DNA of 64,000 nt, taken from contig CAVRFW010000005.1 in NCBI GenBank assembly GCA_963720565.1, forward strand, positions 192,001-256,000. The letters run 5' to 3'. Positions 1-64,000 of this stretch are shown piece by piece. The first letter of the stretch is position 1. Each line of letters starts with the position of its first letter. Both the position numbers and the translations under genes were made by a program. The notes beneath the pieces were generated by a model. It did not search any database, had not been told where the DNA came from, and saw only the letters and a list, made by a program, of their open reading frames with translations. This DNA comes from Candidatus Bathyarchaeota archaeon. Its GTDB lineage: Archaea > Thermoproteota > Bathyarchaeia > Bathyarchaeales > Bathycorpusculaceae.

Positions 1-60
1 ATTGTTCATAGAGATGCTTCTGTTGAACAAGCTTTGAGAATCCTCGGTGAAAGCCATTGA
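1..60 (+). CDS. 3' end of a gene truncated by the window edge; probable 2-amino-3,7-dideoxy-D-threo-hept-6-ulosonate synthase (AroA')
   Basis: Frame 1 reads IVHRDASVEQALRILGESH*, resembling the C-terminus of archaeal class I aldolase-fold ADH synthases; stop overlaps the start of DHQ synthase II. Confidence 0.6.
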   Translation: MVHRDASVEQALRILGESH

Positions 61-1097
61 AGGAACTCTGGCTTGAAATAGCTACAGGCGCCTCTCTTCC
101 AGAAAAAGCAAGCCTCCTTAAACTTGCCTCTCAAAACTGCGACTTCATAATAGAAAACGAGACAGCGATTAGTCAACAAGGCAAAAGCAACATTACAATT
201 CTAAAGGACTTAGACACCGCTGGAATCACCAAGCTGATGCGAGACGGAAAACAGTTTGCTCTTAGAATAACCATAGGCGGAAAAGAAGACGAGAACACAG
301 CAGTCAAAGCAGCCGAACTACGAACAGACTACATCATAATCAACTGCCTTGATTGGCGTGTAATTCCCTTGGAAAACATAATTGCCCGAACACGCGGCAA
401 AAGCAGACTAATCTCAGAAGCGACAAATGCGGAAGAAGCCAAACTCGTCTTGGAAACGCTGGAGTTAGGAACAGAAGGTGTCCTGCTTAAGACGTCCGAC
501 CCTGAAGAGCTTACGAAAACTATCGCTACCGTCAAGAAGCAAAACCTCCAAGTTGAAATGACACCCGCCAAAATAACCACAATTAGGCAAATCAGCACTG
601 GCGCACGAGTCTGCGTCGACACATGCGACATGATGGCACCTGGCGAAGGAATTTTGGTTGGTTGCCAATCAGCGGGTTTCTTTCTCGTAGAGGCAGAAGT
701 GCACGAAAACCCCTACGTACAATCGCGGCCTTTCAGAGTCAATGCTGGCTCTCTATCCATGTATACTCTGGGACCTCAACAACAAACTCGTTATCTTTCA
801 GAGCTGAAATCCGGTGACGAAGTCCTCATAGTCAACAGAAAAGGAGTTTTGAGGACAGCTAATGTCGGAAGAGCAAAAATCGAAATGAGGCCTCTAATTC
901 TAATAGAAGCGGACGCTCAAGGTACAATGATAAAAACTATCCTACAAAACGCAGAAACCATTCGCTTGGTGACACCTGACAGTTCAAAGCCAGTGACAGA
1001 ATTGAAAGAAAGTGATGAAGTAATGGTGCACGTAGCTGCAAAAGGCGGCAGGCACTTCGGTATAGCTGTACCAGACGAAACGGTGATTGAAAGGTGA
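57..1097 (+). CDS. aroB': 3-dehydroquinate synthase II (archaeal AroB')
   Basis: DWRVIPLEN, RVCVDTC, RPFRVNAG, YLSELKSGDEV, ILQNAETIRL and GRHFG motifs. Confidence 0.95.
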   Translation: MKELWLEIATGASLPEKASLLKLASQNCDFIIENETAISQQGKSNITILKDLDTAGITKLMRDGKQFALRITIGGKEDENTAVKAAELRTDYIIINCLDWRVIPLENIIARTRGKSRLISEATNAEEAKLVLETLELGTEGVLLKTSDPEELTKTIATVKKQNLQVEMTPAKITTIRQISTGARVCVDTCDMMAPGEGILVGCQSAGFFLVEAEVHENPYVQSRPFRVNAGSLSMYTLGPQQQTRYLSELKSGDEVLIVNRKGVLRTANVGRAKIEMRPLILIEADAQGTMIKTILQNAETIRLVTPDSSKPVTELKESDEVMVHVAAKGGRHFGIAVPDETVIER

Positions 1098-1780
1098 CAG
1101 CTAGAATAGCTGTTTCGATTCTACCCAAAACTATGCAAGAAGCACTGCAACTGATTGAAAAAGCAGAAAACGCACACGCTGACTTGATTGAAGTCAGACT
1201 TGACTGTCTAGGGAATCACATTGAACTTGCTGACTTGGCCGCTCACGGCAAAACACCGAAAATAGCCACAAACAGGATGACCAGCGTGCACGGAGTCTTG
1301 CCTGTGTCTGAGGCCGAACAGAGGAAAATGTTGCTTAATGCTGCTAAGAGCGGGTTTGAATTCGTGGATATAGACTTGTCTGGCACAAAGGTTAGAGAAC
1401 TGGTTAGCGAAGTAAAAGCGAGAGGAGCCAAATCCATAGTGTCCTTTCACGATTTCTCCGGCACCCCAAGCCTTTCAGAGTTGAAAAGAATCTTTCAAAA
1501 GGAAATTAACAGCAGAGCTGACGTTTGCAAAATCGTAACCACTGCAAAGCGTATGGAGGACAATTTGACAGTTCTGGATTTCACATCAAGTGCCTCTGCC
1601 TCGGGCAAGTCAAAAATAGTGTGTTTCGCCATGGACGAGTTGGGTAAGGTTTCTAGATTGTTGTCACCCTTGTTCGGCGGTTTCTTCACCTTTGCTTCGC
1701 TCGAGCACGGTAGCGAAACAGCTTCTGGACAGATGAGCATTCAAGAAATGAGAGCAGGTTACGAATTGTTGGGGCTATAG
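1094..1780 (+). CDS. aroD: Type I 3-dehydroquinate dehydratase
   Basis: DLIEVRLD, IVSFHDF, ADVCKIV, G-x-x-SR and TASGQ motifs; aro operon. Confidence 0.93.
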   Translation: MTARIAVSILPKTMQEALQLIEKAENAHADLIEVRLDCLGNHIELADLAAHGKTPKIATNRMTSVHGVLPVSEAEQRKMLLNAAKSGFEFVDIDLSGTKVRELVSEVKARGAKSIVSFHDFSGTPSLSELKRIFQKEINSRADVCKIVTTAKRMEDNLTVLDFTSSASASGKSKIVCFAMDELGKVSRLLSPLFGGFFTFASLEHGSETASGQMSIQEMRAGYELLGL

Positions 1781-1784
1781 TGAA

Positions 1785-2654
1785 ATGTCAATTTCAGGAA
1801 AAACAAGAGTGTGTGGGGTAATTGGCGACCCGATATCCCACACTCTAAGCCCGATAATCCATAATGCGGCTTTCAGCCACCTGAAACTCGATTTCGTCTA
1901 TTTAGCTTTCGATGTAAAACCATCTGAATTAGAAAATGCCCTGCATGGCATCAAGGGCTTACGTATTCACGGGTTGAATGTTACGATGCCGCATAAGAAA
2001 GCAGTCCTTCGCTTCTTAGATGAAGTCGATCAGACTGCGAAGTTTTTGGGTGTGGTCAACACAATCCTCAACAAGAAAGGGCGACTTTGCGGCTTCAACA
2101 CCGACGGCTTTGGTGCCTTGCGGGCTCTCAAAGAAAACAGCTTTGATTTATCAGGAAAAAAAGCGCTTCTGCTCGGAGCAGGTGGTGCAGCAAAAGCCAT
2201 AGCGTTGTCTCTTGCTGAAGAGGTTGAGGAGCTCACTCTCCTAAACAGGACCTTAGAAAAAGTAAGGGACCTGGAGGAGAAGTTGAATCAGCACTTTGGC
2301 GAGAGAGTCAGATCAGACACCCTTTCGCCAGGAAATGTCAAGAAGTATCTTCGAGCTTCAGATATTCTCGTCAATGCAACATCCGTAGGTATGTATCCCA
2401 ATCTTAGCCAAAGCATAGTGCCCCCGGAAATCTTAAGGCCTGATTTAGTCGTAATGGACATAGTCTACAATCCCGTTGAAACAGAACTTGTCGAAAACGC
2501 CAGAGCTGCAGGAGCTAGGGTAATCACTGGAGTGGAGATGCTCATTCATCAAGGTGCAGCATCTTTTGAAATCTGGACAGGTTGCCCAGCGCCAGTGGAT
2601 GTCATGCGAAAAGCAGCCCTATGCAAACTCACAAGTTTAGGTGAGAACAGATGA
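1785..2654 (+). CDS. aroE: Shikimate dehydrogenase
   Basis: GDPISHTLSP, GLNVTMPHK, NTDG, LGAGGAA, NATSVG, DIVYNP motifs. Confidence 0.97.
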   Translation: MSISGKTRVCGVIGDPISHTLSPIIHNAAFSHLKLDFVYLAFDVKPSELENALHGIKGLRIHGLNVTMPHKKAVLRFLDEVDQTAKFLGVVNTILNKKGRLCGFNTDGFGALRALKENSFDLSGKKALLLGAGGAAKAIALSLAEEVEELTLLNRTLEKVRDLEEKLNQHFGERVRSDTLSPGNVKKYLRASDILVNATSVGMYPNLSQSIVPPEILRPDLVVMDIVYNPVETELVENARAAGARVITGVEMLIHQGAASFEIWTGCPAPVDVMRKAALCKLTSLGENR

Positions 2655-3520
2655 CTGGAAAAGCTGAGGCAATATCTCACGGTGCAGCAACTATCGTAAA
2701 TGCGATTGCTCTGGGGAAAGGCGCGGCTTTTGGGGTCGACCTTTGGACAAGGGCTGAAGTTAGATTAACCGAGGAGCCGCACATAATCACGGGAGAGATA
2801 ACTGAAGATCCTGGCGAAAGTACGACACTAATTGAAAGAACAGTAATGCGCGTTATAAGTCATTTCGGTCTGGAAAACCTTTTTGGAGCCAAGGTCAAAA
2901 CTCGATCCAACATACCCATTGCTAGAGGCTTGAAGAGCAGCAGTTCAGCAGCAAATGCCGTAGCCTTAGCGACTGTTGCAGCTTTGGGTAAAACGCTGGA
3001 TGACCTTGCTATAGTGAATCTGGGAGTGGATGCTGCTTTTGAAGCAAAAGTCACTGTTACAGGAGCTTTTGACGACGCTTGTGCTTCCTATTTCGGTGGC
3101 GCTGTTGTAACTGACAATCTGAAAAGAAAAATTGTTAAAAGCTCAACTATTCGCGATGATTTAACGGTTCTGTTTCATGTTCCATCCAGAAAAGCGTACA
3201 CAGGTAATTCTGACGTTGGCAGGCTGCAGACTGTTAAACCGCTCGTCAAGATAGCCTACAATGAAGCAAAGAACGGAAATTTCTGGGAGGCACTAACGCT
3301 TAATGGATTAATCTATTCAGCTACCTTGGGATATGACACTTCAGTAGCGTTAGATGCTCTAGCAGCTGGAGCATTGGCTGCCGGACTAAGCGGAAAAGGT
3401 CCTGCGATCACAGTCGTGGTTACCGAGGATAAAATTGATTCTGTCAGGGCAGCTCTGCAATGTCATGAAGGCGAAGTACTGAATACCCGATTGAACCGCG
3501 AGAAGGCGAAGGTACTCTAA
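2651..3520 (+). CDS. aroK: Archaeal shikimate kinase (GHMP family)
   Basis: GAATIVNAIA, IPIARGLKSSS, TGAFDDA, GLSGKGP motifs. Confidence 0.95.
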   Translation: MTGKAEAISHGAATIVNAIALGKGAAFGVDLWTRAEVRLTEEPHIITGEITEDPGESTTLIERTVMRVISHFGLENLFGAKVKTRSNIPIARGLKSSSSAANAVALATVAALGKTLDDLAIVNLGVDAAFEAKVTVTGAFDDACASYFGGAVVTDNLKRKIVKSSTIRDDLTVLFHVPSRKAYTGNSDVGRLQTVKPLVKIAYNEAKNGNFWEALTLNGLIYSATLGYDTSVALDALAAGALAAGLSGKGPAITVVVTEDKIDSVRAALQCHEGEVLNTRLNREKAKVL

Positions 3521-3522
3521 CT

Positions 3523-4827
3523 ATGACGGAGATTGTGGTTAGAAAGACCTGTAGTCTAGAAGGCGAAGTACGGGCGCCGTCGTCTAAGGCTTATACTCAG
3601 AGGATGCTAATAGCGACTGCATTGTCCAGAGGAACTTCGAAAATTCTGCAACCGTTAATTTCCGACGATATTCAAGCTACTCTTCGGGCAGTGGAGGGTT
3701 TAGGAGCTAAAGTGACTCGGTCAAAGGACTGCTGGAAGGTCAAGGGTTCACAACCAGTTGGAAACGCAACAAATCCTATTGACTGCGGCGAGTCCGGAGC
3801 AACACTGCGGTTTATGATTCCTGTAGCAGCGTTAGCAGCCAAACCTTCGGTGTTCACTTTTAAGCCCTCTCTGGCAAAGAGGCCCATAGAGCCACTGTTT
3901 GAAAGCCTTAAACAATTGGGGGCTGAAGTTCATTTTCAAAGCAAAGCCAACAAAGAATCCATTGTTGTCCAAGGAGGCGGAATCTTGGGAGGAAAAACCA
4001 CTGTCCCCGGCGACATAAGTTCTCAGTTTATATCAGGATTAATGTTCGCTTGTCCAATGGCCTGGAAAGAAACTGAAATCACACTCAGTACGCCGCTTGA
4101 GTCTCGAGGCTACGTCAAAATGACCGAATCGGTCCTCGGCCAACATGGAATCAAAGTATCAATATCCGATAATTTTGGACACTTTAGCATACCGCCAAAT
4201 CAAACCTATAAAACCTGTGACCACATTGTGCCCGGAGACTTTTCTTCAGCAGCATTTCTCTTGGCAGCTGCTTCCATAATCCCTTCAAAAATACAAGTGA
4301 ATAATCTTGACTATGCGATAATTCAGGGAGACAAGGTAATTCTGGAGATCCTCAAGAAGATGGGCATAAAGGTCAATGTCTGTTCTGATAGCGTTGCCAT
4401 AGAGGAAACGGATGGATTGCTTGAAGCCTTTGAAGTTGACGCGACAGATATTCCTGACCTTGTTCCAGTCCTTGTTGTCCTAGCATGTTATGCGAAAGGC
4501 ACCTCTAGAATTAGCGGTGCGCGTAGACTGCAATATAAGGAGTCCAACAGATTGTTATCGCTTTATCTTGAGTTGAAAAAGATGGGTGCTGAAATAGAGA
4601 TGAACGAAAGCAGCTTAACAGTTAAAGGAAGTTGCTCGCTACATGGTGCGGTGATTGATCCTCATAATGATCACCGTATTGCTATGGCATGCGCAATTGC
4701 CGCCTTGGGCGCTAGTGGAGAAACGATGATTCAGAATGCTGAGTGCGTGAGAAAGTCTTATCCGAGGTTCTTTACTGATTTACAGGCATTGGGGGCTGAT
4801 GTCGTTGGGTGGAAACTCGATAGGTAA
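3523..4827 (+). CDS. aroA: 3-phosphoshikimate 1-carboxyvinyltransferase (EPSP synthase)
   Basis: GESGATLRF, SSQFISG, GDFSSAAF, KESNR, DHRIAMA, KSYP motifs. Confidence 0.97.
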   Translation: MTEIVVRKTCSLEGEVRAPSSKAYTQRMLIATALSRGTSKILQPLISDDIQATLRAVEGLGAKVTRSKDCWKVKGSQPVGNATNPIDCGESGATLRFMIPVAALAAKPSVFTFKPSLAKRPIEPLFESLKQLGAEVHFQSKANKESIVVQGGGILGGKTTVPGDISSQFISGLMFACPMAWKETEITLSTPLESRGYVKMTESVLGQHGIKVSISDNFGHFSIPPNQTYKTCDHIVPGDFSSAAFLLAAASIIPSKIQVNNLDYAIIQGDKVILEILKKMGIKVNVCSDSVAIEETDGLLEAFEVDATDIPDLVPVLVVLACYAKGTSRISGARRLQYKESNRLLSLYLELKKMGAEIEMNESSLTVKGSCSLHGAVIDPHNDHRIAMACAIAALGASGETMIQNAECVRKSYPRFFTDLQALGADVVGWKLDR

Positions 4828-5911
4828 AGAATTCACAGTTACTTCTTTCGGCGAGAGCCACGGCAAATGCGTAGGAGTCGTCGTGGACGGTTGCCCAGCT
4901 GGGCTTTCTCTTTCGGAAAAGGATGTGCAAATCGAACTAGATAGAAGAATCCCGCTCGATTCCAAAATCGTTTCAGGAAGGATTGAGAAAGATACGGCGA
5001 CAATTCTCTCAGGTGTTTTCAACGGTTTGACCACTGGGGCACCAATCAGCATTGTGGTCGAGAACAAGGAAGCTCATCCCAGCGACTACGAAGGTATCAA
5101 AGATTTGCCCAGACCGGCACATGCTGACTACACTGCCGGTGTAAAGTACGGTCGGTTTAATGATTATCGTGGTGGGGGGCGCTTTTCAGGCAGGGTTACC
5201 GTTGCACTGATTATGGCTGGCGCCATTGCAAAGAAACTGTTACGCACGGTTAATGTCGATGTTTTAGCTTACACGAAAGCAGTAGGCAAGCTGAAAATGG
5301 GTGAAAGCCCAAACTTCGAGGAGATTCGTAAACACAAGTACGATACAGCGGTCCGATGTCCTAACTTAGCATATGCCGAAAAGATGGAAAAAGCAATAAT
5401 TCAAGCAAAAAAAGAAGGTGACAGTCTAGGCGGAATAATCGAGTGCATCGCGGAAAATGTTCCAGCAGGAGTTGGCGATCCACTGTTTGATTCTTTAGAT
5501 GCTGACATTGCCAAAATGTTGTTTTGTGTTCCAGCTGTCAAAGGTGTTGAGTTCGGAGCAGGATTTAAGGCTGCAGAGTTGAAGGGTTCGGAAAATAACG
5601 ACGCTTTCCAGCTACAGGGCGGTAGGGTGACCACTTTATCAAATAACGCGGGAGGTATTCTAGGTGGCATATCCTCCGGGATGCCCCTCATTGTCAGGGT
5701 AGCCGTCAAACCCACACCATCTATTAGCAAAGAGCAAAAAACCGTCAATCTGCAAAACATGAAAAACACCACGGTAACAGTGGAGGGTAGACATGATCCC
5801 TGCGTTGTTCCAAAAGCAGTACCTGTTGTAGAAGCTGCTGTTGCAGTTGTTCTCGCAGACCACATGATTCGTGCGGGTTTCATATCCAAGATTTTAGACG
5901 GGCGGAAATAA
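4799..5911 (+). CDS. aroC: Chorismate synthase
   Basis: SFGESHG, PRPAHAD, RGGGRFSGR, GGILGGIS, KPTPSI, GRHDPC motifs. Confidence 0.97.
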   Translation: MSLGGNSIGKEFTVTSFGESHGKCVGVVVDGCPAGLSLSEKDVQIELDRRIPLDSKIVSGRIEKDTATILSGVFNGLTTGAPISIVVENKEAHPSDYEGIKDLPRPAHADYTAGVKYGRFNDYRGGGRFSGRVTVALIMAGAIAKKLLRTVNVDVLAYTKAVGKLKMGESPNFEEIRKHKYDTAVRCPNLAYAEKMEKAIIQAKKEGDSLGGIIECIAENVPAGVGDPLFDSLDADIAKMLFCVPAVKGVEFGAGFKAAELKGSENNDAFQLQGGRVTTLSNNAGGILGGISSGMPLIVRVAVKPTPSISKEQKTVNLQNMKNTTVTVEGRHDPCVVPKAVPVVEAAVAVVLADHMIRAGFISKILDGRK

Positions 5912-6169
5912 ATGGAAGACATAGCGAAATTGAGAAAAAGAATCGACAAAGTAGACGAGCAAATCTTGCATTCCTTGAGCGATAGAATAAAGATCTGTAG
6001 GTCAATTGGTTTGTTGAAGAAGAAACAGGGCTTATCTATTAAGGATCAGCAGAGAGAAACCGATCTTTGCGAGAAGATTAAGAAAAGGGCGGTTGAACTA
6101 AATCTAGACCCAGCGAGGGTAGAGGAAATATATCGGCAGATAGTTGAAATGTGCATTTCTGTTCAATGA
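5912..6169 (+). CDS. Chorismate mutase (AroQ type, stand-alone)
   Basis: LRKRIDKVDEQI..L..R and D..RE signature; position in aro operon. Confidence 0.9.
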   Translation: MEDIAKLRKRIDKVDEQILHSLSDRIKICRSIGLLKKKQGLSIKDQQRETDLCEKIKKRAVELNLDPARVEEIYRQIVEMCISVQ

Positions 6170-6182
6170 CCGGAATGGATGA

Positions 6183-7265
6183 TTGACAAGCATGCTGTAT
6201 GAAATAAACGAAAAAGCTCTCAAACTTGAGAGCGAAGGAAAAAAGATAATTCGGTTGAACATAGGCGACCCTGACCTGTCAACTTCGAACGAGATAATTG
6301 AGGCTGCTTACGAAGCGATGAAGAAAGGAAAAACCAAGTATTCTTCCAGTTACGGCGAGACGAAACTAAGGGAAAAACTTGCTGAAATTCATCATGTTTC
6401 ACCTGATCAGGTTGTGATTACTCCAGGCTCGAAATGGGGCGTTTTCGCTACCATGTATCTAGCGTTGCGGGACGGCGGAAACGTCATCGTTCCCACGCCT
6501 TACTGGACAGCATACGAGTTGACAGCTAAGAGTTTAGGTGCCAAGACTAAACTGTTGAGGACCGAGTTTGATTCCCAATGGCAAATTGACTTGGAAAAGC
6601 TTGAGGATTTGATTGACGGGGAAACGCGGATGATAATTTTGAATAACCCCAACAATCCAACCAGCAAAGTCATGGCCCCCGAAATTTTGGATGGAATAGT
6701 CCAAATTGCCAACGACAAAGGTATCCCGATTCTTTCGGACGAAGTCTACGGCACCATAAGTTTTGTGAAGACTAAAAGCATTCTTGATTACGAAGGCAAC
6801 CACATTCTTTCAAACGGGTTCTCCAAGACGTTCACAATGACGGGTTGGCGACTCGGCTATATCATAGCCAGCAAAGAACTGGTCGACAAAATAACTAGAC
6901 TTAATCAAATCACAATTAGCAATGTTCCTGTCTTTATCCAAGAAGCAGGCTTGAAAGCTTTAGAGCTTCAGAAGCAAATCTCAACGAAAATCAGGGAAGA
7001 ATACCGGGAACGCGCGAAAATTGCGAGCAACATCATGTCTAAGACTGCTCTGGAATTTACAGAGCCCGAGGCTCCGTTCTATGTCTTCCCGAGAAAACGT
7101 GGTTTAGACTCAGAAAGATTCGTCTTGGACTTGTTAGATAAAGGTGTTGCAGTCGCCCCGGGTACGTCGTTTGGCGATTACAGAGAGCACTTCCGCATTT
7201 CTTTAACCGCACCGCGAGAAATGATTAAAACAGGTTTGAACAGGATCTGCGAGGCCCTGGAATGA
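6183..7265 (+). CDS. PLP-dependent aminotransferase class I/II (probable aromatic/aspartate aminotransferase)
   Basis: NNPNNPT, SDEVY, GFSKTFTMTGWRLGY motifs; operon context. Confidence 0.92.
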   Translation: MTSMLYEINEKALKLESEGKKIIRLNIGDPDLSTSNEIIEAAYEAMKKGKTKYSSSYGETKLREKLAEIHHVSPDQVVITPGSKWGVFATMYLALRDGGNVIVPTPYWTAYELTAKSLGAKTKLLRTEFDSQWQIDLEKLEDLIDGETRMIILNNPNNPTSKVMAPEILDGIVQIANDKGIPILSDEVYGTISFVKTKSILDYEGNHILSNGFSKTFTMTGWRLGYIIASKELVDKITRLNQITISNVPVFIQEAGLKALELQKQISTKIREEYRERAKIASNIMSKTALEFTEPEAPFYVFPRKRGLDSERFVLDLLDKGVAVAPGTSFGDYREHFRISLTAPREMIKTGLNRICEALE

Positions 7266-8135
7266 AAATTGCGATTCTAGGCGCGGGGAAAATGGGTGTT
7301 TGGTTCGCCAGGTTCTTCCAAGAAGAAGGATATTCCGTGGTTTTGGCAGATAGAAACGAAAAAAAACTGGAGAGGTTGAAGGAGGAACTTGCTGTCCAAA
7401 CCGCCGGCTTTGTTGAAGCTGTTCAAAAAGCCGACTGGATTTTAATCTGCGTGTCCATGAACGCTTTTGAGAACTGTTGCCAAAACAATCGGCCCCCACA
7501 TAGTAAAGGGGCAAATTGTCATGGATATTTGCTCCGTCAAAGAAGAACCCGTTAAAATCATGCACAAACACATCGAAAAAGGCTTGGTTTTGGGGACTCA
7601 CCCTGTATTTGGTCCGGGCAGCAGCGGCGTCAAAAACAAGGCTTTCATTCTTACTCCAACAACAAGGCAAGAGGAAGAATTTGCCAAAGACTTCAAAATC
7701 TGGCTGGAAGCAAAAAAAGCACGTGTTTTCGTAGTCACTCCTCACAAGCATGACGAATTGATGTCGGTTGTTCTCGGTTTTCCACATTTCGCAGGATTAG
7801 TTGCGTGCGACACTCTGCTCGAAATGAAAGATTACCCTCAAACTAAGGATGTCGCTGGCACCACTTATCGAATGTTGTTCACTTTGGCGGAAGCGACTGC
7901 AATGGAAAACCCCGAGCTGTTTTCAAGTTTACAGTTTAGTCTTCCAGAGATGGAGAAGATAGAAAAATTGTTCATTGAAAAGGCGAACGAATGGTTAAAC
8001 CTGATAAAGCAGAAAGATTCTGGGGCAATTGCAGCCAAGATGAACGATTTGAAGTCAAAGCTTGCTAGAGCAAGTCCCAGCTACGAAAAGTCGTACGAGA
8101 CTATGTATAAGATGCTGGCGGCAGCTGAAAAATAG
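7262..8135 (+). CDS. tyrA: Prephenate dehydrogenase, split by a one-base frameshift near 7465-7472
   Basis: N-terminal ORF has GAGKMG Rossmann motif; C-terminal ORF has DICSVK, THPVFGP, HDELMS..LGFPH; removing one base joins them. Confidence 0.88.
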
Positions 8136-8144
8136 CTGTTCAGA

Positions 8145-8999
8145 TTAAGCGTTTGGCGCCTTTGGATATGAACCCAAGATTTTGAGAAATGCCCCGTTCT
8201 TTTGAAGCGCTTTCAATGCTGCAGCACAGTTTTCTTCTGTTCTATGTCCTTCAAAATCCAAGTAGAAATTGTATTCCCACGCTTTCTGCTTCGTCGGTCT
8301 AGATTCGATTTTTGTGAGGTTTATGTTTCGCTTCGCAAATTCGCTCAAGGCTTGATATAGCGAACCCGGAGTGTGGGCAGCAGCAAAGATTATCGATGTC
8401 TTGTCTTTTCCTGTAATCGGAGAGTCTTCTTTTGACAATACAAAGAACCTAGTATGGTTTGTCGGGTTATCCTCAATTTCCCTGGATAGGATCTGCATTC
8501 CGTATATTTCAGCAGCTTTTGCACTGGCTACTGCTGCAGCGTTCCTTAGACCTTTCTCTTTTAACATTTTTACGCTGCCTGCAGTGTCGTAAGTCGGTAC
8601 AAGTTCGCTTCCTAGTCGCTCCAGAAAAATGCGGCATTGAGCCAAAGCTTGCGGGTGCGAATAGACCGTTTTTATGTCGGCTAATGTTACGCCGGGGTTT
8701 GCGATGAGGCAGTGGCTGACTCGGAGGATGATTTCTCCGCAGACTTTAAGGTCGTGTGTAAGGAAAAGGTCGTAGGTTTGATTGACGCTGCCTTCGAGGC
8801 TGTTCTCTATTGGAACTACGCCGAAGCGGGTTTCTTGTTTGCCAACGTTTTCAAAGACTTCTGTAAGATCTCGGCACGGTTTAACTTCTACCTTTTTTCC
8901 GAAAAAGGCGTAGACTGCGCTCTCGCTGAAAGCGCCTCTTTCTCCTTGGAAGGCCACTTTCACTTTTTGTTTCCCTGCTTTCGGTTTTTTATTAAGCAT
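8145..8999 (-). CDS. pheA: Prephenate dehydratase
   Basis: FQGERGAFSE, PIENSLEG, SHPQALAQC, TRF, INLTKIESRP (ACT) motifs. Confidence 0.97.
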   Translation of the reverse strand: MLNKKPKAGKQKVKVAFQGERGAFSESAVYAFFGKKVEVKPCRDLTEVFENVGKQETRFGVVPIENSLEGSVNQTYDLFLTHDLKVCGEIILRVSHCLIANPGVTLADIKTVYSHPQALAQCRIFLERLGSELVPTYDTAGSVKMLKEKGLRNAAAVASAKAAEIYGMQILSREIEDNPTNHTRFFVLSKEDSPITGKDKTSIIFAAAHTPGSLYQALSEFAKRNINLTKIESRPTKQKAWEYNFYLDFEGHRTEENCAAALKALQKNGAFLKILGSYPKAPNA

Positions 9000-10483
9000 T
9001 TGTTTATGCCATTAATCATTGCTTCGACGCTTGCCATAACGATGTCTTCTCTAGCTGCGCGTGCTGATACTATGTGTCCTTTCTCATCTTCAACTTTTAT
9101 GACGACTTCAGCCACAGCGTTTGAGCCACCTGTTATGGCTTCAAGACGATATTCTTTGAGCCTAATTTTTTCCAGATTATTGGTGAGTTTCTGTATGGCT
9201 TTTAACACTGCGTCCACAGGTCCTACTCCAGTCTCAGCCGCAATGTACTCTTTTCCGTCTAGGAGTAGTCTGACTGATGCTGTTGGAATTACCTTGATTC
9301 CTGTTACAACAGCCAAGTCGGCTAGGTCAACTATTTTCTCTTCTGAGATTACTTCGCCCATGACGGCTGAGGTCAAAGCGAGCAGGTCGGCATCAGTAAC
9401 CATCTTGCCTTTGTCGCCCAGCTCTTTGACTCTTTGAACGATTTCTTTTAGTTGCTCTTCCGTGGGGTGTATTTCGATTTCTTCAAGCTCGGCTTTGATG
9501 CCGCGTGTTCCAGCTAGCTTTCCAGCGACGAGTTTTCTTGTGCGCCCCACCATTTCCGGTTTTATGGGTTCAAAAGTTAAGGGTTTTACTGTTACCCCTC
9601 GGGTGTGAATGCCGGACTCGTGGGCGAAGGCGTTTTCGCCGACAATCGCCTTGTTTGCTTGTACAGATATTCCGGTTAGTGTTGCAACCAGTCGCGAGGT
9701 GCTATACAGCAGACGCGAATTAACTCTAGTCTTAAGCTTGTAGATCATGTGTAGAGCCATGACTACTTCTTCCAGTGAGGCGTTTCCCGCTCTTTCGCCT
9801 AAACCGTTAATCGTAGCGTGTATCTGAGCTGCACCTGCTTCAACAGCTGCAAGAGAATTCGCAACTGCCATTCCGAAATCATCGTGACAGTGAACGCTGA
9901 TTGGAACAGTCACGACTGTTTTGAGGTCTTCAACGAGTTTTGCCATGGAGCGCGGAATCATTATGCCTACCGTGTCAGGAACATTCAATCTATCCATTCC
10001 CGCATTCTCTGCTGCTTGGCATACCTTCTTTAGAAACGCTAAGTCAGAACGCGTTGCATCCATCGGAGAGAACTCGCATGTTAATCCGTGCTTCTTCACG
10101 TATTCAATAGAGTCTACAGCTGCGGCGACAACTTGTTCAGGCGTTAGGTTAACAGCGTATTTCATTTGCACAGGCGACGTCGGGACAAACACGTGAACTG
10201 CGTCAACGTCGCACTCTATCGCAGCATCAATGTCGTTTCTGTTGGCACGAGCTAAACCGCAGATTTCGGCGTCTAAATCAGCATTTGCTATTTCCTTCAT
10301 TACTTTTTTCTCGCCTTCGGAAGATGCTGGAAAACCAGCTTCGATCGAGTCAACGCCCAACAGGCTGAGTTGGCGCGCGATCTCGAGTTTGTCGTCAAAC
10401 GTGAGTGAAGCGCCTGGAGTCTGCTCGCCGTCCCTTAGGGTTGTGTCAAAAATGCGTATGTAATCGGCGTTTTTTGATGTCAT
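8960..10483 (-). CDS. leuA: 2-isopropylmalate synthase
   Basis: DTTLRDGEQ, NVPDTVG, HCHDDFG, GERAGN, regulatory GVGPVDA domain; located in leu operon. Confidence 0.85.
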   Translation of the reverse strand: MTSKNADYIRIFDTTLRDGEQTPGASLTFDDKLEIARQLSLLGVDSIEAGFPASSEGEKKVMKEIANADLDAEICGLARANRNDIDAAIECDVDAVHVFVPTSPVQMKYAVNLTPEQVVAAAVDSIEYVKKHGLTCEFSPMDATRSDLAFLKKVCQAAENAGMDRLNVPDTVGIMIPRSMAKLVEDLKTVVTVPISVHCHDDFGMAVANSLAAVEAGAAQIHATINGLGERAGNASLEEVVMALHMIYKLKTRVNSRLLYSTSRLVATLTGISVQANKAIVGENAFAHESGIHTRGVTVKPLTFEPIKPEMVGRTRKLVAGKLAGTRGIKAELEEIEIHPTEEQLKEIVQRVKELGDKGKMVTDADLLALTSAVMGEVISEEKIVDLADLAVVTGIKVIPTASVRLLLDGKEYIAAETGVGPVDAVLKAIQKLTNNLEKIRLKEYRLEAITGGSNAVAEVVIKVEDEKGHIVSARAAREDIVMASVEAMINGINKCLIKNRKQGNKK

Positions 10484-10501
10484 GATACCAGCACCGCTTG
10501 T

Positions 10502-11527
10502 TTAGGTAATTGCGTCCGCGATGGCTTCTGCCATGCCTGTGGTTGTTCGGTTTCCGCCCAGGTCTGGGATTGTGTTGCCGTTTTGCAGTGTCTTAACTAC
10601 AGCGTTTTCTATGGCAGTAGCTGCTTTGATGCATTCTTGGTCTTTGTATGTTTCACCTAGCCATTCTAGCATCATTCTTGCAGCTAGTATTTCTGATAGG
10701 GGGTTTGCTGTTTGCTTGCCTGCTCTATTAGGTGCTGAACCGTGAATTGGCTCGAAGAGGGCGAATTTGTCTCCTACGTTTGCTCCTGGGGCCATGCCTA
10801 AACCGCCGACTAGCTGTGCGGCTTCGTCGGATAAGATGTCGCCAAACATGTTGCAGGTGCATAGCACGTCGAATTCTTGGGGTTCTTTTATGAGGCGCAT
10901 TGCTGCGGCGTCAACGTATAGTTCGTTGAAGGCTATGTCAGGGTATTCCTTTGCTTTTTCTCGGCACACGCTTGCGAACAAGCCATCGGTTACTCGCATA
11001 ACGTTAGCTTTGTGGATAGCTGTGACTTTTTTCTTGCCGTTTCGTAGTCTCGCGGTTTCGAAGGCTTTCTTGGCTATCCTTTCACAGTTTCCTCTAGTTA
11101 TTACTCTCATGCAAATGGTTGTGTCTTTTCCTATGGTGAACTCGTGACCCATGTAGACGTCTTCGGTGTTTTCTCTAACGAACATCATGTCTATGTCAGG
11201 TCGCGCTGCTGCAGCTGCTGGATAAGTCTTTATCGGTCTCAGGTTTGCGTAGAGATCAAACATCAGCCTCAGCTTTACGATTACGTCGGCAGCGGTTTCT
11301 CCGACTGGACCTTTCAAGCATACGTGTGAGGCTTTGATTTTTTCAACGCTGTCTTGAGGAAGTGCTACTCCTCGGCGCTGCAAACAGGCGTCTCCTGCTT
11401 CTGCCTCAATCATTCTGAGTTTCAATCCGAATTTTGATTGTGCTGATTTTAACACTTTCAGAGTGGCTTCGGTAAGCTCGGGTCCTATTCCGTCGCCTGG
11501 GATTACGGATATTTTGTATTCTGTCAT
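10502..11527 (-). CDS. leuB: 3-isopropylmalate dehydrogenase
   Basis: GDGIGPE, ANLRP, RENTE, HKANV, NMFGDILSD, FEPIHGSAP motifs. Confidence 0.92.
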   Translation of the reverse strand: MTEYKISVIPGDGIGPELTEATLKVLKSAQSKFGLKLRMIEAEAGDACLQRRGVALPQDSVEKIKASHVCLKGPVGETAADVIVKLRLMFDLYANLRPIKTYPAAAAARPDIDMMFVRENTEDVYMGHEFTIGKDTTICMRVITRGNCERIAKKAFETARLRNGKKKVTAIHKANVMRVTDGLFASVCREKAKEYPDIAFNELYVDAAAMRLIKEPQEFDVLCTCNMFGDILSDEAAQLVGGLGMAPGANVGDKFALFEPIHGSAPNRAGKQTANPLSEILAARMMLEWLGETYKDQECIKAATAIENAVVKTLQNGNTIPDLGGNRTTTGMAEAIADAIT

Positions 11528-12021
11528 TTCTTGTTCAACCTTTTGCGCAAGTTTTCTATTAGTCCTCCGTCCACAAGTATTTCTACTATGAAGGAAGGCA
11601 GTTTCGTAACGTGAAAACTCTGTTTCTTTGAGATGTTTTCTACTTTACCAGTCTCAAAGTCTACCTCGAGTTTGTCACCGTTATCTGTAGCTGCTGAGAT
11701 TCCTTTGCACTCGATTACGGGTAAGCCAATGTTTATGGCGTTGCGGAAGAAAATCCGCGCGAAAGACTCGGCCAAGACGCATTGAACACCAGCGTACTTT
11801 AGTGCTAGGGGCGCCTGTTCTCGGCTGCTGCCGCATCCGAAGTTTTTTCCGCCCACTACAATTACGCCCTTTCTTGCTTTGTCTGGAAATCCGGGGTCTA
11901 AGCCTTCCATTGCATGTTTCGCCAAGTCTTTGGGGTCGATTAGGACTAGGTATTTTCCTGGCAGAATCACGTCTGTGTCCACGTTGTCTCCGAATTTGAT
12001 TGCTGTTCCGGTCGCCTTCAT
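11524..12021 (-). CDS. leuD: 3-isopropylmalate dehydratase small subunit
   Basis: NVDTDVILP, NFGCGSSREQA, SFARIFFRNAIN; start moved to ATG 12021 (ATGA overlap with leuC stop). Confidence 0.95.
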   Translation of the reverse strand: MKATGTAIKFGDNVDTDVILPGKYLVLIDPKDLAKHAMEGLDPGFPDKARKGVIVVGGKNFGCGSSREQAPLALKYAGVQCVLAESFARIFFRNAINIGLPVIECKGISAATDNGDKLEVDFETGKVENISKKQSFHVTKLPSFIVEILVDGGLIENLRKRLNKK

Positions 12022-13292
12022 TTTTTGTATGCCTCCAGTTCCTGTGGGTCGGTTATTCTGCCGGTTAGTGCTGAAGCTGCTACTGTTGCTGGAGAAGCCA
12101 AGTAGACATTTGCTTCGGTGCTGCCCATTCTTCCTATGAAGTTGCGGTTGGAAGTGCTTACACATGTTTCGCCTTGTGCTAGTAAGCCTATGTGTCCTCC
12201 AAGGCAGGGTCCGCATGTTGATCCGCAGACTAACGCGTCCGCGTCGGTGAAGATTTCGATCAATCCTTCTTTTAACGCTTGAGCGTATGTTTCTTTGGAA
12301 GCAGGAATCACGAGTGCTCTTACGCCGTCTTTGACTTTTTTACCTTTCAGAATTTCCGCTGCCAACCTCAGGTCTTCGATTCTCCCGTTGGTGCAGGAAC
12401 CGATGAAAGCTTGATCTACCTGGACGTTGCCTAATTCAGAAACAGGTTTCACATTGTCAACTGAGGATGGACATGCGACCTGGGAGCCTAAACCTGAGAC
12501 ATCTACGTCGATGATTTTCTCGTAGGTTGCATCAGGATCGCTTTCTAAGGATTCAAACGGCTTCAAGGTTTTCTCTGTTCTTCCTTCAAGGAACCTCTTT
12601 GTTGTTTCGTCCGGTTCTACAATGCCGTTTTTGGCGCCCATTTCAACTGTCATGTTGCACAGGGTCATTCTGCCCGCCATGCTCATCTCTTGAATTATTG
12701 GCCCGCAGAACTCGACGCTCTTGTACGTTGCACCATCTGCGCCTATCTTGCCGATTAGGTGCAGGATCAAGTCTTTGGGTGTTACGTATTTCTTGAACTC
12801 TCCTGTTGCATTTATCTTGATTGATTCTGGTACTTTTAGCCAAATTTTGCCAGTGGCAAAGACGCCTGCCGCTTCGGTTGAGCCTATGCCCGTGGCGAAG
12901 GCGCCGAAGGCGCCGTAAGTGCAGGTGTGCGAGTCAGCGCCAACGATTACTGTGCCAGGTAGGACATGCCCTTTCTCAGGCATTACCTGGTGGCAGATTC
13001 CGCCCTTGCCCACATCATAGATCTGAATGTTCTGTTCTTTGGCGAAGTGGCGCATCATCTTGTGCAGTTCCGCAGCTTTGACTGATTCAGCTGGGACCTG
13101 ATGATCCAGAACTACCACTGCTTTTTGGCTGTTCCATATTTTCTTTAAGCCTATTTTTTTGAAGGCTTCAACCGCTAAGGGTCCAGTTAAGTCGTGGACC
13201 ATTAGCATGTCTACGTTGGCGTCAACGATATCTCCAGGGCTTACACTGCTTTTTCTGGATGCGTTGGCCAAGATTTTTTCTGTTATGTTCAT
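12018..13292 (-). CDS. leuC: 3-isopropylmalate dehydratase large subunit
   Basis: GADSHTCTYG, FIGSCTNGR, CGPCLG, TSNRNF aconitase-family motifs. Confidence 0.95.
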   Translation of the reverse strand: MNITEKILANASRKSSVSPGDIVDANVDMLMVHDLTGPLAVEAFKKIGLKKIWNSQKAVVVLDHQVPAESVKAAELHKMMRHFAKEQNIQIYDVGKGGICHQVMPEKGHVLPGTVIVGADSHTCTYGAFGAFATGIGSTEAAGVFATGKIWLKVPESIKINATGEFKKYVTPKDLILHLIGKIGADGATYKSVEFCGPIIQEMSMAGRMTLCNMTVEMGAKNGIVEPDETTKRFLEGRTEKTLKPFESLESDPDATYEKIIDVDVSGLGSQVACPSSVDNVKPVSELGNVQVDQAFIGSCTNGRIEDLRLAAEILKGKKVKDGVRALVIPASKETYAQALKEGLIEIFTDADALVCGSTCGPCLGGHIGLLAQGETCVSTSNRNFIGRMGSTEANVYLASPATVAASALTGRITDPQELEAYKK

Positions 13293-13399
13293 GGTTTCGC
13301 CTCTTTTTCAATTAGCATGAAGACGTTCCTCGATGAATACCGCTATTGGAGCAAATCCATCTGGCTGTGAGTTAAGGATTTCCGTTAGGTTTGCGTTTT

Positions 13400-13912
13400 T
13401 TACTCGTCGATTCTGATTGACCTTATCCCTCGTGAAAGGGCTGTCAGTCCTGTTCGGGCGAGTTCCAGTATGCCGTAGCTTTTCATTAGGTTGAGAAAAG
13501 CGTCTATTTTGTCCGGAGTTCCAGTGATTTCTATGGTTAATGTTTCCGGTGAAACATCAATCACGTGACCTCGGAACACTTCTACACAGTTGATTATGTC
13601 TGATCGGGTTTTCGTGTCTGGAACATTTACTTTGATCAGCGCTAGTTCTCTTGTGACGATACTTTCTGACTCCAGACTTGTGACTTTTACGACGTCTATT
13701 AGTTTGTTCATTTGCTTGACTATTTGTTCCAGGGTTTTGTCATCGCCGCTTACGGTTATGGTCATTCTGGTTATGCCCTTCTGTTCCGTGTGTCCGACCG
13801 TGATGCTTTCGATGTTAAATCCCCTGCGCCGGAACATGTTAGCTACGCTGTGCAATACTCCTGGCTTGTTTTCAACTAGTGCAGCAATGACTTTGGTTTT
13901 TCCGTTTTCCAT
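13400..13912 (-). CDS. ilvN: Acetolactate synthase small (regulatory) subunit
   Basis: ENKPGVL, RRGFNIESI, RELALIKV, ELARTG. Confidence 0.96.
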   Translation of the reverse strand: MENGKTKVIAALVENKPGVLHSVANMFRRRGFNIESITVGHTEQKGITRMTITVSGDDKTLEQIVKQMNKLIDVVKVTSLESESIVTRELALIKVNVPDTKTRSDIINCVEVFRGHVIDVSPETLTIEITGTPDKIDAFLNLMKSYGILELARTGLTALSRGIRSIRIDE

Positions 13913-15624
13913 TAATAGTCACCTACCTGCTGGTTTAAGCCACAACCCGGAGGAACCATGGGCACTACGTTTTCTTCTGAGGAGATTGGCACGTCGATGA
14001 CTGTTGTGACCTTGCTCTTCAGTGCTTTTTCAACGGCTTTTTGAAATTCTGCGACTGAGCCTACGCGGAATCCTTGAGCTCCGTACGCTTCTGCGAGTTT
14101 GACCAAGTCTGGATATGCACCAAGTTTAACTGCCATATAGCGGCTCTTGTAGAACATGCGTTGCCACTGGGCAACCATGCCTAAGACGCCGTTGTTGAGA
14201 ACGATAACGGTAACGGGTATGTCTTCGATTACGCTACACGCGAGTTCCTGTTCGGTCATAATGAAGCTGCCGTCGCCAGCTATGTCCACAACGTGTCGGT
14301 TGGGGCAGGCTGTTTTGGCGCCGATTGCTGCTGGGAAACCGAAGCCCATGGTGCCTAAGCCGCCGCTGCTTATGAACGTACGTGGTTTTATCGCTTTGAA
14401 GTAGAGCCCAGACCACATTTGGTTTTGTCCGACTTCTGTTGTGACTATGGTATCTTCTGGTAGGAGCTTCCGCAGCGCTTGCAGTAGTGGTTTAGGTTTC
14501 AGTTCTTTTGCTTCTCCGTTTTGCAGTGGATTGAGTAGTTGACGCGCTTCTTTGACGCGGCTAACCCAGGGTGAATCAGTCTTCTTTTTAGCTTGTTGGA
14601 TTAGGCGTTCGTAGATTGCGCTTAGGGCTTTTTTTGCGTCTGCAACTATGGGTATGTCTACTTCTATGTTTTTGCCGATTTCTGCGGCGTCGATGTCGAC
14701 GTGAATTTTTTTAGCTTCGGGGCAGAATGTGTCAGTATTACCTGTGGCGCGGTCTGAGAAACGTGTTCCAACTGCAAGCATCACGTCAGCTTCCAAAAGC
14801 AGTTTGTTGGCGAGGGGATTTCCATGCATGCCGATATTGCCAATGCTGAGGGGATGGATTTCTGGAAAGCTGCCCTTTCCCATGAAGGTGGTAGCAACGG
14901 GCGCCAGTAGTAGCTCGGCTACAGTTAGAAGTTCGTCTGATGCGTTGGCAGTAATAGTTCCGCCACCCGCGAGGATTACTGGTCTTTCTGCTTCGGCGAG
15001 TAGCTCAGAGGCTTTACGTATTTGAAGCGGATGTGGGTTGCCTGGGGGTTTGTAACCTCGGATGTCGATTTTATCCGAGAACTCGATTTGACCTACTTCA
15101 GCCTGAATGTTTTTTGGGAAGTCGATGAGGACAGGTCCCGGTCTGCCGGTGGTAGCGATGTAGAATGCAGAGTTAACTGTTAGCGGTATCTCGGATGGTG
15201 TGCGTATCTGATAGTTGTACTTTGTTATTGGGGTGGTGATGCCTATGATGTCGGCTTCCTGAAAAGCGTCTCTGCCGATCATGTATGTTGTATTGACGCC
15301 GCTGGATGGGACTTGCCCCGTTAACGCGATGACTGGCGAACTGTCCATATAGGCGTTTGCTATGCCAGTCACTAGGTTTGTTGCACCTGGACCGCTTGTG
15401 GCGAAGCAGACGCCGGCTCTACCGCTTGCGCGTGCATAGCCGTCAGCTGCGTGTGCAGCTCCCTGTTCGTGTCTGGCTAGAATGTGTCTAATACGCGGAT
15501 GATTGCATAGGGCATCGTATACGGGTAGGATTGCTCCCCCTAAGATGCCGAATACTTCTTTGACGCCTTGTCGTTCAAGTGAATCTAGTAGCGCATTTGC
15601 GCCTGTCATTTTTGTTGTTGTCAT
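13912..15624 (-). CDS. ilvB: Acetolactate synthase large subunit
   Basis: RHEQGA, TSGPGATN, FQEAD, SGGLGTMGFG, GDGSF, LGMVAQWQ. Confidence 0.97.
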   Translation of the reverse strand: MTTTKMTGANALLDSLERQGVKEVFGILGGAILPVYDALCNHPRIRHILARHEQGAAHAADGYARASGRAGVCFATSGPGATNLVTGIANAYMDSSPVIALTGQVPSSGVNTTYMIGRDAFQEADIIGITTPITKYNYQIRTPSEIPLTVNSAFYIATTGRPGPVLIDFPKNIQAEVGQIEFSDKIDIRGYKPPGNPHPLQIRKASELLAEAERPVILAGGGTITANASDELLTVAELLLAPVATTFMGKGSFPEIHPLSIGNIGMHGNPLANKLLLEADVMLAVGTRFSDRATGNTDTFCPEAKKIHVDIDAAEIGKNIEVDIPIVADAKKALSAIYERLIQQAKKKTDSPWVSRVKEARQLLNPLQNGEAKELKPKPLLQALRKLLPEDTIVTTEVGQNQMWSGLYFKAIKPRTFISSGGLGTMGFGFPAAIGAKTACPNRHVVDIAGDGSFIMTEQELACSVIEDIPVTVIVLNNGVLGMVAQWQRMFYKSRYMAVKLGAYPDLVKLAEAYGAQGFRVGSVAEFQKAVEKALKSKVTTVIDVPISSEENVVPMVPPGCGLNQQVGDY

Positions 15625-15854
15625 TCTTTTTGCTCCTTAGGTCAAGAAAGTGACGGTGTGCATTTCGTGGAACTTTATTGTTCGAGAAGTTGAATTTAAT
15701 GGTTTCTCGGAGGCAGTTTTAGAAGGTTCCCTGGGTGATTTGGAGAATGAGTACCCGACGATCCCAACTATTGAGGTGGCGATCCCTCATTTCAATTTTC
15801 CTCCGCGAAACTCCACGTACCGTGAAAAACCTAACATTCCACTCCAGATAAAAA
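15625..15854 (-). promoter_or_regulatory. ilvB promoter and ~200-nt structured leader
   Basis: TATA-like TTTTTAT at 15848-15854; nested complementary pairs 15800-15811/15702-15713 (11 of 12), 15812-15817/15666-15671, 15819-15823/15653-15657; ilvB SD AAGGAG at 15633-15638. Confidence 0.6.
15719..15790 (-). CDS. Putative ilv leader peptide MRDRHLNSWDRRVLILQITQGTF (23 aa)
   Basis: ATG at 15790 preceded by GGAGG (15800-15804, 9-nt spacer); TAA at 15719-15721; V-L-I-L-Q-I codon cluster; lies in the ilvB 5' leader; absent from ORF track. Confidence 0.6.
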   Translation of the reverse strand: MRDRHLNSWDRRVLILQITQGTF

Positions 15855-15964
15855 CATTACGGTGCTCCAATCTACGTCAAGGCAGTTGGCAAAACGCTGT
15901 AGTTTGAGAGCGCCTATTTTTGAGCTTTCAGCCTGTTGCATCTGTTCTTTTTGCTGTTCTGTTG

Positions 15965-17593
15965 TTAATCCATTGGTGTAGGTGAATACCGCGATAGGTA
16001 ACCTTTTGTTACTTTCTGTTTTTTCGGCTTCCAGGCTGCCATTCGCTTCTCGATTTCCTTCTCCGATAGATCCACACTCAGCTTTCGATTTGAGATGTCA
16101 ACAGTGATCTTGTCGCCGTTTTCTATGACCGCGATGGGGCCGCCCATAGCTGCTTCTGGTGTGACATGACCGACACAGGGACCTCTTGTGGCCCCTGAAA
16201 ACCTGCCGTCCGTTATCAAGGCAACAGACTCGCTTAGTCCCATACCGGCAATCGTGGCTGTGGGAACCAGCATCTCAGGCATTCCTGGTCCGCCTTTTGG
16301 GCCTTCGTAGCGAATTACCAGTACGTCGCCGGGTTTAATTTTGCGGTCTATCATTGCGGCCACAGCATCGTTCTCCGAGTCAAATACTCTTGCTGGGCCA
16401 GCATGTTTGAGCATCTTCGGCGAAACAGCCACTGTCTTTACGACAGCGCCCTTTGGCGCCAAATTTCCGGTCAATATGGCGATTCCGCCTCCAGCGTGAA
16501 CGGGGTTAGCCAACGGGTGAATCACATCGGCATTTAGAACCTTGGCGTTTTTGATGTTCTCGCCAACCGTTTTGGTAGTGACCGTGAGTGCGTCAAAGTG
16601 CAGGAATGGTGTGAGCTCTTTCTCCAAGGCTGGCAAGCCTCCGGCCATATCCAGATCTTCCATGTCGAACGGTCCGCTGGGAACCATGTTGCAGAGGTGC
16701 GGAACTCGCCTGCTCATCTCGTCAAAAACGCTCAAAGGCAATGTGATTCCTGCTTCTCGAGCAATAGCTGAAAGGTGTAGCACGCTGTTCGTGGAGCCTC
16801 CCAGTGCCATGTCCATCGCTATGGCGTTCTCGAAGGCTTCTTTTGTGAGGATTTGAGAAGGCTTAACGTTGCTGGAAACAAGTCCCACTATCTTCTCGCC
16901 AGTTTCTTTGGCTATCCGAAGTTTTGCCGCACTCGCAGCCAAGGCTGTTGCACAGTAAGGCAAAGACATCCCTAATGCCTCTGTCAGGCAGGCCATTGTA
17001 TTGGCCGTGAATAATCCGTTGCATGAACCGCAGCCTGGGCATGCAACATCTTCCAAACGCGTTAATTCTTCACTTGTTATTTTGTTGGCGAAGACTCTGC
17101 CCATTCCCTCAAAAACGTTGTTCACGCCGACTTTCTCGCCATCCAGTTTCCCGGATGCCATTGCGCCTCCTGTAATGGATATCGCTGGAATATCGAGTCG
17201 CGCTGCAGCCATGAGCATGCCGGGTGTTACTTTGTCGCAGTTGGAAATCAAAACAACGCCGTCCAGTCGGTGAGCTTGAACCATGATTTCGACGGAGTCA
17301 GCTATTAGTTCTCTGGAAGGAAGCGAATAGCGCATTCCTTCATGTCCCATGGCTATGCCGTCGCAAACGGCGATTGTGTTGAATTCAAATGATGTGCCGC
17401 CTGCATTGGATATTCCTTCTTTTACGGCTTCGGCTATGGTTCTTAGGTGGATATGTCCTGGAACGATTGTTGTGTAGCTGTTCGCTATGCCTATGAATGG
17501 TTTTGCTATTTCTTTGTTTGTTAGTCCTAGTGCTTTTAGGAGTGCTCGGTGGGGTGCTCTTGCCATTCCTTGTTTTATTTCGTCGCTTCTCAT
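15965..17593 (-). CDS. ilvD: Dihydroxy-acid dehydratase
   Basis: [41 protein letters not shown] motifs. Confidence 0.97.
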
Positions 17594-17621
17594 TTTTCTG
17601 ATCCGTCCGTACTATGACACC

Positions 17622-17640
17622 ATAAATTTTATATTTAAGC
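17622..17640. promoter_or_regulatory. Shared AT-rich TATA region between divergent ilvD and cimA
   Basis: ATAAATTTTATATTTAAG reads as a TATA box on both strands in a 54-bp intergenic gap. Confidence 0.55.
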
Positions 17641-17647
17641 ATGGTGC

Positions 17648-19219
17648 TTGGAAGTGAACATCGTAAGTGATGAAAAATGGGGTATTGCTTTATCTAATCG
17701 CTTCCCTGAGAAGATAAGAATTTTTGACACCACCCTAAGAGATGGGGAACAGACCCCTGGAGTATCTTTAACACCTGAAAATAAACTGCGGATAGCGCAG
17801 CGTCTAGACGAGCTTGGTGTGGATGTTATCGAGGCTGGTTTTGCAGCTGTTTCTGATGGTGAGATGGAAGGAGTAGCGCTGATTGCCAGGCAGGGTTTGA
17901 AGGCGGAGATTTGTAGTGCTGCAAGAGGCGTGAAAGGCGACATTGATGCCGTGGTCAGGAGTGGCGCTGATAGTGTCCATTTGATTATACCTACTTCTGA
18001 TCTTCATATTGAGTGCAAGCTAAAGAAGACGCGGGATCAAGTACTGCAGATTACTGAAGACTGCGTAAGGTATGCTAAAGACCAAGGGTTGATCGTGGAG
18101 CTTTCAGCTGAAGACGCTACAAGGTCTGAGAGGGATTTTCTGAAGAGTGTCTTTAGAACAGGAATTGCTGCTGGAGCTGACCGAGTAGTCGCGTGCGATA
18201 CTGTCGGCGTTTTGACGCCTGAAAAATCATATGCGCTTTTCGCTGACTTGCGAAAGTCGCTTAAGGTTCCCGTGGTAAGCGTTCACTGTCATAACGATTT
18301 CGGTATGGCAGTGGCGAACTCGATCGCTGCTATAAGGGGCGGTGCGAACCAGTTTCACGCTACGATTAACGGTTTAGGCGAAAGGGCTGGAAACGCCTCT
18401 TTGGAAGAGATTGTGATCGGGCTGAAGTCGTTATACAAGCTTGATCTTAACGTAAAGACAGACTTGCTTTACAGCACATCACAGCTTGTGTCGCGGCTAA
18501 CTGGGGTTTACCTGCAACCTAACAAGGCGATAGTGGGCGAAAACGCTTTCACCCATGAGTCTGGGATTCACACGCAAGGTTTGTTGGCTAATCCTTTGAC
18601 TTACGAGTCTATTTCGCCAGAATTAGTTGGTGGTACAAGACGAATTTCAGCGGGAAAACACTCTGGAACGCATGGAATACGTGATGCACTCGAGAAGTTT
18701 GGTTTGAATCCGACAGATAAACAGTTTAAAGAGATCTTCCTCAGAGTGAAAAGCGTGGGAGACAAAGGCAAAACAGTTATGGATGCAGATGTGCTGGCGA
18801 TTGCAGAAAGCGTTATGGGCTTAAGCAAGGAAAAACCGATACAGCTGCAGGAGCTCACAGTCGTCGCTGGAGACAAAGTCACGTCCACAGCTTCAGTGCG
18901 ACTTAAGCTTAATGAGAAGGAAGTTTGGGGCGCAGCTATAGGGGTGGGTCCGGTAGACGCTGCCATAAACGCTGTGAAAAAAGCCATCCAAGAAGTGCAG
19001 CCGATTCATTTGGAGCAGTACAACGTCAAGGCGATTACAGGGGGAACTGACGCCATGGTTGAAGTTGTGGTGCGCATGAGGAAAGGCGGCAGAACAGCGA
19101 CTGCGATGGGTGTTCGTGAGGACATTGTGATGGCAAGCATGGATGCAGTGCTCAGCGCCATGAACGTGTTATCCACAGACTATAACGGCGTAAACAACAA
19201 ACCAGCAAAACAGCGTTAA
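17648..19219 (+). CDS. cimA: (R)-citramalate synthase (LeuA paralog)
   Basis: DTTLRDGEQ with VHLIIPTS, ELSAEDATR and CDTVGVLTP segments typical of archaeal CimA; exact start uncertain (TTG 17648 or GTG 17654). Confidence 0.78.
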   Translation: MEVNIVSDEKWGIALSNRFPEKIRIFDTTLRDGEQTPGVSLTPENKLRIAQRLDELGVDVIEAGFAAVSDGEMEGVALIARQGLKAEICSAARGVKGDIDAVVRSGADSVHLIIPTSDLHIECKLKKTRDQVLQITEDCVRYAKDQGLIVELSAEDATRSERDFLKSVFRTGIAAGADRVVACDTVGVLTPEKSYALFADLRKSLKVPVVSVHCHNDFGMAVANSIAAIRGGANQFHATINGLGERAGNASLEEIVIGLKSLYKLDLNVKTDLLYSTSQLVSRLTGVYLQPNKAIVGENAFTHESGIHTQGLLANPLTYESISPELVGGTRRISAGKHSGTHGIRDALEKFGLNPTDKQFKEIFLRVKSVGDKGKTVMDADVLAIAESVMGLSKEKPIQLQELTVVAGDKVTSTASVRLKLNEKEVWGAAIGVGPVDAAINAVKKAIQEVQPIHLEQYNVKAITGGTDAMVEVVVRMRKGGRTATAMGVREDIVMASMDAVLSAMNVLSTDYNGVNNKPAKQR

Positions 19220-19328
19220 GAAAAGCAGTCAAACAAAAAACCTCATTTTATTTCAAAACTTTTGTTTCTAATGCATAGGTATTCGTGAATAGCTCTCAAC
19301 AGTAATGTCCTTAGTTCGCTGGCAAGGA

Positions 19329-20099
19329 TTATGCGCTTGTTTTGGGGGGTGGCTGTATGCGTCTGCCGAGTTTTATGCGTAGGGCTACGCGGTATAGTTT
19401 TCTTAGCGACTTGACTAGTTGTTCGAGGTTTGGGGCGTCGGAGTAGATGAGTGGTATCTGCTCGTATTCTGCTAGTTTTGTGGCTGCCTCGTTGGGTTTT
19501 ATGCGGTGAAAAACTATCACTCGAGGTTTGAGGCTGCTGACGCGCACGATCATCATCGGGAGTACTCCGTCTTCGATGTTTGTGAAGACAAGAGCCCGGT
19601 CAGTTGAGGCTCCAAATAATTGGGCGTATTCCAAGCCTGACAATGCTTCAACTGCTTTTCGGCTGTCGACTACGGTGTAACCGTTGATTTCCTTCACGTA
19701 CTTGTCTGGGCTGGTTACCATTTCGCCGTTTATTGCTCGGCATAGGTATTCGACACGAACTGGAATCGGAAACTCTCTTAGGTCCACAATTGCCATGCTT
19801 GGTGAACTTGTTAGTTTCTCGAATTCTCTGATGAAGCGGCTGCCCTTTTCTTCATCAATCTGTAGAAGCGATAGGACAAACCTTCGTATGAATTTGGCGC
19901 CTGGGCTTTCTCTTCTGCCGCTTTCATAGTCACTTATGACTGCAGAGGATGATAGGCGCATCTTTTCTGAAAGCGTTATTTGGGAAACGGCGAAGAGTTC
20001 ACGCCATCTTCTCATTGTCGCGCCGGGTTTGCTTGAAAGGATTATCTCTCCTGCGATTCTTCTCGCCAAAACTTCTCGGATACCCGGGGAAAACGACAT
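19329..20099 (-). CDS. Archaeal XRE-type HTH transcriptional regulator (COG1709-like)
   Basis: RIAGEII, WRELF..SQ, ISDYESGRR.SPG HTH, C-terminal DRALVFT; alternative GTG start at 20129. Confidence 0.85.
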   Translation of the reverse strand: MSFSPGIREVLARRIAGEIILSSKPGATMRRWRELFAVSQITLSEKMRLSSSAVISDYESGRRESPGAKFIRRFVLSLLQIDEEKGSRFIREFEKLTSSPSMAIVDLREFPIPVRVEYLCRAINGEMVTSPDKYVKEINGYTVVDSRKAVEALSGLEYAQLFGASTDRALVFTNIEDGVLPMMIVRVSSLKPRVIVFHRIKPNEAATKLAEYEQIPLIYSDAPNLEQLVKSLRKLYRVALRIKLGRRIQPPPKTSA

Positions 20100-20314
20100 G
20101 CGCAGCCCTTCAAATAGCAACCCCTTCACGGATTAAGTATAAAACTTTAGCGCTTTCCAGATACAGAATAGGCTGCCAGTATTTCCGGTTCTTGAATTGC
20201 GTTTATTAGGAAGTTTGCTCATAAAAACGGGTAACGTTCCGTGTTAAAGGATAGACTACATAGAACGTTACTAGCACCACAGTGAAACAACAAAAAAAAG
20301 GAGTGAATGGAAAA

Positions 20315-20602
20315 ATGGCAGATAAACAAGACTCTATCTTCGTTGGAAACAAACCCCCCATGAATTACGTGCTGGCTATTATAACCGCTTTCTCTTCAGG
20401 TACAGCCAAAGAAATAACGCTGAAGGCTAGAGGACAAGCCATAACGACGGCCGTTGATGTTGCAGAAATTACGCGAAGCCGTTTCCTGAAAGACCTGAAG
20501 GTAAGTAAGATAGCCATCGGTACTGCAGAGATGCCTCCGCGAGAAGGCGAGAATCGATCAAGGATGGTTTCAACGATAGAGATTAGCCTTTCAAAAGAGT
20601 AG
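20315..20602 (+). CDS. albA: DNA/RNA-binding protein Alba
   Basis: IFVGNKPPMNYVLA, LKARGQAI..AVDVAE, VSTIEI; start taken at ATG 20315. Confidence 0.96.
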   Translation: MADKQDSIFVGNKPPMNYVLAIITAFSSGTAKEITLKARGQAITTAVDVAEITRSRFLKDLKVSKIAIGTAEMPPREGENRSRMVSTIEISLSKE

Positions 20603-20728
20603 CATGACACACGGAAAGAAAATCGATTCAACCTCTCCATATCTTTCTACTATTTTGTTAGCAATGAATTTTCAATAATACTTCAAGAGAAGTCTGCAGG
20701 AATCCTTCTGACCGTTCAGAGGTATTGC

Positions 20729-21596
20729 CTAAGTCTTCTCTTTTTCTCTTGAGTCTAAGTATGACTCGACTTTCTTGACGATTTGAGCGAAAGCTTTTGA
20801 TGCAGCTGAGTTTTGGTGCTCGATTACGAAAGGTGAACCCTTGTCAGAATCAGCACTGACTTGGGGGTCAATTGGAATGCTTCCCAGGAACTGCACGTTG
20901 GTTTCTTGCGCCATCTTTTCTCCGCCGCCAGATTGGAATATGTCTACCTTGTTTCCGCAATGTGGGCAGACAAATCCACTCATGTTTTCAACAATGCCCG
21001 CTATGGGCATATTCAGTCTTTGAGCGAAGGTTATGGCTTTCTGAACGACTGACTCTTGAGAGTTCTGAGGGCATTGTAACGATTACGACGCCGTCCATTT
21101 CGGGTAATAGTTGTGCTATGCTCAAGGGTTCGTCTCCTGTTCCAGGGGGTAAATCTATGAAAAGGATGTCTAGTTCACCCCACACGACGTCTGTTAAAAA
21201 CTGGCGTATCGCCGTCATCTTGAGTGGGCCTCTCCAGATAGTGGGTAGCTTTTCTTCCGGCAAGAAGAAATCTATGGAAATAACCTTCATGCCTAACGGG
21301 CCTATCACTGGAAAGGCTCCCGGGGGTCCTACTTTCACTTGTTGCCCGGTTAAACCGAGGAGTCTAGGTATGCTTGGACCGTGAATGTCCGCGTCTAGCA
21401 CGCCGACTTTTTTTCCATTAAGGGCAAAGGCCGCGGCTAGATTCACCGTGACTGTGCTCTTGCCGACTCCGCCTTTTCCGCTTATAATGGCGATTTTGTG
21501 TTTTATTTTGCCCATCCTGATTCTGAGAATCTGACGCTGTTCCGATATTTGTTTTCCGAAAACTTGTGTGTTTTTTGTTTCTTCCGAATTTGTCAT
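20729..21596 (-). CDS. Mrp/NBP35 (ApbC) Fe-S carrier ATPase, split by a one-base frameshift near 21050
   Basis: SGKGGVGKST, DADIHGPS, WRGP, DLPPGTGD in first ORF; GIVENMS..CPHCG in second. Confidence 0.9.
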
Positions 21597-21865
21597 AGAA
21601 ACGCCTTCTTTGGCGGAGTTTGTGTCATTTTTGATGCTTAGAGCTGACTAAATAGTTTATGGTCATGTTAGTCTTCGAGAATATGTGGAAAACTGCTTTC
21701 TTAGTAACGACTGTCTATTGCGCGGTAGATAGAGCTCTTGCTATAGAGTATGTTGGTTAGTCTTGTAGTTTCGGGGCTTTTTCGGGAATACTCTGGATTA
21801 GTATTGTTGATTCATAAGTGTTTTAATTTCACACGGTTAAGGTATCGTTTGCAAGGTGAAGTTGC

Positions 21866-22075
21866 ATGAGTGAACAAATCCTCAAAGCTTGCAAGGAATT
21901 GATTGACGACGCAAAAATGAGTTGTGCTGATCTCGTTTTCAAAGAAGTATGTCTTGAAGTTTTGTACAGAGCACGTCACGTCCTTACCGAAAAGCAGTAT
22001 GGTCAACTCGTCGCGTATGCCTCCGATAAACTCACTTTTCAGATTCAGCCAGCAGAAATAATGATTCAAAGATAA
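21866..22075 (+). CDS. Small hypothetical helical protein
   Basis: ATG with AGGTGA SD upstream; protein-like composition. Confidence 0.65.
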   Translation: MSEQILKACKELIDDAKMSCADLVFKEVCLEVLYRARHVLTEKQYGQLVAYASDKLTFQIQPAEIMIQR

Positions 22076-22176
22076 CTCCATCCCAGCCAGTTTCTTTATT
22101 AGCTCTTGGCTATGCGATGCCCAGAAGCAAGGTTGACTTCACCTTGCACCTCCGTTTTCCCTATTTCTTTGTGTTG

Positions 22177-22680
22177 TTAACTCAGTTTGTAACCGATTTC
22201 TCTCAAGAATTTTCTACGTTCTTTGACGTTTTCGTCTGTTTCTATGCCCGTGGTTTTTAGCCCGTCAATGACGCCCATTATTCCTCTGCCTTGCTCTGTT
22301 TCAGCAATTACTATTTCCACTGGGTTCGCTGTTGCTGCGAAAACGGTGCATACTTCGGGTACCTTTTTGACTTTGTCTAGCACGTTAAGGGGATATGCGT
22401 TTTTCAAGTAGATTAGAAAGCTGTGGCCGCATGCGATTTCAAAAGCTTTCTCCGCTGCTAAACGAGTCAGTACTTCATCGTTTCCTTCGCTTCTCACCAG
22501 GCACGGTCCTGAGCTTTCACAGAAACCGATGCCGAATTTGATATTGGGCACAGAGTTAACTAGTGCTTCGTAGAGGTCCTCGACGGTTTTTATGAAGTGC
22601 GCCATTCCCAAGATGACGTTGCAGTCTTTTTCAGGTTGGATTTTGACTGTTCTGAATTCAACCATTCCCTCTATCTCCAT
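22177..22680 (-). CDS. Adenosine-specific kinase family protein (DUF355)
   Basis: [47 protein letters not shown]. Confidence 0.88.
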
Positions 22681-22919
22681 TAGTAGTTTAACGGTTTATC
22701 TTGCTTTAGAATCTGTGCCTTTGGGTTTCAGTTTAGCGGTTTTGACAGAAGACATGATTAGCTGGTGACAAAATACTCCAACGAGTCATGCCTTAAAAAA
22801 AGCTTGTTTTGCGGAATAGTCTAAGACAAATTTTATATGTTACTTTTGCTTGGCTATGTCCGTCGTGCAAGAAGCGATTTTTGCATGCCAATCAAAGAGA
22901 TAAGGAGTTGAAATAGTTA

Positions 22920-23060
22920 ATGGCCGAGAAAGAGATGCACAAGGCGACCTGTTCTGAATGCGGTCAGGAATGCGAAGTTCCGTTCAAACCTGATCCGAAT
23001 AGGCCTGTCTATTGCCGAGAATGCTGGTCTAAGAAACGACCCCCAAGAAGGCGCTATTAA
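22920..23060 (+). CDS. CxxC-x17-CxxC domain protein (46 aa)
   Basis: MAEKEMHKATCSECGQECEVPFKPDPNRPVYCRECWSKKRPPRRRY; AAGGAG SD at 22902-22907; below ORF-track length cutoff. Confidence 0.92.
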   Translation: MAEKEMHKATCSECGQECEVPFKPDPNRPVYCRECWSKKRPPRRRY

Positions 23061-23095
23061 GCTTCTAAAGATTATTCGGTAAACCGTTTCATATC

Positions 23096-23116
23096 TTTTC
23101 TTTCTTTTTTTGTTTT
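23096..23116 (+). terminator. Oligo-T archaeal terminator after the CxxC-x17-CxxC gene
   Basis: TTTTCTTTCTTTTTTTGTTTT run downstream of the stop. Confidence 0.55.
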
Positions 23117-23204
23117 CATTGTTACTTGCTTTCAAATAACCATACTTTGTGCGAACAAAACCTAAATATCATTGAACCGTTCTATGAAATCAGAAAACCC
23201 TGAC

Positions 23205-23278
23205 GGGCCGGTAGTTCAGTTGGTATGAACGCCTGACTTGCACTCAGGAGGTCTGGGGTTCAAATCCCCACCGGTCCA
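23205..23278 (+). tRNA. tRNA-Ala(UGC)
   Basis: GGGCCGG/CCGGTCC acceptor with G3-U70; anticodon arm CCTGA-CTTGCAC-TCAGG; T-loop TTCAAAT. Confidence 0.97.
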
Positions 23279-23698
23279 TTTGAACAACCACCGGTCATTT
23301 TGTTTCAGTTCAAATCATTTTCGCTTCCTGAACAAAATGTTTACTTCATATGCATAACGCGCGAAAACAACTTGCAAATAGGAAGAATTTGAAGAGTCAG
23401 CCAGAAGCTTACAACACCCTATTTTAGTAATAGTTCTAGCAGGTGTTTTGTGGTTGATAACCAGTCCTTAGAAACTATACTGTTTATCAACTTCTTGGGA
23501 ATAAGAACTTTTGAGCCCAGAGAAATCGAAGTAGCTTCTTGTTTTCTTCTACTATTCCAATTCCGTTCTGTTTGTTGTAGTAGTCTGCTGATTTTGCAGG
23601 ACGACTACTTTCAGTTTGGCCCTTCAAAATCCTGCCCAGTTTGGTTCTTCTGCAGCATGAGTAACACTAAAATATGGTTAGTTAACACTACTAGCTAA

Positions 23699-24382
23699 AT
23701 GCATATTCCCGAAGGAATTCTCAACTTATACATATGCGTTTTTATGTTCGTTGTAGCGTTGGTTTTTTTGGTTTGGGCTTGGAGAGAGGCTAAACGCACC
23801 ATGCCTCGCTCTTTCATACCTCTTATTGCAGTAATGAGCGCAGTTGTACTTGTTGTTCAGATGGTGGAGTTTCCAGTCGCAGGAGGCGGAAGCACGTGGC
23901 ACATAATGGGAGGCACCTTGGTGACCACCATTCTTGGACCCTATGGCGCTATAATAAGCCTAACCATAGTTCTCATAATTCAAGCGTTAGTATTCGGAGA
24001 CGGTGGTATTACCAGTTTTGGAGCTAACGTATTCAACATGGCCGTGATAAGCGCACTCTCCTTTTTTGTCGTAAAGTTTCTTTTGCATGGAAGTTCAGGC
24101 AAGAAGCGTCTTGGCGCAAGCCTGTTTACAGCTGCATGGCTCTCTAACATTTTAACCGCTTTGGCAGTTGGTATTCAGATTGGAATTAACCCTTTGGTGG
24201 AAACACTGGGGGGCATAGGTGTTACTGTTCCTACCATGTTGTTTTGGTATGTTCCAACGGGACTAGCGGAAGCCCTCTTTACTGTTCCAATAGTTCTCTC
24301 GCTCTCACAAGTGAGTCCAACAAAGCTTCACGGCTTGAGCATACTCTATGATACAAAACAACGAGAAAAAAACGTCGAGTGA
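23699..24382 (+). CDS. cbiM: CbiM/NikM-type ECF substrate-binding permease (Co/Ni)
   Basis: N-terminal MHIPEG metal-binding motif, STWH..GG, QAL.FGDGG...GAN. Confidence 0.85.
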   Translation: MHIPEGILNLYICVFMFVVALVFLVWAWREAKRTMPRSFIPLIAVMSAVVLVVQMVEFPVAGGGSTWHIMGGTLVTTILGPYGAIISLTIVLIIQALVFGDGGITSFGANVFNMAVISALSFFVVKFLLHGSSGKKRLGASLFTAAWLSNILTALAVGIQIGINPLVETLGGIGVTVPTMLFWYVPTGLAEALFTVPIVLSLSQVSPTKLHGLSILYDTKQREKNVE

Positions 24383-24411
24383 AAATATTGGCCAGAAGCC
24401 AGCGCGGCAGC

Positions 24412-24645
24412 TTATTCTTCAGTAAGTATCAACGTTAAGGTTGACCTTACATTCTTTATTGTTCTAAGCTTATGAGTCACAAGTTCTTTCAGTTTTTCCA
24501 TGGACTCAGCTTTCACTCTCATAACCAAGTCGTAAACGCCATATGAAACGTAAGCTTCCTCTACACCACCGAGATCCTTAGCAATTTTTAGTATCTGTTC
24601 CTCAGAACCCGACTCGACATTGAATAAGACAAATGCACTTGGCAT
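24412..24645 (-). CDS. Stand-alone Lrp/AsnC ligand-binding (RAM) domain protein
   Basis: AFVLFNV..G.E, YGVYDLV, STLTLI; no HTH. Confidence 0.88.
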   Translation of the reverse strand: MPSAFVLFNVESGSEEQILKIAKDLGGVEEAYVSYGVYDLVMRVKAESMEKLKELVTHKLRTIKNVRSTLTLILTEE

Positions 24646-24729
24646 TTCAGTTTTCCTCGCGAAGAGGTAACTCTCTAGAGTAATTAAACTATTCTACCCT
24701 TTTGTTAAGAAACCCTTCTTGAGAGGAGA

Positions 24730-25203
24730 TCAGACGGTGCATTGTCTCTGAAACAACAGTTCTAGTTGATGTACGCTCAGGTTTTTTTTCTGGTCCTCAC
24801 GGATTTCCTTCATAGACTCGTACTGCGCTTCAACCAGAATCTTTAACGCATCAATATTTTTCTTTATGTCCTCTATCTCCGCGCTCTTGTTGAGAACCTG
24901 AGATTGAGCTAGCTGTTCATTGATGTTGCCTACTGATATTTCCAATACCCTTACCTTGAAAGCAAATATCTGAAGAGTATACAACAAGCTTAACTGAGAA
25001 GACAACCTTTCCAAACGATCCAACTCGAGGGTTTTTCCAACGAATGCTTTGATCTTTTGTTCTTCCGAGGATTCTTCTGACTGGAGCAGATTCTCATAAG
25101 CTATAACCTGCTTAGAAGATGTTTCTTTGCTTTCGTCCAAAACCCTCTGAGTTCTCTTCGTTATCTTATCTAGCATCTCCAAGACTTCATCCAAATCATG
25201 CAT
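24730..25203 (-). CDS. Hypothetical coiled-coil protein; true stop possibly at 24762 (extra base near 24775)
   Basis: Helical heptad-rich sequence; SD upstream; C-terminal tail looks frameshifted. Confidence 0.7.
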   Translation of the reverse strand: MHDLDEVLEMLDKITKRTQRVLDESKETSSKQVIAYENLLQSEESSEEQKIKAFVGKTLELDRLERLSSQLSLLYTLQIFAFKVRVLEISVGNINEQLAQSQVLNKSAEIEDIKKNIDALKILVEAQYESMKEIREDQKKNLSVHQLELLFQRQCTV

Positions 25204-25393
25204 CCCTTCTCTCCTTCGTTAGATGCGCAAGAAGTATAAGAGTTTCACGGAACAAAACTCGAACCAAACATCTTCGTCACATCTGCAGTCTGGTTAAAGC
25301 AAACTTATGGAGACTACTTTGCTCCAAATCTGATTTAGCAAATCATAAATCTCTTTAACCTTACATTTACTCTACTGAACGGTTTGATCCTTC

Positions 25394-26014
25394 TTGCAAC
25401 TTCAAGATATCTTTGACTGGATGAACATCTTTGCAATTCAATACGGCTATCTCGGTATTTTCCTCATAAGCTTGATAGGCTCAATGTCAATTTTCATTCC
25501 TATCCCCTCCGCAGTTGTGATATTTGCCCTCGGCGGTCTAGAAATCTTCGACCCATTCTGGATTGCAGTTGTAGCCGGGTTAGGATCAGCCATAGGAGAG
25601 TTCTCAGGTTACCTTATCGGTATGGGCGGTCGAAAAGTCATCAACGAAAAATACAAGAAGAAAATAGATTTCGTAGTGAAGCTTTTCAAAAAATATGGGT
25701 CAATCGCAATTTTCCTATTTGCCTTCACACCTCTTCCAGACGATTTGCTCTTTATACCCTTGGGCTTAATGCGCTACAGTTTAGTGCGGGCTTTCATTCC
25801 AGCATTGATAGGAAAATTCGCCTCAAACCTCGTTATCGCCTATAGCGGTCGGTTTTCTCTACAAATCATTCGAGACATTTTCGGGGGTGAAGGCGAAGGA
25901 ATCTCAGCCATTATAGGCACAGTTCTCGGATTTGTCCTGTTGATAGCAGTATTCATCATAATGTTCAAGGTAGACTGGGAAAAACGCTTCGCCAAATACG
26001 TAGACGACACTTAG
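25394..26014 (+). CDS. DedA/VTT-family membrane protein
   Basis: YGYLGIFLIS..G...IFIPIP, GE..GY.IG..G, TPLPDD motifs. Confidence 0.88.
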   Translation: MQLQDIFDWMNIFAIQYGYLGIFLISLIGSMSIFIPIPSAVVIFALGGLEIFDPFWIAVVAGLGSAIGEFSGYLIGMGGRKVINEKYKKKIDFVVKLFKKYGSIAIFLFAFTPLPDDLLFIPLGLMRYSLVRAFIPALIGKFASNLVIAYSGRFSLQIIRDIFGGEGEGISAIIGTVLGFVLLIAVFIIMFKVDWEKRFAKYVDDT

Positions 26015-26111
26015 AGTGCCCAAATCATGAGACCTGCTTTCACAGAGCTCAAACGAAACGGGCTACGCTACCTTTAAAATCGCCAACTGCAACTTTAGCA
26101 TAGGCGCAAAA

Positions 26112-27407
26112 ATGAGAATTATCGCTGATTTGCATCTGCACAGCCGTTACAGTCGAGCAACAAGTCAACAGATGAGCATTGAGGAAATTGCCCGCTTCGC
26201 AAAAATCAAAGGGCTGAATCTAGTCGGCACAGGCGACTTCACCCACCCGAAATGGCTCAAAGAAATACAAGAAACCCTAGTTTCAGAACCTGAAAAACAC
26301 CTTTACCGTGTTGGAGGTCAACATGACTCTCCAGTGCGCTTTATGCTCACCACGGAAGTTTGCACCATCTTCAACTATGAAAACGAGTGCAAAAAAGTTC
26401 ATCACGTTATCCTAACACCCGCCCTCGAAATAGCAACTCAAATTAATGAAGCCCTCCAAAACCACGGCGACCTATCAGCCGACGGCAGGCCGATCCTCAA
26501 CATGACTGCTGCGCAACTAGTTGAGACGGTAATGGAGACCTCGAGTGAGAACATGATTTTCCCCGCTCACGCATGGACGCCATGGTTCAGTATTTTCGGG
26601 GCTTTCAGCGGGTTCGACAGCATAGAAGAATGCTACCAAGACACGGCACGGCACATTCACGCTCTTGAAACAGGTCTATCATCTGATCCCCCAATGAACT
26701 GGCGCCTAAGCAAACTCGACACAATCGCTTTGGTTTCAAACAGCGACTGCCACAGTTTTTGGCCTTGGCGCATCGGAAGAGAAGCCAACGTCTTCGAGCT
26801 TGAGGAGTTCAGTTACAACGAAGTTGTCGATGCCATCCAAAGCAACGACCCCAAACGTTTCAAGTTTACCATCGAAACTGACCCTGCCTACGGCAAATAC
26901 CACTGGACAGGCCACCGTGCCTGTAATGTATCTCTATCGCCACGCGAAGCGCAGAAGTTCGGAAACATTTGCCCAGTCTGCAGGCGAAAACTAACCAAGG
27001 GCGTCGAACAACGAGTTGAAGAACTGTCTGACCGTCCAATAGACTTCAAACGCAACAACGTTCATGGTTTTAAGCGTCTGCTTCCGCTTTCAGAGATAAT
27101 AGCAACGGTTCTGGGCACTGATTCCCCCTCGACACAGGCAGTGTGGAAAATCTACAACCGCCTCATAGAAAAATTCGGCGATGAATACTCGGTACTTATC
27201 GATGCGCCTGAAGATGCATTGACTGAGGCTGCTGAAGCAACCATAGCTAACGCGATTATTAGAGTCCGAGAAGGTTCAGTCCATGTAATTCCTGGATATG
27301 ATGGCGTCTACGGTCGTCTTGTTCTAGACCAGAAGCCTGAGGATAGCACTAAGCAACATCGTCCGCAAAGAGTTCAGCAGTCAAGTCTTTCTGATTTCTG
27401 GAAGTAA
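26112..27407 (+). CDS. Endonuclease Q family protein (PHP domain + Zn finger)
   Basis: DLHLHSRYSRATS, GTGDFTHP, PAHAWTP, SNSDCHS, GKYH, CPVC, PGYDGVYG. Confidence 0.9.
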   Translation: MRIIADLHLHSRYSRATSQQMSIEEIARFAKIKGLNLVGTGDFTHPKWLKEIQETLVSEPEKHLYRVGGQHDSPVRFMLTTEVCTIFNYENECKKVHHVILTPALEIATQINEALQNHGDLSADGRPILNMTAAQLVETVMETSSENMIFPAHAWTPWFSIFGAFSGFDSIEECYQDTARHIHALETGLSSDPPMNWRLSKLDTIALVSNSDCHSFWPWRIGREANVFELEEFSYNEVVDAIQSNDPKRFKFTIETDPAYGKYHWTGHRACNVSLSPREAQKFGNICPVCRRKLTKGVEQRVEELSDRPIDFKRNNVHGFKRLLPLSEIIATVLGTDSPSTQAVWKIYNRLIEKFGDEYSVLIDAPEDALTEAAEATIANAIIRVREGSVHVIPGYDGVYGRLVLDQKPEDSTKQHRPQRVQQSSLSDFWK

Positions 27408-27553
27408 AGATTTGCCAATTTCACGTAATCTATCTTCAGCGAAAACAACAAAAGTTGAATACATTTTGATGCTTCGCTTCTTTGCTGGAGCAAAACGATT
27501 TTATTCTTTCGCGATAATGCATATTCCCAATCTTAAACAGAAGGAAGCCAGCT

Positions 27554-28939
27554 TTGAACGATCTCCTAACCCGAATAATCAACGTTGCCATAACGAAATT
27601 CAGAGCTGAATACGCTGAAGCCCGAGCGCAAACGCTACACAAGACCATGCTAACCCTAAAAGAAGGACGAGTTGAAGCTGCACGACAAGGCATCGAAAAT
27701 GGAGTGGCACTACGCGTTCTCGTAAACGGTTCATGGGGTTTTGCATCAGTCGGTTCCCTGAACGCTGACGTACTAACCACAGCGATCTCCGACGCTTGCA
27801 GAATGGCAAAAACTGCTAGTTCAAGCCAGAAAATACCAATCAAACTCGCTCAAACCAAAGCGACGCAGGACAGAGTTCACGCCAAACCTCAAAAAAATCC
27901 CCGAGAAATACGGATTGAAGACAAAGTCAAAACCGCGTTGTCCATAAACAAAACGACCCTAGACTACGACAAACGCGTCAGGAGCTGCACAATAGACTAT
28001 CTGGATTTAACAGGTACCAACCACTTCGCAAACAGCGAAGGAACACTAATTGAACAAGACAAATTGTATGTTTGGTCAAGAATAACCGCTTCAGCAATTA
28101 GCAAAGGAGTCTTCACATTCAGCCGAGAGGAGATTGGCTCTACAGAAGGCTACGAGTTGTTCGATAAGATGACTCCTGAAAAAATAGGCGCAGCTGTCGC
28201 AAAGCGAGCAGTGGAACAACTGGAAGCTAAGCCTCCCAGAGGCGGTCCGTCCGCAGTTGTACTCGGACCAGACGTAGTGGGCGTTTTCGTGCATGAGGCT
28301 TTCGGGCATCTTGCAGAAGCTGACTTGGCGCTGTCAGGTGGTCTTTTGGCAAACAGTATAGGGAAGAAAATCGCGTCTGAAGTGGTCACGTTTTACGATG
28401 ATGGAACCATAAACGGCGCTTTTGGCTCTTTCAAATACGATGACGAGGGTGTGCAAACCCAAAAGACTCTTCTAATCAAGGACGGCGTGGTGGTTGGCTT
28501 GATGCATAACCGTGAGACCGCCCAGAAATTCAACACGGACCCAACAGGCAACGCTCGCGCCGAAGATTTCCGGGTTGAACCCATTATCCGAATGCGAAAT
28601 ACTTTCATGAGTCCCAAAGACCATTCTTTCGAAGAGCTAATCGAAGACGTACAGTCCGGCTACTATTTCAAGAGTTTTAGGGGCGGGCAAGCTAATTTGG
28701 ACGGAACTTTCCAGGTTGGCATTCAAGAAGCATATGAAATTGTCAACGGAGAAATAGGTGAACCAGTCCGCAACGCTTCCATAAGCGGTAACACTCTTGA
28801 AACGCTCTTCAAGGTTGATGCAGTGGGAAAAGACTTTGAACTATCATCGGGGCGTTGTGGAAAAGGGCAAACTGCCTTCATCAGCGATGGCGGACCCCAC
28901 ATAAGAGTCAAAGAGGTGCTTGTCGGTGGCAGTGCTTGA
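27554..28939 (+). CDS. tldD: TldD metalloprotease
   Basis: HEAFGH zinc motif, DDEG, TGNAR, RMRNT, CGKGQ, GGPH. Confidence 0.93.
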
Positions 28940-30290
28940 AAAAAACGAAATGTTGAGTTTAGCAGAAAACACTGTTAGCAATGCTTTGAAGAAAGGCGCT
29001 GCAGATGCTGAGGCCTATATCTATGAGGGACAAGCCACAAACATCGGCATTGAAATAGGTCAAATCAGCAAAAGCAGCAGGATAATCGACAGAGGTTTAG
29101 GCATAAGAGTCACAGTTAACAACGCGATCGGCTTCGCGTACACAAACATTATTGAAAACCCGACCGCCACGCAAGACGCAATTGCCAGGGCGATAGGCGC
29201 GGCAAAAGCCAGCAAACCCGACAACGACTGGAAAGGCCTCCCTGAAAAGAAAAGCTACACCCACGCAGAAAAAACCTACGACAACAAACTCCTTGAACTC
29301 CACGCTGAAGACTTGGTTAACATTGCCTCCACCATGCTAGAAGCAGCCGCGAGCGTGAACAAGCGGGTTTTCCCAATAGAAGGCGGAGTTGGCGTCGCCT
29401 ACGTGTCTACCGCTATAGCAAACTCAAACGGAATAGCAGTTCATGACAAGGGCACAATGATGGAATCCAGCTTGGCTGCAGTAGCTAAAGACGGGAACAC
29501 CGTGACGCCCGTCTGCTTTGAATTCAACGCTGAAAGAAACTACAACATCGATCCGGTGTGGGTTGGAAAAGAAGCAGGTCGCCTTGCATTATCAGCTCTG
29601 AAAACCAAACGGATAGAAACATCCAACACCAAAATAATCCTAACTCAGTTCGCACTGCAAGAACTCTTCTATTATACCTTGATTAACGCCGTAAAAGCTG
29701 ACAACGTTCAAAGAGACCAATCGCCCTTCAAAGGCAAGATTAACGAAAAAGTAGCATCAGAAAACGTCACAATATACGACGATGGCTTAATCCCCGGTGG
29801 ACTTCGCACTTGGTCTTTCGACGGTGAAGGAGTCCCACAACAAAAGACTCCGCTTATCGAGAAGGGAATACTCCGCAACTTTCTATACGACAACTACGCA
29901 GCGAAAAAAGAAGATAAACAGAGCACAGGCAACGCTTCGAGAGCTGGGTATCTTTCAACACCAAACGTCGAAGCCACAAACTTCCACGTGCTGCCTGGAA
30001 CCAACACATCCGACCAGATCATGAACGAGGTCGATGACGGCTTAATAATCTACTACTTGCAAGGTGCCCACAGCAGCAACCCGGTTAGCGGTGAATTCTC
30101 GGTTGTAGCTACACCCGCTTGGAAAATCAGGAAAGGTGAAATAACTCACTCAACGCGCGGCGTGATGCTGGCAGGAAACATCTTTGAATTGTTAAAAAGT
30201 GTAAACATAATCGCCAATAACGAAAGAAAAATGGGACAACTAGTCTCACCGTGGATTCTGGTAGATAACGTCAGGGTCATCGGAAAATAG
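28920..30290 (+). CDS. pmbA: PmbA/TldE partner subunit
   Basis: FDGEG, STGNA, SGEFS, no HExxxH; paired with tldD. Confidence 0.9.
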
Positions 30291-30406
30291 CAATAGCAGG
30301 TCGCAAAGAAACCTGCCTAAACAAACTCTTCCCATACTTTACTAGCACCTATATGGGTATCGCTCTCAACCCTCTCACTACAAAATCCGTAGTTGCAGCA
30401 TAAGAT

Positions 30407-30484
30407 TGGTGCTCCGGCCGGGATTCGGACCCGGGTCCACGGCTCGAGAGGCCGTTATACTTGACCGGACTATACTACCGGAGC
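30407..30484 (-). tRNA. tRNA-Glu(CUC) with encoded CCA and atypical T-loop (C55)
   Basis: GCTCCGG/CCGGAGC-ACCA acceptor; anticodon arm ACGGC-CTCTCGA-GCCGT; T-loop TCCGAAT. Confidence 0.93.
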
Positions 30485-30653
30485 TCGGATGAGACTATCT
30501 TTCAATTGTGTTTGCGGTATATAGCCACTTCGTCTCTTCAGCGGCAGCATACATAGGGTGTTTCAAAAATTAAGAATAATTCTAATTTAAAAAGCCATTT
30601 CTTGAAATAATGCTCGCGAGAAAACAAGAAAAAAAAGAGATAGAAAAAGGCGT

Positions 30654-32306
30654 CTAGTCTTCGCCTTCAGGACCGCCCGGCATGCCGCCTGGACCGCCTG
30701 GACCGCCCTTTGGTGCTTTAGCTGTTATTACATCGTCTATGCGAAGTATCATTGCGGCTGATTCAGAAGCAGACTTCACAGCTTGCTCCTTAACTGAGAT
30801 TGGCTCAATGACGCCATTGTCAAGGCTGTTCTGTGTTTTGCCAGTGAAAACGTCTATACCAATGTATTTGCCATCTTCTTTTTCATGCGCGCTGCGCAAA
30901 TCAACAAGCACATCTATCGGTTCGAGCCCCGCGTTTTCCGCAAGCGTTCGCGGAATAACTTCAACTGCATCTGCAAAAGCCTCAACTGCCAACTGCTCCC
31001 TTCCGCCCACCTTAGTTGCATATCTGCGCAATTCCTTGGCAACTTCGATTTCCACTGCTCCACCACCAGCAACGATTTTGTTGTTTTCAATAACGTCTGA
31101 GACGACTGAGAGAGCGTCCGTCATTGCACGTTCAGCTTCATCAACCATACGTTCGAGTCCTGCGCGGATGAGAATCGCCACTGAATGTGGATCTTTACAT
31201 TTTTCGACGAAAATCATTTTGTCATCGCCGATTCTGCGTTCTTCAACTATGCCTGCCATGCCTAGGTCGTTGGCTTTCAAATCTTCCAGGTCGGAAACTA
31301 TTTTCGCGCCAGTTGCACGTGAGAGTTTTTCCATATCGGATTCCTTCACGCGTCTAGCTGCGATTATGCCTTCTTTCGCAAGGAAGTGTTGAACCATGTC
31401 ATCTATTCCTTTCTGGCAGAAAACTACGTCAGCCTTTGATGCCTTGATTTTCTGAACCATTTCCGCCATCATGTTAGTCTCTTGATCTAGGAAAGCCTTC
31501 ATCTGAGAAGGGTCACGAATTCGAATTTCCGCACTGATTTCTGTCTTCTCAATTTCCAGTGCCGAATCCAATAGTGCGATCTTCGCGTTTTCTTTCTTCT
31601 TGGGCATTCCTGGATGAACAACTTCTTTGTCAACAATTATTCCTCGTATAAGCTGAGTCTCGAGGAGGCTTTTTCCCGTTTTCTTCACAAGTTGAATGTT
31701 ATCGATGTCGGCAATCATCTTGTCGCCGCGCTTTTCTGCGATTTGCTTTACTGCGTCGATCGCTATCTGTGCTAAGTGCTCGCGTGCTGCACCAACAGCT
31801 TTGCTGCTCATTGAAGTCAATGCGACTTTCAAGAGGGTTTTCTTGTCTTCTATGTCAACTGGTACTGCAACTTTGCCTATGATTTCTATAGCTTTTTGGG
31901 CTGCTTTTCGGTAGCCGCTTACAAGTATTGTCGGGTGAATATTCTGGTCAAGAAGTTCTTCGGCTTTCTTGAGAAGTTCGCTTGCCAAGACCACGGTGGT
32001 TGTTGTTCCGTCTCCTACCATGTCGTCTTGTGTTTTGGCAATCTCGACCATCATCTTTGCCGCAGGATGTTCAACGTCTATTTCATTGAGAATTGCTGCA
32101 CCATCGTTTGTTATGGTTATGTCTCCCAGACTGTCAACCAGCATTTTATCCATACCGCGTGGTCCGAGTGTTGTCTTGAGGACTTCCCCCACCACTCTTG
32201 CTGCCATTATGTTGTTTCTTTGCGCTTCTTTTCCTCTGCTTCTTGTTGTGCCTTCTTTCAGTATTAGAACTGGTTGTCCTGAACCTGTTGTTGTCAAATA
32301 CGCCAT
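30654..32306 (-). CDS. Thermosome (group II chaperonin) subunit
   Basis: [25 protein letters not shown]; Gly/Pro-rich tail; start taken at ATG 32306 (GAGGT SD). Confidence 0.98.
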
Positions 32307-32558
32307 TTTGTTAACCTCACTTTCCTCGGTAGAATTTGTTTTAATCGGAATTAAGCAAAAATCCAACGGAAATATAAATCTTTACCCTTACAGATCGACG
32401 AAGTTGTGAGTATTGAGAGGTTAAACAGCCTCACTATATCTTGTTAGAAAAACCGATTGGTGAGCAGCCTCTGTTATTCCTGAAGCTAATGTCTACATTG
32501 GCAACTTAAGAAAAAGCCGAAGCGGCGCGCGCTTGGACTTTGGATTTGGATTGGTATG

Positions 32559-33659
32559 TTACTTGACTGCAAAGTTAGCGCACAATTCTTCAACTGTTCG
32601 GTTTTGTGTCAGTTCGGCCGCGTTTTGCGCGTAATCCAATATTCTTCTTGAGCTGTCAAGCATCAACCTTAGAATTGCAGAGATGTTTGGATCCAGTTTT
32701 TTGCTCGACATCAGCCGGATTAAGTCGTTCTCAAGAGTGACCAAGGACCCGCGCTTGGTAATTATTCCCTCAGCATAATTGTAGTCTCTCTTGAATAGGG
32801 CTTTTGTTGCATCCTCAAACAGTTGGTGTGCTGCAGAATTAAAGTTGAGTAACTGCGAAAACACTTCCTCGTCAACAGGCTCTTTTATGAACAATTGTTG
32901 ATCATCGATGAGTTTTTGGAATGTGGCAAGATTATTAGCGATGTTAAACGCGTTCTCGGCGATATTCTTTATGTCGTTAACTATGATTCTGTACAAAAGG
33001 AACTCCTTGGGTGTCCTGAACTCCAGTTCCCTGTACATATTATGCTCAATGCCAAACTTCAATTGGCGAACAACATACAAACCCAAGCGGTTCGCGTCGT
33101 TTCGGGCATTAACAATGTTCTGGAACTGCTCGAGATTTCGAGTCTTCAAAGAGGAGATTGCGTCCTTGTTTGCTGAAAGCGCTATTATCGCCATTCTTCG
33201 CACAGCTCTTTCTATGGGAAATTCTGAGTGCTTGATAAGAATCTGAATAGTTACCTCATCCGAGGTTTCATCGATTACTTCGGCGCCAAGAAAAGTCTCT
33301 CTGACGAAGCTCTTTATCTCAACTTTGCATTTAGTCGCATGTTCCTCGCTTCTGAAATGTATTCGTATTACGTCCGCACTTATGACGTACAAAGCTTGTA
33401 TCATTCGAAGAGCGTACTGTAGAGGCTGTTTGGGATCAACATTTATGTAATACTCCTTGGACTTGGATTCCCCCTCATCGAGTCTTTCGCGTATCTTTCG
33501 TGGAATCAAGGTCAGGGATGTATCAGCCTGAACGTTGAAGGCGATTTCGCTTCCTTTCTTTAGTCCGATGTCTTGGACCCATTCTTTAGGCAAGCTGATG
33601 ATGAACGAGCCTCTGCCTGTGGATTGAACGCGTCTATATCCCAAGTCTTTCTTTGCCAT
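32559..33659 (-). CDS. AbrB-type DNA-binding domain plus PhoU-domain regulator
   Basis: RRVQSTGRGSFIISLPKEW N-terminus followed by PhoU-like helical repeats. Confidence 0.85.
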   Translation of the reverse strand: MAKKDLGYRRVQSTGRGSFIISLPKEWVQDIGLKKGSEIAFNVQADTSLTLIPRKIRERLDEGESKSKEYYINVDPKQPLQYALRMIQALYVISADVIRIHFRSEEHATKCKVEIKSFVRETFLGAEVIDETSDEVTIQILIKHSEFPIERAVRRMAIIALSANKDAISSLKTRNLEQFQNIVNARNDANRLGLYVVRQLKFGIEHNMYRELEFRTPKEFLLYRIIVNDIKNIAENAFNIANNLATFQKLIDDQQLFIKEPVDEEVFSQLLNFNSAAHQLFEDATKALFKRDYNYAEGIITKRGSLVTLENDLIRLMSSKKLDPNISAILRLMLDSSRRILDYAQNAAELTQNRTVEELCANFAVK

Positions 33660-33751
33660 GAATATCCCCTTCATATGTTTCATTTAGATGATATAATTCA
33701 TTAACTTACATATAAATGATTTTCAATATGGTTATATGGAATATGTGTAGC

Positions 33752-33934
33752 TAATATAAGTTGATTGCTGTGAAAAAAGGTGAATTACACGCCCGTAAAC
33801 ATGTGTAGAGGTCAAATAAAAAGCGCTGGACAGACCACCACTACCAAAGCCGTTTTTTCTACAAACGATATGGACCTCTACCTTTTCGTGCTCACCTGCA
33901 CGCGTTAACAGCACGGCAAGGGAACTGCAGTGAG
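33752..33934 (+). promoter_or_regulatory. Promoter and structured leader of the glutamate-synthase operon
   Basis: TAATATAAG at 33752-33760; perfect 9-bp GTAGAGGTC/GACCTCTAC pair; segments complementary to the GTG start. Confidence 0.5.
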
Positions 33935-34373
33935 AAGAATAATCGCCAAAGAAGAATTATGCATGGGTTGTGGTCTCTGCGAGGTATACTGCACTGTCCA
34001 GCACTCTAAGACAAAAGATGTAGTAAAGACTTACAATAAGGAAAAGCCCAGGCCTATCAGTAGGGTAAGGCTTGAAGTAAATAGACCTGTTAGCTTCGCC
34101 GCACAATGCCGCCACTGCGAAGATGCTTCCTGCGTTACTGCTTGCCTATCTGGAGCCATGACAAAAGACGAAAAAACTGGTATGATTATGCATGACCCAG
34201 AGAAGTGTATAGGTTGCTGGACCTGCGTTATGGTGTGCCCCTACGGTGCCATCAAAATGGACATTAACAAGAAAATCGTGGCGAAATGTGACTTATGCTC
34301 CGAACTAGAGGTTCCAGCATGCGTTGCCAACTGCCCCAACGGAGCATTAGTGATCAAAGAGGTGAAGCGCTAA
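33930..34373 (+). CDS. 4Fe-4S dicluster ferredoxin-like protein
   Basis: CMGCGLC..C, CRHCEDASC, CIGCWTCVMVCP, KCDLC..C..CP. Confidence 0.93.
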   Translation: MRRIIAKEELCMGCGLCEVYCTVQHSKTKDVVKTYNKEKPRPISRVRLEVNRPVSFAAQCRHCEDASCVTACLSGAMTKDEKTGMIMHDPEKCIGCWTCVMVCPYGAIKMDINKKIVAKCDLCSELEVPACVANCPNGALVIKEVKR

Positions 34374-35647
34374 TGTCAAAATATGTGATTATCGGCGCCT
34401 CAGCAGCAGGTATCGGCGCAGTAGAAGCCATAAGAGAAGTAGATTCATCAGGCACTATAGTGGTTATTTCTGAAGAACAATACCCTCACTATTCTCGCCC
34501 TATGATTTCGGACTTCGTCAGCGGCAAAGCCAATATAGAGAAGATCAAATTTAGAAAGGACGACTTCTGGGAAAGCATTGGCGCCCAAATTTTGACATGC
34601 AGAACTGCAATAGCTCTAAACCTGACTGACAAGTCAGTTACGCTCGATAAAGGCGACAGAATTGGCTTCGAAAAGCTTCTAATCGCCACGGGCGGAAAAC
34701 CATTCGTGCCCAAAATAGAAGGTGCAGATAAAGCCGGCGTATTCACATTTACATCCATATCTGACGCGGAGCAGGTGGCAAAAAAGCTCGAAACAGCCAA
34801 AGCAGCGGTTGTCATCGGCGCAGGCCTCATTGGCATCAGCGTCACTGAAGCCTTGGTAAAACAAGGAGTCAAAGTAACCGTCGTAGAACTGCAAGACAAA
34901 ATTCTGAGTCTGCTGCTTGACCCAAAGGGTTCAGACATCGTTGAAAGCGTTATCAAAAGATCAGGTGTTACAATAATCACAAGCCAGTCTGTTCAACGAA
35001 TAGTAGGAAAGCCAGAAGATGACAAGACAGTAGGCGGAGTAATGCTGACAAAAGGCGATCAGATACCCTGCGACTTGGTGATTTTCGCCATAGGAGTCAC
35101 CCCACGCACCGAGATAGTCTCAAGAACCGATGTGAAAACAAACCGGGGCATAATAGTCGACAATCTCATGCAAACAAACGTTCCAGACGTTTACGCTGGA
35201 GGCGACGTTGCAGAAACATACGATTTCATCCTAAACCAAAACCGCCAGCTACCACTTTGGCCACTTGCTGTATTGGAAGGCCGAGCTGCAGGCTTCAACA
35301 TGGCCGGCAAAAAAACCAGCTACATGGGAGGCACCAGCATGAGCGCACTGAAGTACTTCGACATACCTGTCATCTCATGTGGTATCACCAACCCAAAAGA
35401 AAGCGGCACCTTTGAAATCTTAACCCTGGAAGACCCCGCAAGAAGCATTTACAAAAAACTCGTGCTCAAAGACAACATAATCGTGGGCATGATCCTCTTG
35501 AATGATATTGAAAGGGCGGGGATATTGTTCCAACTAATGAAAAAGCGTGAAAACGTTAAGAAAATCAAGCATGAGCTTCTCCAAGAAGACTTCGGACTTG
35601 CCACTCTACCCCTGTCCATGAGAAAGAAAGTCTACTCGGGGGAATGA
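34373..35647 (+). CDS. FAD-dependent NAD(P)H oxidoreductase (NADH-oxidase/NirB-N-like)
   Basis: IIGASAAG, LIATGG, VIGAGLIG, VYAGGD; start at ATG 34373. Confidence 0.9.
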   Translation: MSKYVIIGASAAGIGAVEAIREVDSSGTIVVISEEQYPHYSRPMISDFVSGKANIEKIKFRKDDFWESIGAQILTCRTAIALNLTDKSVTLDKGDRIGFEKLLIATGGKPFVPKIEGADKAGVFTFTSISDAEQVAKKLETAKAAVVIGAGLIGISVTEALVKQGVKVTVVELQDKILSLLLDPKGSDIVESVIKRSGVTIITSQSVQRIVGKPEDDKTVGGVMLTKGDQIPCDLVIFAIGVTPRTEIVSRTDVKTNRGIIVDNLMQTNVPDVYAGGDVAETYDFILNQNRQLPLWPLAVLEGRAAGFNMAGKKTSYMGGTSMSALKYFDIPVISCGITNPKESGTFEILTLEDPARSIYKKLVLKDNIIVGMILLNDIERAGILFQLMKKRENVKKIKHELLQEDFGLATLPLSMRKKVYSGE

Positions 35648-36780
35648 AAATGCGAACCCCAACCAAAACAAACAACCTATACAACGACGACAAGGACTTC
35701 GATGGCTGCAGCATATTCGGCATGATGAACCTCGAAGGCAACCGTTTCTCATCACGCGACCCAGTCCGAGCGATAGCAAACATGCACGACAGGGGAAACG
35801 GGTTAGGCGGCGGTTTCGCAATCTACGGCGTCTACCCTGCTTTCAAGGACTACTATGCTTTCCACATACTGTACTTAAGCAGAGAAGCTAAGGACAGAAC
35901 TGACAGAACACTAGCTGCGGCTTTTAACATAATCTACGATGAAGAGATGCAAACCCAACCCGCCAACGTGAAGGACCCCCCTCTAGTGTGGAGATACTTT
36001 GTCCAACCCAAAAAACGACAACTGGGAAGTAATACAGAAGACGATTATGTAGCCAAAAAAGTTATGCGAATAAACACAGAAACGGGGAAAGCCTTTGTCT
36101 TTTCAAGCGGCAAAAACATGGGCGTCTTCAAAGGTGTTGGCTACCCCGAGGATATAGCAGACTTCTTCTGTCTGGAGGATTATCAGGGCTACCTGTGGAC
36201 TGTTCATGGAAGATTCCCAACAAACACCCCCGGCTGGTGGGGAGGCGCACATCCATTCAACATACTGGATTGGACAGTCGTTCACAACGGAGAACTATCT
36301 TCCTACGGTATCAACAAACGGTACTTGGAAATGTACGGCTACAAATGCACCATGCAAACAGACACCGAAGTCCTGGCTTATGCCGTAGATTTGCTTATGC
36401 GAAGGCAGCACTTGCCTATTGACTTAGTGGCAAACATTCTAGCTGCGCCGTTGTGGAGTGAGATAGACACAATGGCGCCTGAAAAGCAAACTCTTCACAA
36501 GGTTCTCCGTCAGACCTACGGCAGCCTGTTGATGAACGGTCCTTTCAGCATTATTTTGGCACATCATGGAGAGATGATTGGATTAACTGACAGAATTAAA
36601 CTGCGCCCCTTAGTTGCGGGAACTAGAGGCGACTTTCTATACTTATCCTCTGAGGAAGCAGCAATGCGGCTTGTTTCGCCAATTTTGGATAGGTTTTGGT
36701 ATCCTCGTGGCGGCGAACCGGTGGTCGGGAGACTCCACATCAAATCCAACTCTGTAGCTCCAGCAAACGCGGAGACGTGA
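35644..36780 (+). CDS. Glutamate synthase glutamine amidotransferase subunit (GltB1-like)
   Basis: DG-CSIFG nucleophile, DRGNGLGGG, HGRFPTNT, VHNGE, TDTE, DRIKLRP. Confidence 0.9.
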   Translation: MKMRTPTKTNNLYNDDKDFDGCSIFGMMNLEGNRFSSRDPVRAIANMHDRGNGLGGGFAIYGVYPAFKDYYAFHILYLSREAKDRTDRTLAAAFNIIYDEEMQTQPANVKDPPLVWRYFVQPKKRQLGSNTEDDYVAKKVMRINTETGKAFVFSSGKNMGVFKGVGYPEDIADFFCLEDYQGYLWTVHGRFPTNTPGWWGGAHPFNILDWTVVHNGELSSYGINKRYLEMYGYKCTMQTDTEVLAYAVDLLMRRQHLPIDLVANILAAPLWSEIDTMAPEKQTLHKVLRQTYGSLLMNGPFSIILAHHGEMIGLTDRIKLRPLVAGTRGDFLYLSSEEAAMRLVSPILDRFWYPRGGEPVVGRLHIKSNSVAPANAET

Positions 36781-36783
36781 TAG

Positions 36784-38295
36784 ATGAAGACGTATTTGAT
36801 GCCCGAATATCTTGTTGACCGGGACAAGGAAAGATGCATTCGCTGCAAAGTGTGTGTAAATCAATGCACGTATGAAACACACAGCTACGATAGAGAAGAG
36901 GATGTCATCTGCAGCAAAGATGAAAACTGCGTCAACTGTCAACGCTGCGTTACCCTGTGTCCAACACATGCTATTACCATACGGAAGAACCCGAATGTTA
37001 ACCGCGAGAATTCCAATTGGACATACGAAGTGATCCGTGACTTGAAGAGACAGGCGGAATCTGGTGGCGTCATATTGACAGGTATGGGGTGCGATAAACC
37101 CCACTTCACCTATTGGGATCGCCTTGTGTTAAATGCCAGTCAGGTTACGAACCCTTCGATTGACCCGTTGCGGGAGCCAATGGAGATTAGGACTTTCTTA
37201 GGCGCGAAACCGGATGAATTAATCATAGAGCAAGAGAATGGTGCAATGGTGCTGAAGACCGAACTTGCGCCGCAGTTGTGTTTGGATACTCCGATCATGT
37301 TTTCAGCGATGTCTTATGGGGCCGTTAGCTTGAACGTGCACGAAGCACTGGCGCGCGCCGCAACTGAATGCGGGACATACTTCAATAGCGGTGAGGGAGG
37401 CCTAGACAAGAGCCTATACAAGTACAGCGCTCACGCGATTGTTCAGGTAGCCTCAGGTAGATTCGGGGTTCACCCAAAATACCTAGATAACAGCGCTGCC
37501 ATCGAAATAAAAATTGGCCAAGGCGCAAAGCCGGGGATTGGCGGGCATCTGCCCGGCGAGAAAGTGACCGAGGATATTGCTCGCACACGTATGATTCCAA
37601 CTGGCACAGATGCACTCTCACCAGCACCCCAACACGACATTTATTCGATAGAAGATCTCAGACAATTGATTTATGCGTTAAAAGAAGCTACCAATTACTC
37701 AAAACCCGTGTCGGTAAAAATCGCCGCCGTCCATAACGTAGCTGCGATTGCTAGCGGAATGGTTCGCGCTGGCGCGGATATCATAGCAATAGACGGAATA
37801 CGAGGCGCAACCGGAGCAGCACCGAAGGTAATCCGAGATAACGTGGGGATACCAATTGAACTGGCTGTCGCACAGGTAGACCAGCGTTTGCGTGATGAAG
37901 GCATACGAAACAAAGCATCTCTCATTGCAGCCGGCGGCATAAGAGGCAGCTCGGACATCGTCAAAGCAATCGCGCTGGGCGCTGACGCAGTCTACATAGC
38001 TACTGCCGCCCTTGTAGCCATTGGCTGCACCGTTTGCCAGCGCTGCTATACAGGAAAATGTCCCTGGGGCATCGCCACTAGCGATCCATGGATTTCTAAG
38101 AGGATTAACCCTAACATCGCTGCAGAGCGACTGGTGAATTTGCTACGGGGCTGGAGCTTGGAAATCACGGACATAATGGGCGGTATGGGAATTAACGCTA
38201 TTGAGAGTCTACGCGGCAACCGCTTAGCATTACGCGGAGTAGGGCTAACTGATAATGAGCTTAAAATCTTAGGTGTAAAAGCAGCTGGAGAATAG
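36784..38295 (+). CDS. Glutamate synthase FMN-binding subunit with N-terminal ferredoxin (GltB2-like)
   Basis: AMSYGA, SGEGG, QVASGRFG, KIGQGAKPGIGGHLPG, HDIYSIEDL, C..C..C...C. Confidence 0.95.
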   Translation: MKTYLMPEYLVDRDKERCIRCKVCVNQCTYETHSYDREEDVICSKDENCVNCQRCVTLCPTHAITIRKNPNVNRENSNWTYEVIRDLKRQAESGGVILTGMGCDKPHFTYWDRLVLNASQVTNPSIDPLREPMEIRTFLGAKPDELIIEQENGAMVLKTELAPQLCLDTPIMFSAMSYGAVSLNVHEALARAATECGTYFNSGEGGLDKSLYKYSAHAIVQVASGRFGVHPKYLDNSAAIEIKIGQGAKPGIGGHLPGEKVTEDIARTRMIPTGTDALSPAPQHDIYSIEDLRQLIYALKEATNYSKPVSVKIAAVHNVAAIASGMVRAGADIIAIDGIRGATGAAPKVIRDNVGIPIELAVAQVDQRLRDEGIRNKASLIAAGGIRGSSDIVKAIALGADAVYIATAALVAIGCTVCQRCYTGKCPWGIATSDPWISKRINPNIAAERLVNLLRGWSLEITDIMGGMGINAIESLRGNRLALRGVGLTDNELKILGVKAAGE

Positions 38296-38302
38296 AAAAG
38301 AC

Positions 38303-39109
38303 ATGATTGAACAAGAAAAGATTGATGCAGGAACATATTTGCAACTGCATTCACCCCATGCGAAAATGAAAAATCACGTGTGGAGAGTTGATGCAGACGG
38401 AATGCACTACAAAGACCTTAACAGTCTTCTAAGAACGATTGTCAGCAAAGGCGCTGAGCGAGTTGAGATCCGCAATGTCTGCGGGCAAAGATACATAGGA
38501 ACCGACTTGGAAACCGATAGTCAAATTGATATCTATGGGACTCCCGGAAACGACTTGGGCGCATTCATGAATGGTCCAAAATTGGTAGTTCATGGAAACG
38601 TACAGGAAGGCTGTGGCAACACGATGAATGAGGGACAAATCATAGTTCATGGTAATGCCGGAGACATCACTGGGCACTCGATGCGTGGAGGAAGCATCTT
38701 CATTCGTGATGATGTTGGGTATCGCGTCGGTATTCACATGAAGGAGTATCACCGCAAGAAACCGAAAATAGTGATTGGCGGTGCTGCACAGGACTTCTTG
38801 GCTGAGTATATGGCAGGGGGCATTGTTCTTGTGCTTGGTTTGACCTTATCCAAAGGCGAGCGATCCAAGGCACGATTTGTCGGCACCGGTATGCACGGCG
38901 GGGTCATTTACGAACGAGGCGACATTATGGAAACAAGCAAAGGCACCAAGTTAATGAAAATCGGAAAGCGCGATACCCGTGTAATTGAAAACCTCGTTGG
39001 GGAATACTGCAATCACTTCGGTCTTAAACGAGAAGAAATCATGAATTGCCAATTCTACAAGATAGTATCCGTTTCCAAGAGACCGTACGAAAACTTGTAC
39101 TCAAATTAG
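38303..39109 (+). CDS. Glutamate synthase GXGXG-domain subunit (GltB3-like)
   Basis: GQRYIG, GTPGNDLGAFM, EYMAGG, GTGMHGG beta-helix repeats. Confidence 0.92.
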   Translation: MIEQEKIDAGTYLQLHSPHAKMKNHVWRVDADGMHYKDLNSLLRTIVSKGAERVEIRNVCGQRYIGTDLETDSQIDIYGTPGNDLGAFMNGPKLVVHGNVQEGCGNTMNEGQIIVHGNAGDITGHSMRGGSIFIRDDVGYRVGIHMKEYHRKKPKIVIGGAAQDFLAEYMAGGIVLVLGLTLSKGERSKARFVGTGMHGGVIYERGDIMETSKGTKLMKIGKRDTRVIENLVGEYCNHFGLKREEIMNCQFYKIVSVSKRPYENLYSN

Positions 39110-39132
39110 GCATGCTTATCCGGCTAACAAGA

Positions 39133-40206
39133 TTAATGCTTTTGTTCACGAAGTATTCGCGGAACGTAAGCGCACTGGGGATCAGAACCGAAAATATCAC
39201 CTGTATAAAAGAACGCTGAAGTTCGGCATCCGCCACAAATTTCCCGATACTCGCATACACCACATTTACCTTTAAGCTCACTCTTGTTTCGGATTTTCCC
39301 GAAAAACTCTGAAGACTGCATTTCATTCCAGATACTACTAACTGGTTTGACTTTGACGTTTCCAAGCCTGTAAACATCATTGAAACTACATGGGATAACG
39401 TCACCGTTTTCAGAAATACTCATGAACTTGCCAAAGAAACACCTGCCCAAGAAGAAGTGATTATACCAGTTGTCGAAATCCGGCATTCCTCTTTGCTTCG
39501 CCACACGTGCATAAGATGGATAGTAAACGTTGATGGCGGGTTTTTCCTTGTACACTGACTGTAAATCATAGAGCGCGTTCCATGCCCACTCGTTCTGTTG
39601 AGCTGAAGGAGCAGTTTTAAGACGATATTCATCTTTGCTGTGTGGAATAAAACCGTGATAAATCACCCATCTCGCGGAAAATTTCGCCGCCAAATCAAGC
39701 ACATGGGTGAAATCGCCGGTGTTAACATTCGTGATTGACTCGCTAAAGTTGGCAAAAGTGTAAACGAGACAGTTTAGTAATCCCTCGCGTGAAAGTCTCT
39801 CAATCGCTGAGACCGCGTAACTGTAAGTTCCCTTTCCCCGAATCAAGTCGTTTGTGGTTTCGGCGCCGTCAATACTGATGGAAACCCGAACCTCATTCTT
39901 GACAATATTCTCAAACGCGTCAGCATCTAACAGACGCCCATCAGTAATAATGCTGGTGTTTAAACCGATTTTCCGAGCATATGCTAAAATTTTGAAAAGA
40001 TCTTTTCTTAACAAGGCTTCTCCGCCAGTGACTCCGAAAAAACTCGCTCCAAAATCGTATGCCTGATCAACAATCCGCATGGCTTCTGCTGTATTCACTT
40101 CATCCGGGAAAGCAGGTTTCAACGCTGATGCACAATGTACACAGTTGCTGTCGCAGGCAAAGGTACACCGCCAAGGCATAATATACAAAGGCCCTTTTTC
40201 CTTCAA
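39133..40206 (-). CDS. Radical SAM protein with SPASM domain
   Basis: CDSNCVHC, TGGE, ISIDG; C-terminal C..GDVIPC..CGVC.....CGGCR..DPQC. Confidence 0.92.
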   Translation of the reverse strand: MKEKGPLYIMPWRCTFACDSNCVHCASALKPAFPDEVNTAEAMRIVDQAYDFGASFFGVTGGEALLRKDLFKILAYARKIGLNTSIITDGRLLDADAFENIVKNEVRVSISIDGAETTNDLIRGKGTYSYAVSAIERLSREGLLNCLVYTFANFSESITNVNTGDFTHVLDLAAKFSARWVIYHGFIPHSKDEYRLKTAPSAQQNEWAWNALYDLQSVYKEKPAINVYYPSYARVAKQRGMPDFDNWYNHFFLGRCFFGKFMSISENGDVIPCSFNDVYRLGNVKVKPVSSIWNEMQSSEFFGKIRNKSELKGKCGVCEYREICGGCRTSAFFYTGDIFGSDPQCAYVPRILREQKH

Positions 40207-40291
40207 GAAATCCTTCTCCGATAGCCTTGCAATGGTTTACTCAAGACACTTGTTTCCCTATTTAACCTTCACCTAACCCCGAAGAGCAGAA

Positions 40292-40501
40292 ATGAAACAA
40301 TCGAGAGCGAACCCTCACACTCGAATCGATGAGGCAACACCAGCGGAAAAGTACGCGGGGCAGTTCTTTGAGCACGCTCGCGTCCACGGTTCGCTCGCAA
40401 ACAGCACTCTTGGTCGGATGAACTATATCCGTGGGAATTCTATCGCTGAAGACTTATTGAACATCATAAGAGACGCTGAACAGACAACAGGTGAACAGTA
40501 A
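40292..40501 (+). CDS. Possible small hypothetical protein (69 aa)
   Basis: ORF fills the gap between rSAM and cgi121; no recognisable motif. Confidence 0.3.
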   Translation: MKQSRANPHTRIDEATPAEKYAGQFFEHARVHGSLANSTLGRMNYIRGNSIAEDLLNIIRDAEQTTGEQ

Positions 40502-40553
40502 GGCTTAAGCGCACAGGTTTTCAAATATTTCGTCTTGTCGCAGGAGCATTAGG

Positions 40554-41120
40554 TTGCTTAAGTACATTGAAGAAGATGGAAGATACGTAGAAATCACTGG
40601 TTTTAGAAACATCAGCATCGGAGACCCTGCAGGATTCGTAAAGTCACTTCTTGCGGAGAAGCAGCAGGACATTTGCGTTCAATTCTTCAACGCGAAACTA
40701 GTGGCTACTTGGGAACACCTGTACTTCGCAGCGATAAACGCGCTACTGGCTTACCGCAACAAACGCAACATCTCCAAAACCCTGGCAATGGAAACCATGA
40801 TTTACGCCTCTGGTCAGCGCCAAATCCGAAAAGCTATAGCGCTATTGGGTGTTAAATCAAGCTCTGCAAATATCGCAACAATAATAATTAGCGACAAACC
40901 AGACTCAGTCCAAAAGGCGCTGTCAGCAATTAGGAAGCATATCTGCGCTGAGCCAGATGAGACAGTTCTCGAGTTGACCGAAGACAAAATGCGCGGCATA
41001 TGCAAAAGCTTCAGCATAACTGAGAAAGAGCTGGAGGCAGTAACGAAGAAAAATGACAATAGGCAAGCCATGGTTGACCTCATCATAGAAAGGATGGCTT
41101 TGCTTCAGACCCAGACTTAA
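40554..41120 (+). CDS. cgi121: KEOPS complex subunit Cgi121
   Basis: HLYFAA.NA, ISKTLAME...YASGQRQI.KAI...G. Confidence 0.9.
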   Translation: MLKYIEEDGRYVEITGFRNISIGDPAGFVKSLLAEKQQDICVQFFNAKLVATWEHLYFAAINALLAYRNKRNISKTLAMETMIYASGQRQIRKAIALLGVKSSSANIATIIISDKPDSVQKALSAIRKHICAEPDETVLELTEDKMRGICKSFSITEKELEAVTKKNDNRQAMVDLIIERMALLQTQT

Positions 41121-41123
41121 GTG

Positions 41124-41651
41124 CTAAAGCATTTTTTCTTTGAGAACAGATATGATGCTGCTCGGTTTTATGAGCGACATGCCCGTAATTCCCCCGAGCA
41201 CTTCAATTAGCAGAACCTTGTCGGGATTATCCAAGTCTGCCTTCCTCTCTATACTATTAGCTGCAGCTTCGATGAAGTCTCGCGAATGCAAACTGGTGAA
41301 CCGTTTTTCAATTGTTACTCTGAAGGTTTCGTTCTCGGCTATGTTTGCTGCAAGTTCAATCGCCACCTTTCTTACCTCATCCAAATTTGTGGCCAAAACC
41401 CTTTCAATCGGTATAATCCTGAGCGCATAGCGGAACTCGTAGGGACGATCCTGCAGAATGCCGCGGAATTTCTCTATGACCTCGCATGGGTCTAAGCTTG
41501 TTTTCGCTGCAACCAACCCTCTAATCCCAGTCTTGGCAACAACTGGTGCTGGATCACCAACCAGCTCTTTGAGTAAGTAGCTCAATTCTGAGCACATTTG
41601 TCTCTCATTTCCACGTGAGGTCGAAACTAGCAGGTTAAAATCCCTTATCAA
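41124..41651 (-). CDS. THUMP-domain RNA-binding protein
   Basis: TFRVTIEKR, ADLDNPDKVLLIEV. Confidence 0.88.
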   Translation of the reverse strand: MIRDFNLLVSTSRGNERQMCSELSYLLKELVGDPAPVVAKTGIRGLVAAKTSLDPCEVIEKFRGILQDRPYEFRYALRIIPIERVLATNLDEVRKVAIELAANIAENETFRVTIEKRFTSLHSRDFIEAAANSIERKADLDNPDKVLLIEVLGGITGMSLIKPSSIISVLKEKML

Positions 41652-41681
41652 ATACTCAGCTCCTATGTCGGTTAGCTCTAA

Positions 41682-41748
41682 GGGTCAGTGTAGGTATATG
41701 GCTTTTCTCACAGCTCTTGGGCTCGAAGCCGTCGCCTCACATCATCCC
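41682..41748 (-). ncRNA. C/D-box guide sRNA
   Basis: GGG-ATGATGT (box C) ... TCGA (D') ... GTGAGAA (C'-like) ... CTGA-CCC (box D); ~67 nt with terminal stem; D' guide GGCGACGGCT. Confidence 0.72.
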
Positions 41749-42189
41749 AGAAGAAGAATCGGTAACGGCTGATTTATCCATTTTGCTGTGCTCGCCTTGG
41801 TTTGCATTCAAAATGAACTACCCCTGTTTATTAATATCTGAAGGGCGAATTTAATTCTTCAACACCGTAAACAATTGATTGTTTTCCAAGAATCTGTTGC
41901 AACTTGACTGACAAAAGAAAAGACTATTCCAAACTGGAAAATACTAAGAGGCTGTCAAAACTGGTTTTAGCAAGCACAAAGCGGGCGAACGGTTGCCGGC
42001 AATGCAACCGAGGTTGTTTCATTACTAAGAACTGCGATTCCGAATTGTGTTTTGAGAAGAAGACAACAGAAAGACATCGAGTTTCCATGACTTTTTCTGC
42101 TGGACTTCGACATTTGACGAATAATAATGTTTAAACCATCGCAGACTAAGCTACACTAACACCGAGTTCTATGTGGAGGTGGAAAAAAA

Positions 42190-42255
42190 ATGGTGTTTGA
42201 AGAAGAAGAATGGGAAGAGAGTGAAGATGAAGAGTGGGAAGAAGAAGAATGGTAG
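42190..42255 (+). CDS. Acidic Glu/Trp micropeptide MVFEEEEWEESEDEEWEEEEW (21 aa)
   Basis: TATA TTTAAA 42130-42135, SD GGAGGTGG 42175-42182, ATG 42190, TAG 42253-42255, oligo-T terminator; synonymous GAA/GAG mix. Confidence 0.75.
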   Translation: MVFEEEEWEESEDEEWEEEEW

Positions 42256-42274
42256 TTGACTTTGCGCAATAGCG

Positions 42275-42293
42275 TTTTTTTGCGTTTTTCTTT
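42275..42293 (+). terminator. Oligo-T terminator of the micropeptide gene
   Basis: T7-GCG-T5-C-T3 about 20 nt after the stop. Confidence 0.55.
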
Positions 42294-42390
42294 ATCAAGT
42301 ATTTGCTGCTTGTTTTAGCGTCATTTTTGGGTTGTTTTCAGCGTCCATGTTTATAACCAAGCTATTTTCATTATTGAGGTTGAGTTTGTC

Positions 42391-44178
42391 ATGACCCGTA
42401 TTGCTGTATTGGATGCCGACAGGTGCAAAGTGAAGAAGTGTGACCACCCTTGCGTCAGTTTCTGCCCGATGGTTCGAAGCCGAGTGGAAGCAATACGAGT
42501 TGAAGGAGGCAAAGCTGTTATCTCGGAAATGCTTTGCAGCGGTTGTGGCATCTGTGTCAAAAAATGTCCTTTCAAGGCCATCAGCATCGTGAACTTACCT
42601 GATGAATTGGAAAAGGATTGCAGTCACCGTTTTGGACAGAACGCTTTCAAGCTTTTCAGGTTGCCCACGCCTTCACCAGGAACAGTCTTAGGCTTGCTGG
42701 GGCAGAATGGCATAGGCAAAACTACCACCCTCAAAATTCTTTCAGGCGAATACAAGCCCAACTTGGGAGAACATGACAACCCCCCTCAATGGGACGAGAT
42801 AGTCCAGTACTTCAGAGGCTCATCGCTTCAAGACTATTTCCTCAAAATGAGTCAGAACAACCTCAAAATCGCCCATAAACCCCAATATGTCGACAAAATT
42901 CCAAAAGCAGTTTCAGGCAAAGTGGGTGATCTCCTCGAAAAAGTGGATGAGAGACACCTAGCAGACAAACTCATTCTCGATCTTGAACTCTCAACGGTCC
43001 TAGACCGCACCTTAGACGTGCTTAGCGGAGGAGAGCTACAGCGCGTGGCGGTCGCCGCTGCCCTGTGCCGAGAGGCAGACGTATACCTTTTCGACGAACC
43101 GTCCAGCTACTTAGATGTGAAGCAACGACTACAAGTTGCAAAAGCTATTCGAAGCTTGAAGGATTACCAAAAAACAATAATCGTTGCAGAACACGACCTG
43201 GCCATAATCGATTACATGTCAGATCAAATATGTGTCTTCTACGGAGAACCAGCCGTATACGGGGTCGTTAGTCATGTCCACGGCGTTCGAACAGGCATAA
43301 ACATTTACCTTCAAGGATACATTCCCGACGAAAACATAATGTTCCGAAAAGAACCCATTGTTTTCCACGAAAAGCCTCCAGTTGTAACAGCAAGCACAGG
43401 CGAAACCCTGCTAAAATGGAGCCAGATGGAAAAAACGTTCAAAGGCTTCAAGCTCGCCGTCAAACAAGGAGAGATAAAACGTAGCGAAATAATTGGGATT
43501 TTGGGTCCCAACGGGATTGGAAAAACCACTTTCGTAAAGATACTTGCAGGAATCGAAAAATCCGACGAGGAGCAGCAAATTGGAGAGTTATCTGTAAGTT
43601 ACAAACCCCAATACATAGCAGCAGATTACGACGGTACCGTCCAGGAACTGCTCATGAGCGTTGCCAAAGAGAACTATGCATCAAGCTGGTACAAAACCGA
43701 AATTCTCAATCCGCTGAAGGTCAACACTCTTCTAGACAGAAATGTGATGGAGCTCAGCGGCGGAGAACTGCAAAAAATTGCGATAGCAGCGTGCCTAAGC
43801 CGCAAAGCAGACTTGTTCCTGCTTGATGAACCAAGCGCTTACTTAGATGTTGAGGAAAGACTGAACATGGCGAAAACAATTCGACGCGTGGTTGAAGCAC
43901 ATGGTGTAACCGCCTTCGTAGTTGAACATGACGTTGTAACTCAGGACTTCATCGCTGACAGCCTCATGGTTTTCAGCGGAGAACCAGGAATAAAAGGCGA
44001 AGCGAATCCTCCTGTGAGTCTGAGGAAAGGCATGAACTTTTTCCTTAAGGAAATGAATGTTACTTTCCGAAGAGATACAGCTACCAGACGCCCCAGAGTT
44101 AACAAAGAAAACTCAAAAATGGACATTTTTCAAAAAGAGATTGGCGAATACTACTACACACGCCTCAGCCAAAAATAA
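42391..44178 (+). CDS. rli: Ribosome recycling ATPase ABCE1 (RLI)
   Basis: N-terminal Fe-S cysteines, two GxNGIGKTT P-loops, two LSGGELQ, DEPS. Confidence 0.98.
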   Translation: MTRIAVLDADRCKVKKCDHPCVSFCPMVRSRVEAIRVEGGKAVISEMLCSGCGICVKKCPFKAISIVNLPDELEKDCSHRFGQNAFKLFRLPTPSPGTVLGLLGQNGIGKTTTLKILSGEYKPNLGEHDNPPQWDEIVQYFRGSSLQDYFLKMSQNNLKIAHKPQYVDKIPKAVSGKVGDLLEKVDERHLADKLILDLELSTVLDRTLDVLSGGELQRVAVAAALCREADVYLFDEPSSYLDVKQRLQVAKAIRSLKDYQKTIIVAEHDLAIIDYMSDQICVFYGEPAVYGVVSHVHGVRTGINIYLQGYIPDENIMFRKEPIVFHEKPPVVTASTGETLLKWSQMEKTFKGFKLAVKQGEIKRSEIIGILGPNGIGKTTFVKILAGIEKSDEEQQIGELSVSYKPQYIAADYDGTVQELLMSVAKENYASSWYKTEILNPLKVNTLLDRNVMELSGGELQKIAIAACLSRKADLFLLDEPSAYLDVEERLNMAKTIRRVVEAHGVTAFVVEHDVVTQDFIADSLMVFSGEPGIKGEANPPVSLRKGMNFFLKEMNVTFRRDTATRRPRVNKENSKMDIFQKEIGEYYYTRLSQK

Positions 44179-44299
44179 AAATTTGCCATTTCTACAGTCG
44201 CAGCCATCTTCTAGAAGTGCAGTTAACTATAAGAAATAGGCACTAATATATCGTAGGCGAACCAAAGATGAGAAAGGACTAAACTGGTGGAAGCTATAA

Positions 44300-45826
44300 G
44301 TGGCACAAGCAACCTTCGAGGAAATAAGCGCATCCGACTTCTTCTACCGAAACCGCGACATCGCCGGCTTCACCAATCCATCAAGAGCCATATTCGCCGC
44401 TATACGCGAGCTAGTAGAGAATTCTCTAGACGCAGCAGAAAGCCAAAGAATTCCGCCAGATATCTACGTGCGCCTATCTTTTGAGGGTGAAGCAACCAAA
44501 GACACTCAAATTTACAAACTCCGAGTTGAAGATAATGGTTCAGGAATCCAGCCCAGATTCATTCCGTCAGCTTTCGGACAGGTTCTTTACGGTTCCAAGT
44601 ACAAACTGAAGCAGATGCGGGGAACCTTCGGCTTAGGCGGAAAAATGGCCGTCTTATACGGGCAGATAACGACGCATCAGGCTGCATTTGTTACATCCAG
44701 CACAGGTCAAGCCAAGGTTTACACGTTCAAATTAATGATTGACATTCAACGTAACCGTCCCATAATCCTCGACAGGAAGGTACTCATAAACAAGGAGCAA
44801 TGGCGCGGAACCATAGTGGAATTCACGCTTGAAGGCGACTATCTGCGCGCCATGCCAAAGATTTTGGAGTATTTCAAGCAGACCGCCATGGTGAACCCTT
44901 ACGCGAATCTCACATTTGTAGACCCAAAAGGTAGACTCTACAAGTTTGTTAGAGCAACAACAGAAATGCCTGCACCACCTAAGGAAACACTGCCACACCC
45001 CTACGGTGTGGACGTTGAACTCCTTCAACGACTCATCCAGATAACTCCTTACAAGACTATGGCTGAATTCTTGAAGCACCATTTTCACAGAGTAGGCGAG
45101 ATAACAGCGCAGAAATTCCTAGCGTTCAGCGAGTTAAGTCCATCAAAAAATCCAAAGAAACTTGCTCACGAAGAAATCGTCAGACTAATGCAAAACCTGA
45201 AAAAGTATAAAGAGTTTTTGCCCCCTGACGCAAGTTGCCTCTCTCCTCTTGGCGAAGACCTACTCCGGGCAGGAATAACGAAGGAGTTGAACCCCGAGTA
45301 CTTGGTTGTTCATCAACGCAAACCCTCAACCTACGCTGGTCATCCCTTCATAATAGAGGTAGGCATAGCCTACGGGGGAGAAATTCCAAAGAGAGGCAGC
45401 TTTGTCATTTATCGCTTTGCCAACAGAATCCCTCTGCTTTACGATGAGGCAAGCGATGTTTCCTTTAGAGTAATAACTGCAATGAACTGGAGAAGGTACA
45501 AGGTTTCCCCTGACATGCCCATCGCCATTGTTGTTCACATTTGCAGCACAAAAGTCCCATACAAGACCGTGGGCAAAGAGTTTATCGCTGACAGACCGGA
45601 AGTCAGGCGTGAAATAGCCAACGAGTTGCGCGAAGTCGCCCGTCAGCTTCAACACTTTCTATCCAAGCGTGAACACGTTGACAAGGAAAGGAAACGACTC
45701 AGCATTTTTGCCAAGTACTTGCCTAAAATCGCGCAATTTTCATCCATGCTTGCCGGGAAAGATCGCCTTCCCGATGTTGACAAATTAATCAAGAGCGTGC
45801 AAAAATATGGAGCAGAAGAAAAGTAA
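44300..45826 (+). CDS. top6B: DNA topoisomerase VI subunit B
   Basis: RELVENSLDA, EDNGSG, RGTFGLG, RFANRIPLL, STKVPY. Confidence 0.98.
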   Translation: MAQATFEEISASDFFYRNRDIAGFTNPSRAIFAAIRELVENSLDAAESQRIPPDIYVRLSFEGEATKDTQIYKLRVEDNGSGIQPRFIPSAFGQVLYGSKYKLKQMRGTFGLGGKMAVLYGQITTHQAAFVTSSTGQAKVYTFKLMIDIQRNRPIILDRKVLINKEQWRGTIVEFTLEGDYLRAMPKILEYFKQTAMVNPYANLTFVDPKGRLYKFVRATTEMPAPPKETLPHPYGVDVELLQRLIQITPYKTMAEFLKHHFHRVGEITAQKFLAFSELSPSKNPKKLAHEEIVRLMQNLKKYKEFLPPDASCLSPLGEDLLRAGITKELNPEYLVVHQRKPSTYAGHPFIIEVGIAYGGEIPKRGSFVIYRFANRIPLLYDEASDVSFRVITAMNWRRYKVSPDMPIAIVVHICSTKVPYKTVGKEFIADRPEVRREIANELREVARQLQHFLSKREHVDKERKRLSIFAKYLPKIAQFSSMLAGKDRLPDVDKLIKSVQKYGAEEK

Positions 45827-46901
45827 GTCTCGCGTAGCCGAAAAGAAGAGCGAAGTTGCTAGTGGCTTAAAGGATTTCGGCACAAAAATCTACAACCAAC
45901 TGGAAAGTGGTATCTTCCCCACGATCAACATGCCGAGCCGTTCAACGGAAAACATAAACTATGATTCGCACCTTCGCCAATACATCCTCGGCGAAAGAAG
46001 CGTCAGCAGAAGCGCACGCAACATTCGCCATGTAAAGCCCTTTACGCAGTTAGTTTGGGCAGCTATGTTCTCAAACGAGCTTACAACTCAAAGAAAAACC
46101 TCAACCCTCAGGGATGTTTACTATTCGGCACAAGCGTACGAGATGACATTCAAAGACCAGCAAGAATCCAACAACATAATCACCGATTTGGAAACCGCAA
46201 CTGGCTACTCTCGGGAAGACTTCAACATATTTCCCGAAGAGCGTTCAGCAGTGTTTGGCGATCTCACAATAGAATACACAGTTCCAGGTTACGAGGGCAA
46301 AACACTCAATTTAACATCGCACCCTGACGGTGTGCTAATCGGTCCAGCCCTGACTTCATCCGAGTTCGCAAACACTACAGCCGACAAGGTTATAGCCATA
46401 GAGAAAGGTGGTCTGTTCACAAGATTCATCGAAGAAAATGTTCATACTAAGCACAATTCTCTTATGGTTTTGACGGGTGGTCAAGCTCCAAGACAAACAA
46501 GACACTTCATTAGGCGATTGCATGACGAGCTAAATCTGCCAGTGTATATCTTCACAGACGGCGATCCATGGGGTATGCACATAGCCCAAGTCATAATAGC
46601 TGGTTCCGCTAATGCTGCGCACCTGCGGGAATTGAATACGCCCGACGCAGTCTGGAGCGGAGTATGGGCAACAGACATTGTCAACTACAAATTGCCGACT
46701 GATCCACTGGACGAAGTAGACATAAAGCGCCTTTACGAGTTACAGAGAGATCCTCGATACAAAGAAGACCCGTTATGGCAAAGGGAGATAAAGACGTTTT
46801 TGAAGATTAAGCGCAAGGCAGAACAAGAGGCTTTCAGCCGCTACGGTTTAACCTACATAGTCGACGAATACCTGCCAACAAAACTGAAAGAAACTAGTTA
46901 G
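45807..46901 (+). CDS. top6A: DNA topoisomerase VI subunit A
   Basis: TLRDVYY, F.DQ.ES, IEK, TDGDPWG, KAEQEA. Confidence 0.98.
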   Translation: MEQKKSKSRVAEKKSEVASGLKDFGTKIYNQLESGIFPTINMPSRSTENINYDSHLRQYILGERSVSRSARNIRHVKPFTQLVWAAMFSNELTTQRKTSTLRDVYYSAQAYEMTFKDQQESNNIITDLETATGYSREDFNIFPEERSAVFGDLTIEYTVPGYEGKTLNLTSHPDGVLIGPALTSSEFANTTADKVIAIEKGGLFTRFIEENVHTKHNSLMVLTGGQAPRQTRHFIRRLHDELNLPVYIFTDGDPWGMHIAQVIIAGSANAAHLRELNTPDAVWSGVWATDIVNYKLPTDPLDEVDIKRLYELQRDPRYKEDPLWQREIKTFLKIKRKAEQEAFSRYGLTYIVDEYLPTKLKETS

Positions 46902-46973
46902 ATAGCGAAATCTAAAATAACTCTGTGTGTCTTAAGTAGGAACCACGACTGAAAAAATACTGAAGGAATAATT

Positions 46974-47174
46974 ATGAGCGAAGGAGATACATTCTGGATT
47001 TCATTGTCAGAGAAGTCCTTCGGACTTCTACTTACTATTATCGGCGCGTTATTACTCTATTTTACAATCTCAAGCACAACTGCCTTGGCAGGGTTCACTG
47101 TGCTGTTTGGCTTCCTGAGTATCGTACTTTTGGCAATCGGCTTATTCCTGTTGCTTGTCAAACCACCAGAATAG
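46974..47174 (+). CDS. Small two-helix membrane protein
   Basis: Two hydrophobic segments; ATG with SD-like AAGGA. Confidence 0.7.
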   Translation: MSEGDTFWISLSEKSFGLLLTIIGALLLYFTISSTTALAGFTVLFGFLSIVLLAIGLFLLLVKPPE

Positions 47175-47193
47175 CCATTTACCCTTTTACGGC

Positions 47194-47467
47194 TTACTCC
47201 CTTCTCTCGACCATTACACTACAGTTGGTGGCAAGTGCGGCAACAACGCCGACAGAAGCTGGGATTTCAAGAAGCACCTTTCCGGCGTCATCTTTGACTA
47301 TAACCCTGGTCGCACTACCCTCGTGTAGCGGTTCCTTAACGCGGTTGACCAAGTTGTTGGTCGAGACTGCATATTCTTCTATAGTTATTTTGAGACTTTT
47401 GCGCCACACACAGGGCCAAAAATCTCCTTCTTTTAGCGAAGTTCCAGCATTTAGTGCAGTAAGGCGT
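47194..47467 (-). pseudogene. Decayed zinc-ribbon + DUF4342 gene
   Basis: DUF4342-like C-terminus (VKEPLHEG..RVIVKD..LLEIP..ALATNCSV); upstream ACG-PYCTKC / GTSLKEGDF / PVCGAKV scattered over frames; hydrophobic core appears shortened. Confidence 0.7.
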
Positions 47468-47610
47468 GTTTTCCGCCTAAAATTTGAAATAAATAGTCGA
47501 GCACTTGCGAACCCTCGCTTAATCTTGCTGAGTGTTTATTAAGTGAGTCGCACTTACTTTTTGGACAGAGTCACGCTTGTTAAACTGCCAAAAATGGAGA
47601 TATGCTTCAC

Positions 47611-49395
47611 ATGCCCATTCGCCAGCCCATAGTATGTGTACTCGGTCACGTGGATACTGGCAAGACTCTACTTCTTGATAAAATTCGCAAAACAAGCGTT
47701 CAAGCTCGAGAAGCAGGCGGCATGACACAGCATATAGGTGCCAGTTTCTTCCCAGTCGAAACCCTTAAGCAGCTTATCGGTCCGTTGCTTTCCTCACTTA
47801 AAGGCGACATCGAGATTCCGGGCTTGCTAATCGTGGATACACCAGGACATGAGGCGTTCACGAATCTGCGAAGAAGAGGAGGAAGCGTCGCAGACATAGC
47901 CATTCTCGTAGTCGACCTGTTGAAGGGCATCGAAGCCCAGACATACGAGTGTATAGAGATCCTGAAAACTCGCAAGACACCCTTCATCGTAGCGGTAAAC
48001 AAGATCGACCGCATTCCCGGCTGGAACCCCCACTCCTCAACGCCTTTCATGGCTTCTTATGCCATGCAGGATCCAAACGTCCGAGAGAGTTTGGACAATA
48101 AACTGTATGAAATCATGGGTATCTTTAGTCGCTCTGGTTTTAGGACTGACCGCTTCGACCACATAAAAGACTTCACTTCAACTGTTGCATTGGTTCCGAC
48201 CAGCGCAAAAACAGGGGAAGGATTGGCTGAACTTTTGATGGTTCTGGTTGGATTGACGCAGCAGTACCTTAGGAAGCAGTTGCAGACAACTGAGGGTGCG
48301 GCTAAAGGTTCAGTTCTCGAAGTTAAGGAAGAACCGGGTTTAGGTTTGACTTTGAACACCATAATTTACGATGGCACTTTGCAGAAGGATGACTTAATTG
48401 TGGTGGGCGGTAGGGAAAAACCAATTGTCACAAGCATACGAGCGATTTTGGTTCCAAAACCCCTAGATGAGATTAGAGATCCACGGGACAGGTTCAGTTC
48501 CGTTGATTCTGTTTTTGCAGCTGCAGGTGTAAAGATTGTTGCTTCCGGCTTAGAGGGAGCCCTTGCAGGTGCTCCGTTATACGCTGTTGAACCAGGAAGT
48601 ACACCTGAGAAGTATGCAAAACTCGTTACTGATGAGATTAAGAAGATCAGAATTGCCACCGAGCTTGAGGGTGTGGTATTGAAAGCTGATACGTTAGGGT
48701 CTTTGGAGGCAATTGCTGAGATACTGCGAAAGAACAATGTGCAAGTTAGACTTGCGGATGTGGGCGACGTTTCCAAACGCGACATAATTGAAGCGTCTGT
48801 GGTAAAATCACGTGAACCACTAGTGGGCGTTGTTTTGGCTTTCGGAGTTAGAATTTTGCCTGATGCGGAAGAAGAAGCGGCAGCCAGCGACGTCAAGATT
48901 TTCAAGGAACCTATTATCTACAATCTAATCGATAAATATCTAGAATGGCAAAGATCGAAACGGGAAGCAAGCCTAGAGCAGGAATTTGAAAAGCTCGTCA
49001 AGCCCGGGAAAGTTCTCGTTATGGCCGGTTTTGTCTTCCGAAGAGGAAAACCCGCAATTTTCGGTGTGGAAATCTTGGGAGGACAGCTTAGACCAAAACT
49101 CAGTCTGGTCAGAGCAGATGGAGGCGAGGACATTGGTGAGGTACAGCAAATTCAGGATAAAGGCAAAGCAGTGTCTGAAGCCAAGTTGGGTATGCAAGTC
49201 GCAGTGTCAATGGAGAAACCTATCGTTGGGAGACACGTTTTTGAGAAGGACACACTGTACGTGAAGGTGCCAGAATCTGATGTACGGATCTTAATGTCAA
49301 CTCATTTAGAAAAATTGACCGAGGATGAGCAGGAAGTTCTAAAAGAGTATATTGCGATTATGCGTAAGAAGGTTCCTTTCTGGGGCGCATTCTAG
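47611..49395 (+). CDS. infB: Translation initiation factor aIF5B (IF-2)
   Basis: RQPIVCVLGHVDTGKT, EAGGMTQHIGA, DTPGHEAF, NKID, KADTLGSLEA. Confidence 0.98.
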   Translation: MPIRQPIVCVLGHVDTGKTLLLDKIRKTSVQAREAGGMTQHIGASFFPVETLKQLIGPLLSSLKGDIEIPGLLIVDTPGHEAFTNLRRRGGSVADIAILVVDLLKGIEAQTYECIEILKTRKTPFIVAVNKIDRIPGWNPHSSTPFMASYAMQDPNVRESLDNKLYEIMGIFSRSGFRTDRFDHIKDFTSTVALVPTSAKTGEGLAELLMVLVGLTQQYLRKQLQTTEGAAKGSVLEVKEEPGLGLTLNTIIYDGTLQKDDLIVVGGREKPIVTSIRAILVPKPLDEIRDPRDRFSSVDSVFAAAGVKIVASGLEGALAGAPLYAVEPGSTPEKYAKLVTDEIKKIRIATELEGVVLKADTLGSLEAIAEILRKNNVQVRLADVGDVSKRDIIEASVVKSREPLVGVVLAFGVRILPDAEEEAAASDVKIFKEPIIYNLIDKYLEWQRSKREASLEQEFEKLVKPGKVLVMAGFVFRRGKPAIFGVEILGGQLRPKLSLVRADGGEDIGEVQQIQDKGKAVSEAKLGMQVAVSMEKPIVGRHVFEKDTLYVKVPESDVRILMSTHLEKLTEDEQEVLKEYIAIMRKKVPFWGAF

Positions 49396-49432
49396 AAGAA
49401 TTAAAACTGGAAAAAAGATGTTGGATTGAGGT

Positions 49433-50365
49433 CTATTCAAATTCTATTGTTGAGGGCGGTTTGTCGGTTATGTCATACAGACATCTGACAACTGTGGGAA
49501 TTTCCTGAGTAATTCTCGCCGCAATTTTCATTAGTGTTTCATAAGGCACTTGAGCAGCTTTGGCGGTTACAGCAGCTTCCGATTCAACGATTCTGACTGT
49601 GATTATGTTTCCGTAGAGCCTCTTATCATCTTTAATTCCTGTTGCTCTGTCATTGTGGAGAACAGCGAAGTTTTGGAAAGTTCCTAGTTGTCTGGTTTCT
49701 TCTTCAACGATTTGTGTGGCTTTGCGTACAATAGCGATTTTTTCAGGGGTGACTTCGCCCAGAACTCTCAGCGAAAGAGCTGGCCCAGGGAAAGGCATTC
49801 TTTCCGAGATTTCCGGCGGTAATCCTAGCTGGCGACCTACTTTTCTAACATCTGGCTTGAATAACTCTCTTAGAGGTTCAAGGATTTTGTAGCCATAATT
49901 TTCGGGATTGATGCCGATTTGTGAAAGCACATTGTGTTGGGATTTTATCCCCTTAACCGTTTCAATTACATCGGCTTTTATTGTTCCTTGGACAATGCAG
50001 GTGATTTTTTCTTCTTCAGCTGCTCTCCCTAAGGTACTATAAAATTGTTCTCGAAAAGCCTTCCTTTTTTCTTCAGCATCTGTCTTCCCTTTGAAGACAG
50101 CGAAGAATCCCTCCTTAGCATCAATTAACCTGGCTTTTACGCCGAAACTCTTTAACACCCTCATTACAAATTCAGGCTCACCTTCTCTTCTGAGTCCGTC
50201 ATCTATGAAGACAGCAACGAGTTTTTCGCCTACCGCCTTGTGGACAAGGTAGGTTGCGACTGTGCTGTCTACCCCGCCTGAACAAGCAGAGATAACCCTG
50301 CTTTCACCGACGGTCTTTCTAATTTCTTCAAGCGAATTTTCAATAAACATCTCAGCGTCAAACAA
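49433..50365 (-). CDS. guaAB: GMP synthase subunit B (ATP pyrophosphatase)
   Basis: SGGVDS, IKSQHNV, PFPGP, YDITDKPPSTIEFE. Confidence 0.93.
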   Translation of the reverse strand: MFDAEMFIENSLEEIRKTVGESRVISACSGGVDSTVATYLVHKAVGEKLVAVFIDDGLRREGEPEFVMRVLKSFGVKARLIDAKEGFFAVFKGKTDAEEKRKAFREQFYSTLGRAAEEEKITCIVQGTIKADVIETVKGIKSQHNVLSQIGINPENYGYKILEPLRELFKPDVRKVGRQLGLPPEISERMPFPGPALSLRVLGEVTPEKIAIVRKATQIVEEETRQLGTFQNFAVLHNDRATGIKDDKRLYGNIITVRIVESEAAVTAKAAQVPYETLMKIAARITQEIPTVVRCLYDITDKPPSTIEFE

Positions 50366-50477
50366 TGTTTTGTTTCCTCCGTGACTTCCATTCTTAGATA
50401 ATACTCACTATTCTCAGTCTCTAGCTTTTTTTACCTTTCCGTTTCAAATCATTTCTGAAAAACAGGATGAGAGATCC

Positions 50478-50777
50478 TTAACCTCCACCAACCGGAGGAA
50501 GAATTGCCAAAACATCACCCTCTTCTAATATAGTCTCTAACCCATTCTCCGTTGAAGCACTTTTGCCGTTAACAAGAAACTGCAGAAAACTCCTGACTTG
50601 CCCTGTCTCACCGTCATAAACATACTCGTGAAAGTCTCTGCCGTACTTCTTATTGAGTGTTCTAAGGACTACGTCTATGGTTACCTTTTTATCTTCAGGG
50701 AACTCGATGTTTTCCTCTCTCGTGCCTGTTATTTCCCTAAGGCTGGTGAAGAACCGAACAACAATCTGCAACTTCAC
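50478..50777 (-). CDS. MoaD/SAMP ubiquitin-like sulfur carrier
   Basis: V.FF..LRE..G, FLVNG, C-terminal PPVGGG. Confidence 0.92.
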   Translation of the reverse strand: MKLQIVVRFFTSLREITGTREENIEFPEDKKVTIDVVLRTLNKKYGRDFHEYVYDGETGQVRSFLQFLVNGKSASTENGLETILEEGDVLAILPPVGGG

Positions 50778-51069
50778 ACACCATTGGTTACCAGATTATG
50801 AATGTGAGATTAAATCGTTGCGCATTTTTCTCCTGTTTGTTTATCTGTCATTGTAATTTCCTCAATGAACGCGCTTCTAACTACAGGACAATCTAAAATA
50901 GATCCTGTTTTGTAATTTGTTAACATAGGCTGTTTTTTCGAAAATTTGGGTGCTCCCATTCATACAAAATGTTTATTCTCCCAAGATTACTGCGAATAAA
51001 TCCGAATTTTGTCTTTCCGGAGAGGAAAATCTAAATGTGAGAGCGCAATTGCATATAGCCCGTTGAGAG

Positions 51070-51459
51070 TTGACCGACATGACTGAAAAAGTTAGAGAAG
51101 ATCCAGTGAAGATGCATAAAGACGCGAACAACCTTATGGATTCAGGAAAATACTCAGAGGCGCAAGATCTTTTTCTGCGAACTGCAGAACTGTATCGGAA
51201 AGCCCAAAACTATTTCGACTCAGCAACAATGCTATACAAGGCGGGCGAATGCAGCTTCGCACTGAAAGAGTACGAGAAAGCAATAGAGCACTTCACGAAG
51301 TCAGCCGAGCTTTGTTTGGCAAAAGGATTTGACAGATTCGGTTTAAGTGCTCTGGATTACGCAAGAGACTGTCAGAAGGCTTTGGGAAACACAGCGGAAA
51401 TCGCGGAACTAGACAAGAAAATAAAAGAACTTAAAGCCAAGATAGACAGCGCTTTCTAA
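51070..51459 (+). CDS. TPR/SNAP-like alpha-helical repeat protein
   Basis: Repeated A..LF..AELY / AGEC...EYEKAIEHF..SAEL helices. Confidence 0.7.
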   Translation: MTDMTEKVREDPVKMHKDANNLMDSGKYSEAQDLFLRTAELYRKAQNYFDSATMLYKAGECSFALKEYEKAIEHFTKSAELCLAKGFDRFGLSALDYARDCQKALGNTAEIAELDKKIKELKAKIDSAF

Positions 51460-51567
51460 ACAACCTGCCCTGCAATCGGTTTCATCTTTTTTCCACTTCA
51501 CATCAGCGCAGGAACTGTTTAATAAACAACCAGACTATCATTTGCCTAGAAGTCTCTGGAGCAGATA

Positions 51568-53263
51568 ATGACTGCATTCTTCAAATCCCTGTCTGAACTT
51601 CTAGAAAAAATAGAGAAAACCAGAAAACGACTGGAAATAGTAAACCTGACAGCCGATTTCCTAAGATCTCTTGATGCCGAAGAAGTTGAGCCAGCAGTTT
51701 CTATGATTCTAGGTAAACCTATCCCAAAATGGAGCGCAAAAAACCTAGATGTAAGCTGGTCAACCTTAACCGGAATTCTGCAACGAGTAACTGACGTTGA
51801 TTGGAACACGTTCAATGAAACCTTCCGCGAAACAGGCGACATCGGTTCCGCCACCAAAACAGTTTTCGAAAAAACCAAACTAAAAAGACAATCACGCCTA
51901 CTAGAGGAACCGTTAACATTGAGTGAAGTTAGACACACTCTCAAAACCATTGCGGAAACTACAGGTTCAGGCTCAAGAGAAAAGAAAGAGCGCATCATAA
52001 CGGCGTTGCTTGGTCAAGCTTCACCTGTGGAAGCCAAATATTTAATCAAGATTTTCACTGGAGAAATGCGCACAGGGTTGCATGAAGGCTTAATGGAACA
52101 GGCTATTGCCAAACGCCTACGAAATTCCGCTGAAAACAGTTCAAGAGGCAAGCATGGCTTTAGGCGATGCAAGCGAAGTGGCTAAAACGGCAAAAGCAGG
52201 AGGCAAAGAAGCCCTGCAAATGGTGGATTTCAAGATTTTTAGACCCGTAAGACTAATGCTTGCTCAAACAGTAGCAGGTGTCGATGAAGCCTTACTGATG
52301 CATGGTGGCAAAACCGCATTCGAATACAAATATGACGGTGCAAGAGTCCAAATCCACAAGCAAGACAGCGAAGTGCGGGTTTTCAGCCGGAGACTAACAG
52401 ACGTAACCCAAAGCCTTCCGGAAATAACTGAAACCGTGAGAAAAAATGTCAAAGTGTCTAAAGCTATCTTGGAAGGGGAAGTCGTGGCTGTAGACAATTC
52501 TGGTACTCCTATTCCCTTTCAACACTTAATGCGAAGGTTTAAGCGAGTCCACAGAGTGCACGATATGGCCACGAAGATTCCTGTAAAACTTTACTTATTT
52601 GACATTCTATATCATGAAGGCAAAAGCTTAATCGCAACACCTTACCTGAAACGCAGAATGGTTCTCGGTGAGAGCTCTGGAGATATACCGATAACAAGTC
52701 TCTTGGTTGCTGATAAGAAAGAGGAAGCTGCCAAGTTTCTCCAGGCAGCGATTGATGCTGGACATGAAGGTTTAATCGCGAAAAAACTTGACAGCTCTTA
52801 CGCCCCTGGAACACGTGGAAAGCACTGGCTCAAAATAAAGCCTGTTTTGGATCCGCTGGACTTAGTTATCGTTGCAGCTGAATACGGTTACGGGCGAAGG
52901 CACCGATGGCTGTCAGACTACTACTTAGCAGCACGTGACGCCGATGCTGGAGAATTCTCGGTTGTGGGTAAGACATTTAAGGGCTTGACTGACGCGGAAT
53001 TTGCTGAGATAACCAAACGGTTGAAGGCTCTCACAGTAAGCCAGCAACAAAATCGGGTCGTTGTTCTTCCAAACGTGGTGGTTGAGGTAACATATAACGA
53101 GATTCAGCAAAGTCCGAAATACCAGAGTGGAATGGCATTGCGGTTTGCTCGGATCAGCCGCATACGTGATGACAAAAACGTGGAAGACGTAGACACGATA
53201 GAACGAGTTCGAGAGATTTATGAGAGACAATTTGCTAAAAAAGGCAGATATACGAACAACTGA
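51568..53263 (+). CDS. lig: ATP-dependent DNA ligase, split by an extra A near 52111-52113
   Basis: N-terminal DNA-binding domain, EYKYDGARVQIH, EGLIAK, WLKIK, LRFARI..IRDDK. Confidence 0.93.
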
Positions 53264-53276
53264 CAACAATAAGTTA

Positions 53277-54323
53277 ATGGTGAATCCATTGGATAGAGAG
53301 GCATTCGCTCAAGAGTTCTACAGTCGCCAAGTTGTAATGAAAGAGCTGGGATGGAAAGGCCAGCGGAAACTCGGCAAAGCCAAAGTTGCTATAGTCGGCA
53401 TTGGAGGTTTGGGCACCACTTCCGCCATGTATTTGGCTCTAGCAGGCGTCGGACAAATTCGCCTCATTGACCAGGACATGGTCGAAATGGCAAATCTTCA
53501 TAGGCAAATTCTCTACACAACTGATGATTTGCATTATCCAAAAGTTGAAGCTGCTGCCCGGCGATTGGCGAAACTGAATCCGCTTTTGACAGTTGATCCA
53601 GTCTCAGAAAACATCAATGCTGGCAACGTTGAGCGACTGCTTTCTGGAGTTGACTGTGTGGTGGATGGTTTGGATAACATGTCAACTCGCTATCTGGTTA
53701 ATCGCGCATGCATAAAGCTAGGTGTCACGTACATTTTTGGTGCAGCCATCGGATTGGAGGGCAATATTTCGGTTTTTTCTCCGCCTGAGACTGGTTGTTT
53801 AGAGTGCTTGCTCCCCAATATTTCCGATTCCGAATTGATGAAGTGTGACACCCGCGGAGTTGTGGGCGCTACACCTGGAATCATCGGTGCAATGCAGGCG
53901 TTGGAAGCAGTGAAGGTGCTCACAGGCGTGGGTGTTCCTTTGAAGGGCAAGTTGTTAGTCTGCGATTTCAGCGACATGAGCTTTGCAGCAATCGATATCC
54001 ACAAAGCTGCTAACTGCAAAGCATGCAAAGGCGTTTCAGCGTCCACCGTTGGCGGCGAAAAGCTTGTTTGGCTATGTGGAAGAGAAACAGCAAACATTAA
54101 TCCTGAGAAACAATTGAAGTTGAACCTTGACAAGATTCAAAGAGCAATTACAACACGTTTCAATGTCCGTGTTAAATCACATCTGGCAATAATGTTTGAC
54201 TATGAAGGCTTGGAAGTTAGCCTCTTCACTAGCGGCCGAATGATTATCAAGAACGTTAAAGATGAGGATTCAGCGATGAGAGCTTACAGAGAAATCCTTA
54301 GTTTACTGAAAATAAAAAGTTGA
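53277..54323 (+). CDS. MoeB/ThiF (E1-like, UbaA) adenylyltransferase with C-terminal extension
   Basis: YSRQ, GIGGLG, NLHRQ, DGLDN, CLEC and CKAC zinc motifs. Confidence 0.92.
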   Translation: MVNPLDREAFAQEFYSRQVVMKELGWKGQRKLGKAKVAIVGIGGLGTTSAMYLALAGVGQIRLIDQDMVEMANLHRQILYTTDDLHYPKVEAAARRLAKLNPLLTVDPVSENINAGNVERLLSGVDCVVDGLDNMSTRYLVNRACIKLGVTYIFGAAIGLEGNISVFSPPETGCLECLLPNISDSELMKCDTRGVVGATPGIIGAMQALEAVKVLTGVGVPLKGKLLVCDFSDMSFAAIDIHKAANCKACKGVSASTVGGEKLVWLCGRETANINPEKQLKLNLDKIQRAITTRFNVRVKSHLAIMFDYEGLEVSLFTSGRMIIKNVKDEDSAMRAYREILSLLKIKS

Positions 54324-54389
54324 CCCGTCAAGGAACAAGCTGGAAAAAAAGGCTGGCGTTTCGAGTAAAGCCAAGCTAAGAGCTACTTG

Positions 54390-55667
54390 TTATTTGTCTG
54401 TGGTTCTGCCTATTTCGTTAATGATTTCTTTGGCTCGGTCCATGCGGATTTTCCGTTCTTTCACCATTATTTCTGCCACTGAATCCACCAGTTCTTCTGG
54501 AGCGCCAGCAGCTACAGCAATATTTCTGGCGTGAAGGGACATGTGACCACGTTGTATGCCCTCATGAGCTAGAGCACGGAGTGCTGCCAGGTTTTGCGCT
54601 AAACCGACGGCTGCTAGGACCTCTGCGAACTCGTTGGCTGTCTTTACGCTTAGGATTTTGACTGCGATTTTGGCTATGGGGTGCGTTCGTACTGCTCCGC
54701 CTATTAACCCAACTGCCATTGGCAACTCAATCGATCCCTTAAGGTCGCCCTTTTCAGTCTTTTCCCAGGTGGAAAGCGAGGTGTATCTCCCCTTGAGAGC
54801 TGCATAGGCATGGGCTCCTGCCTCAATGGCGCGGTGATCATTGCCCGTGGCTAGAATAACCGCAATAATGCCATTCATGGCACCCTTGTTGTGTGTAGCT
54901 GCGCGGTAAGGATCTGCAGCTGCGAAGGCTGAAGCGTTGACGATTCCATCTACAACTTCTTGACCGCCAATTGACTCTTTTGGGATGACGCACCAAGCCC
55001 GAGCTAAGCGTTTGGTGGCTAAATTGCTGATTATGCGCAAATAAACGCGCCCTTCTGTGAGGTCCTCTATTATTGGAGCAATCGCTTCGGCCATCGTGTT
55101 GACAGCATTCGCCCCCATAGCGTCGCGGCAATCCACGTACAGTTCTGTGATAAGCATTGGTCCCTCTGTGGTGTGGATAACTTTTGCATCCAAGTCTTTT
55201 GCCCCGCCGCCAGCAGCCACCAAAACTGGATCCTGCTCATTCGCTTTCTTCAGAATTGCTTCTTTAGCTTCTAATACACGTTGTCTGGCTGTTTCTGGGT
55301 CTTTAATTCCGACAGCTTGAATTTGGCCTATCATAATTGGCGGCGTACTACTGGTGCGAAATCCACCACCATCACGAACGATTTTGGCAGCGTAGCTGGC
55401 TGCAGCAACCACAGACGGCTCCTCAATAGCCATTGGAACTAAATAATCAACGTCATTAACGAGAAAATTAACGGCAACACCCAATGGAATGGGAAATGCT
55501 CCTACCACATTTTCTATCATGCGATCAGCCATGCTTAGGGGCAAAGAACCAGTGTTCTGTAGCAAATCACATTCTTCATCAGACAAATTAGCAAATTCCT
55601 TGACAAGATGCAAACGTTCTTTTGGGCTGAGCTTATAGAAACCAGATACTAAAGATGATTTTTTCAT
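54390..55667 (-). CDS. mvaA: Class II HMG-CoA reductase
   Basis: MIENVVG, EEPSVVAA, DAMGAN, RIISNL, ATHNKG, GNDHRA, GIQRGHMSLH. Confidence 0.95.
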   Translation of the reverse strand: MKKSSLVSGFYKLSPKERLHLVKEFANLSDEECDLLQNTGSLPLSMADRMIENVVGAFPIPLGVAVNFLVNDVDYLVPMAIEEPSVVAAASYAAKIVRDGGGFRTSSTPPIMIGQIQAVGIKDPETARQRVLEAKEAILKKANEQDPVLVAAGGGAKDLDAKVIHTTEGPMLITELYVDCRDAMGANAVNTMAEAIAPIIEDLTEGRVYLRIISNLATKRLARAWCVIPKESIGGQEVVDGIVNASAFAAADPYRAATHNKGAMNGIIAVILATGNDHRAIEAGAHAYAALKGRYTSLSTWEKTEKGDLKGSIELPMAVGLIGGAVRTHPIAKIAVKILSVKTANEFAEVLAAVGLAQNLAALRALAHEGIQRGHMSLHARNIAVAAGAPEELVDSVAEIMVKERKIRMDRAKEIINEIGRTTDK

Positions 55668-55833
55668 GATTAGCACTTTCTTGATGATGGCATGAAATAG
55701 ATTTTGTTTTGAACTTTTAAGCTTTGACCAAAATGAACAAAAGACTAGAATGAAAAGAACGTCTAATTCGTGGTATGTTCGGGGCAAATTGTATTTTATG
55801 CCAATTAACCCAAGTCTTTAGGCTATTGATGTG

Positions 55834-56859
55834 CTAGGCAGAGCATTTCTTAGGCATTGCAATCGCGGGTATTCCCAAACGCTTGCGAATCTCACGTGCT
55901 AGAGTTACGCCATGGCTAACTCGGAAATTGTCTGTCACAACACTCCGTGGCTTGCAGCGCTTGACATATTCGATAAGACCGTCAAAATCCGAATGATCAC
56001 TTAAGGCGACCAAATGTTCGTGCTCGCCAATTTGCCTGCATGCAGAACGGAACTCCCAACCACTAACACAAATCCGCGAACCGCGTAGACCTACGCTGCC
56101 GCGAGCGTTCATATGATAAAACGCAACACATGGCAAATCACAATTTAAAAGTTCCTGACCATCAGTTTCAGTCGAGAGTGTCAAACCGCCCAATCGCATG
56201 CCATGTTGCTCGCAAACTTTGGAAACATGAAAAACCCGCTCAGGCATAACGAAAGGAACACTCACATCCGCACAACGCAAAATCTGCATAACTTCCTGCA
56301 ACTTACCATGATAACCAAAAACGTAGACTACACCACGTCTAAGCCGTTGCTCGACCATCTCCACCAACAGACTCTCAACATTCAATCCAAATGATCTCCT
56401 GCACAACGGGCTCCCATAAGTCGCCTCCACCACCAACACATCACAATCCGTAATAGGCTCGGTACCTTCGAGTCTGAAGTCACCCGTGTAGGCAACCCTT
56501 ACTCCTTCCGAGTCCTCAACAATAACCTGCGCTGCACCCAAAATATGGTCTGCTCTGGTGAGGGTAACTCGTTCACCATCAAACTCGAGATTTTCTCCAT
56601 ATTCAATAGTTTCTACGTGACCATTCCCGAGCATGTTTGGTCCGTTCATCACTCCCACGAGATCCCGAGTAGCTGCGGTCATCAGAACTTTCTCGCAACT
56701 TCGAAGACTGCTCCGGAGTCCGCACAGATGGTCTGCGTGAGCATGAGTGACAATCCGCAAAGGTCTCGTGGCGTCAAAGGCATCGCACGCTACAGAATCT
56801 CCCAGCAAAATCGCCCCGCGTGGACTCACTTGGGCCTTCGAAGGCAACCAAGACCCCAA
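55834..56859 (-). CDS. MBL-fold / beta-CASP-like nuclease
   Basis: THAHADH, HILGA, YTGDFR, EATYG, SGW, SDHSD; start taken at TTG 56859. Confidence 0.85.
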   Translation of the reverse strand: MGSWLPSKAQVSPRGAILLGDSVACDAFDATRPLRIVTHAHADHLCGLRSSLRSCEKVLMTAATRDLVGVMNGPNMLGNGHVETIEYGENLEFDGERVTLTRADHILGAAQVIVEDSEGVRVAYTGDFRLEGTEPITDCDVLVVEATYGSPLCRRSFGLNVESLLVEMVEQRLRRGVVYVFGYHGKLQEVMQILRCADVSVPFVMPERVFHVSKVCEQHGMRLGGLTLSTETDGQELLNCDLPCVAFYHMNARGSVGLRGSRICVSGWEFRSACRQIGEHEHLVALSDHSDFDGLIEYVKRCKPRSVVTDNFRVSHGVTLAREIRKRLGIPAIAMPKKCSA

Positions 56860-56860
56860 C

Positions 56861-57272
56861 TTATGCTGTTCGTGGCGCAAGCCAATCCACCAGTTTTCTC
56901 GGATCATCACATTTGATTGTAACTTTTATTGGTCCCAATGGCGACTCAGCTATCTCTTCGGAAAAGGAAATGTGCCCGGCAAACGCCACCTGCTTGTTTA
57001 AACAAAAAACAACAGCGCCATTTTTTGTGCTTTTGAGAAGTGCTCTTCGGGCTGCGTCTCGAATCCGATCATTTCGTAGCAAGTTGCGAAATTTAATGAG
57101 TGCCTCCTGTCCTTTCACCTTTGCCTCAAGAACGCTTCCATTATGACTGGAGTTAACAACTATTGGCAATCCGGCAAAAAGATTCGCGACGGCTGTCCTA
57201 ACCTTCTCCTCACTCTCCGTGAGATTCACAGCAGTCTCCACTTGAACTATAATCTCATCATTTATTCTGCAT
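56861..57272 (-). CDS. UPF0201/DUF54 RNA-binding protein; start probably ATG 57272 with an extra base near 57262
   Basis: TE.EEKV..A..N, IRDAAR, LNKQVA..G, SPLGPI, WLAPRT. Confidence 0.85.
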
Positions 57273-57407
57273 CAACCCTTGCAGAGTGTATCTGTCAATC
57301 CAGCTTTCAGAGTCTATGCTACACTCTTATGGTTATCTTACAATAGCAGAATCTAGACTTAATATAAACATTTATGAGGGGAAATTGTAAAAAATAGGGG
57401 GGCCCAG

Positions 57408-57977
57408 ATGTCCGAATCGATAAGAAGTTTCTTGGCTTTCGACATTGAAAGCGAATTGGTTACTAAAAGGTTAGTGATTGCGCAGAGACTTTTGGTCCAA
57501 ACAGGCGCCGATTTGAAAATCATTGAGCCCGAGAATATCCATCTTACAGTCCGCTTCTTGGGTGATGTTTCACCACCACTAGTTGAGAAGATTTATGAAA
57601 TAATGAAGAACGTTCAATTTTCTGCCTTTGAAGTTCACATTAACGGCATAGGCGCATTCCCAGATTTGCGCTACCCCCGAGTTGTCTGGGCAGGAATAGC
57701 CCGCGGCGCAGACCAACTCAAAAACATTTTTAGCCAACTCGAACCACAACTTCAAAGTGCAGGCTTCACCCCCGACCCAAAAGGCTTCAACCCGCATCTG
57801 ACAATCGCCCGCGTGCGCTCAGGAAAAAACAGGCAACAACTAGGCGTCTCACTCAGCAACAACGCGAATTATGACTTTGGAATCGTTAAGGCACGGTGTC
57901 TCCGCCTCAAGAGAAGTATTCTTACCCCTAAGGGGCCAATCTATTCAACGCTGAAGGAATTTTGCCCTCTGCTATAA
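57408..57977 (+). CDS. thpR: RNA 2',3'-cyclic phosphodiesterase (2H family)
   Basis: RSFLAFD, two HLT motifs, PRVVWAG, GPIY. Confidence 0.94.
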   Translation: MSESIRSFLAFDIESELVTKRLVIAQRLLVQTGADLKIIEPENIHLTVRFLGDVSPPLVEKIYEIMKNVQFSAFEVHINGIGAFPDLRYPRVVWAGIARGADQLKNIFSQLEPQLQSAGFTPDPKGFNPHLTIARVRSGKNRQQLGVSLSNNANYDFGIVKARCLRLKRSILTPKGPIYSTLKEFCPLL

Positions 57978-57998
57978 CAGGTAAAGGACTTTGAAACC

Positions 57999-59432
57999 AT
58001 GCGAGAATCAATCCGCGCAGTAAACGGGGAAATAATGGAGAAGATTACGCCCACACCGGAGGATAGAGCGAGAATAGAAGCCTTAGCTAAGCAACTCGAA
58101 CAGAATGTAGCATCCGCCTGCGCAGCCCAAAACATCAAAGCTATAGTACGAGTTGAAGGTTCTGTAGCAAAAGACACGTGGATACGAGGAGAGCCAGACA
58201 TCGATGTTTTTATGCGCTTGCCACCCTCGATTCCACGCAAGGCTCTCGGTGAAATCAGCCTAAGAATAGCTCGAGAAGCAACCCGGGGCTCAAGGCAGAC
58301 TGAACGTTTCGCTGAGCATCCCTACTTGGAAGCTTTCATAGATGGAATTAGAGTGAATATAGTTCCATGCTACAATGTGAAACCAGGAGAATGGCAAAGC
58401 GCCACCGATCGGACACCACTGCACACAGACTATGTGAGAAAACATCTTGACAAAATCCTGCGAGGTGAGGTACGTCTTCTCAAAAAATTCCTCAAGGGCA
58501 TCGCATCCTACGGGGCAGAAATAAAAACTGGAGGCTTCAGTGGATATCTCTGTGAACTACTGATTCTACATTACAAATCGTTCTTTGCAACCCTGGAAGG
58601 ATTCGCTCATTACGCGTCACGTCTAAGCTTGGACATGGAAGATTATTACAAAGGAAGAGAAAGAGAACTTCAGCTCCTTTTCCCAGAACCCCTTGTAGTC
58701 GTGGATCCAGTTGACAAAGGAAGAAATGTGGCTTCTGCAGTGCAACAACATAAGCTCCATATGTTCATAGCTGCAGCCAGAGCTTACCTCCAGAATCCGA
58801 GGGTGGATTTCTTTTATCCACCAAAAACCAAAGTGTTGTCGGCTGAGGTATTGAGGATAAAAATGGAGAATCATGGTTCTGCTGTCATTTTCCTAATTCT
58901 CAACCATATTGATGTCGTCGCGGATGTTCTCTGGGGGCAGCTGTACAGAACAGAGCGGGCTTTGCGGAAACAAGTCGAACTCGGGAATTTTAACGTTCTA
59001 CGAAGCGCTGTCTGGAGTGACGAGAAGACTATGGACGTCTTTGTCCTGGAACTAGAACAGCATACGCTACCCAGCGCAAAGAAACATGTAGGGCCGCCTC
59101 TTGAGCGTGAAAAAGAATGTGAAGACTTCCTATCCAAACACACAGACAATCACAGCGTGGTTTCTGGACCTTACATTGAAAATGGACGATGGGTAGTTGA
59201 ATTGAAGCGGAAACACACAGGTATCGCAGAATTTCTATTTGAAAAACTAAAAAACGGCGGTAAAGACTCAGGAGTTGCAGAACTGGTCTCCAAGGCTTTT
59301 CAAGAAAAGCTTGAGATTCTAGTTAATGCTGAGGCGATTGACGTTTATCAGAGTAACAACGAGTTCCTCGAGTTTCTCACTGACTTTCTTTCGGGCAAGC
59401 CGTTTTGGCTCGAAAGAACTCAAACTGGGTGA
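57999..59432 (+). CDS. cca: CCA-adding enzyme (class I)
   Basis: GSVAKDTW..DIDVF, AEHPY, DRTP.H, GGFSGYLCEL, DPVD..RNVA. Confidence 0.97.
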   Translation: MRESIRAVNGEIMEKITPTPEDRARIEALAKQLEQNVASACAAQNIKAIVRVEGSVAKDTWIRGEPDIDVFMRLPPSIPRKALGEISLRIAREATRGSRQTERFAEHPYLEAFIDGIRVNIVPCYNVKPGEWQSATDRTPLHTDYVRKHLDKILRGEVRLLKKFLKGIASYGAEIKTGGFSGYLCELLILHYKSFFATLEGFAHYASRLSLDMEDYYKGRERELQLLFPEPLVVVDPVDKGRNVASAVQQHKLHMFIAAARAYLQNPRVDFFYPPKTKVLSAEVLRIKMENHGSAVIFLILNHIDVVADVLWGQLYRTERALRKQVELGNFNVLRSAVWSDEKTMDVFVLELEQHTLPSAKKHVGPPLEREKECEDFLSKHTDNHSVVSGPYIENGRWVVELKRKHTGIAEFLFEKLKNGGKDSGVAELVSKAFQEKLEILVNAEAIDVYQSNNEFLEFLTDFLSGKPFWLERTQTG

Positions 59433-59443
59433 TCAAAACGCTT

Positions 59444-60598
59444 CTATTGAGTTACCGAATGGTACCAGCTTATTATGTACTCTGGCAGTCGCAGTCCCCT
59501 TTGAGCAAGCCTTTCCGCCAGCTTGACGGGCAAGGGACTGAGCACGTAGGCAGCACGCGTGTAGAATCGGCGTGGCGTACCAGGTTTTACTTCTTCCTCC
59601 AAGATTATTTTTAAATCGGCTTTGTTAGCTAGAGTTGAATCCTTATTGCCGGTGATCGCAAGAACATTTCCCTTGAACTGTTTCATTACGTCACACCAGA
59701 TAATGACAGGTTTAGTTTCGCCGGAAAAAGACAGAAGAATCTCTAGGTCGCCAGCTCTCGGGTGAGGTGTATTTACGCCTCTCGTGATGAAGACGTTATC
59801 TCCAAGGAAACTCTTAATATGGAAAAGCCTGACTCCAGTCATCTTGGCGATTTCACTAGCGGTACCTTTTCCGCCTAAGAACACGTTAGTTCTCTTTTCG
59901 AGCAAATCCACGAGATGCGTGTAAGTTTCCGACTCTAAGTTAGCATCTATTATAGCCCCTATTTTTTCGAACTCTTCTTTGCAAAGTCGGAACACGTCTT
60001 CAACCTCCAGGTTTCTGAAGATGGCTTCAATCATCATACAAAGCAATTGGAGCGTGCCTAGCTCGAATATGTCTCCCATCATGCCTGTCTCGCTGTACTC
60101 AAAAGAGGGTTTGGATTTTCCTCTTCCTTTGATCTGAACCACGTGCCCATGCTGTTTTGTTATTTGGGCTAGCGGTGATTCCAAGCTTGAGGTCATTAAC
60201 CCCATCGTAAACTTGTTTGTCTTCTTCTCTTCGATGTATCGGGCCAAATCCTGCGCCATTACTAAAGGATCATCTGAATAGCCACTTCCCGAATTCATCA
60301 ACAGAAGCGTCTTCTTATAGCGCCTCTCAAGGTCTGCCGCAGCATCATACATGTTCTTGCCTGGAAAGCCGGGGTCATCCGGCGTCAAAACTACCTTGTT
60401 TCTCCAGCCTATTTGACTAAGGGCTATTTGGCTCATCGCCGCGTTTAATGAATAGAGTGATCTGCCTGATCCTCCACAGACTACACAGTCAGCCGATTTT
60501 AGGGCCTCGTACAAGGGTAATAGGTCTTTTCGCCTGATGCTGAGAATGTTGTCTCGGATTTTGTTGACGTATCCGATTTTGCTGATTCTGCTCTTCAT
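59444..60598 (-). CDS. Tandem SIS-domain protein (6-phospho-3-hexuloisomerase-like)
   Basis: First SIS: GSGRS, NSGSG, GDIFE; second SIS: GKG.A, RLFH, LSFSGET, ITGN.DS.LA. Confidence 0.8.
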   Translation of the reverse strand: MKSRISKIGYVNKIRDNILSIRRKDLLPLYEALKSADCVVCGGSGRSLYSLNAAMSQIALSQIGWRNKVVLTPDDPGFPGKNMYDAAADLERRYKKTLLLMNSGSGYSDDPLVMAQDLARYIEEKKTNKFTMGLMTSSLESPLAQITKQHGHVVQIKGRGKSKPSFEYSETGMMGDIFELGTLQLLCMMIEAIFRNLEVEDVFRLCKEEFEKIGAIIDANLESETYTHLVDLLEKRTNVFLGGKGTASEIAKMTGVRLFHIKSFLGDNVFITRGVNTPHPRAGDLEILLSFSGETKPVIIWCDVMKQFKGNVLAITGNKDSTLANKADLKIILEEEVKPGTPRRFYTRAAYVLSPLPVKLAERLAQRGLRLPEYIISWYHSVTQ

Positions 60599-60834
60599 GC
60601 GGACAGCGCCTCAATCCCACAATTGATTCTAGACACTGTATATTATTCTTGCGCTTCAGGAACCAAAGGGACCTTGTTCTTGGAGTCAGAAAATTCTAAT
60701 TCGACTTGTTTGTGGATTAATTAAGTCCTTTTGATCTTTTGGCTAGTGCGCAAAGTGTCTACTTGAAAGCAAGCATGTTTTCACCAAATCCTTATATCGA
60801 ATGAAACAGTCAGGCATCGCGATAGTGAAAACCA

Positions 60835-61470
60835 ATGCTACCTCAGAATGGAGTAGACGACTTCGATTTTCTCAGACAACTAGCTTTAAATCTTGGCGCT
60901 GCAGACGCGAAGATAATTTCCTCAGACAAAATAGTAATTGAGGATCGAATTGTACTCAAATGCAAAATAGGATGTACCAACTACGGAAAAACACTGATGT
61001 GCCCCCCGTACACGCCCACGGCTGAGGAATTCAGAAAAATCGCAAGAGAATACGGGTACGCATTGTTTATGAAGTTTAAGTCTAAGGCAGAAGCGGACGC
61101 CGAAGTCGCAAAATATCTTTCAAAGGCTGAAACCGACCCCACACTTTCACCTGAAATAAGAGAAAAGGTAAACATGTTTTGGGCCGCTTGGAAAGAAGAC
61201 AAGAGGCAAATGCTCTCCGTGATTGTTGACCTTGAAAAAGCGGCCATGCACAAAGGCTACCCTTTGGCGATAGGCTTTGTTTCCGGCTCCTGCTATTTGT
61301 GTGAAAAGTGTAATCTTGACACGAGAGTTTGTTCGCATCCGACAATAGCGCGGTATTCAGAAGATGCTGTCGGTGTAAACGTTAGGAAGACTGCTCAGAA
61401 TGCAGGAATTTCAGTTACGTTTCCCTTCGAGAAAAATCCGGAATCTTTTGCTTTGTTACTTATCGACTAA
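60835..61470 (+). CDS. DUF2284 metal-binding protein
   Basis: KC..GC..YG....CPP, GSCYLCEKC...C.HP..ARYS.DAVG. Confidence 0.85.
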   Translation: MLPQNGVDDFDFLRQLALNLGAADAKIISSDKIVIEDRIVLKCKIGCTNYGKTLMCPPYTPTAEEFRKIAREYGYALFMKFKSKAEADAEVAKYLSKAETDPTLSPEIREKVNMFWAAWKEDKRQMLSVIVDLEKAAMHKGYPLAIGFVSGSCYLCEKCNLDTRVCSHPTIARYSEDAVGVNVRKTAQNAGISVTFPFEKNPESFALLLID

Positions 61471-61585
61471 TTAGCGCGTTAGGTTACTGTTCTTCATGAA
61501 ATCCTTCGGAAAAAGAATTGCAAAGTCAAGAACAAGCTTTTAAAATCCAAGTAGGTGTTCTCTCAAAGGATATAGTCAGAGCAAG

Positions 61586-61870
61586 GTGTTAGAATTGAAA
61601 CTTTTACTTGATGAAATGTATGCGGGATTGAAAGAATACTTTGAAGCTTTAGGCTACGAGGTGTTGACAGCGCAGGAAGCAGGACTAAGAAGTGCCAAAG
61701 ATAGGGATGTCGTTGAATACGCAGGCAAGAACGATTTGCTCCTAATAACCCAGGATCAGAAATCAGCTGAACTATCGGAACTCATGGACGTCAAATGTAT
61801 ATTAGTTTCTAACGCGCTGATTGCTAAAATCGCAGATTCGAAGATAAAAGAAAAGTTTCCTCAAGCATAA
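61586..61870 (+). CDS. DUF5615/Mut7-C PIN-like protein
   Basis: LLLDEM, LGY.V, D.DV...A....LIT.D. Confidence 0.8.
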   Translation: MLELKLLLDEMYAGLKEYFEALGYEVLTAQEAGLRSAKDRDVVEYAGKNDLLLITQDQKSAELSELMDVKCILVSNALIAKIADSKIKEKFPQA

Positions 61871-61894
61871 TCTTGGAGCGCTCTTTGTATTTAA

Positions 61895-62458
61895 CTACTT
61901 GATTTGCTCCGAAAGTTTAGGTTTAATTTTTGTATTGGGCTGTAGGGCAATGTTGATGTTTCTCAGATACTTATTCCACAAATATGCTGCCGCATAACCT
62001 GCGCTTATGCCGCTGCCTGTTGCCACAAAAAGCACTAGTCCGGAAAGAAAAGGCGTCGTTTCGACAATTCCGATATAGACGCTAGTTACGTAATAGCTCA
62101 AGAAACCGATGATGGCGGTGCTAAATGTCATAGTTAAGATTACCCTGTTTCGATTTACTCTATCGTCCTTTGTTGATACTTTGAAGGCAAAAGAGAAAAT
62201 ATCCACCAAAAACCCGAACAGAAATGTGAAAATAAAAGTGAAAGGCCCGAATGCTGGTTGCGACAGAGCCGACAATAAGCCTCCAACGATGCCGACGTGT
62301 GTGGCCCCTGCCATTCTCACGAAAAGAGAGGCCAAAGCCAAAATTACAGCTTCAACTACTATGAGAAGGTAGTTTATTGGAAGGGGGACAAAGAAATTAA
62401 TCACAAATATGATTGAGCTGAAGAGCGCAATCAAAAGCCATCGTACCGCCTTCTGCAT
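61895..62458 (-). CDS. Multi-pass membrane protein (ECF S-component-like)
   Basis: About five hydrophobic helices, GAT.VG.V.GL motif; start taken at ATG 62458. Confidence 0.6.
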   Translation of the reverse strand: MQKAVRWLLIALFSSIIFVINFFVPLPINYLLIVVEAVILALASLFVRMAGATHVGIVGGLLSALSQPAFGPFTFIFTFLFGFLVDIFSFAFKVSTKDDRVNRNRVILTMTFSTAIIGFLSYYVTSVYIGIVETTPFLSGLVLFVATGSGISAGYAAAYLWNKYLRNINIALQPNTKIKPKLSEQIK

Positions 62459-62658
62459 TGAAACGACTGAACTCCTTATGAAATAGAAGTTGCATTTCAA
62501 TTTTAAAAAGCTTGACTCAGAAACATGTGATCCAATCAAAATTCCCAAAGCTCAGTAAAGACAATACTGCCTTTTTTAACGGAAATTATAAATTGGGTAG
62601 CGTCATTAAGGATTAAACGTTTTATATTTGAGTCATATGTGTTAAAGGGGGATTAAGG

Positions 62659-63402
62659 ATGAGCACTCATGCAGAAGATCTGAAACTCCGCTTGATGACT
62701 ATCGAGCTTTTGAGAACTGCCAAGTACAAACGAAATATTACGTACCGAGAGTTGGCCTCTAAGACAGGTTTGCCTGTAACCGTCTTAAGCAGGTACGCCA
62801 AAGGCCATGTTCTTCCAAACACAACAAGGGCTAAGCAATTGTGGCGGGTTCTAACCAAACTCGTTGGACTGGAAACCGAACTACGGAGCAGGATAAAATT
62901 TGACGAGACGGGATACTTCGACAACACGGAAATCGTTGGTGACTACAACATCCTACAACAAGCCGCAAACCACGCCCTCGCAAATTTTGCTGGAAAAAGA
63001 GTAACAAAAATATTGACTGCCGCGGTAGATGGCATACCACTAGCTACGATGGTGGGCAACGCTTTGGGCGTAAACCTAATTGTGGCAAAAAGAAACAAGG
63101 AAGTCGGAGTGAAGTCTTTCCTAGATGAAACCTACATTCTGGGAAAAGATTCAGGTGTGACAGTCACGCTTTTCATTCCCAAAGAAGCGATAAAAAAACG
63201 AGATAGCGTTCTGGTAGTAGATGACATGATTAAGAGCGGAGAAACTCAGGAAGCGCTCGTTAACCTCGTTAAGAAGTCAAAAGCCGAAGTCTCAGGAATC
63301 TTCTCATTAATCGCCGTTGGAGAGGAATGGAAGAAAAGGCTAAAATTCGGTGGCGATTCCCCAGTTGAAGTTGTAACCTACCTGAAATCACCATTCGAAT
63401 AA
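62659..63402 (+). CDS. HTH plus phosphoribosyltransferase-domain protein (PurR-like regulator / purine PRT)
   Basis: TYRELASKTGLPVTVLSRY HTH; VLVVDDMIKSGET PRPP loop. Confidence 0.88.
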   Translation: MSTHAEDLKLRLMTIELLRTAKYKRNITYRELASKTGLPVTVLSRYAKGHVLPNTTRAKQLWRVLTKLVGLETELRSRIKFDETGYFDNTEIVGDYNILQQAANHALANFAGKRVTKILTAAVDGIPLATMVGNALGVNLIVAKRNKEVGVKSFLDETYILGKDSGVTVTLFIPKEAIKKRDSVLVVDDMIKSGETQEALVNLVKKSKAEVSGIFSLIAVGEEWKKRLKFGGDSPVEVVTYLKSPFE

Positions 63403-63498
63403 GAAAGAAAAATAGCCCAAGCTGCACATGTTTTCTCTCGTTTAAGATCTTGAATCAAACTACTAGAATATGAATCCGAGTTGTTGAGGCAATCGATA

Positions 63499-64000
63499 AT
63501 GCGAACCATAGAATGGCAAGACGGAACTGTCATTACTATTGATCAAACAAGACTACCCCATGAAACGGTGACCCTGAGAATAAAAACAGTCAGTGATATG
63601 GCGGAAGCTATAAGAAGCCTAAGAGTGCGGGGCGCTCCTTTGCTCGGTGCCGCCGCAGCCTTTGGGATGTCCATAGCAGCTTACCATTCGAAAGCCGATT
63701 GCGCGTCCGAATTGCTGGCTGAATTAGAAGACACAGCGGTAATTCTGAAAAGCACGAGGCCGACAGCAGTGAACCTTTTCTGGGCAATAGACAAAGTCCT
63801 GAACAAGGCAAGAGCTTACTCGGGAAACGTTGAAGGACTGAAGGCACAAGTAATCAACGAAGCTCAGAAAATTGCAGATGACGATGCAGAGGCAAACCAA
63901 GCCATTGGCAAATATGGCGCAGAACTCATCAGTGACGGAGATGTTATTCTGACCCACTGCAACGCAGGAGAACTTGCTACTGTTGAGTATGGCACTGCAC
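63499..64000 (+). CDS. mtnA: S-methyl-5-thioribose-1-phosphate isomerase (5' part, runs off window)
   Basis: Translated by hand: MRTIEW..IDQTRLP, VRGAP, TRPTAVNLFWA, LTHCNAG.LAT..YGTA. Confidence 0.93.
   Translation, partial: MRTIEWQDGTVITIDQTRLPHETVTLRIKTVSDMAEAIRSLRVRGAPLLGAAAAFGMSIAAYHSKADCASELLAELEDTAVILKSTRPTAVNLFWAIDKVLNKARAYSGNVEGLKAQVINEAQKIADDDAEANQAIGKYGAELISDGDVILTHCNAGELATVEYGTA

Follow-up and report, generated by a model that had tools for sequence, protein, structure and literature searches.

The window analysed here is a 64,000-nt stretch of a Bathyarchaeota contig in which ilvB is separated from ilvD by a 340-nt gap on the minus strand and is followed downstream by ilvN and then leu genes. 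A cimA/leuA-like synthase gene is divergent from ilvD. Beside this ilv/leu cluster lies an ORF of 266 aa with an HTH-like N-terminus (window 19329–20129, minus strand), possibly a regulator, for which a search of NCBIfam at 1e-20 returned no match. The 340-nt gap is the ilvB leader, and its features are collected in Table 1. The TATA-like box proposed in the initial annotation is real, its TTTA core being invariant in 137 of 137 aligned leaders, and transcription probably starts near 15823. The leader was matched as DNA in 118 of the 301 genomes of the family, and its close homologues come mostly from Bathyarchaeia records. Rfam covariance models gave two chance-level matches (E 7.1 and 8.5), both outside the leader. 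A minus-strand scan that models bacterial terminators only detected no terminator-like site, in agreement with the initial annotation, which had seen no hairpin-plus-U-tract terminator.

Table 1. Features of the ilvB leader and of the neighboring cassette (positions are those of the window).
Feature	Position	Strand	Basis
Archaeal promoter: BRE-like ACCGTAA (15863–15857) and TATA box (15854–15849)	15849..15863	-	TTTA core conserved
Helix H3, predicted to bury the uORF SD: 15811–15800 with 15713–15702	15702..15811	-	folding and homologue comparison
uORF Shine-Dalgarno (SD), GGAGG	15800..15804	-	duplex with own 16S 3' end, -9.5 kcal/mol
uORF, frame 0, 23 codons, MRDRHLNSWDRRV...	15719..15790	-	ORF call
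Two family-level hairpins: GAGG/CCUC (15788–15785/15776–15773) and 15767–15763/15735–15731	15731..15789	-	one-sided changes only
Module 1: SD-like GAGGGAUC (15788–15781), predicted P-site CAC (15778–15776), putative Leu sensor CUC (15775–15773)	15773..15788	-	
Module 2: SD-like GGGAUC (15765–15760), predicted P-site CGG (15757–15755), putative Val sensor GUA (15754–15752)	15752..15765	-	
Start-less +1 frame, 49 codons; 5' limit the TGA inside ATGA, ending at TAA 12 nt before the ilvB ATG	15637..15786	-	ORF call
ilvB SD, GGAG, immediately 3' of the +1-frame stop	15633..15636	-	sequence, 16S duplex check
ilvB, biosynthetic acetolactate synthase large subunit	13912..15624	-	TIGR00118 above cut-off
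Second cassette: six-codon uORF MGYCFI*, Ile codon 6 after UUU	17677..17697	+	cimA/leuA-like synthase continues in +1

The short uORF within the leader was likewise annotated correctly. Among 141 distinct leaders it begins with ATG or GTG and ends with TAA (67), TGA (45) or TAG (29), and its length is nearly fixed, at 16 codons in 108 leaders and 19 codons in 21. The GAGG of its SD is kept in 133–137 of 137 leaders, depending on the position. One leader (L209) has ACG in place of the uORF start codon, and an ATG in the same frame lies two codons before it. The V-L-I-L run that closes the uORF varies among the leaders, and the codons that are conserved are a single Leu codon at position 6 and a single Val codon at position 13. 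In the 133 full-length cores on which invariance was counted (five shorter variants were left out), codon 6 is CTC and codon 13 is GTA without exception. The AGG in the uORF head is also invariant (133/133), the Leu codon is preceded by CAC in 128 of the 133 cores, and the codon before Val is CGG in 112 and TGG in 21. Each of the two codons stands behind an SD-like stretch, and the predicted duplexes of these stretches with the 16S 3' end (-11.6 kcal/mol for the head of module 1 and -7.5 kcal/mol for that of module 2) each end 2 nt short of the codon that precedes the sensor, codon 5 and codon 12, respectively. The cassette head is in fact predicted to form a stronger duplex with the organism's own 16S 3' end than either real SD does. 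We infer a sensing role for both modules.

The initial annotation had missed a second reading frame, +1 relative to the uORF, that lacks a start of its own and runs to ilvB. With 138 of the 141 leaders anchorable on ilvB, and a frame counted as open when it reached a point no more than 30 nt from the conserved Met of ilvB, the +1 frame was found to be open in 134 of 138 leaders versus 24 expected from dinucleotide shuffles. These leader counts include kin and are not independent; among 32 representatives that are <70% identical, however, the frame is open in 31 versus 4.4 expected. Stops downstream of the uORF end number 323 in frame 0, 7 in +1 and 203 in +2, and the +1 frame most often ends as an ATGA or TTGA overlap on the ilvB start. 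A start-less frame of this kind can be entered only from another frame, and we consider it very likely that ribosomes enter the +1 frame by a shift of some kind. Past the modules, the +1 frame is poor in Leu, Ile and Val codons (15.3% versus 25.9% in shuffles). The possibility that the +1 peptide is a functional leader peptide was rejected, as its tail is poorly conserved and frame-changing indels separate neighbors: among 85 nearest pairs, 12 differ by net indels not divisible by three and 9 by indels divisible by three, and 64 have none. Frame-changing indels between such near neighbors suggest that the open path rather than the peptide seems to be selected. In one leader (L110), a 1-nt frame change after the modules leaves frame 0 open for 133 codons and closes +1 at codon 15, which could reflect lost control or an assembly error. 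With respect to U-tract termination as an off state, a U4 tract is found in 111 of 137 spacers versus 42 expected, but A4 is found in 100. The ilvB SD is on average 0.44 unpaired across 132 leaders, and its burial therefore does not account for an off state of ilvB in the absence of the shift.

The +1 frame could also be a constitutive coupling frame reached through a non-AUG start or transcriptional slippage, with the uORF acting as a decoy that senses nothing. RNA runs over the region gave only short contigs of relatives (the best matched <0.1 of words, and one library is possibly DNA) and speak neither for nor against slippage. We regard such a frame as very unlikely because an SD-led start occurs within the +1 frame in only 1 of 138 leaders, with any ATG at all in 20, and because the match of codon 6 to each pathway, described below, would go unexplained. 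As a point against the frameshift reading, the +1 frame of the window holds an ATG at 15663, which is SD-less. Slippage also fits poorly with an ilvB cassette in which no base run is longer than three, as a run of three is short for slippage by RNA polymerase.

To avoid leaders picked by similarity, 59 ilvB loci were chosen by protein match across several families of the order. A first count, which used the first match only and the 30 nt cut-off, gave 53 loci with an open frame, 3 with a closed frame and 3 without a cassette. For the recount an SD was required, any codon 3 was accepted, and the cut-off was 35 nt, a value set after two loci had been found at 31 nt. On this basis 58 of the 59 loci have an SD-led uORF starting RTG-RGG, with codon 6 being Leu in 38, Val in 19 and Ile in 1, and each of the 58 has a +1 frame that extends to ilvB or is fused with it. 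The lone exception sits behind a cimA-like gene that bears a cassette. Many of these loci carry a second module at the same spacing, and Leu and Val modules are found in either order. Distant leaders share no downstream sequence, yet their +1 frame stays open. At one locus (L500) a Leu cassette has ilvB itself fused into its +1 frame. At another (L247) the part of the ilvB leader is played by an Ile cassette followed by a short cimA-like remnant, a hint that truncation of fused genes can give rise to delivery frames.

The same cassette head, consisting of a start, RGG, three further codons and the candidate sensor at codon 6, precedes several other pathway genes. At trpE, 28 of 30 protein-picked loci have NUU-UGG (Trp), and their +1 frame leads straight into the enzyme; the codon before UGG is NUU in 28/28, and 10 of the 28 lack an in-frame start ahead of the aligned part, with some other in-frame start present in 18. 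No trpE was found in the genome under study, which is 88.8% complete. The cimA-like synthase has UUU-AUY (Ile) at 29 of 30 loci, including the copy in the window, again with the gene in the +1 frame. An in-frame start is lacking in 18 of the 29, and 11 have some other one; in the window the first in-frame start after the cassette is 46 codons in. The TTG (17648) and GTG (17654) listed as starts of this gene are near a TATA-like sequence (17627–17634) and probably lie at or before the transcription start. At four loci the cimA-like gene heads a cimA-ilvB operon, with Val and Ile modules in one uORF and the gene fused in +1 (L288, L290, L292 and L294). Four pattern-picked leaders of leuC-like genes, named by likeness to the leuC of the window rather than by HMM, have a Leu sensor. 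Of 34 hisG loci, 8 have His at codon 6, one more cassette is broken by a stop, and 25 have none. Six of the 8, the locus of this genome among them, carry another His module in a +1 frame that closes after it, and hisG is reached by the +2 frame, the pattern expected from two +1 shifts in succession. The hisG leader of this genome (G000:C9:204347-204560, plus strand; locus L580) has its two His modules in successive frames, and its +2 frame stops at the hisG start region. Two other leaders (L558 and L576) have a single His module and a +1 frame whose stop coincides with the start of hisG.

Outside the class, four genomes of the same phylum have a Trp cassette at trpS, encoding tryptophan-tRNA ligase, with the gene in +1 (L456–L459), and one genome has a Trp cassette on trpE. 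These are the five real-looking cases among 24 loci examined, and three of the five were HMM-checked. No cassette was detected at 16 loci of the argG/asd/argC type in five genomes, and a search for PF00793 in the same five gave no match. Searches of whole genomes with an SD-plus-head pattern returned mostly chance matches and were used for leads only. Taken together, we lean towards the view that a modular "hungry-codon" cassette runs amino acid control in Bathyarchaeia and at least some other Thermoproteota. As part of this view, swapping the sensor (Leu, Val, Ile, Trp or His) would retune the cassette, modules in one frame (ilvB) would act as OR and modules in successive frames (hisG) as AND, and the output would be the enzyme or else a delivery frame to which the enzyme gene is coupled.

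After a +1 slip on CAC-C, tRNA-His should keep one of three pairs, and on NGG-G before the Val codon two of three should re-form; the poor re-pairing on CAC suggests that the Leu module may be weak or may shift by another route. It is conceivable that the +1 shift is real but takes place elsewhere or by another route, for instance at codon 2 (RGG-G), through tRNA binding to the A site out of frame, or through a stall followed by a restart, with codon 6 setting the dwell. Such a shift would account for the invariant AGG and for the variation at codons 2–4, which already looks synonymous in the +1 frame (14 synonymous and 16 non-synonymous changes in +1 versus 6 and 25 in frame 0), although 16S pairing can explain this variation as well as an earlier shift site can. 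Another site is unlikely, however, because the codon matched to the pathway stands in frame 0 at position 6 in trpE, cimA-like, ilvB and hisG cassettes alike, indicating that frame 0 is read that far, and because NUU immediately precedes the sensor in every trpE cassette. The internal SD of module 1 overlaps the uORF start codon, and an initiating SD placed too close can interfere (PMC5009743).

The initial annotation had offered a different switch. It nested three helices in the leader and proposed that the position of the ribosome on the uORF toggles an anti-SD strand between an upstream helix, which buries the uORF SD, and the ilvB SD, with no frameshift. All of the strands it named are present in the sequence, but the helices fared unevenly. 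H1 (15819–15823 with 15653–15657) is weak in the window, with a pair probability of 0.13–0.51, H2 (15812–15817 with 15666–15671) is moderate at 0.49–0.62, and H3 is likely at 0.69–0.81, but H1 and H2 are not conserved in homologues. The proposed CGAGAA/UUCUCG competitor (15683–15688) has a pair probability of 0.18–0.28 in the window. In alignment-dependent counts, H1 pairs hold in 15–109 and H2 pairs in 27–98 of 137 aligned homologues, and at 8 of the 12 H3 positions most of the sequences have a gap. Covariation of H1–H3 in homologous leaders was looked for and not found. RNAalifold applied to 8 close leaders returned neither H1 nor H2 and a 3-pair remnant in the H3 region, with a two-sided change in 2 of 21 consensus pairs. 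The whole leader folds no better than its shuffles (z -0.48; 61 of 200 shuffled sequences did as well). According to the folding models, the only feature of this switch that is conserved is burial of the leader's own SD (mean unpaired 0.14 versus 0.35 in shuffles of 33 leaders). The strand just past the uORF stop does bury it in the window, but most relatives use another strand, located at the uORF stop and aligned to 15725–15721.

A toggled anti-SD has in its favor the likely H3 in the window, the burial above shuffles and the presence of an SD of its own at ilvB. In an equilibrium folding model with a 30-nt ribosome footprint and without pseudoknots or kinetics, however, the anti-SD CUCC paired with the ilvB SD with a probability of 0.00 in all four ribosome states, and the SD was 0.62–0.65 unpaired in the window whichever state was modelled. 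Across 63 homologues its mean was 0.46–0.48 unpaired over the states modelled (ribosome free, or placed at Leu6, Val13 or the stop), and stalling opened it by >0.2 in 1 of the 63. H1 and H2 are poorly retained, distant leaders without common downstream sequence keep the +1 frame open, and a toggle cannot explain the genes that are fused in that frame. We therefore hold it to be very improbable indeed, and an SD switch built on these helices is not supported by the modelling. The initial annotation correctly saw an ilv leader whose uORF is translated and whose control depends on the ribosome and involves no terminator; it had found a real regulatory leader and given it the wrong switch.

We instead consider it likely that the ilvB leader is an amino acid-sensing +1 frameshift switch coupled to ilvB. 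The direct observations behind this reading are the two frames, the invariant Leu6 and Val13, the matched codon 6 at other genes and the predicted 16S pairing. When Leu and Val are plentiful, the ribosome would read both codons and end at the uORF stop, leaving ilvB poorly translated. A shortage of charged tRNA-Leu or tRNA-Val would make it wait with the sensor codon in the A site, and the SD-like stretch behind it would pair with the 16S 3' end and promote a slip of one base forward. The slipped ribosome would then travel about 40 codons of the +1 frame, keeping the RNA covered as it goes, terminate beside the ilvB start and reinitiate. With two modules in one frame the leader would sense "Leu OR Val", and the helix over the uORF SD would likely serve as a secondary brake on reloading. 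A shift on starvation would raise ilvB output, a direction that fits biosynthetic control. The 12-nt gap between stop and start in the window lies in the range of weakened reinitiation in Haloferax, where reinitiation drops to 40–60% at gaps like this one (PMC10666635). Further points against this reading are the other in-frame starts of many trpE and cimA-like genes and the lack of a cassette at most hisG loci and at the argG/asd/argC-type loci examined.

According to a 2016 review of frameshifting (PMC5009743), no starvation ("hungry codon") frameshift giving starvation-specific proteins was known. The cassettes described here look like a whole family of starvation frameshifts, and their natural sensor swaps make the idea directly testable. 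If it is correct, an abundant class of sediment archaea regulates amino acid synthesis without bacterial attenuators, using an archaeal counterpart of attenuation that is built on recoding, and archaeal ribosomes make use of internal SD pairing during elongation. The starts of trpE and cimA-like genes would then be misassigned in these genomes, and synthetic biology would gain a compact tool in a cassette of about 18 nt that responds to a single amino acid.

Among known systems, the leader-peptide attenuators of ilvB (PMC1262725) and the LEU element (PMC11857589) of Actinobacteria resemble the ilvB leader in having a uORF with branched-chain codons and an output expected to rise on starvation. 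They differ from it in relying on runs of Ile, Val or Leu codons and on terminator hairpins or an SD-sequestering stem. The leader described here has single, spaced codons and a second open frame: Leu6 and Val13 are the only invariant sensors, the terminal VLIL being variable, the scan for bacterial-type terminators found no terminator-like site on the minus strand that could form a terminator/antiterminator pair, and in the equilibrium model the position of the ribosome was without effect on ilvB SD pairing. The stop of the +1 frame at the ilvB start recalls archaeal termination-reinitiation, in which the upstream stop is on or a few nt from the downstream start (PMC10666635, PMC6728339), but the upstream frame here has no start of its own and can be entered only from another frame. 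A 2025 review of translational coupling (PMC12548453) does not use the term "frameshift", and a search of open PMC papers and the main texts of bioRxiv preprints found no report of the cassette.

A closer parallel is provided by ermCL, where a ketolide-induced frameshift in the uORF of the ermC leader carries the ribosome through the spacer and turns on the gene (PMC5009743). In the ilvB leader, too, the new frame would bridge the spacer and bring the ribosome to the gene under control. ermCL responds to a drug and its shift unfolds the mRNA, whereas here a starved codon is the apparent trigger and the new frame appears to be selected to end at the start codon. The gene context and the sensor codons point to amino acid supply as the signal, rather than to an antibiotic that binds the ribosome.

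The nearest likeness is to prfB, the release factor 2 gene, which is controlled in bacteria by an autoregulatory +1 frameshift (PMC5009743). Like prfB, the cassette has a short zero-frame ORF with a useful +1 continuation and a predicted internal SD near the putative shift codon, and it would use a slow A-site codon as sensor and shift in the +1 direction. SD-stimulated +1 shifts have a spacing of 3 nt (PMC5009743), and the predicted 16S duplex places the internal SD of the cassette at about this distance from its shift codon. Re-pairing on the shift codon is most like that of prfB (CUU_U) in the trpE cassettes, all 28 of which have NUU-U, with two of three pairs predicted for NGG-G and one of three for CAC-C. 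The cassette differs in its archaeal host and in the position of its sensor at codon 6, in modules arranged in parallel (ilvB) or in series (hisG), and in an ilvB +1 frame that would serve as a delivery frame to a separate gene. Most importantly, its putative sensor is a sense codon for an amino acid of the pathway (Leu, Val, Ile, Trp or His) and not UGA, which sets the cassette outside both the prfB and the ermCL class.

Follow-up and report, generated by a model that had tools for sequence, protein, structure and literature searches.

Immediately upstream of the gene for the ribosome-recycling ATPase ABCE1, the genome of a Candidatus Bathyarchaeota archaeon carries a separate gene for a 21-residue peptide rich in Glu and Trp. 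The gene was found in a stretch of 64,000 nucleotides, hereafter called the window, and the analysis confirms that it is a real, self-contained cassette consisting of an operator-like palindrome, a TATA box, a Shine-Dalgarno (SD) sequence, an ORF and a T-rich terminator (Table 1). Judged by comparison of sequences, it is also confirmed as one member of a real, undescribed and widely kept microprotein family of a single archaeal phylum.

Table 1. Features of the microprotein gene and of the neighbouring ABCE1 gene, with positions in the window
Feature	Position	Strand	Basis or remark
Inverted repeat TTCGACA-NN-TGACGAA, probable transcription-factor site	42106..42121	+	8 nt 5' of the TATA box; role inferred
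Archaeal TATA box TTTAAA	42130..42135	+	Sequence; conserved columns in a 13-locus alignment
Shine-Dalgarno sequence GGAGGTGG	42175..42182	+	7 nt 5' of the ATG
Glu/Asp/Trp microprotein ORF, 21 aa, TAG stop	42190..42255	+	Translation; orthologues
Terminator-like T-rich tract, T7-GCG-T5CTTT	42275..42293	+	Function inferred
ABCE1's own TATA box TTTATAA	42350..42356	+	Conserved about 40 nt 5' of the ABCE1 start (alignment)
ABCE1/Rli1 ribosome-recycling ATPase, 595 aa, candidate partner	42391..44178	+	Pfam ABC_tran and Fer4_RLI

All the elements claimed in a preliminary description of this DNA, namely the TATA box, the SD, the 21-residue acidic ORF with three EEW units, the oligo-T tract and the TTTATAA of ABCE1, are present in the sequence. 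The inverted repeat falls just beyond the coordinates given in that description, which does not mention it. In addition, an A-rich, BRE-like stretch lies just 5' of the TTTAAA, and transcription of the microprotein gene would start near 42160. The peptide contains 13 Glu, one Asp and three Trp among its 21 residues and ends in Trp; it has neither Lys nor Arg and would thus escape trypsin-based proteomics. Pfam identifies the surroundings in the window as an archaeal housekeeping cluster (Cgi121, THUMP, ABCE1, Top6B, Top6A and IF2). A search of window positions 40000-44500 against Rfam gave no matches, and a sigma-70 promoter scan, with a model unsuited to archaea, stayed at chance level. Two other features of the window were seen. 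A C/D-box-like small RNA (41682-41748, minus strand) with GGG...CCC ends, an ATGATG box C and a CTGA box D lies upstream of the THUMP gene; similar stretches occur near ABCE1 in L024 and L029, and the candidate had neither an Rfam match nor a convincing target in the genome. A cluster that by eye resembles glutamate synthase (33930-39109, plus strand) precedes the Glu-rich ORF by 3-8 kb, and in relatives it is not a recurrent neighbour of the peptide gene.

To judge the coding status of the ORF we used orthologues that were located via ABCE1 and not via the peptide. We searched 41 genomes of the order and fetched 30 ABCE1 loci; 23 of these, the window's own counted, have an orthologous ORF directly upstream of ABCE1. 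One of the seven loci without an adjoining ORF lies on a contig that is too short; among the six remaining genomes, four (G001, G020, G026 and G040) carry the peptide gene or pattern matches elsewhere, and no peptide gene was found in the other two, both of family f5 (0/2). It should be underlined that only ORFs with at least 50% Asp/Glu and one Trp were kept, so that the composition of the 23 orthologues is partly given by construction. They encode 15-29 residues, and each has an SD of the form GAGGTG or GGGGTG 3-10 nt 5' of the start codon as well as a T-rich tract (a 10-mer with at least seven T, no more than 60 nt past the stop). The preliminary description had named loss of the frame or of the Trp spacing in relatives as the observation that would speak against the gene. 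The orthologues keep the frame, and 20 of the 23 have a terminal Trp, preceded in every case by Glu or Asp; peptide copies usually end W-E4-W.

That description had also argued for coding from the mixing of synonymous codons. In the window copy this mixing is slight (11 GAA and 2 GAG), so that the coding argument rests on the relatives, whose codons do bear it out: the 23 orthologues together use GAA 247 times, GAG 79, GAC 22, GAT 21 and TGG 72 times, begin with ATG (13), TTG (6) or GTG (4) and stop with TAA (12), TGA (6) or TAG (5). Since synonymous codons, starts and stops vary around a fixed amino-acid pattern, selection appears to act on the peptide and not on a DNA repeat. Moreover, the real 2.09-Mb genome has two frames of 12-60 residues with at least 55% Asp/Glu and at least two Trp, and each of eight triplet shuffles had none; on these zeros and the codon use of the orthologues, a microsatellite or a chance reading was rejected. 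With conservation of this coding type, the gene is almost certainly translated into a stable peptide. RNA-seq contigs at one orthologue, L264, show the stretch in 20 RNA runs of 10 studies, and the ORF and the ABCE1 start were covered in 4/4 RNA runs, the contigs carrying no strand, start or level; one RNA run without cover just upstream proves nothing.

Two further short acidic ORFs were noted. A second Glu/Asp/Trp micro-ORF of 20 residues in the window's genome (L031 6553-6615, minus strand, corresponding to G000:C2 near 76614) has a GAGGTG SD and a terminal Trp, is more diverged, follows a MarC-like gene (by eye) and is without the palindrome. The other (L032 4809-4886, minus strand) encodes four Cys in CxxC-like spacing and has a T-tract behind it and no clear SD.

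The promoter region likewise appears to belong to the peptide gene itself. A palindrome with at most two mismatches stands 76-94 nt 5' of the start codon in 126 of 213 non-redundant loci; the Thermoprotei loci and some Bathyarchaeia lack it. As it adjoins the BRE/TATA, we read it as a transcription-factor site, and its distribution suggests that this site is probably specific to the peptide gene. In three of the five related genomes searched the exact palindrome occurs once, at the peptide gene, and copies of the gene that have been relocated keep the palindrome, the SD and the terminator. A palindrome regulon was thus not found, the peptide promoter being the only site in those three of five genomes and the window's genome having one other strong site. 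This other match, at G000:C2 9697 (L032 about 3698), lies between convergent GNAT-like genes (by eye) and may be a chance hairpin. The T-rich tract is also kept in copies that do not adjoin ABCE1 (L034 and L035), and ABCE1 retains its TATA box in loci that the peptide gene has left (L004 and L007).

Pattern searches showed that the gene extends far beyond the order. Of 301 genomes searched in the class, 81 matched a strict pattern, including 64 of the 77 that belong to the window's family; the reversed control matched in three genomes. A looser pattern was matched by 124 of 401 phylum genomes, and its control by about 16. Of 40 hand-picked phylum matches that were inspected, 35 are stand-alone Glu/Asp/Trp genes in 19 families; the five that were dropped comprised three without such an ORF (one at a contig end) and two zinc-finger tails. 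When named genomes were scanned with the strict pattern, at least 119 stretches were obtained, mostly from Bathyarchaeia, which also hold the named records whose peptides closely resemble that of the window. Beyond Bathyarchaeia, the matches listed include Thermoprotei, with Ignisphaera, Pyrodictium, Hyperthermus, Thermogladius, Desulfurococcaceae and Fervidicoccaceae, and none among them is labelled Asgard or Euryarchaeota. Family f53, which would be Sulfolobaceae, has the gene in 5/5 genomes searched, in four of them just before ABCE1. With patterns the peptide was not found in families f39 (0/63) and f48 (0/13). A divergent version lies upstream of 10 of 28 ABCE1 genes, mostly from pattern-negative families, and a loose tail pattern applied to five 'negative' genomes yielded one true copy (G328, unlinked) and five chance matches, so the pattern tallies undercount the family. 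Across the family the peptide varies from 15 to 57 residues by repeating units, and about 90% of its residues are Glu, Asp or Trp. Some genomes have extra unlinked copies, G040 having four pattern matches.

Some findings of these scans concern other proteins. Zinc-finger proteins of 60-75 residues with acidic, mostly Trp-bearing tails (L256 2981-3202, L257 3000-3200 and L314-L326) occur in the Bathyarchaeia families f24, f21 and f18, where the free peptide was not found. The zinc finger was matched in 9/9 genomes of these families and in 10/35 genomes overall, and the tailed proteins lie mostly beside an ABC-transporter-like operon, not beside ABCE1; their Pfam matches are weak (AN1-, B-box- and HIT-like) and under the cut-off. 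A viral scan gave two matches, neither of them a clear member of the peptide family. Viral contig L310 has a short Glu/Trp-rich ORF at 44-106 with an SD and no terminal Trp, preceding a large ORF that by eye resembles a head-maturation protein. With regard to ABCE1 itself, two of two genomes of family f34 (G086 and G158, 93-94% complete) had no ABCE1 match at E <= 1e-40, which is odd for an essential gene, and in L308 (343-3120) ABCE1 lies in an open frame of 925 codons, perhaps with an intein.

To compare gene order we used 80 named loci with flanks of up to 4 kb, mostly from related genomes; 78 of them contained the ORF. In 61 of these 78 loci the gene that follows is ABCE1 and in nine it comes after inserted genes, the peptide gene lying upstream on the same strand in 70; of the rest, one is divergent, six show no ABCE1 when the three closest ORFs are considered and one is too short. 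With three more divergent cases in family f40, the peptide gene points away from ABCE1 in four loci, L125, L244, L245 and L246. The prevailing same-strand, upstream position, with a gap to ABCE1 of only about 45-60 nt in f53, favours a sensor ORF acting in cis, in which ribosomes pausing on or dropping off the acidic run would control read-through past the T-tract into ABCE1 and so provide feedback on recycling capacity. We nevertheless consider this improbable. The four divergent loci, the inserted genes and the relocated copies with intact sequence stand against it, as does ABCE1's own TATA box, conserved in the window's family; RNA folding of two window stretches, carried out for the window's genome only, gave z scores of -1.47 and -0.39 and so no significant sign of an attenuator, and a sensor of this kind would need no fixed terminal Trp.

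Known leader peptides differ from the gene in the same respects. Ribosomes pause on the acidic residues of MgtL-type leader peptides, and the ABC-F protein EttA acts there, according to PMC11282234. The peptide gene shares with them a short acidic ORF before a gene, but has its own terminator, a separate ABCE1 promoter and divergent and unlinked copies. A leader peptide or attenuator that is obligately on the same strand before a promoterless gene is ruled out by the divergent, displaced and unlinked copies and by the TATA box of ABCE1, and an attenuator sensing Trp or Glu is ruled out because the gene that follows does not belong to an amino-acid pathway. Since a leader peptide cannot work from the opposite strand or from another locus, and since divergent, displaced, duplicated and unlinked copies exist while ABCE1 has its own TATA box, we conclude that the peptide probably acts in trans. 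A cis role is possible in the lineages with the 45-60-nt gap, and we do not favour it.

Next to the question of how the peptide acts stands that of its partner. Among 35 peptide-selected loci from 19 families, in which neighbours other than those checked with Pfam were named by eye, 19 loci from 10 families have ABCE1 no more than 1.4 kb away. It is the commonest neighbour tested, followed by FBPase and a PRT-like gene (five families each), TFS and S17e (four each) and THUMP (three), a comparison in which kin are not independent and the other neighbours are harder to detect than ABCE1. In nine of the 19 families no sampled copy has ABCE1 within 3 kb. On gene order, the case for ABCE1 or its ribosome complex as the target seems to us evenly balanced.

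We tentatively propose, by analogy, that the product is a free acidic, Trp-bearing ligand of ABCE1 or of its ribosome complex, working like the tail of the stalk protein aP1 or the N-terminal arm of eIF3j. As a disordered polyanionic peptide with regularly spaced Trp, made from its own promoter, it would serve as a short-linear-motif ligand in trans: its Trp residues would dock in a hydrophobic pocket, its acidic runs would steer it to a basic surface, and this docking surface would most likely lie on ABCE1 or the ABCE1-ribosome complex. Binding would then tune recycling or the release of ABCE1, and the palindrome would regulate the peptide gene. The acidic-tail mimic tuning ribosome recycling that was suggested earlier is thus retained in part, as the gene order fits a free trans-acting peptide, whereas ABCE1 is a candidate partner. 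When a 35-residue orthologue and its own ABCE1, both as alignments, were submitted to complex prediction, the score was 0.00 against a mark of 0.32, in a run whose controls were not folded and which therefore speaks neither for nor against the pairing.

Two known ligands of ABCE1 serve as models for this proposal. In PMC6125642, an 18-mer C-terminal peptide of aP1 suffices for binding NBD1 of ABCE1 (Kd 3.9 uM), the contacts being made by L103, L106 and F107 on one face of a helix. In aP1, which is anchored on the ribosome, hydrophobic residues close an acidic run, whereas our peptide is acidic with an aromatic end and has Trp usually five residues apart. Five aP1 proteins, one of them encoded by this genome, carry the L-x-x-L-F(-G) motif, which the peptides lack; Pfam family PF00428 (Ribosomal_60s) is absent from the three peptides searched, and the genome's normal aP1 is a separate gene. 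The peptide is therefore not aP1, and the likeness to stalk tails drawn in the preliminary description holds loosely, for the acidic and aromatic character, but not for L-x-x-L-F, the motif with which the stalk binds ABCE1.

The second model is eIF3j/Hcr1. PMC7780240 states that the eIF3j N-terminus and the aP1 tail share a multivalent patch on ABCE1, that this N-terminus reaches into the NBD cleft of ABCE1 and that eIF3j aids splitting; PMC2824034 describes an acidic N-terminal motif whose conserved Trp docks in a hydrophobic pocket, the binding shown being to the eIF3b-RRM and not to ABCE1. An acidic motif with a conserved Trp is what the peptide shares with eIF3j, as far as these sources describe it. 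eIF3j is large and contains a dimeric six-helix bundle, whereas the peptide is the whole gene and has no folded domain. A 21-residue ORF without the helical-bundle domain or the C-terminal mRNA-channel tail rules out that the peptide is eIF3j, and homology is not demonstrable from such low-complexity sequence. A more speculative extension of the analogy, which we regard as doubtful, is that archaea have in the peptide a free-standing counterpart, and possibly a forerunner, of the acidic Trp arm of eIF3j. It would be a dedicated cofactor whose gene is under operator control and which enters the NBD cleft of ABCE1 and times splitting or 30S release. To our knowledge, archaea are without eIF3, and if this reading were true we know of no earlier non-ribosomal modulator of ABCE1 in archaea. 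On the forerunner reading, the peptide would be absent from reconstituted systems because its gene is unannotated.

It is unlikely, though it deserves weight, that the trans-acting peptide has a partner other than ABCE1, such as EF-2 or TFS/RNA polymerase, or that it is a nucleic-acid mimic or a chaperone for basic (ribosomal or chromatin) proteins. Adjacency to ABCE1 may be inherited, since the gene lies in a conserved housekeeping cluster (THUMP, Cgi121, TFS, S17e, FBPase, Top6 and IF2). A composition of about nine-tenths Glu, Asp and Trp in a chain that lengthens by repeats suits avidity rather than one pocket, and the gene is unlinked to ABCE1 in many families, with extra unlinked copies; in L223 and L224 it and an EF-2-like gene are convergent, and a TFS-like gene is nearby in 4/19 families. 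ABCE1, on the other hand, is a neighbour in more families than any other gene tested, and the near-fixed terminal Trp (20/23) suggests a specific pocket, not charge alone. The two convergent copies belong to family f69 (L223 2986-3150 and L224 2056-2208), and a second acidic, Trp-bearing ORF lies at L223 5608-5706 on the other side of the EF-2-like gene. As ABCE1 is universal and the patterns used did not find the peptide in f39, f48 and f5, the peptide is not a core recycling factor in those families.

The terminal Trp raises another possibility, namely that it brings Fe-S assembly proteins to the FeS domain of ABCE1, as Lto1 does in eukaryotes. A terminal Trp after an acidic residue provides two of the three positions of the CIA targeting signal [LIM]-[DES]-[WF]-COO-. 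We regard this adaptor role as very unlikely, given that the third-last residue is Glu in 188 and Asp in six of 194 Trp-ended copies (a pattern-biased set) and never Leu, Ile or Met. Moreover, proteins of PF01883, which we take to be the Cia2/DUF59 family, do not track the peptide in five genomes: in a search confined to PF01883, four of the five had such proteins, among them a genome in which no peptide was found, whereas none turned up in the assembly of the window, which is 89% complete. In PMC10245660, Rli1 depends on the Trp-ended adaptor Lto1, so that the ABCE1/Rli1 link is shared together with the Trp, but the signal is described there as eukaryote-specific and is reported absent from archaeal homologues of CIA clients. 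The acidic third-last residue of all 194 Trp-ended copies rules out that the peptide is itself a CIA signal; it also has no adaptor domain.

That the peptide is a RiPP precursor, as had been offered as an alternative, or a substrate of a neighbouring asparaginase-2/isoaspartyl peptidase is scarcely credible. In Bathyarchaeia an Asparaginase_2 gene usually adjoins upstream, and it accompanies the peptide gene in G001 and G026; the window also has a radical SAM/SPASM gene at a distance of 2 kb. Against this, asparaginase was found beside none of the 35 peptide-selected loci and is not beside the window's copy, the peptide is without a leader/core layout, and the 45 largest neighbour clusters contain (by eye) no radical SAM or other RiPP enzyme. 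With no recurrent modifying enzyme among these clusters, the RiPP alternative is not supported.

The peptide itself had no match in Pfam, NCBIfam or the PDB, and none of ten exact peptides was present among about 15 billion proteins (0/10), a search in which the choice of start codon may matter. A homologue search with a 45-residue orthologue returned 1766 candidates, none at E <= 10, a result that we ascribe to low complexity and not to absence. The ESM Atlas holds one 35-residue relative letter for letter; the best matches in the Atlas, at 0.78-0.79, are hypothetical proteins and leads only. The expectation that standard gene callers would miss the gene is therefore mostly borne out, by the ten peptides, though not by this relative. 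The family is not described in the literature that we found, and supplementary tables of small ORFs or transcription starts in archaeal transcriptome and proteome studies may list the ORF.

Some of the lineages that carry the gene have been cultured and studied many times by RNA-seq, and the gene precedes a translation factor that ranks with the best studied, yet the family has no model. It marks a blind spot, in that profile searches do not score such low-complexity sequences. The conserved palindrome offers a handle on the condition that switches the peptide gene on. The peptide may play an overlooked part in protein synthesis, and if it does bind ABCE1, it would add a regulatory layer to ribosome recycling in archaea and bear on the origin of the eukaryotic cofactor eIF3j.
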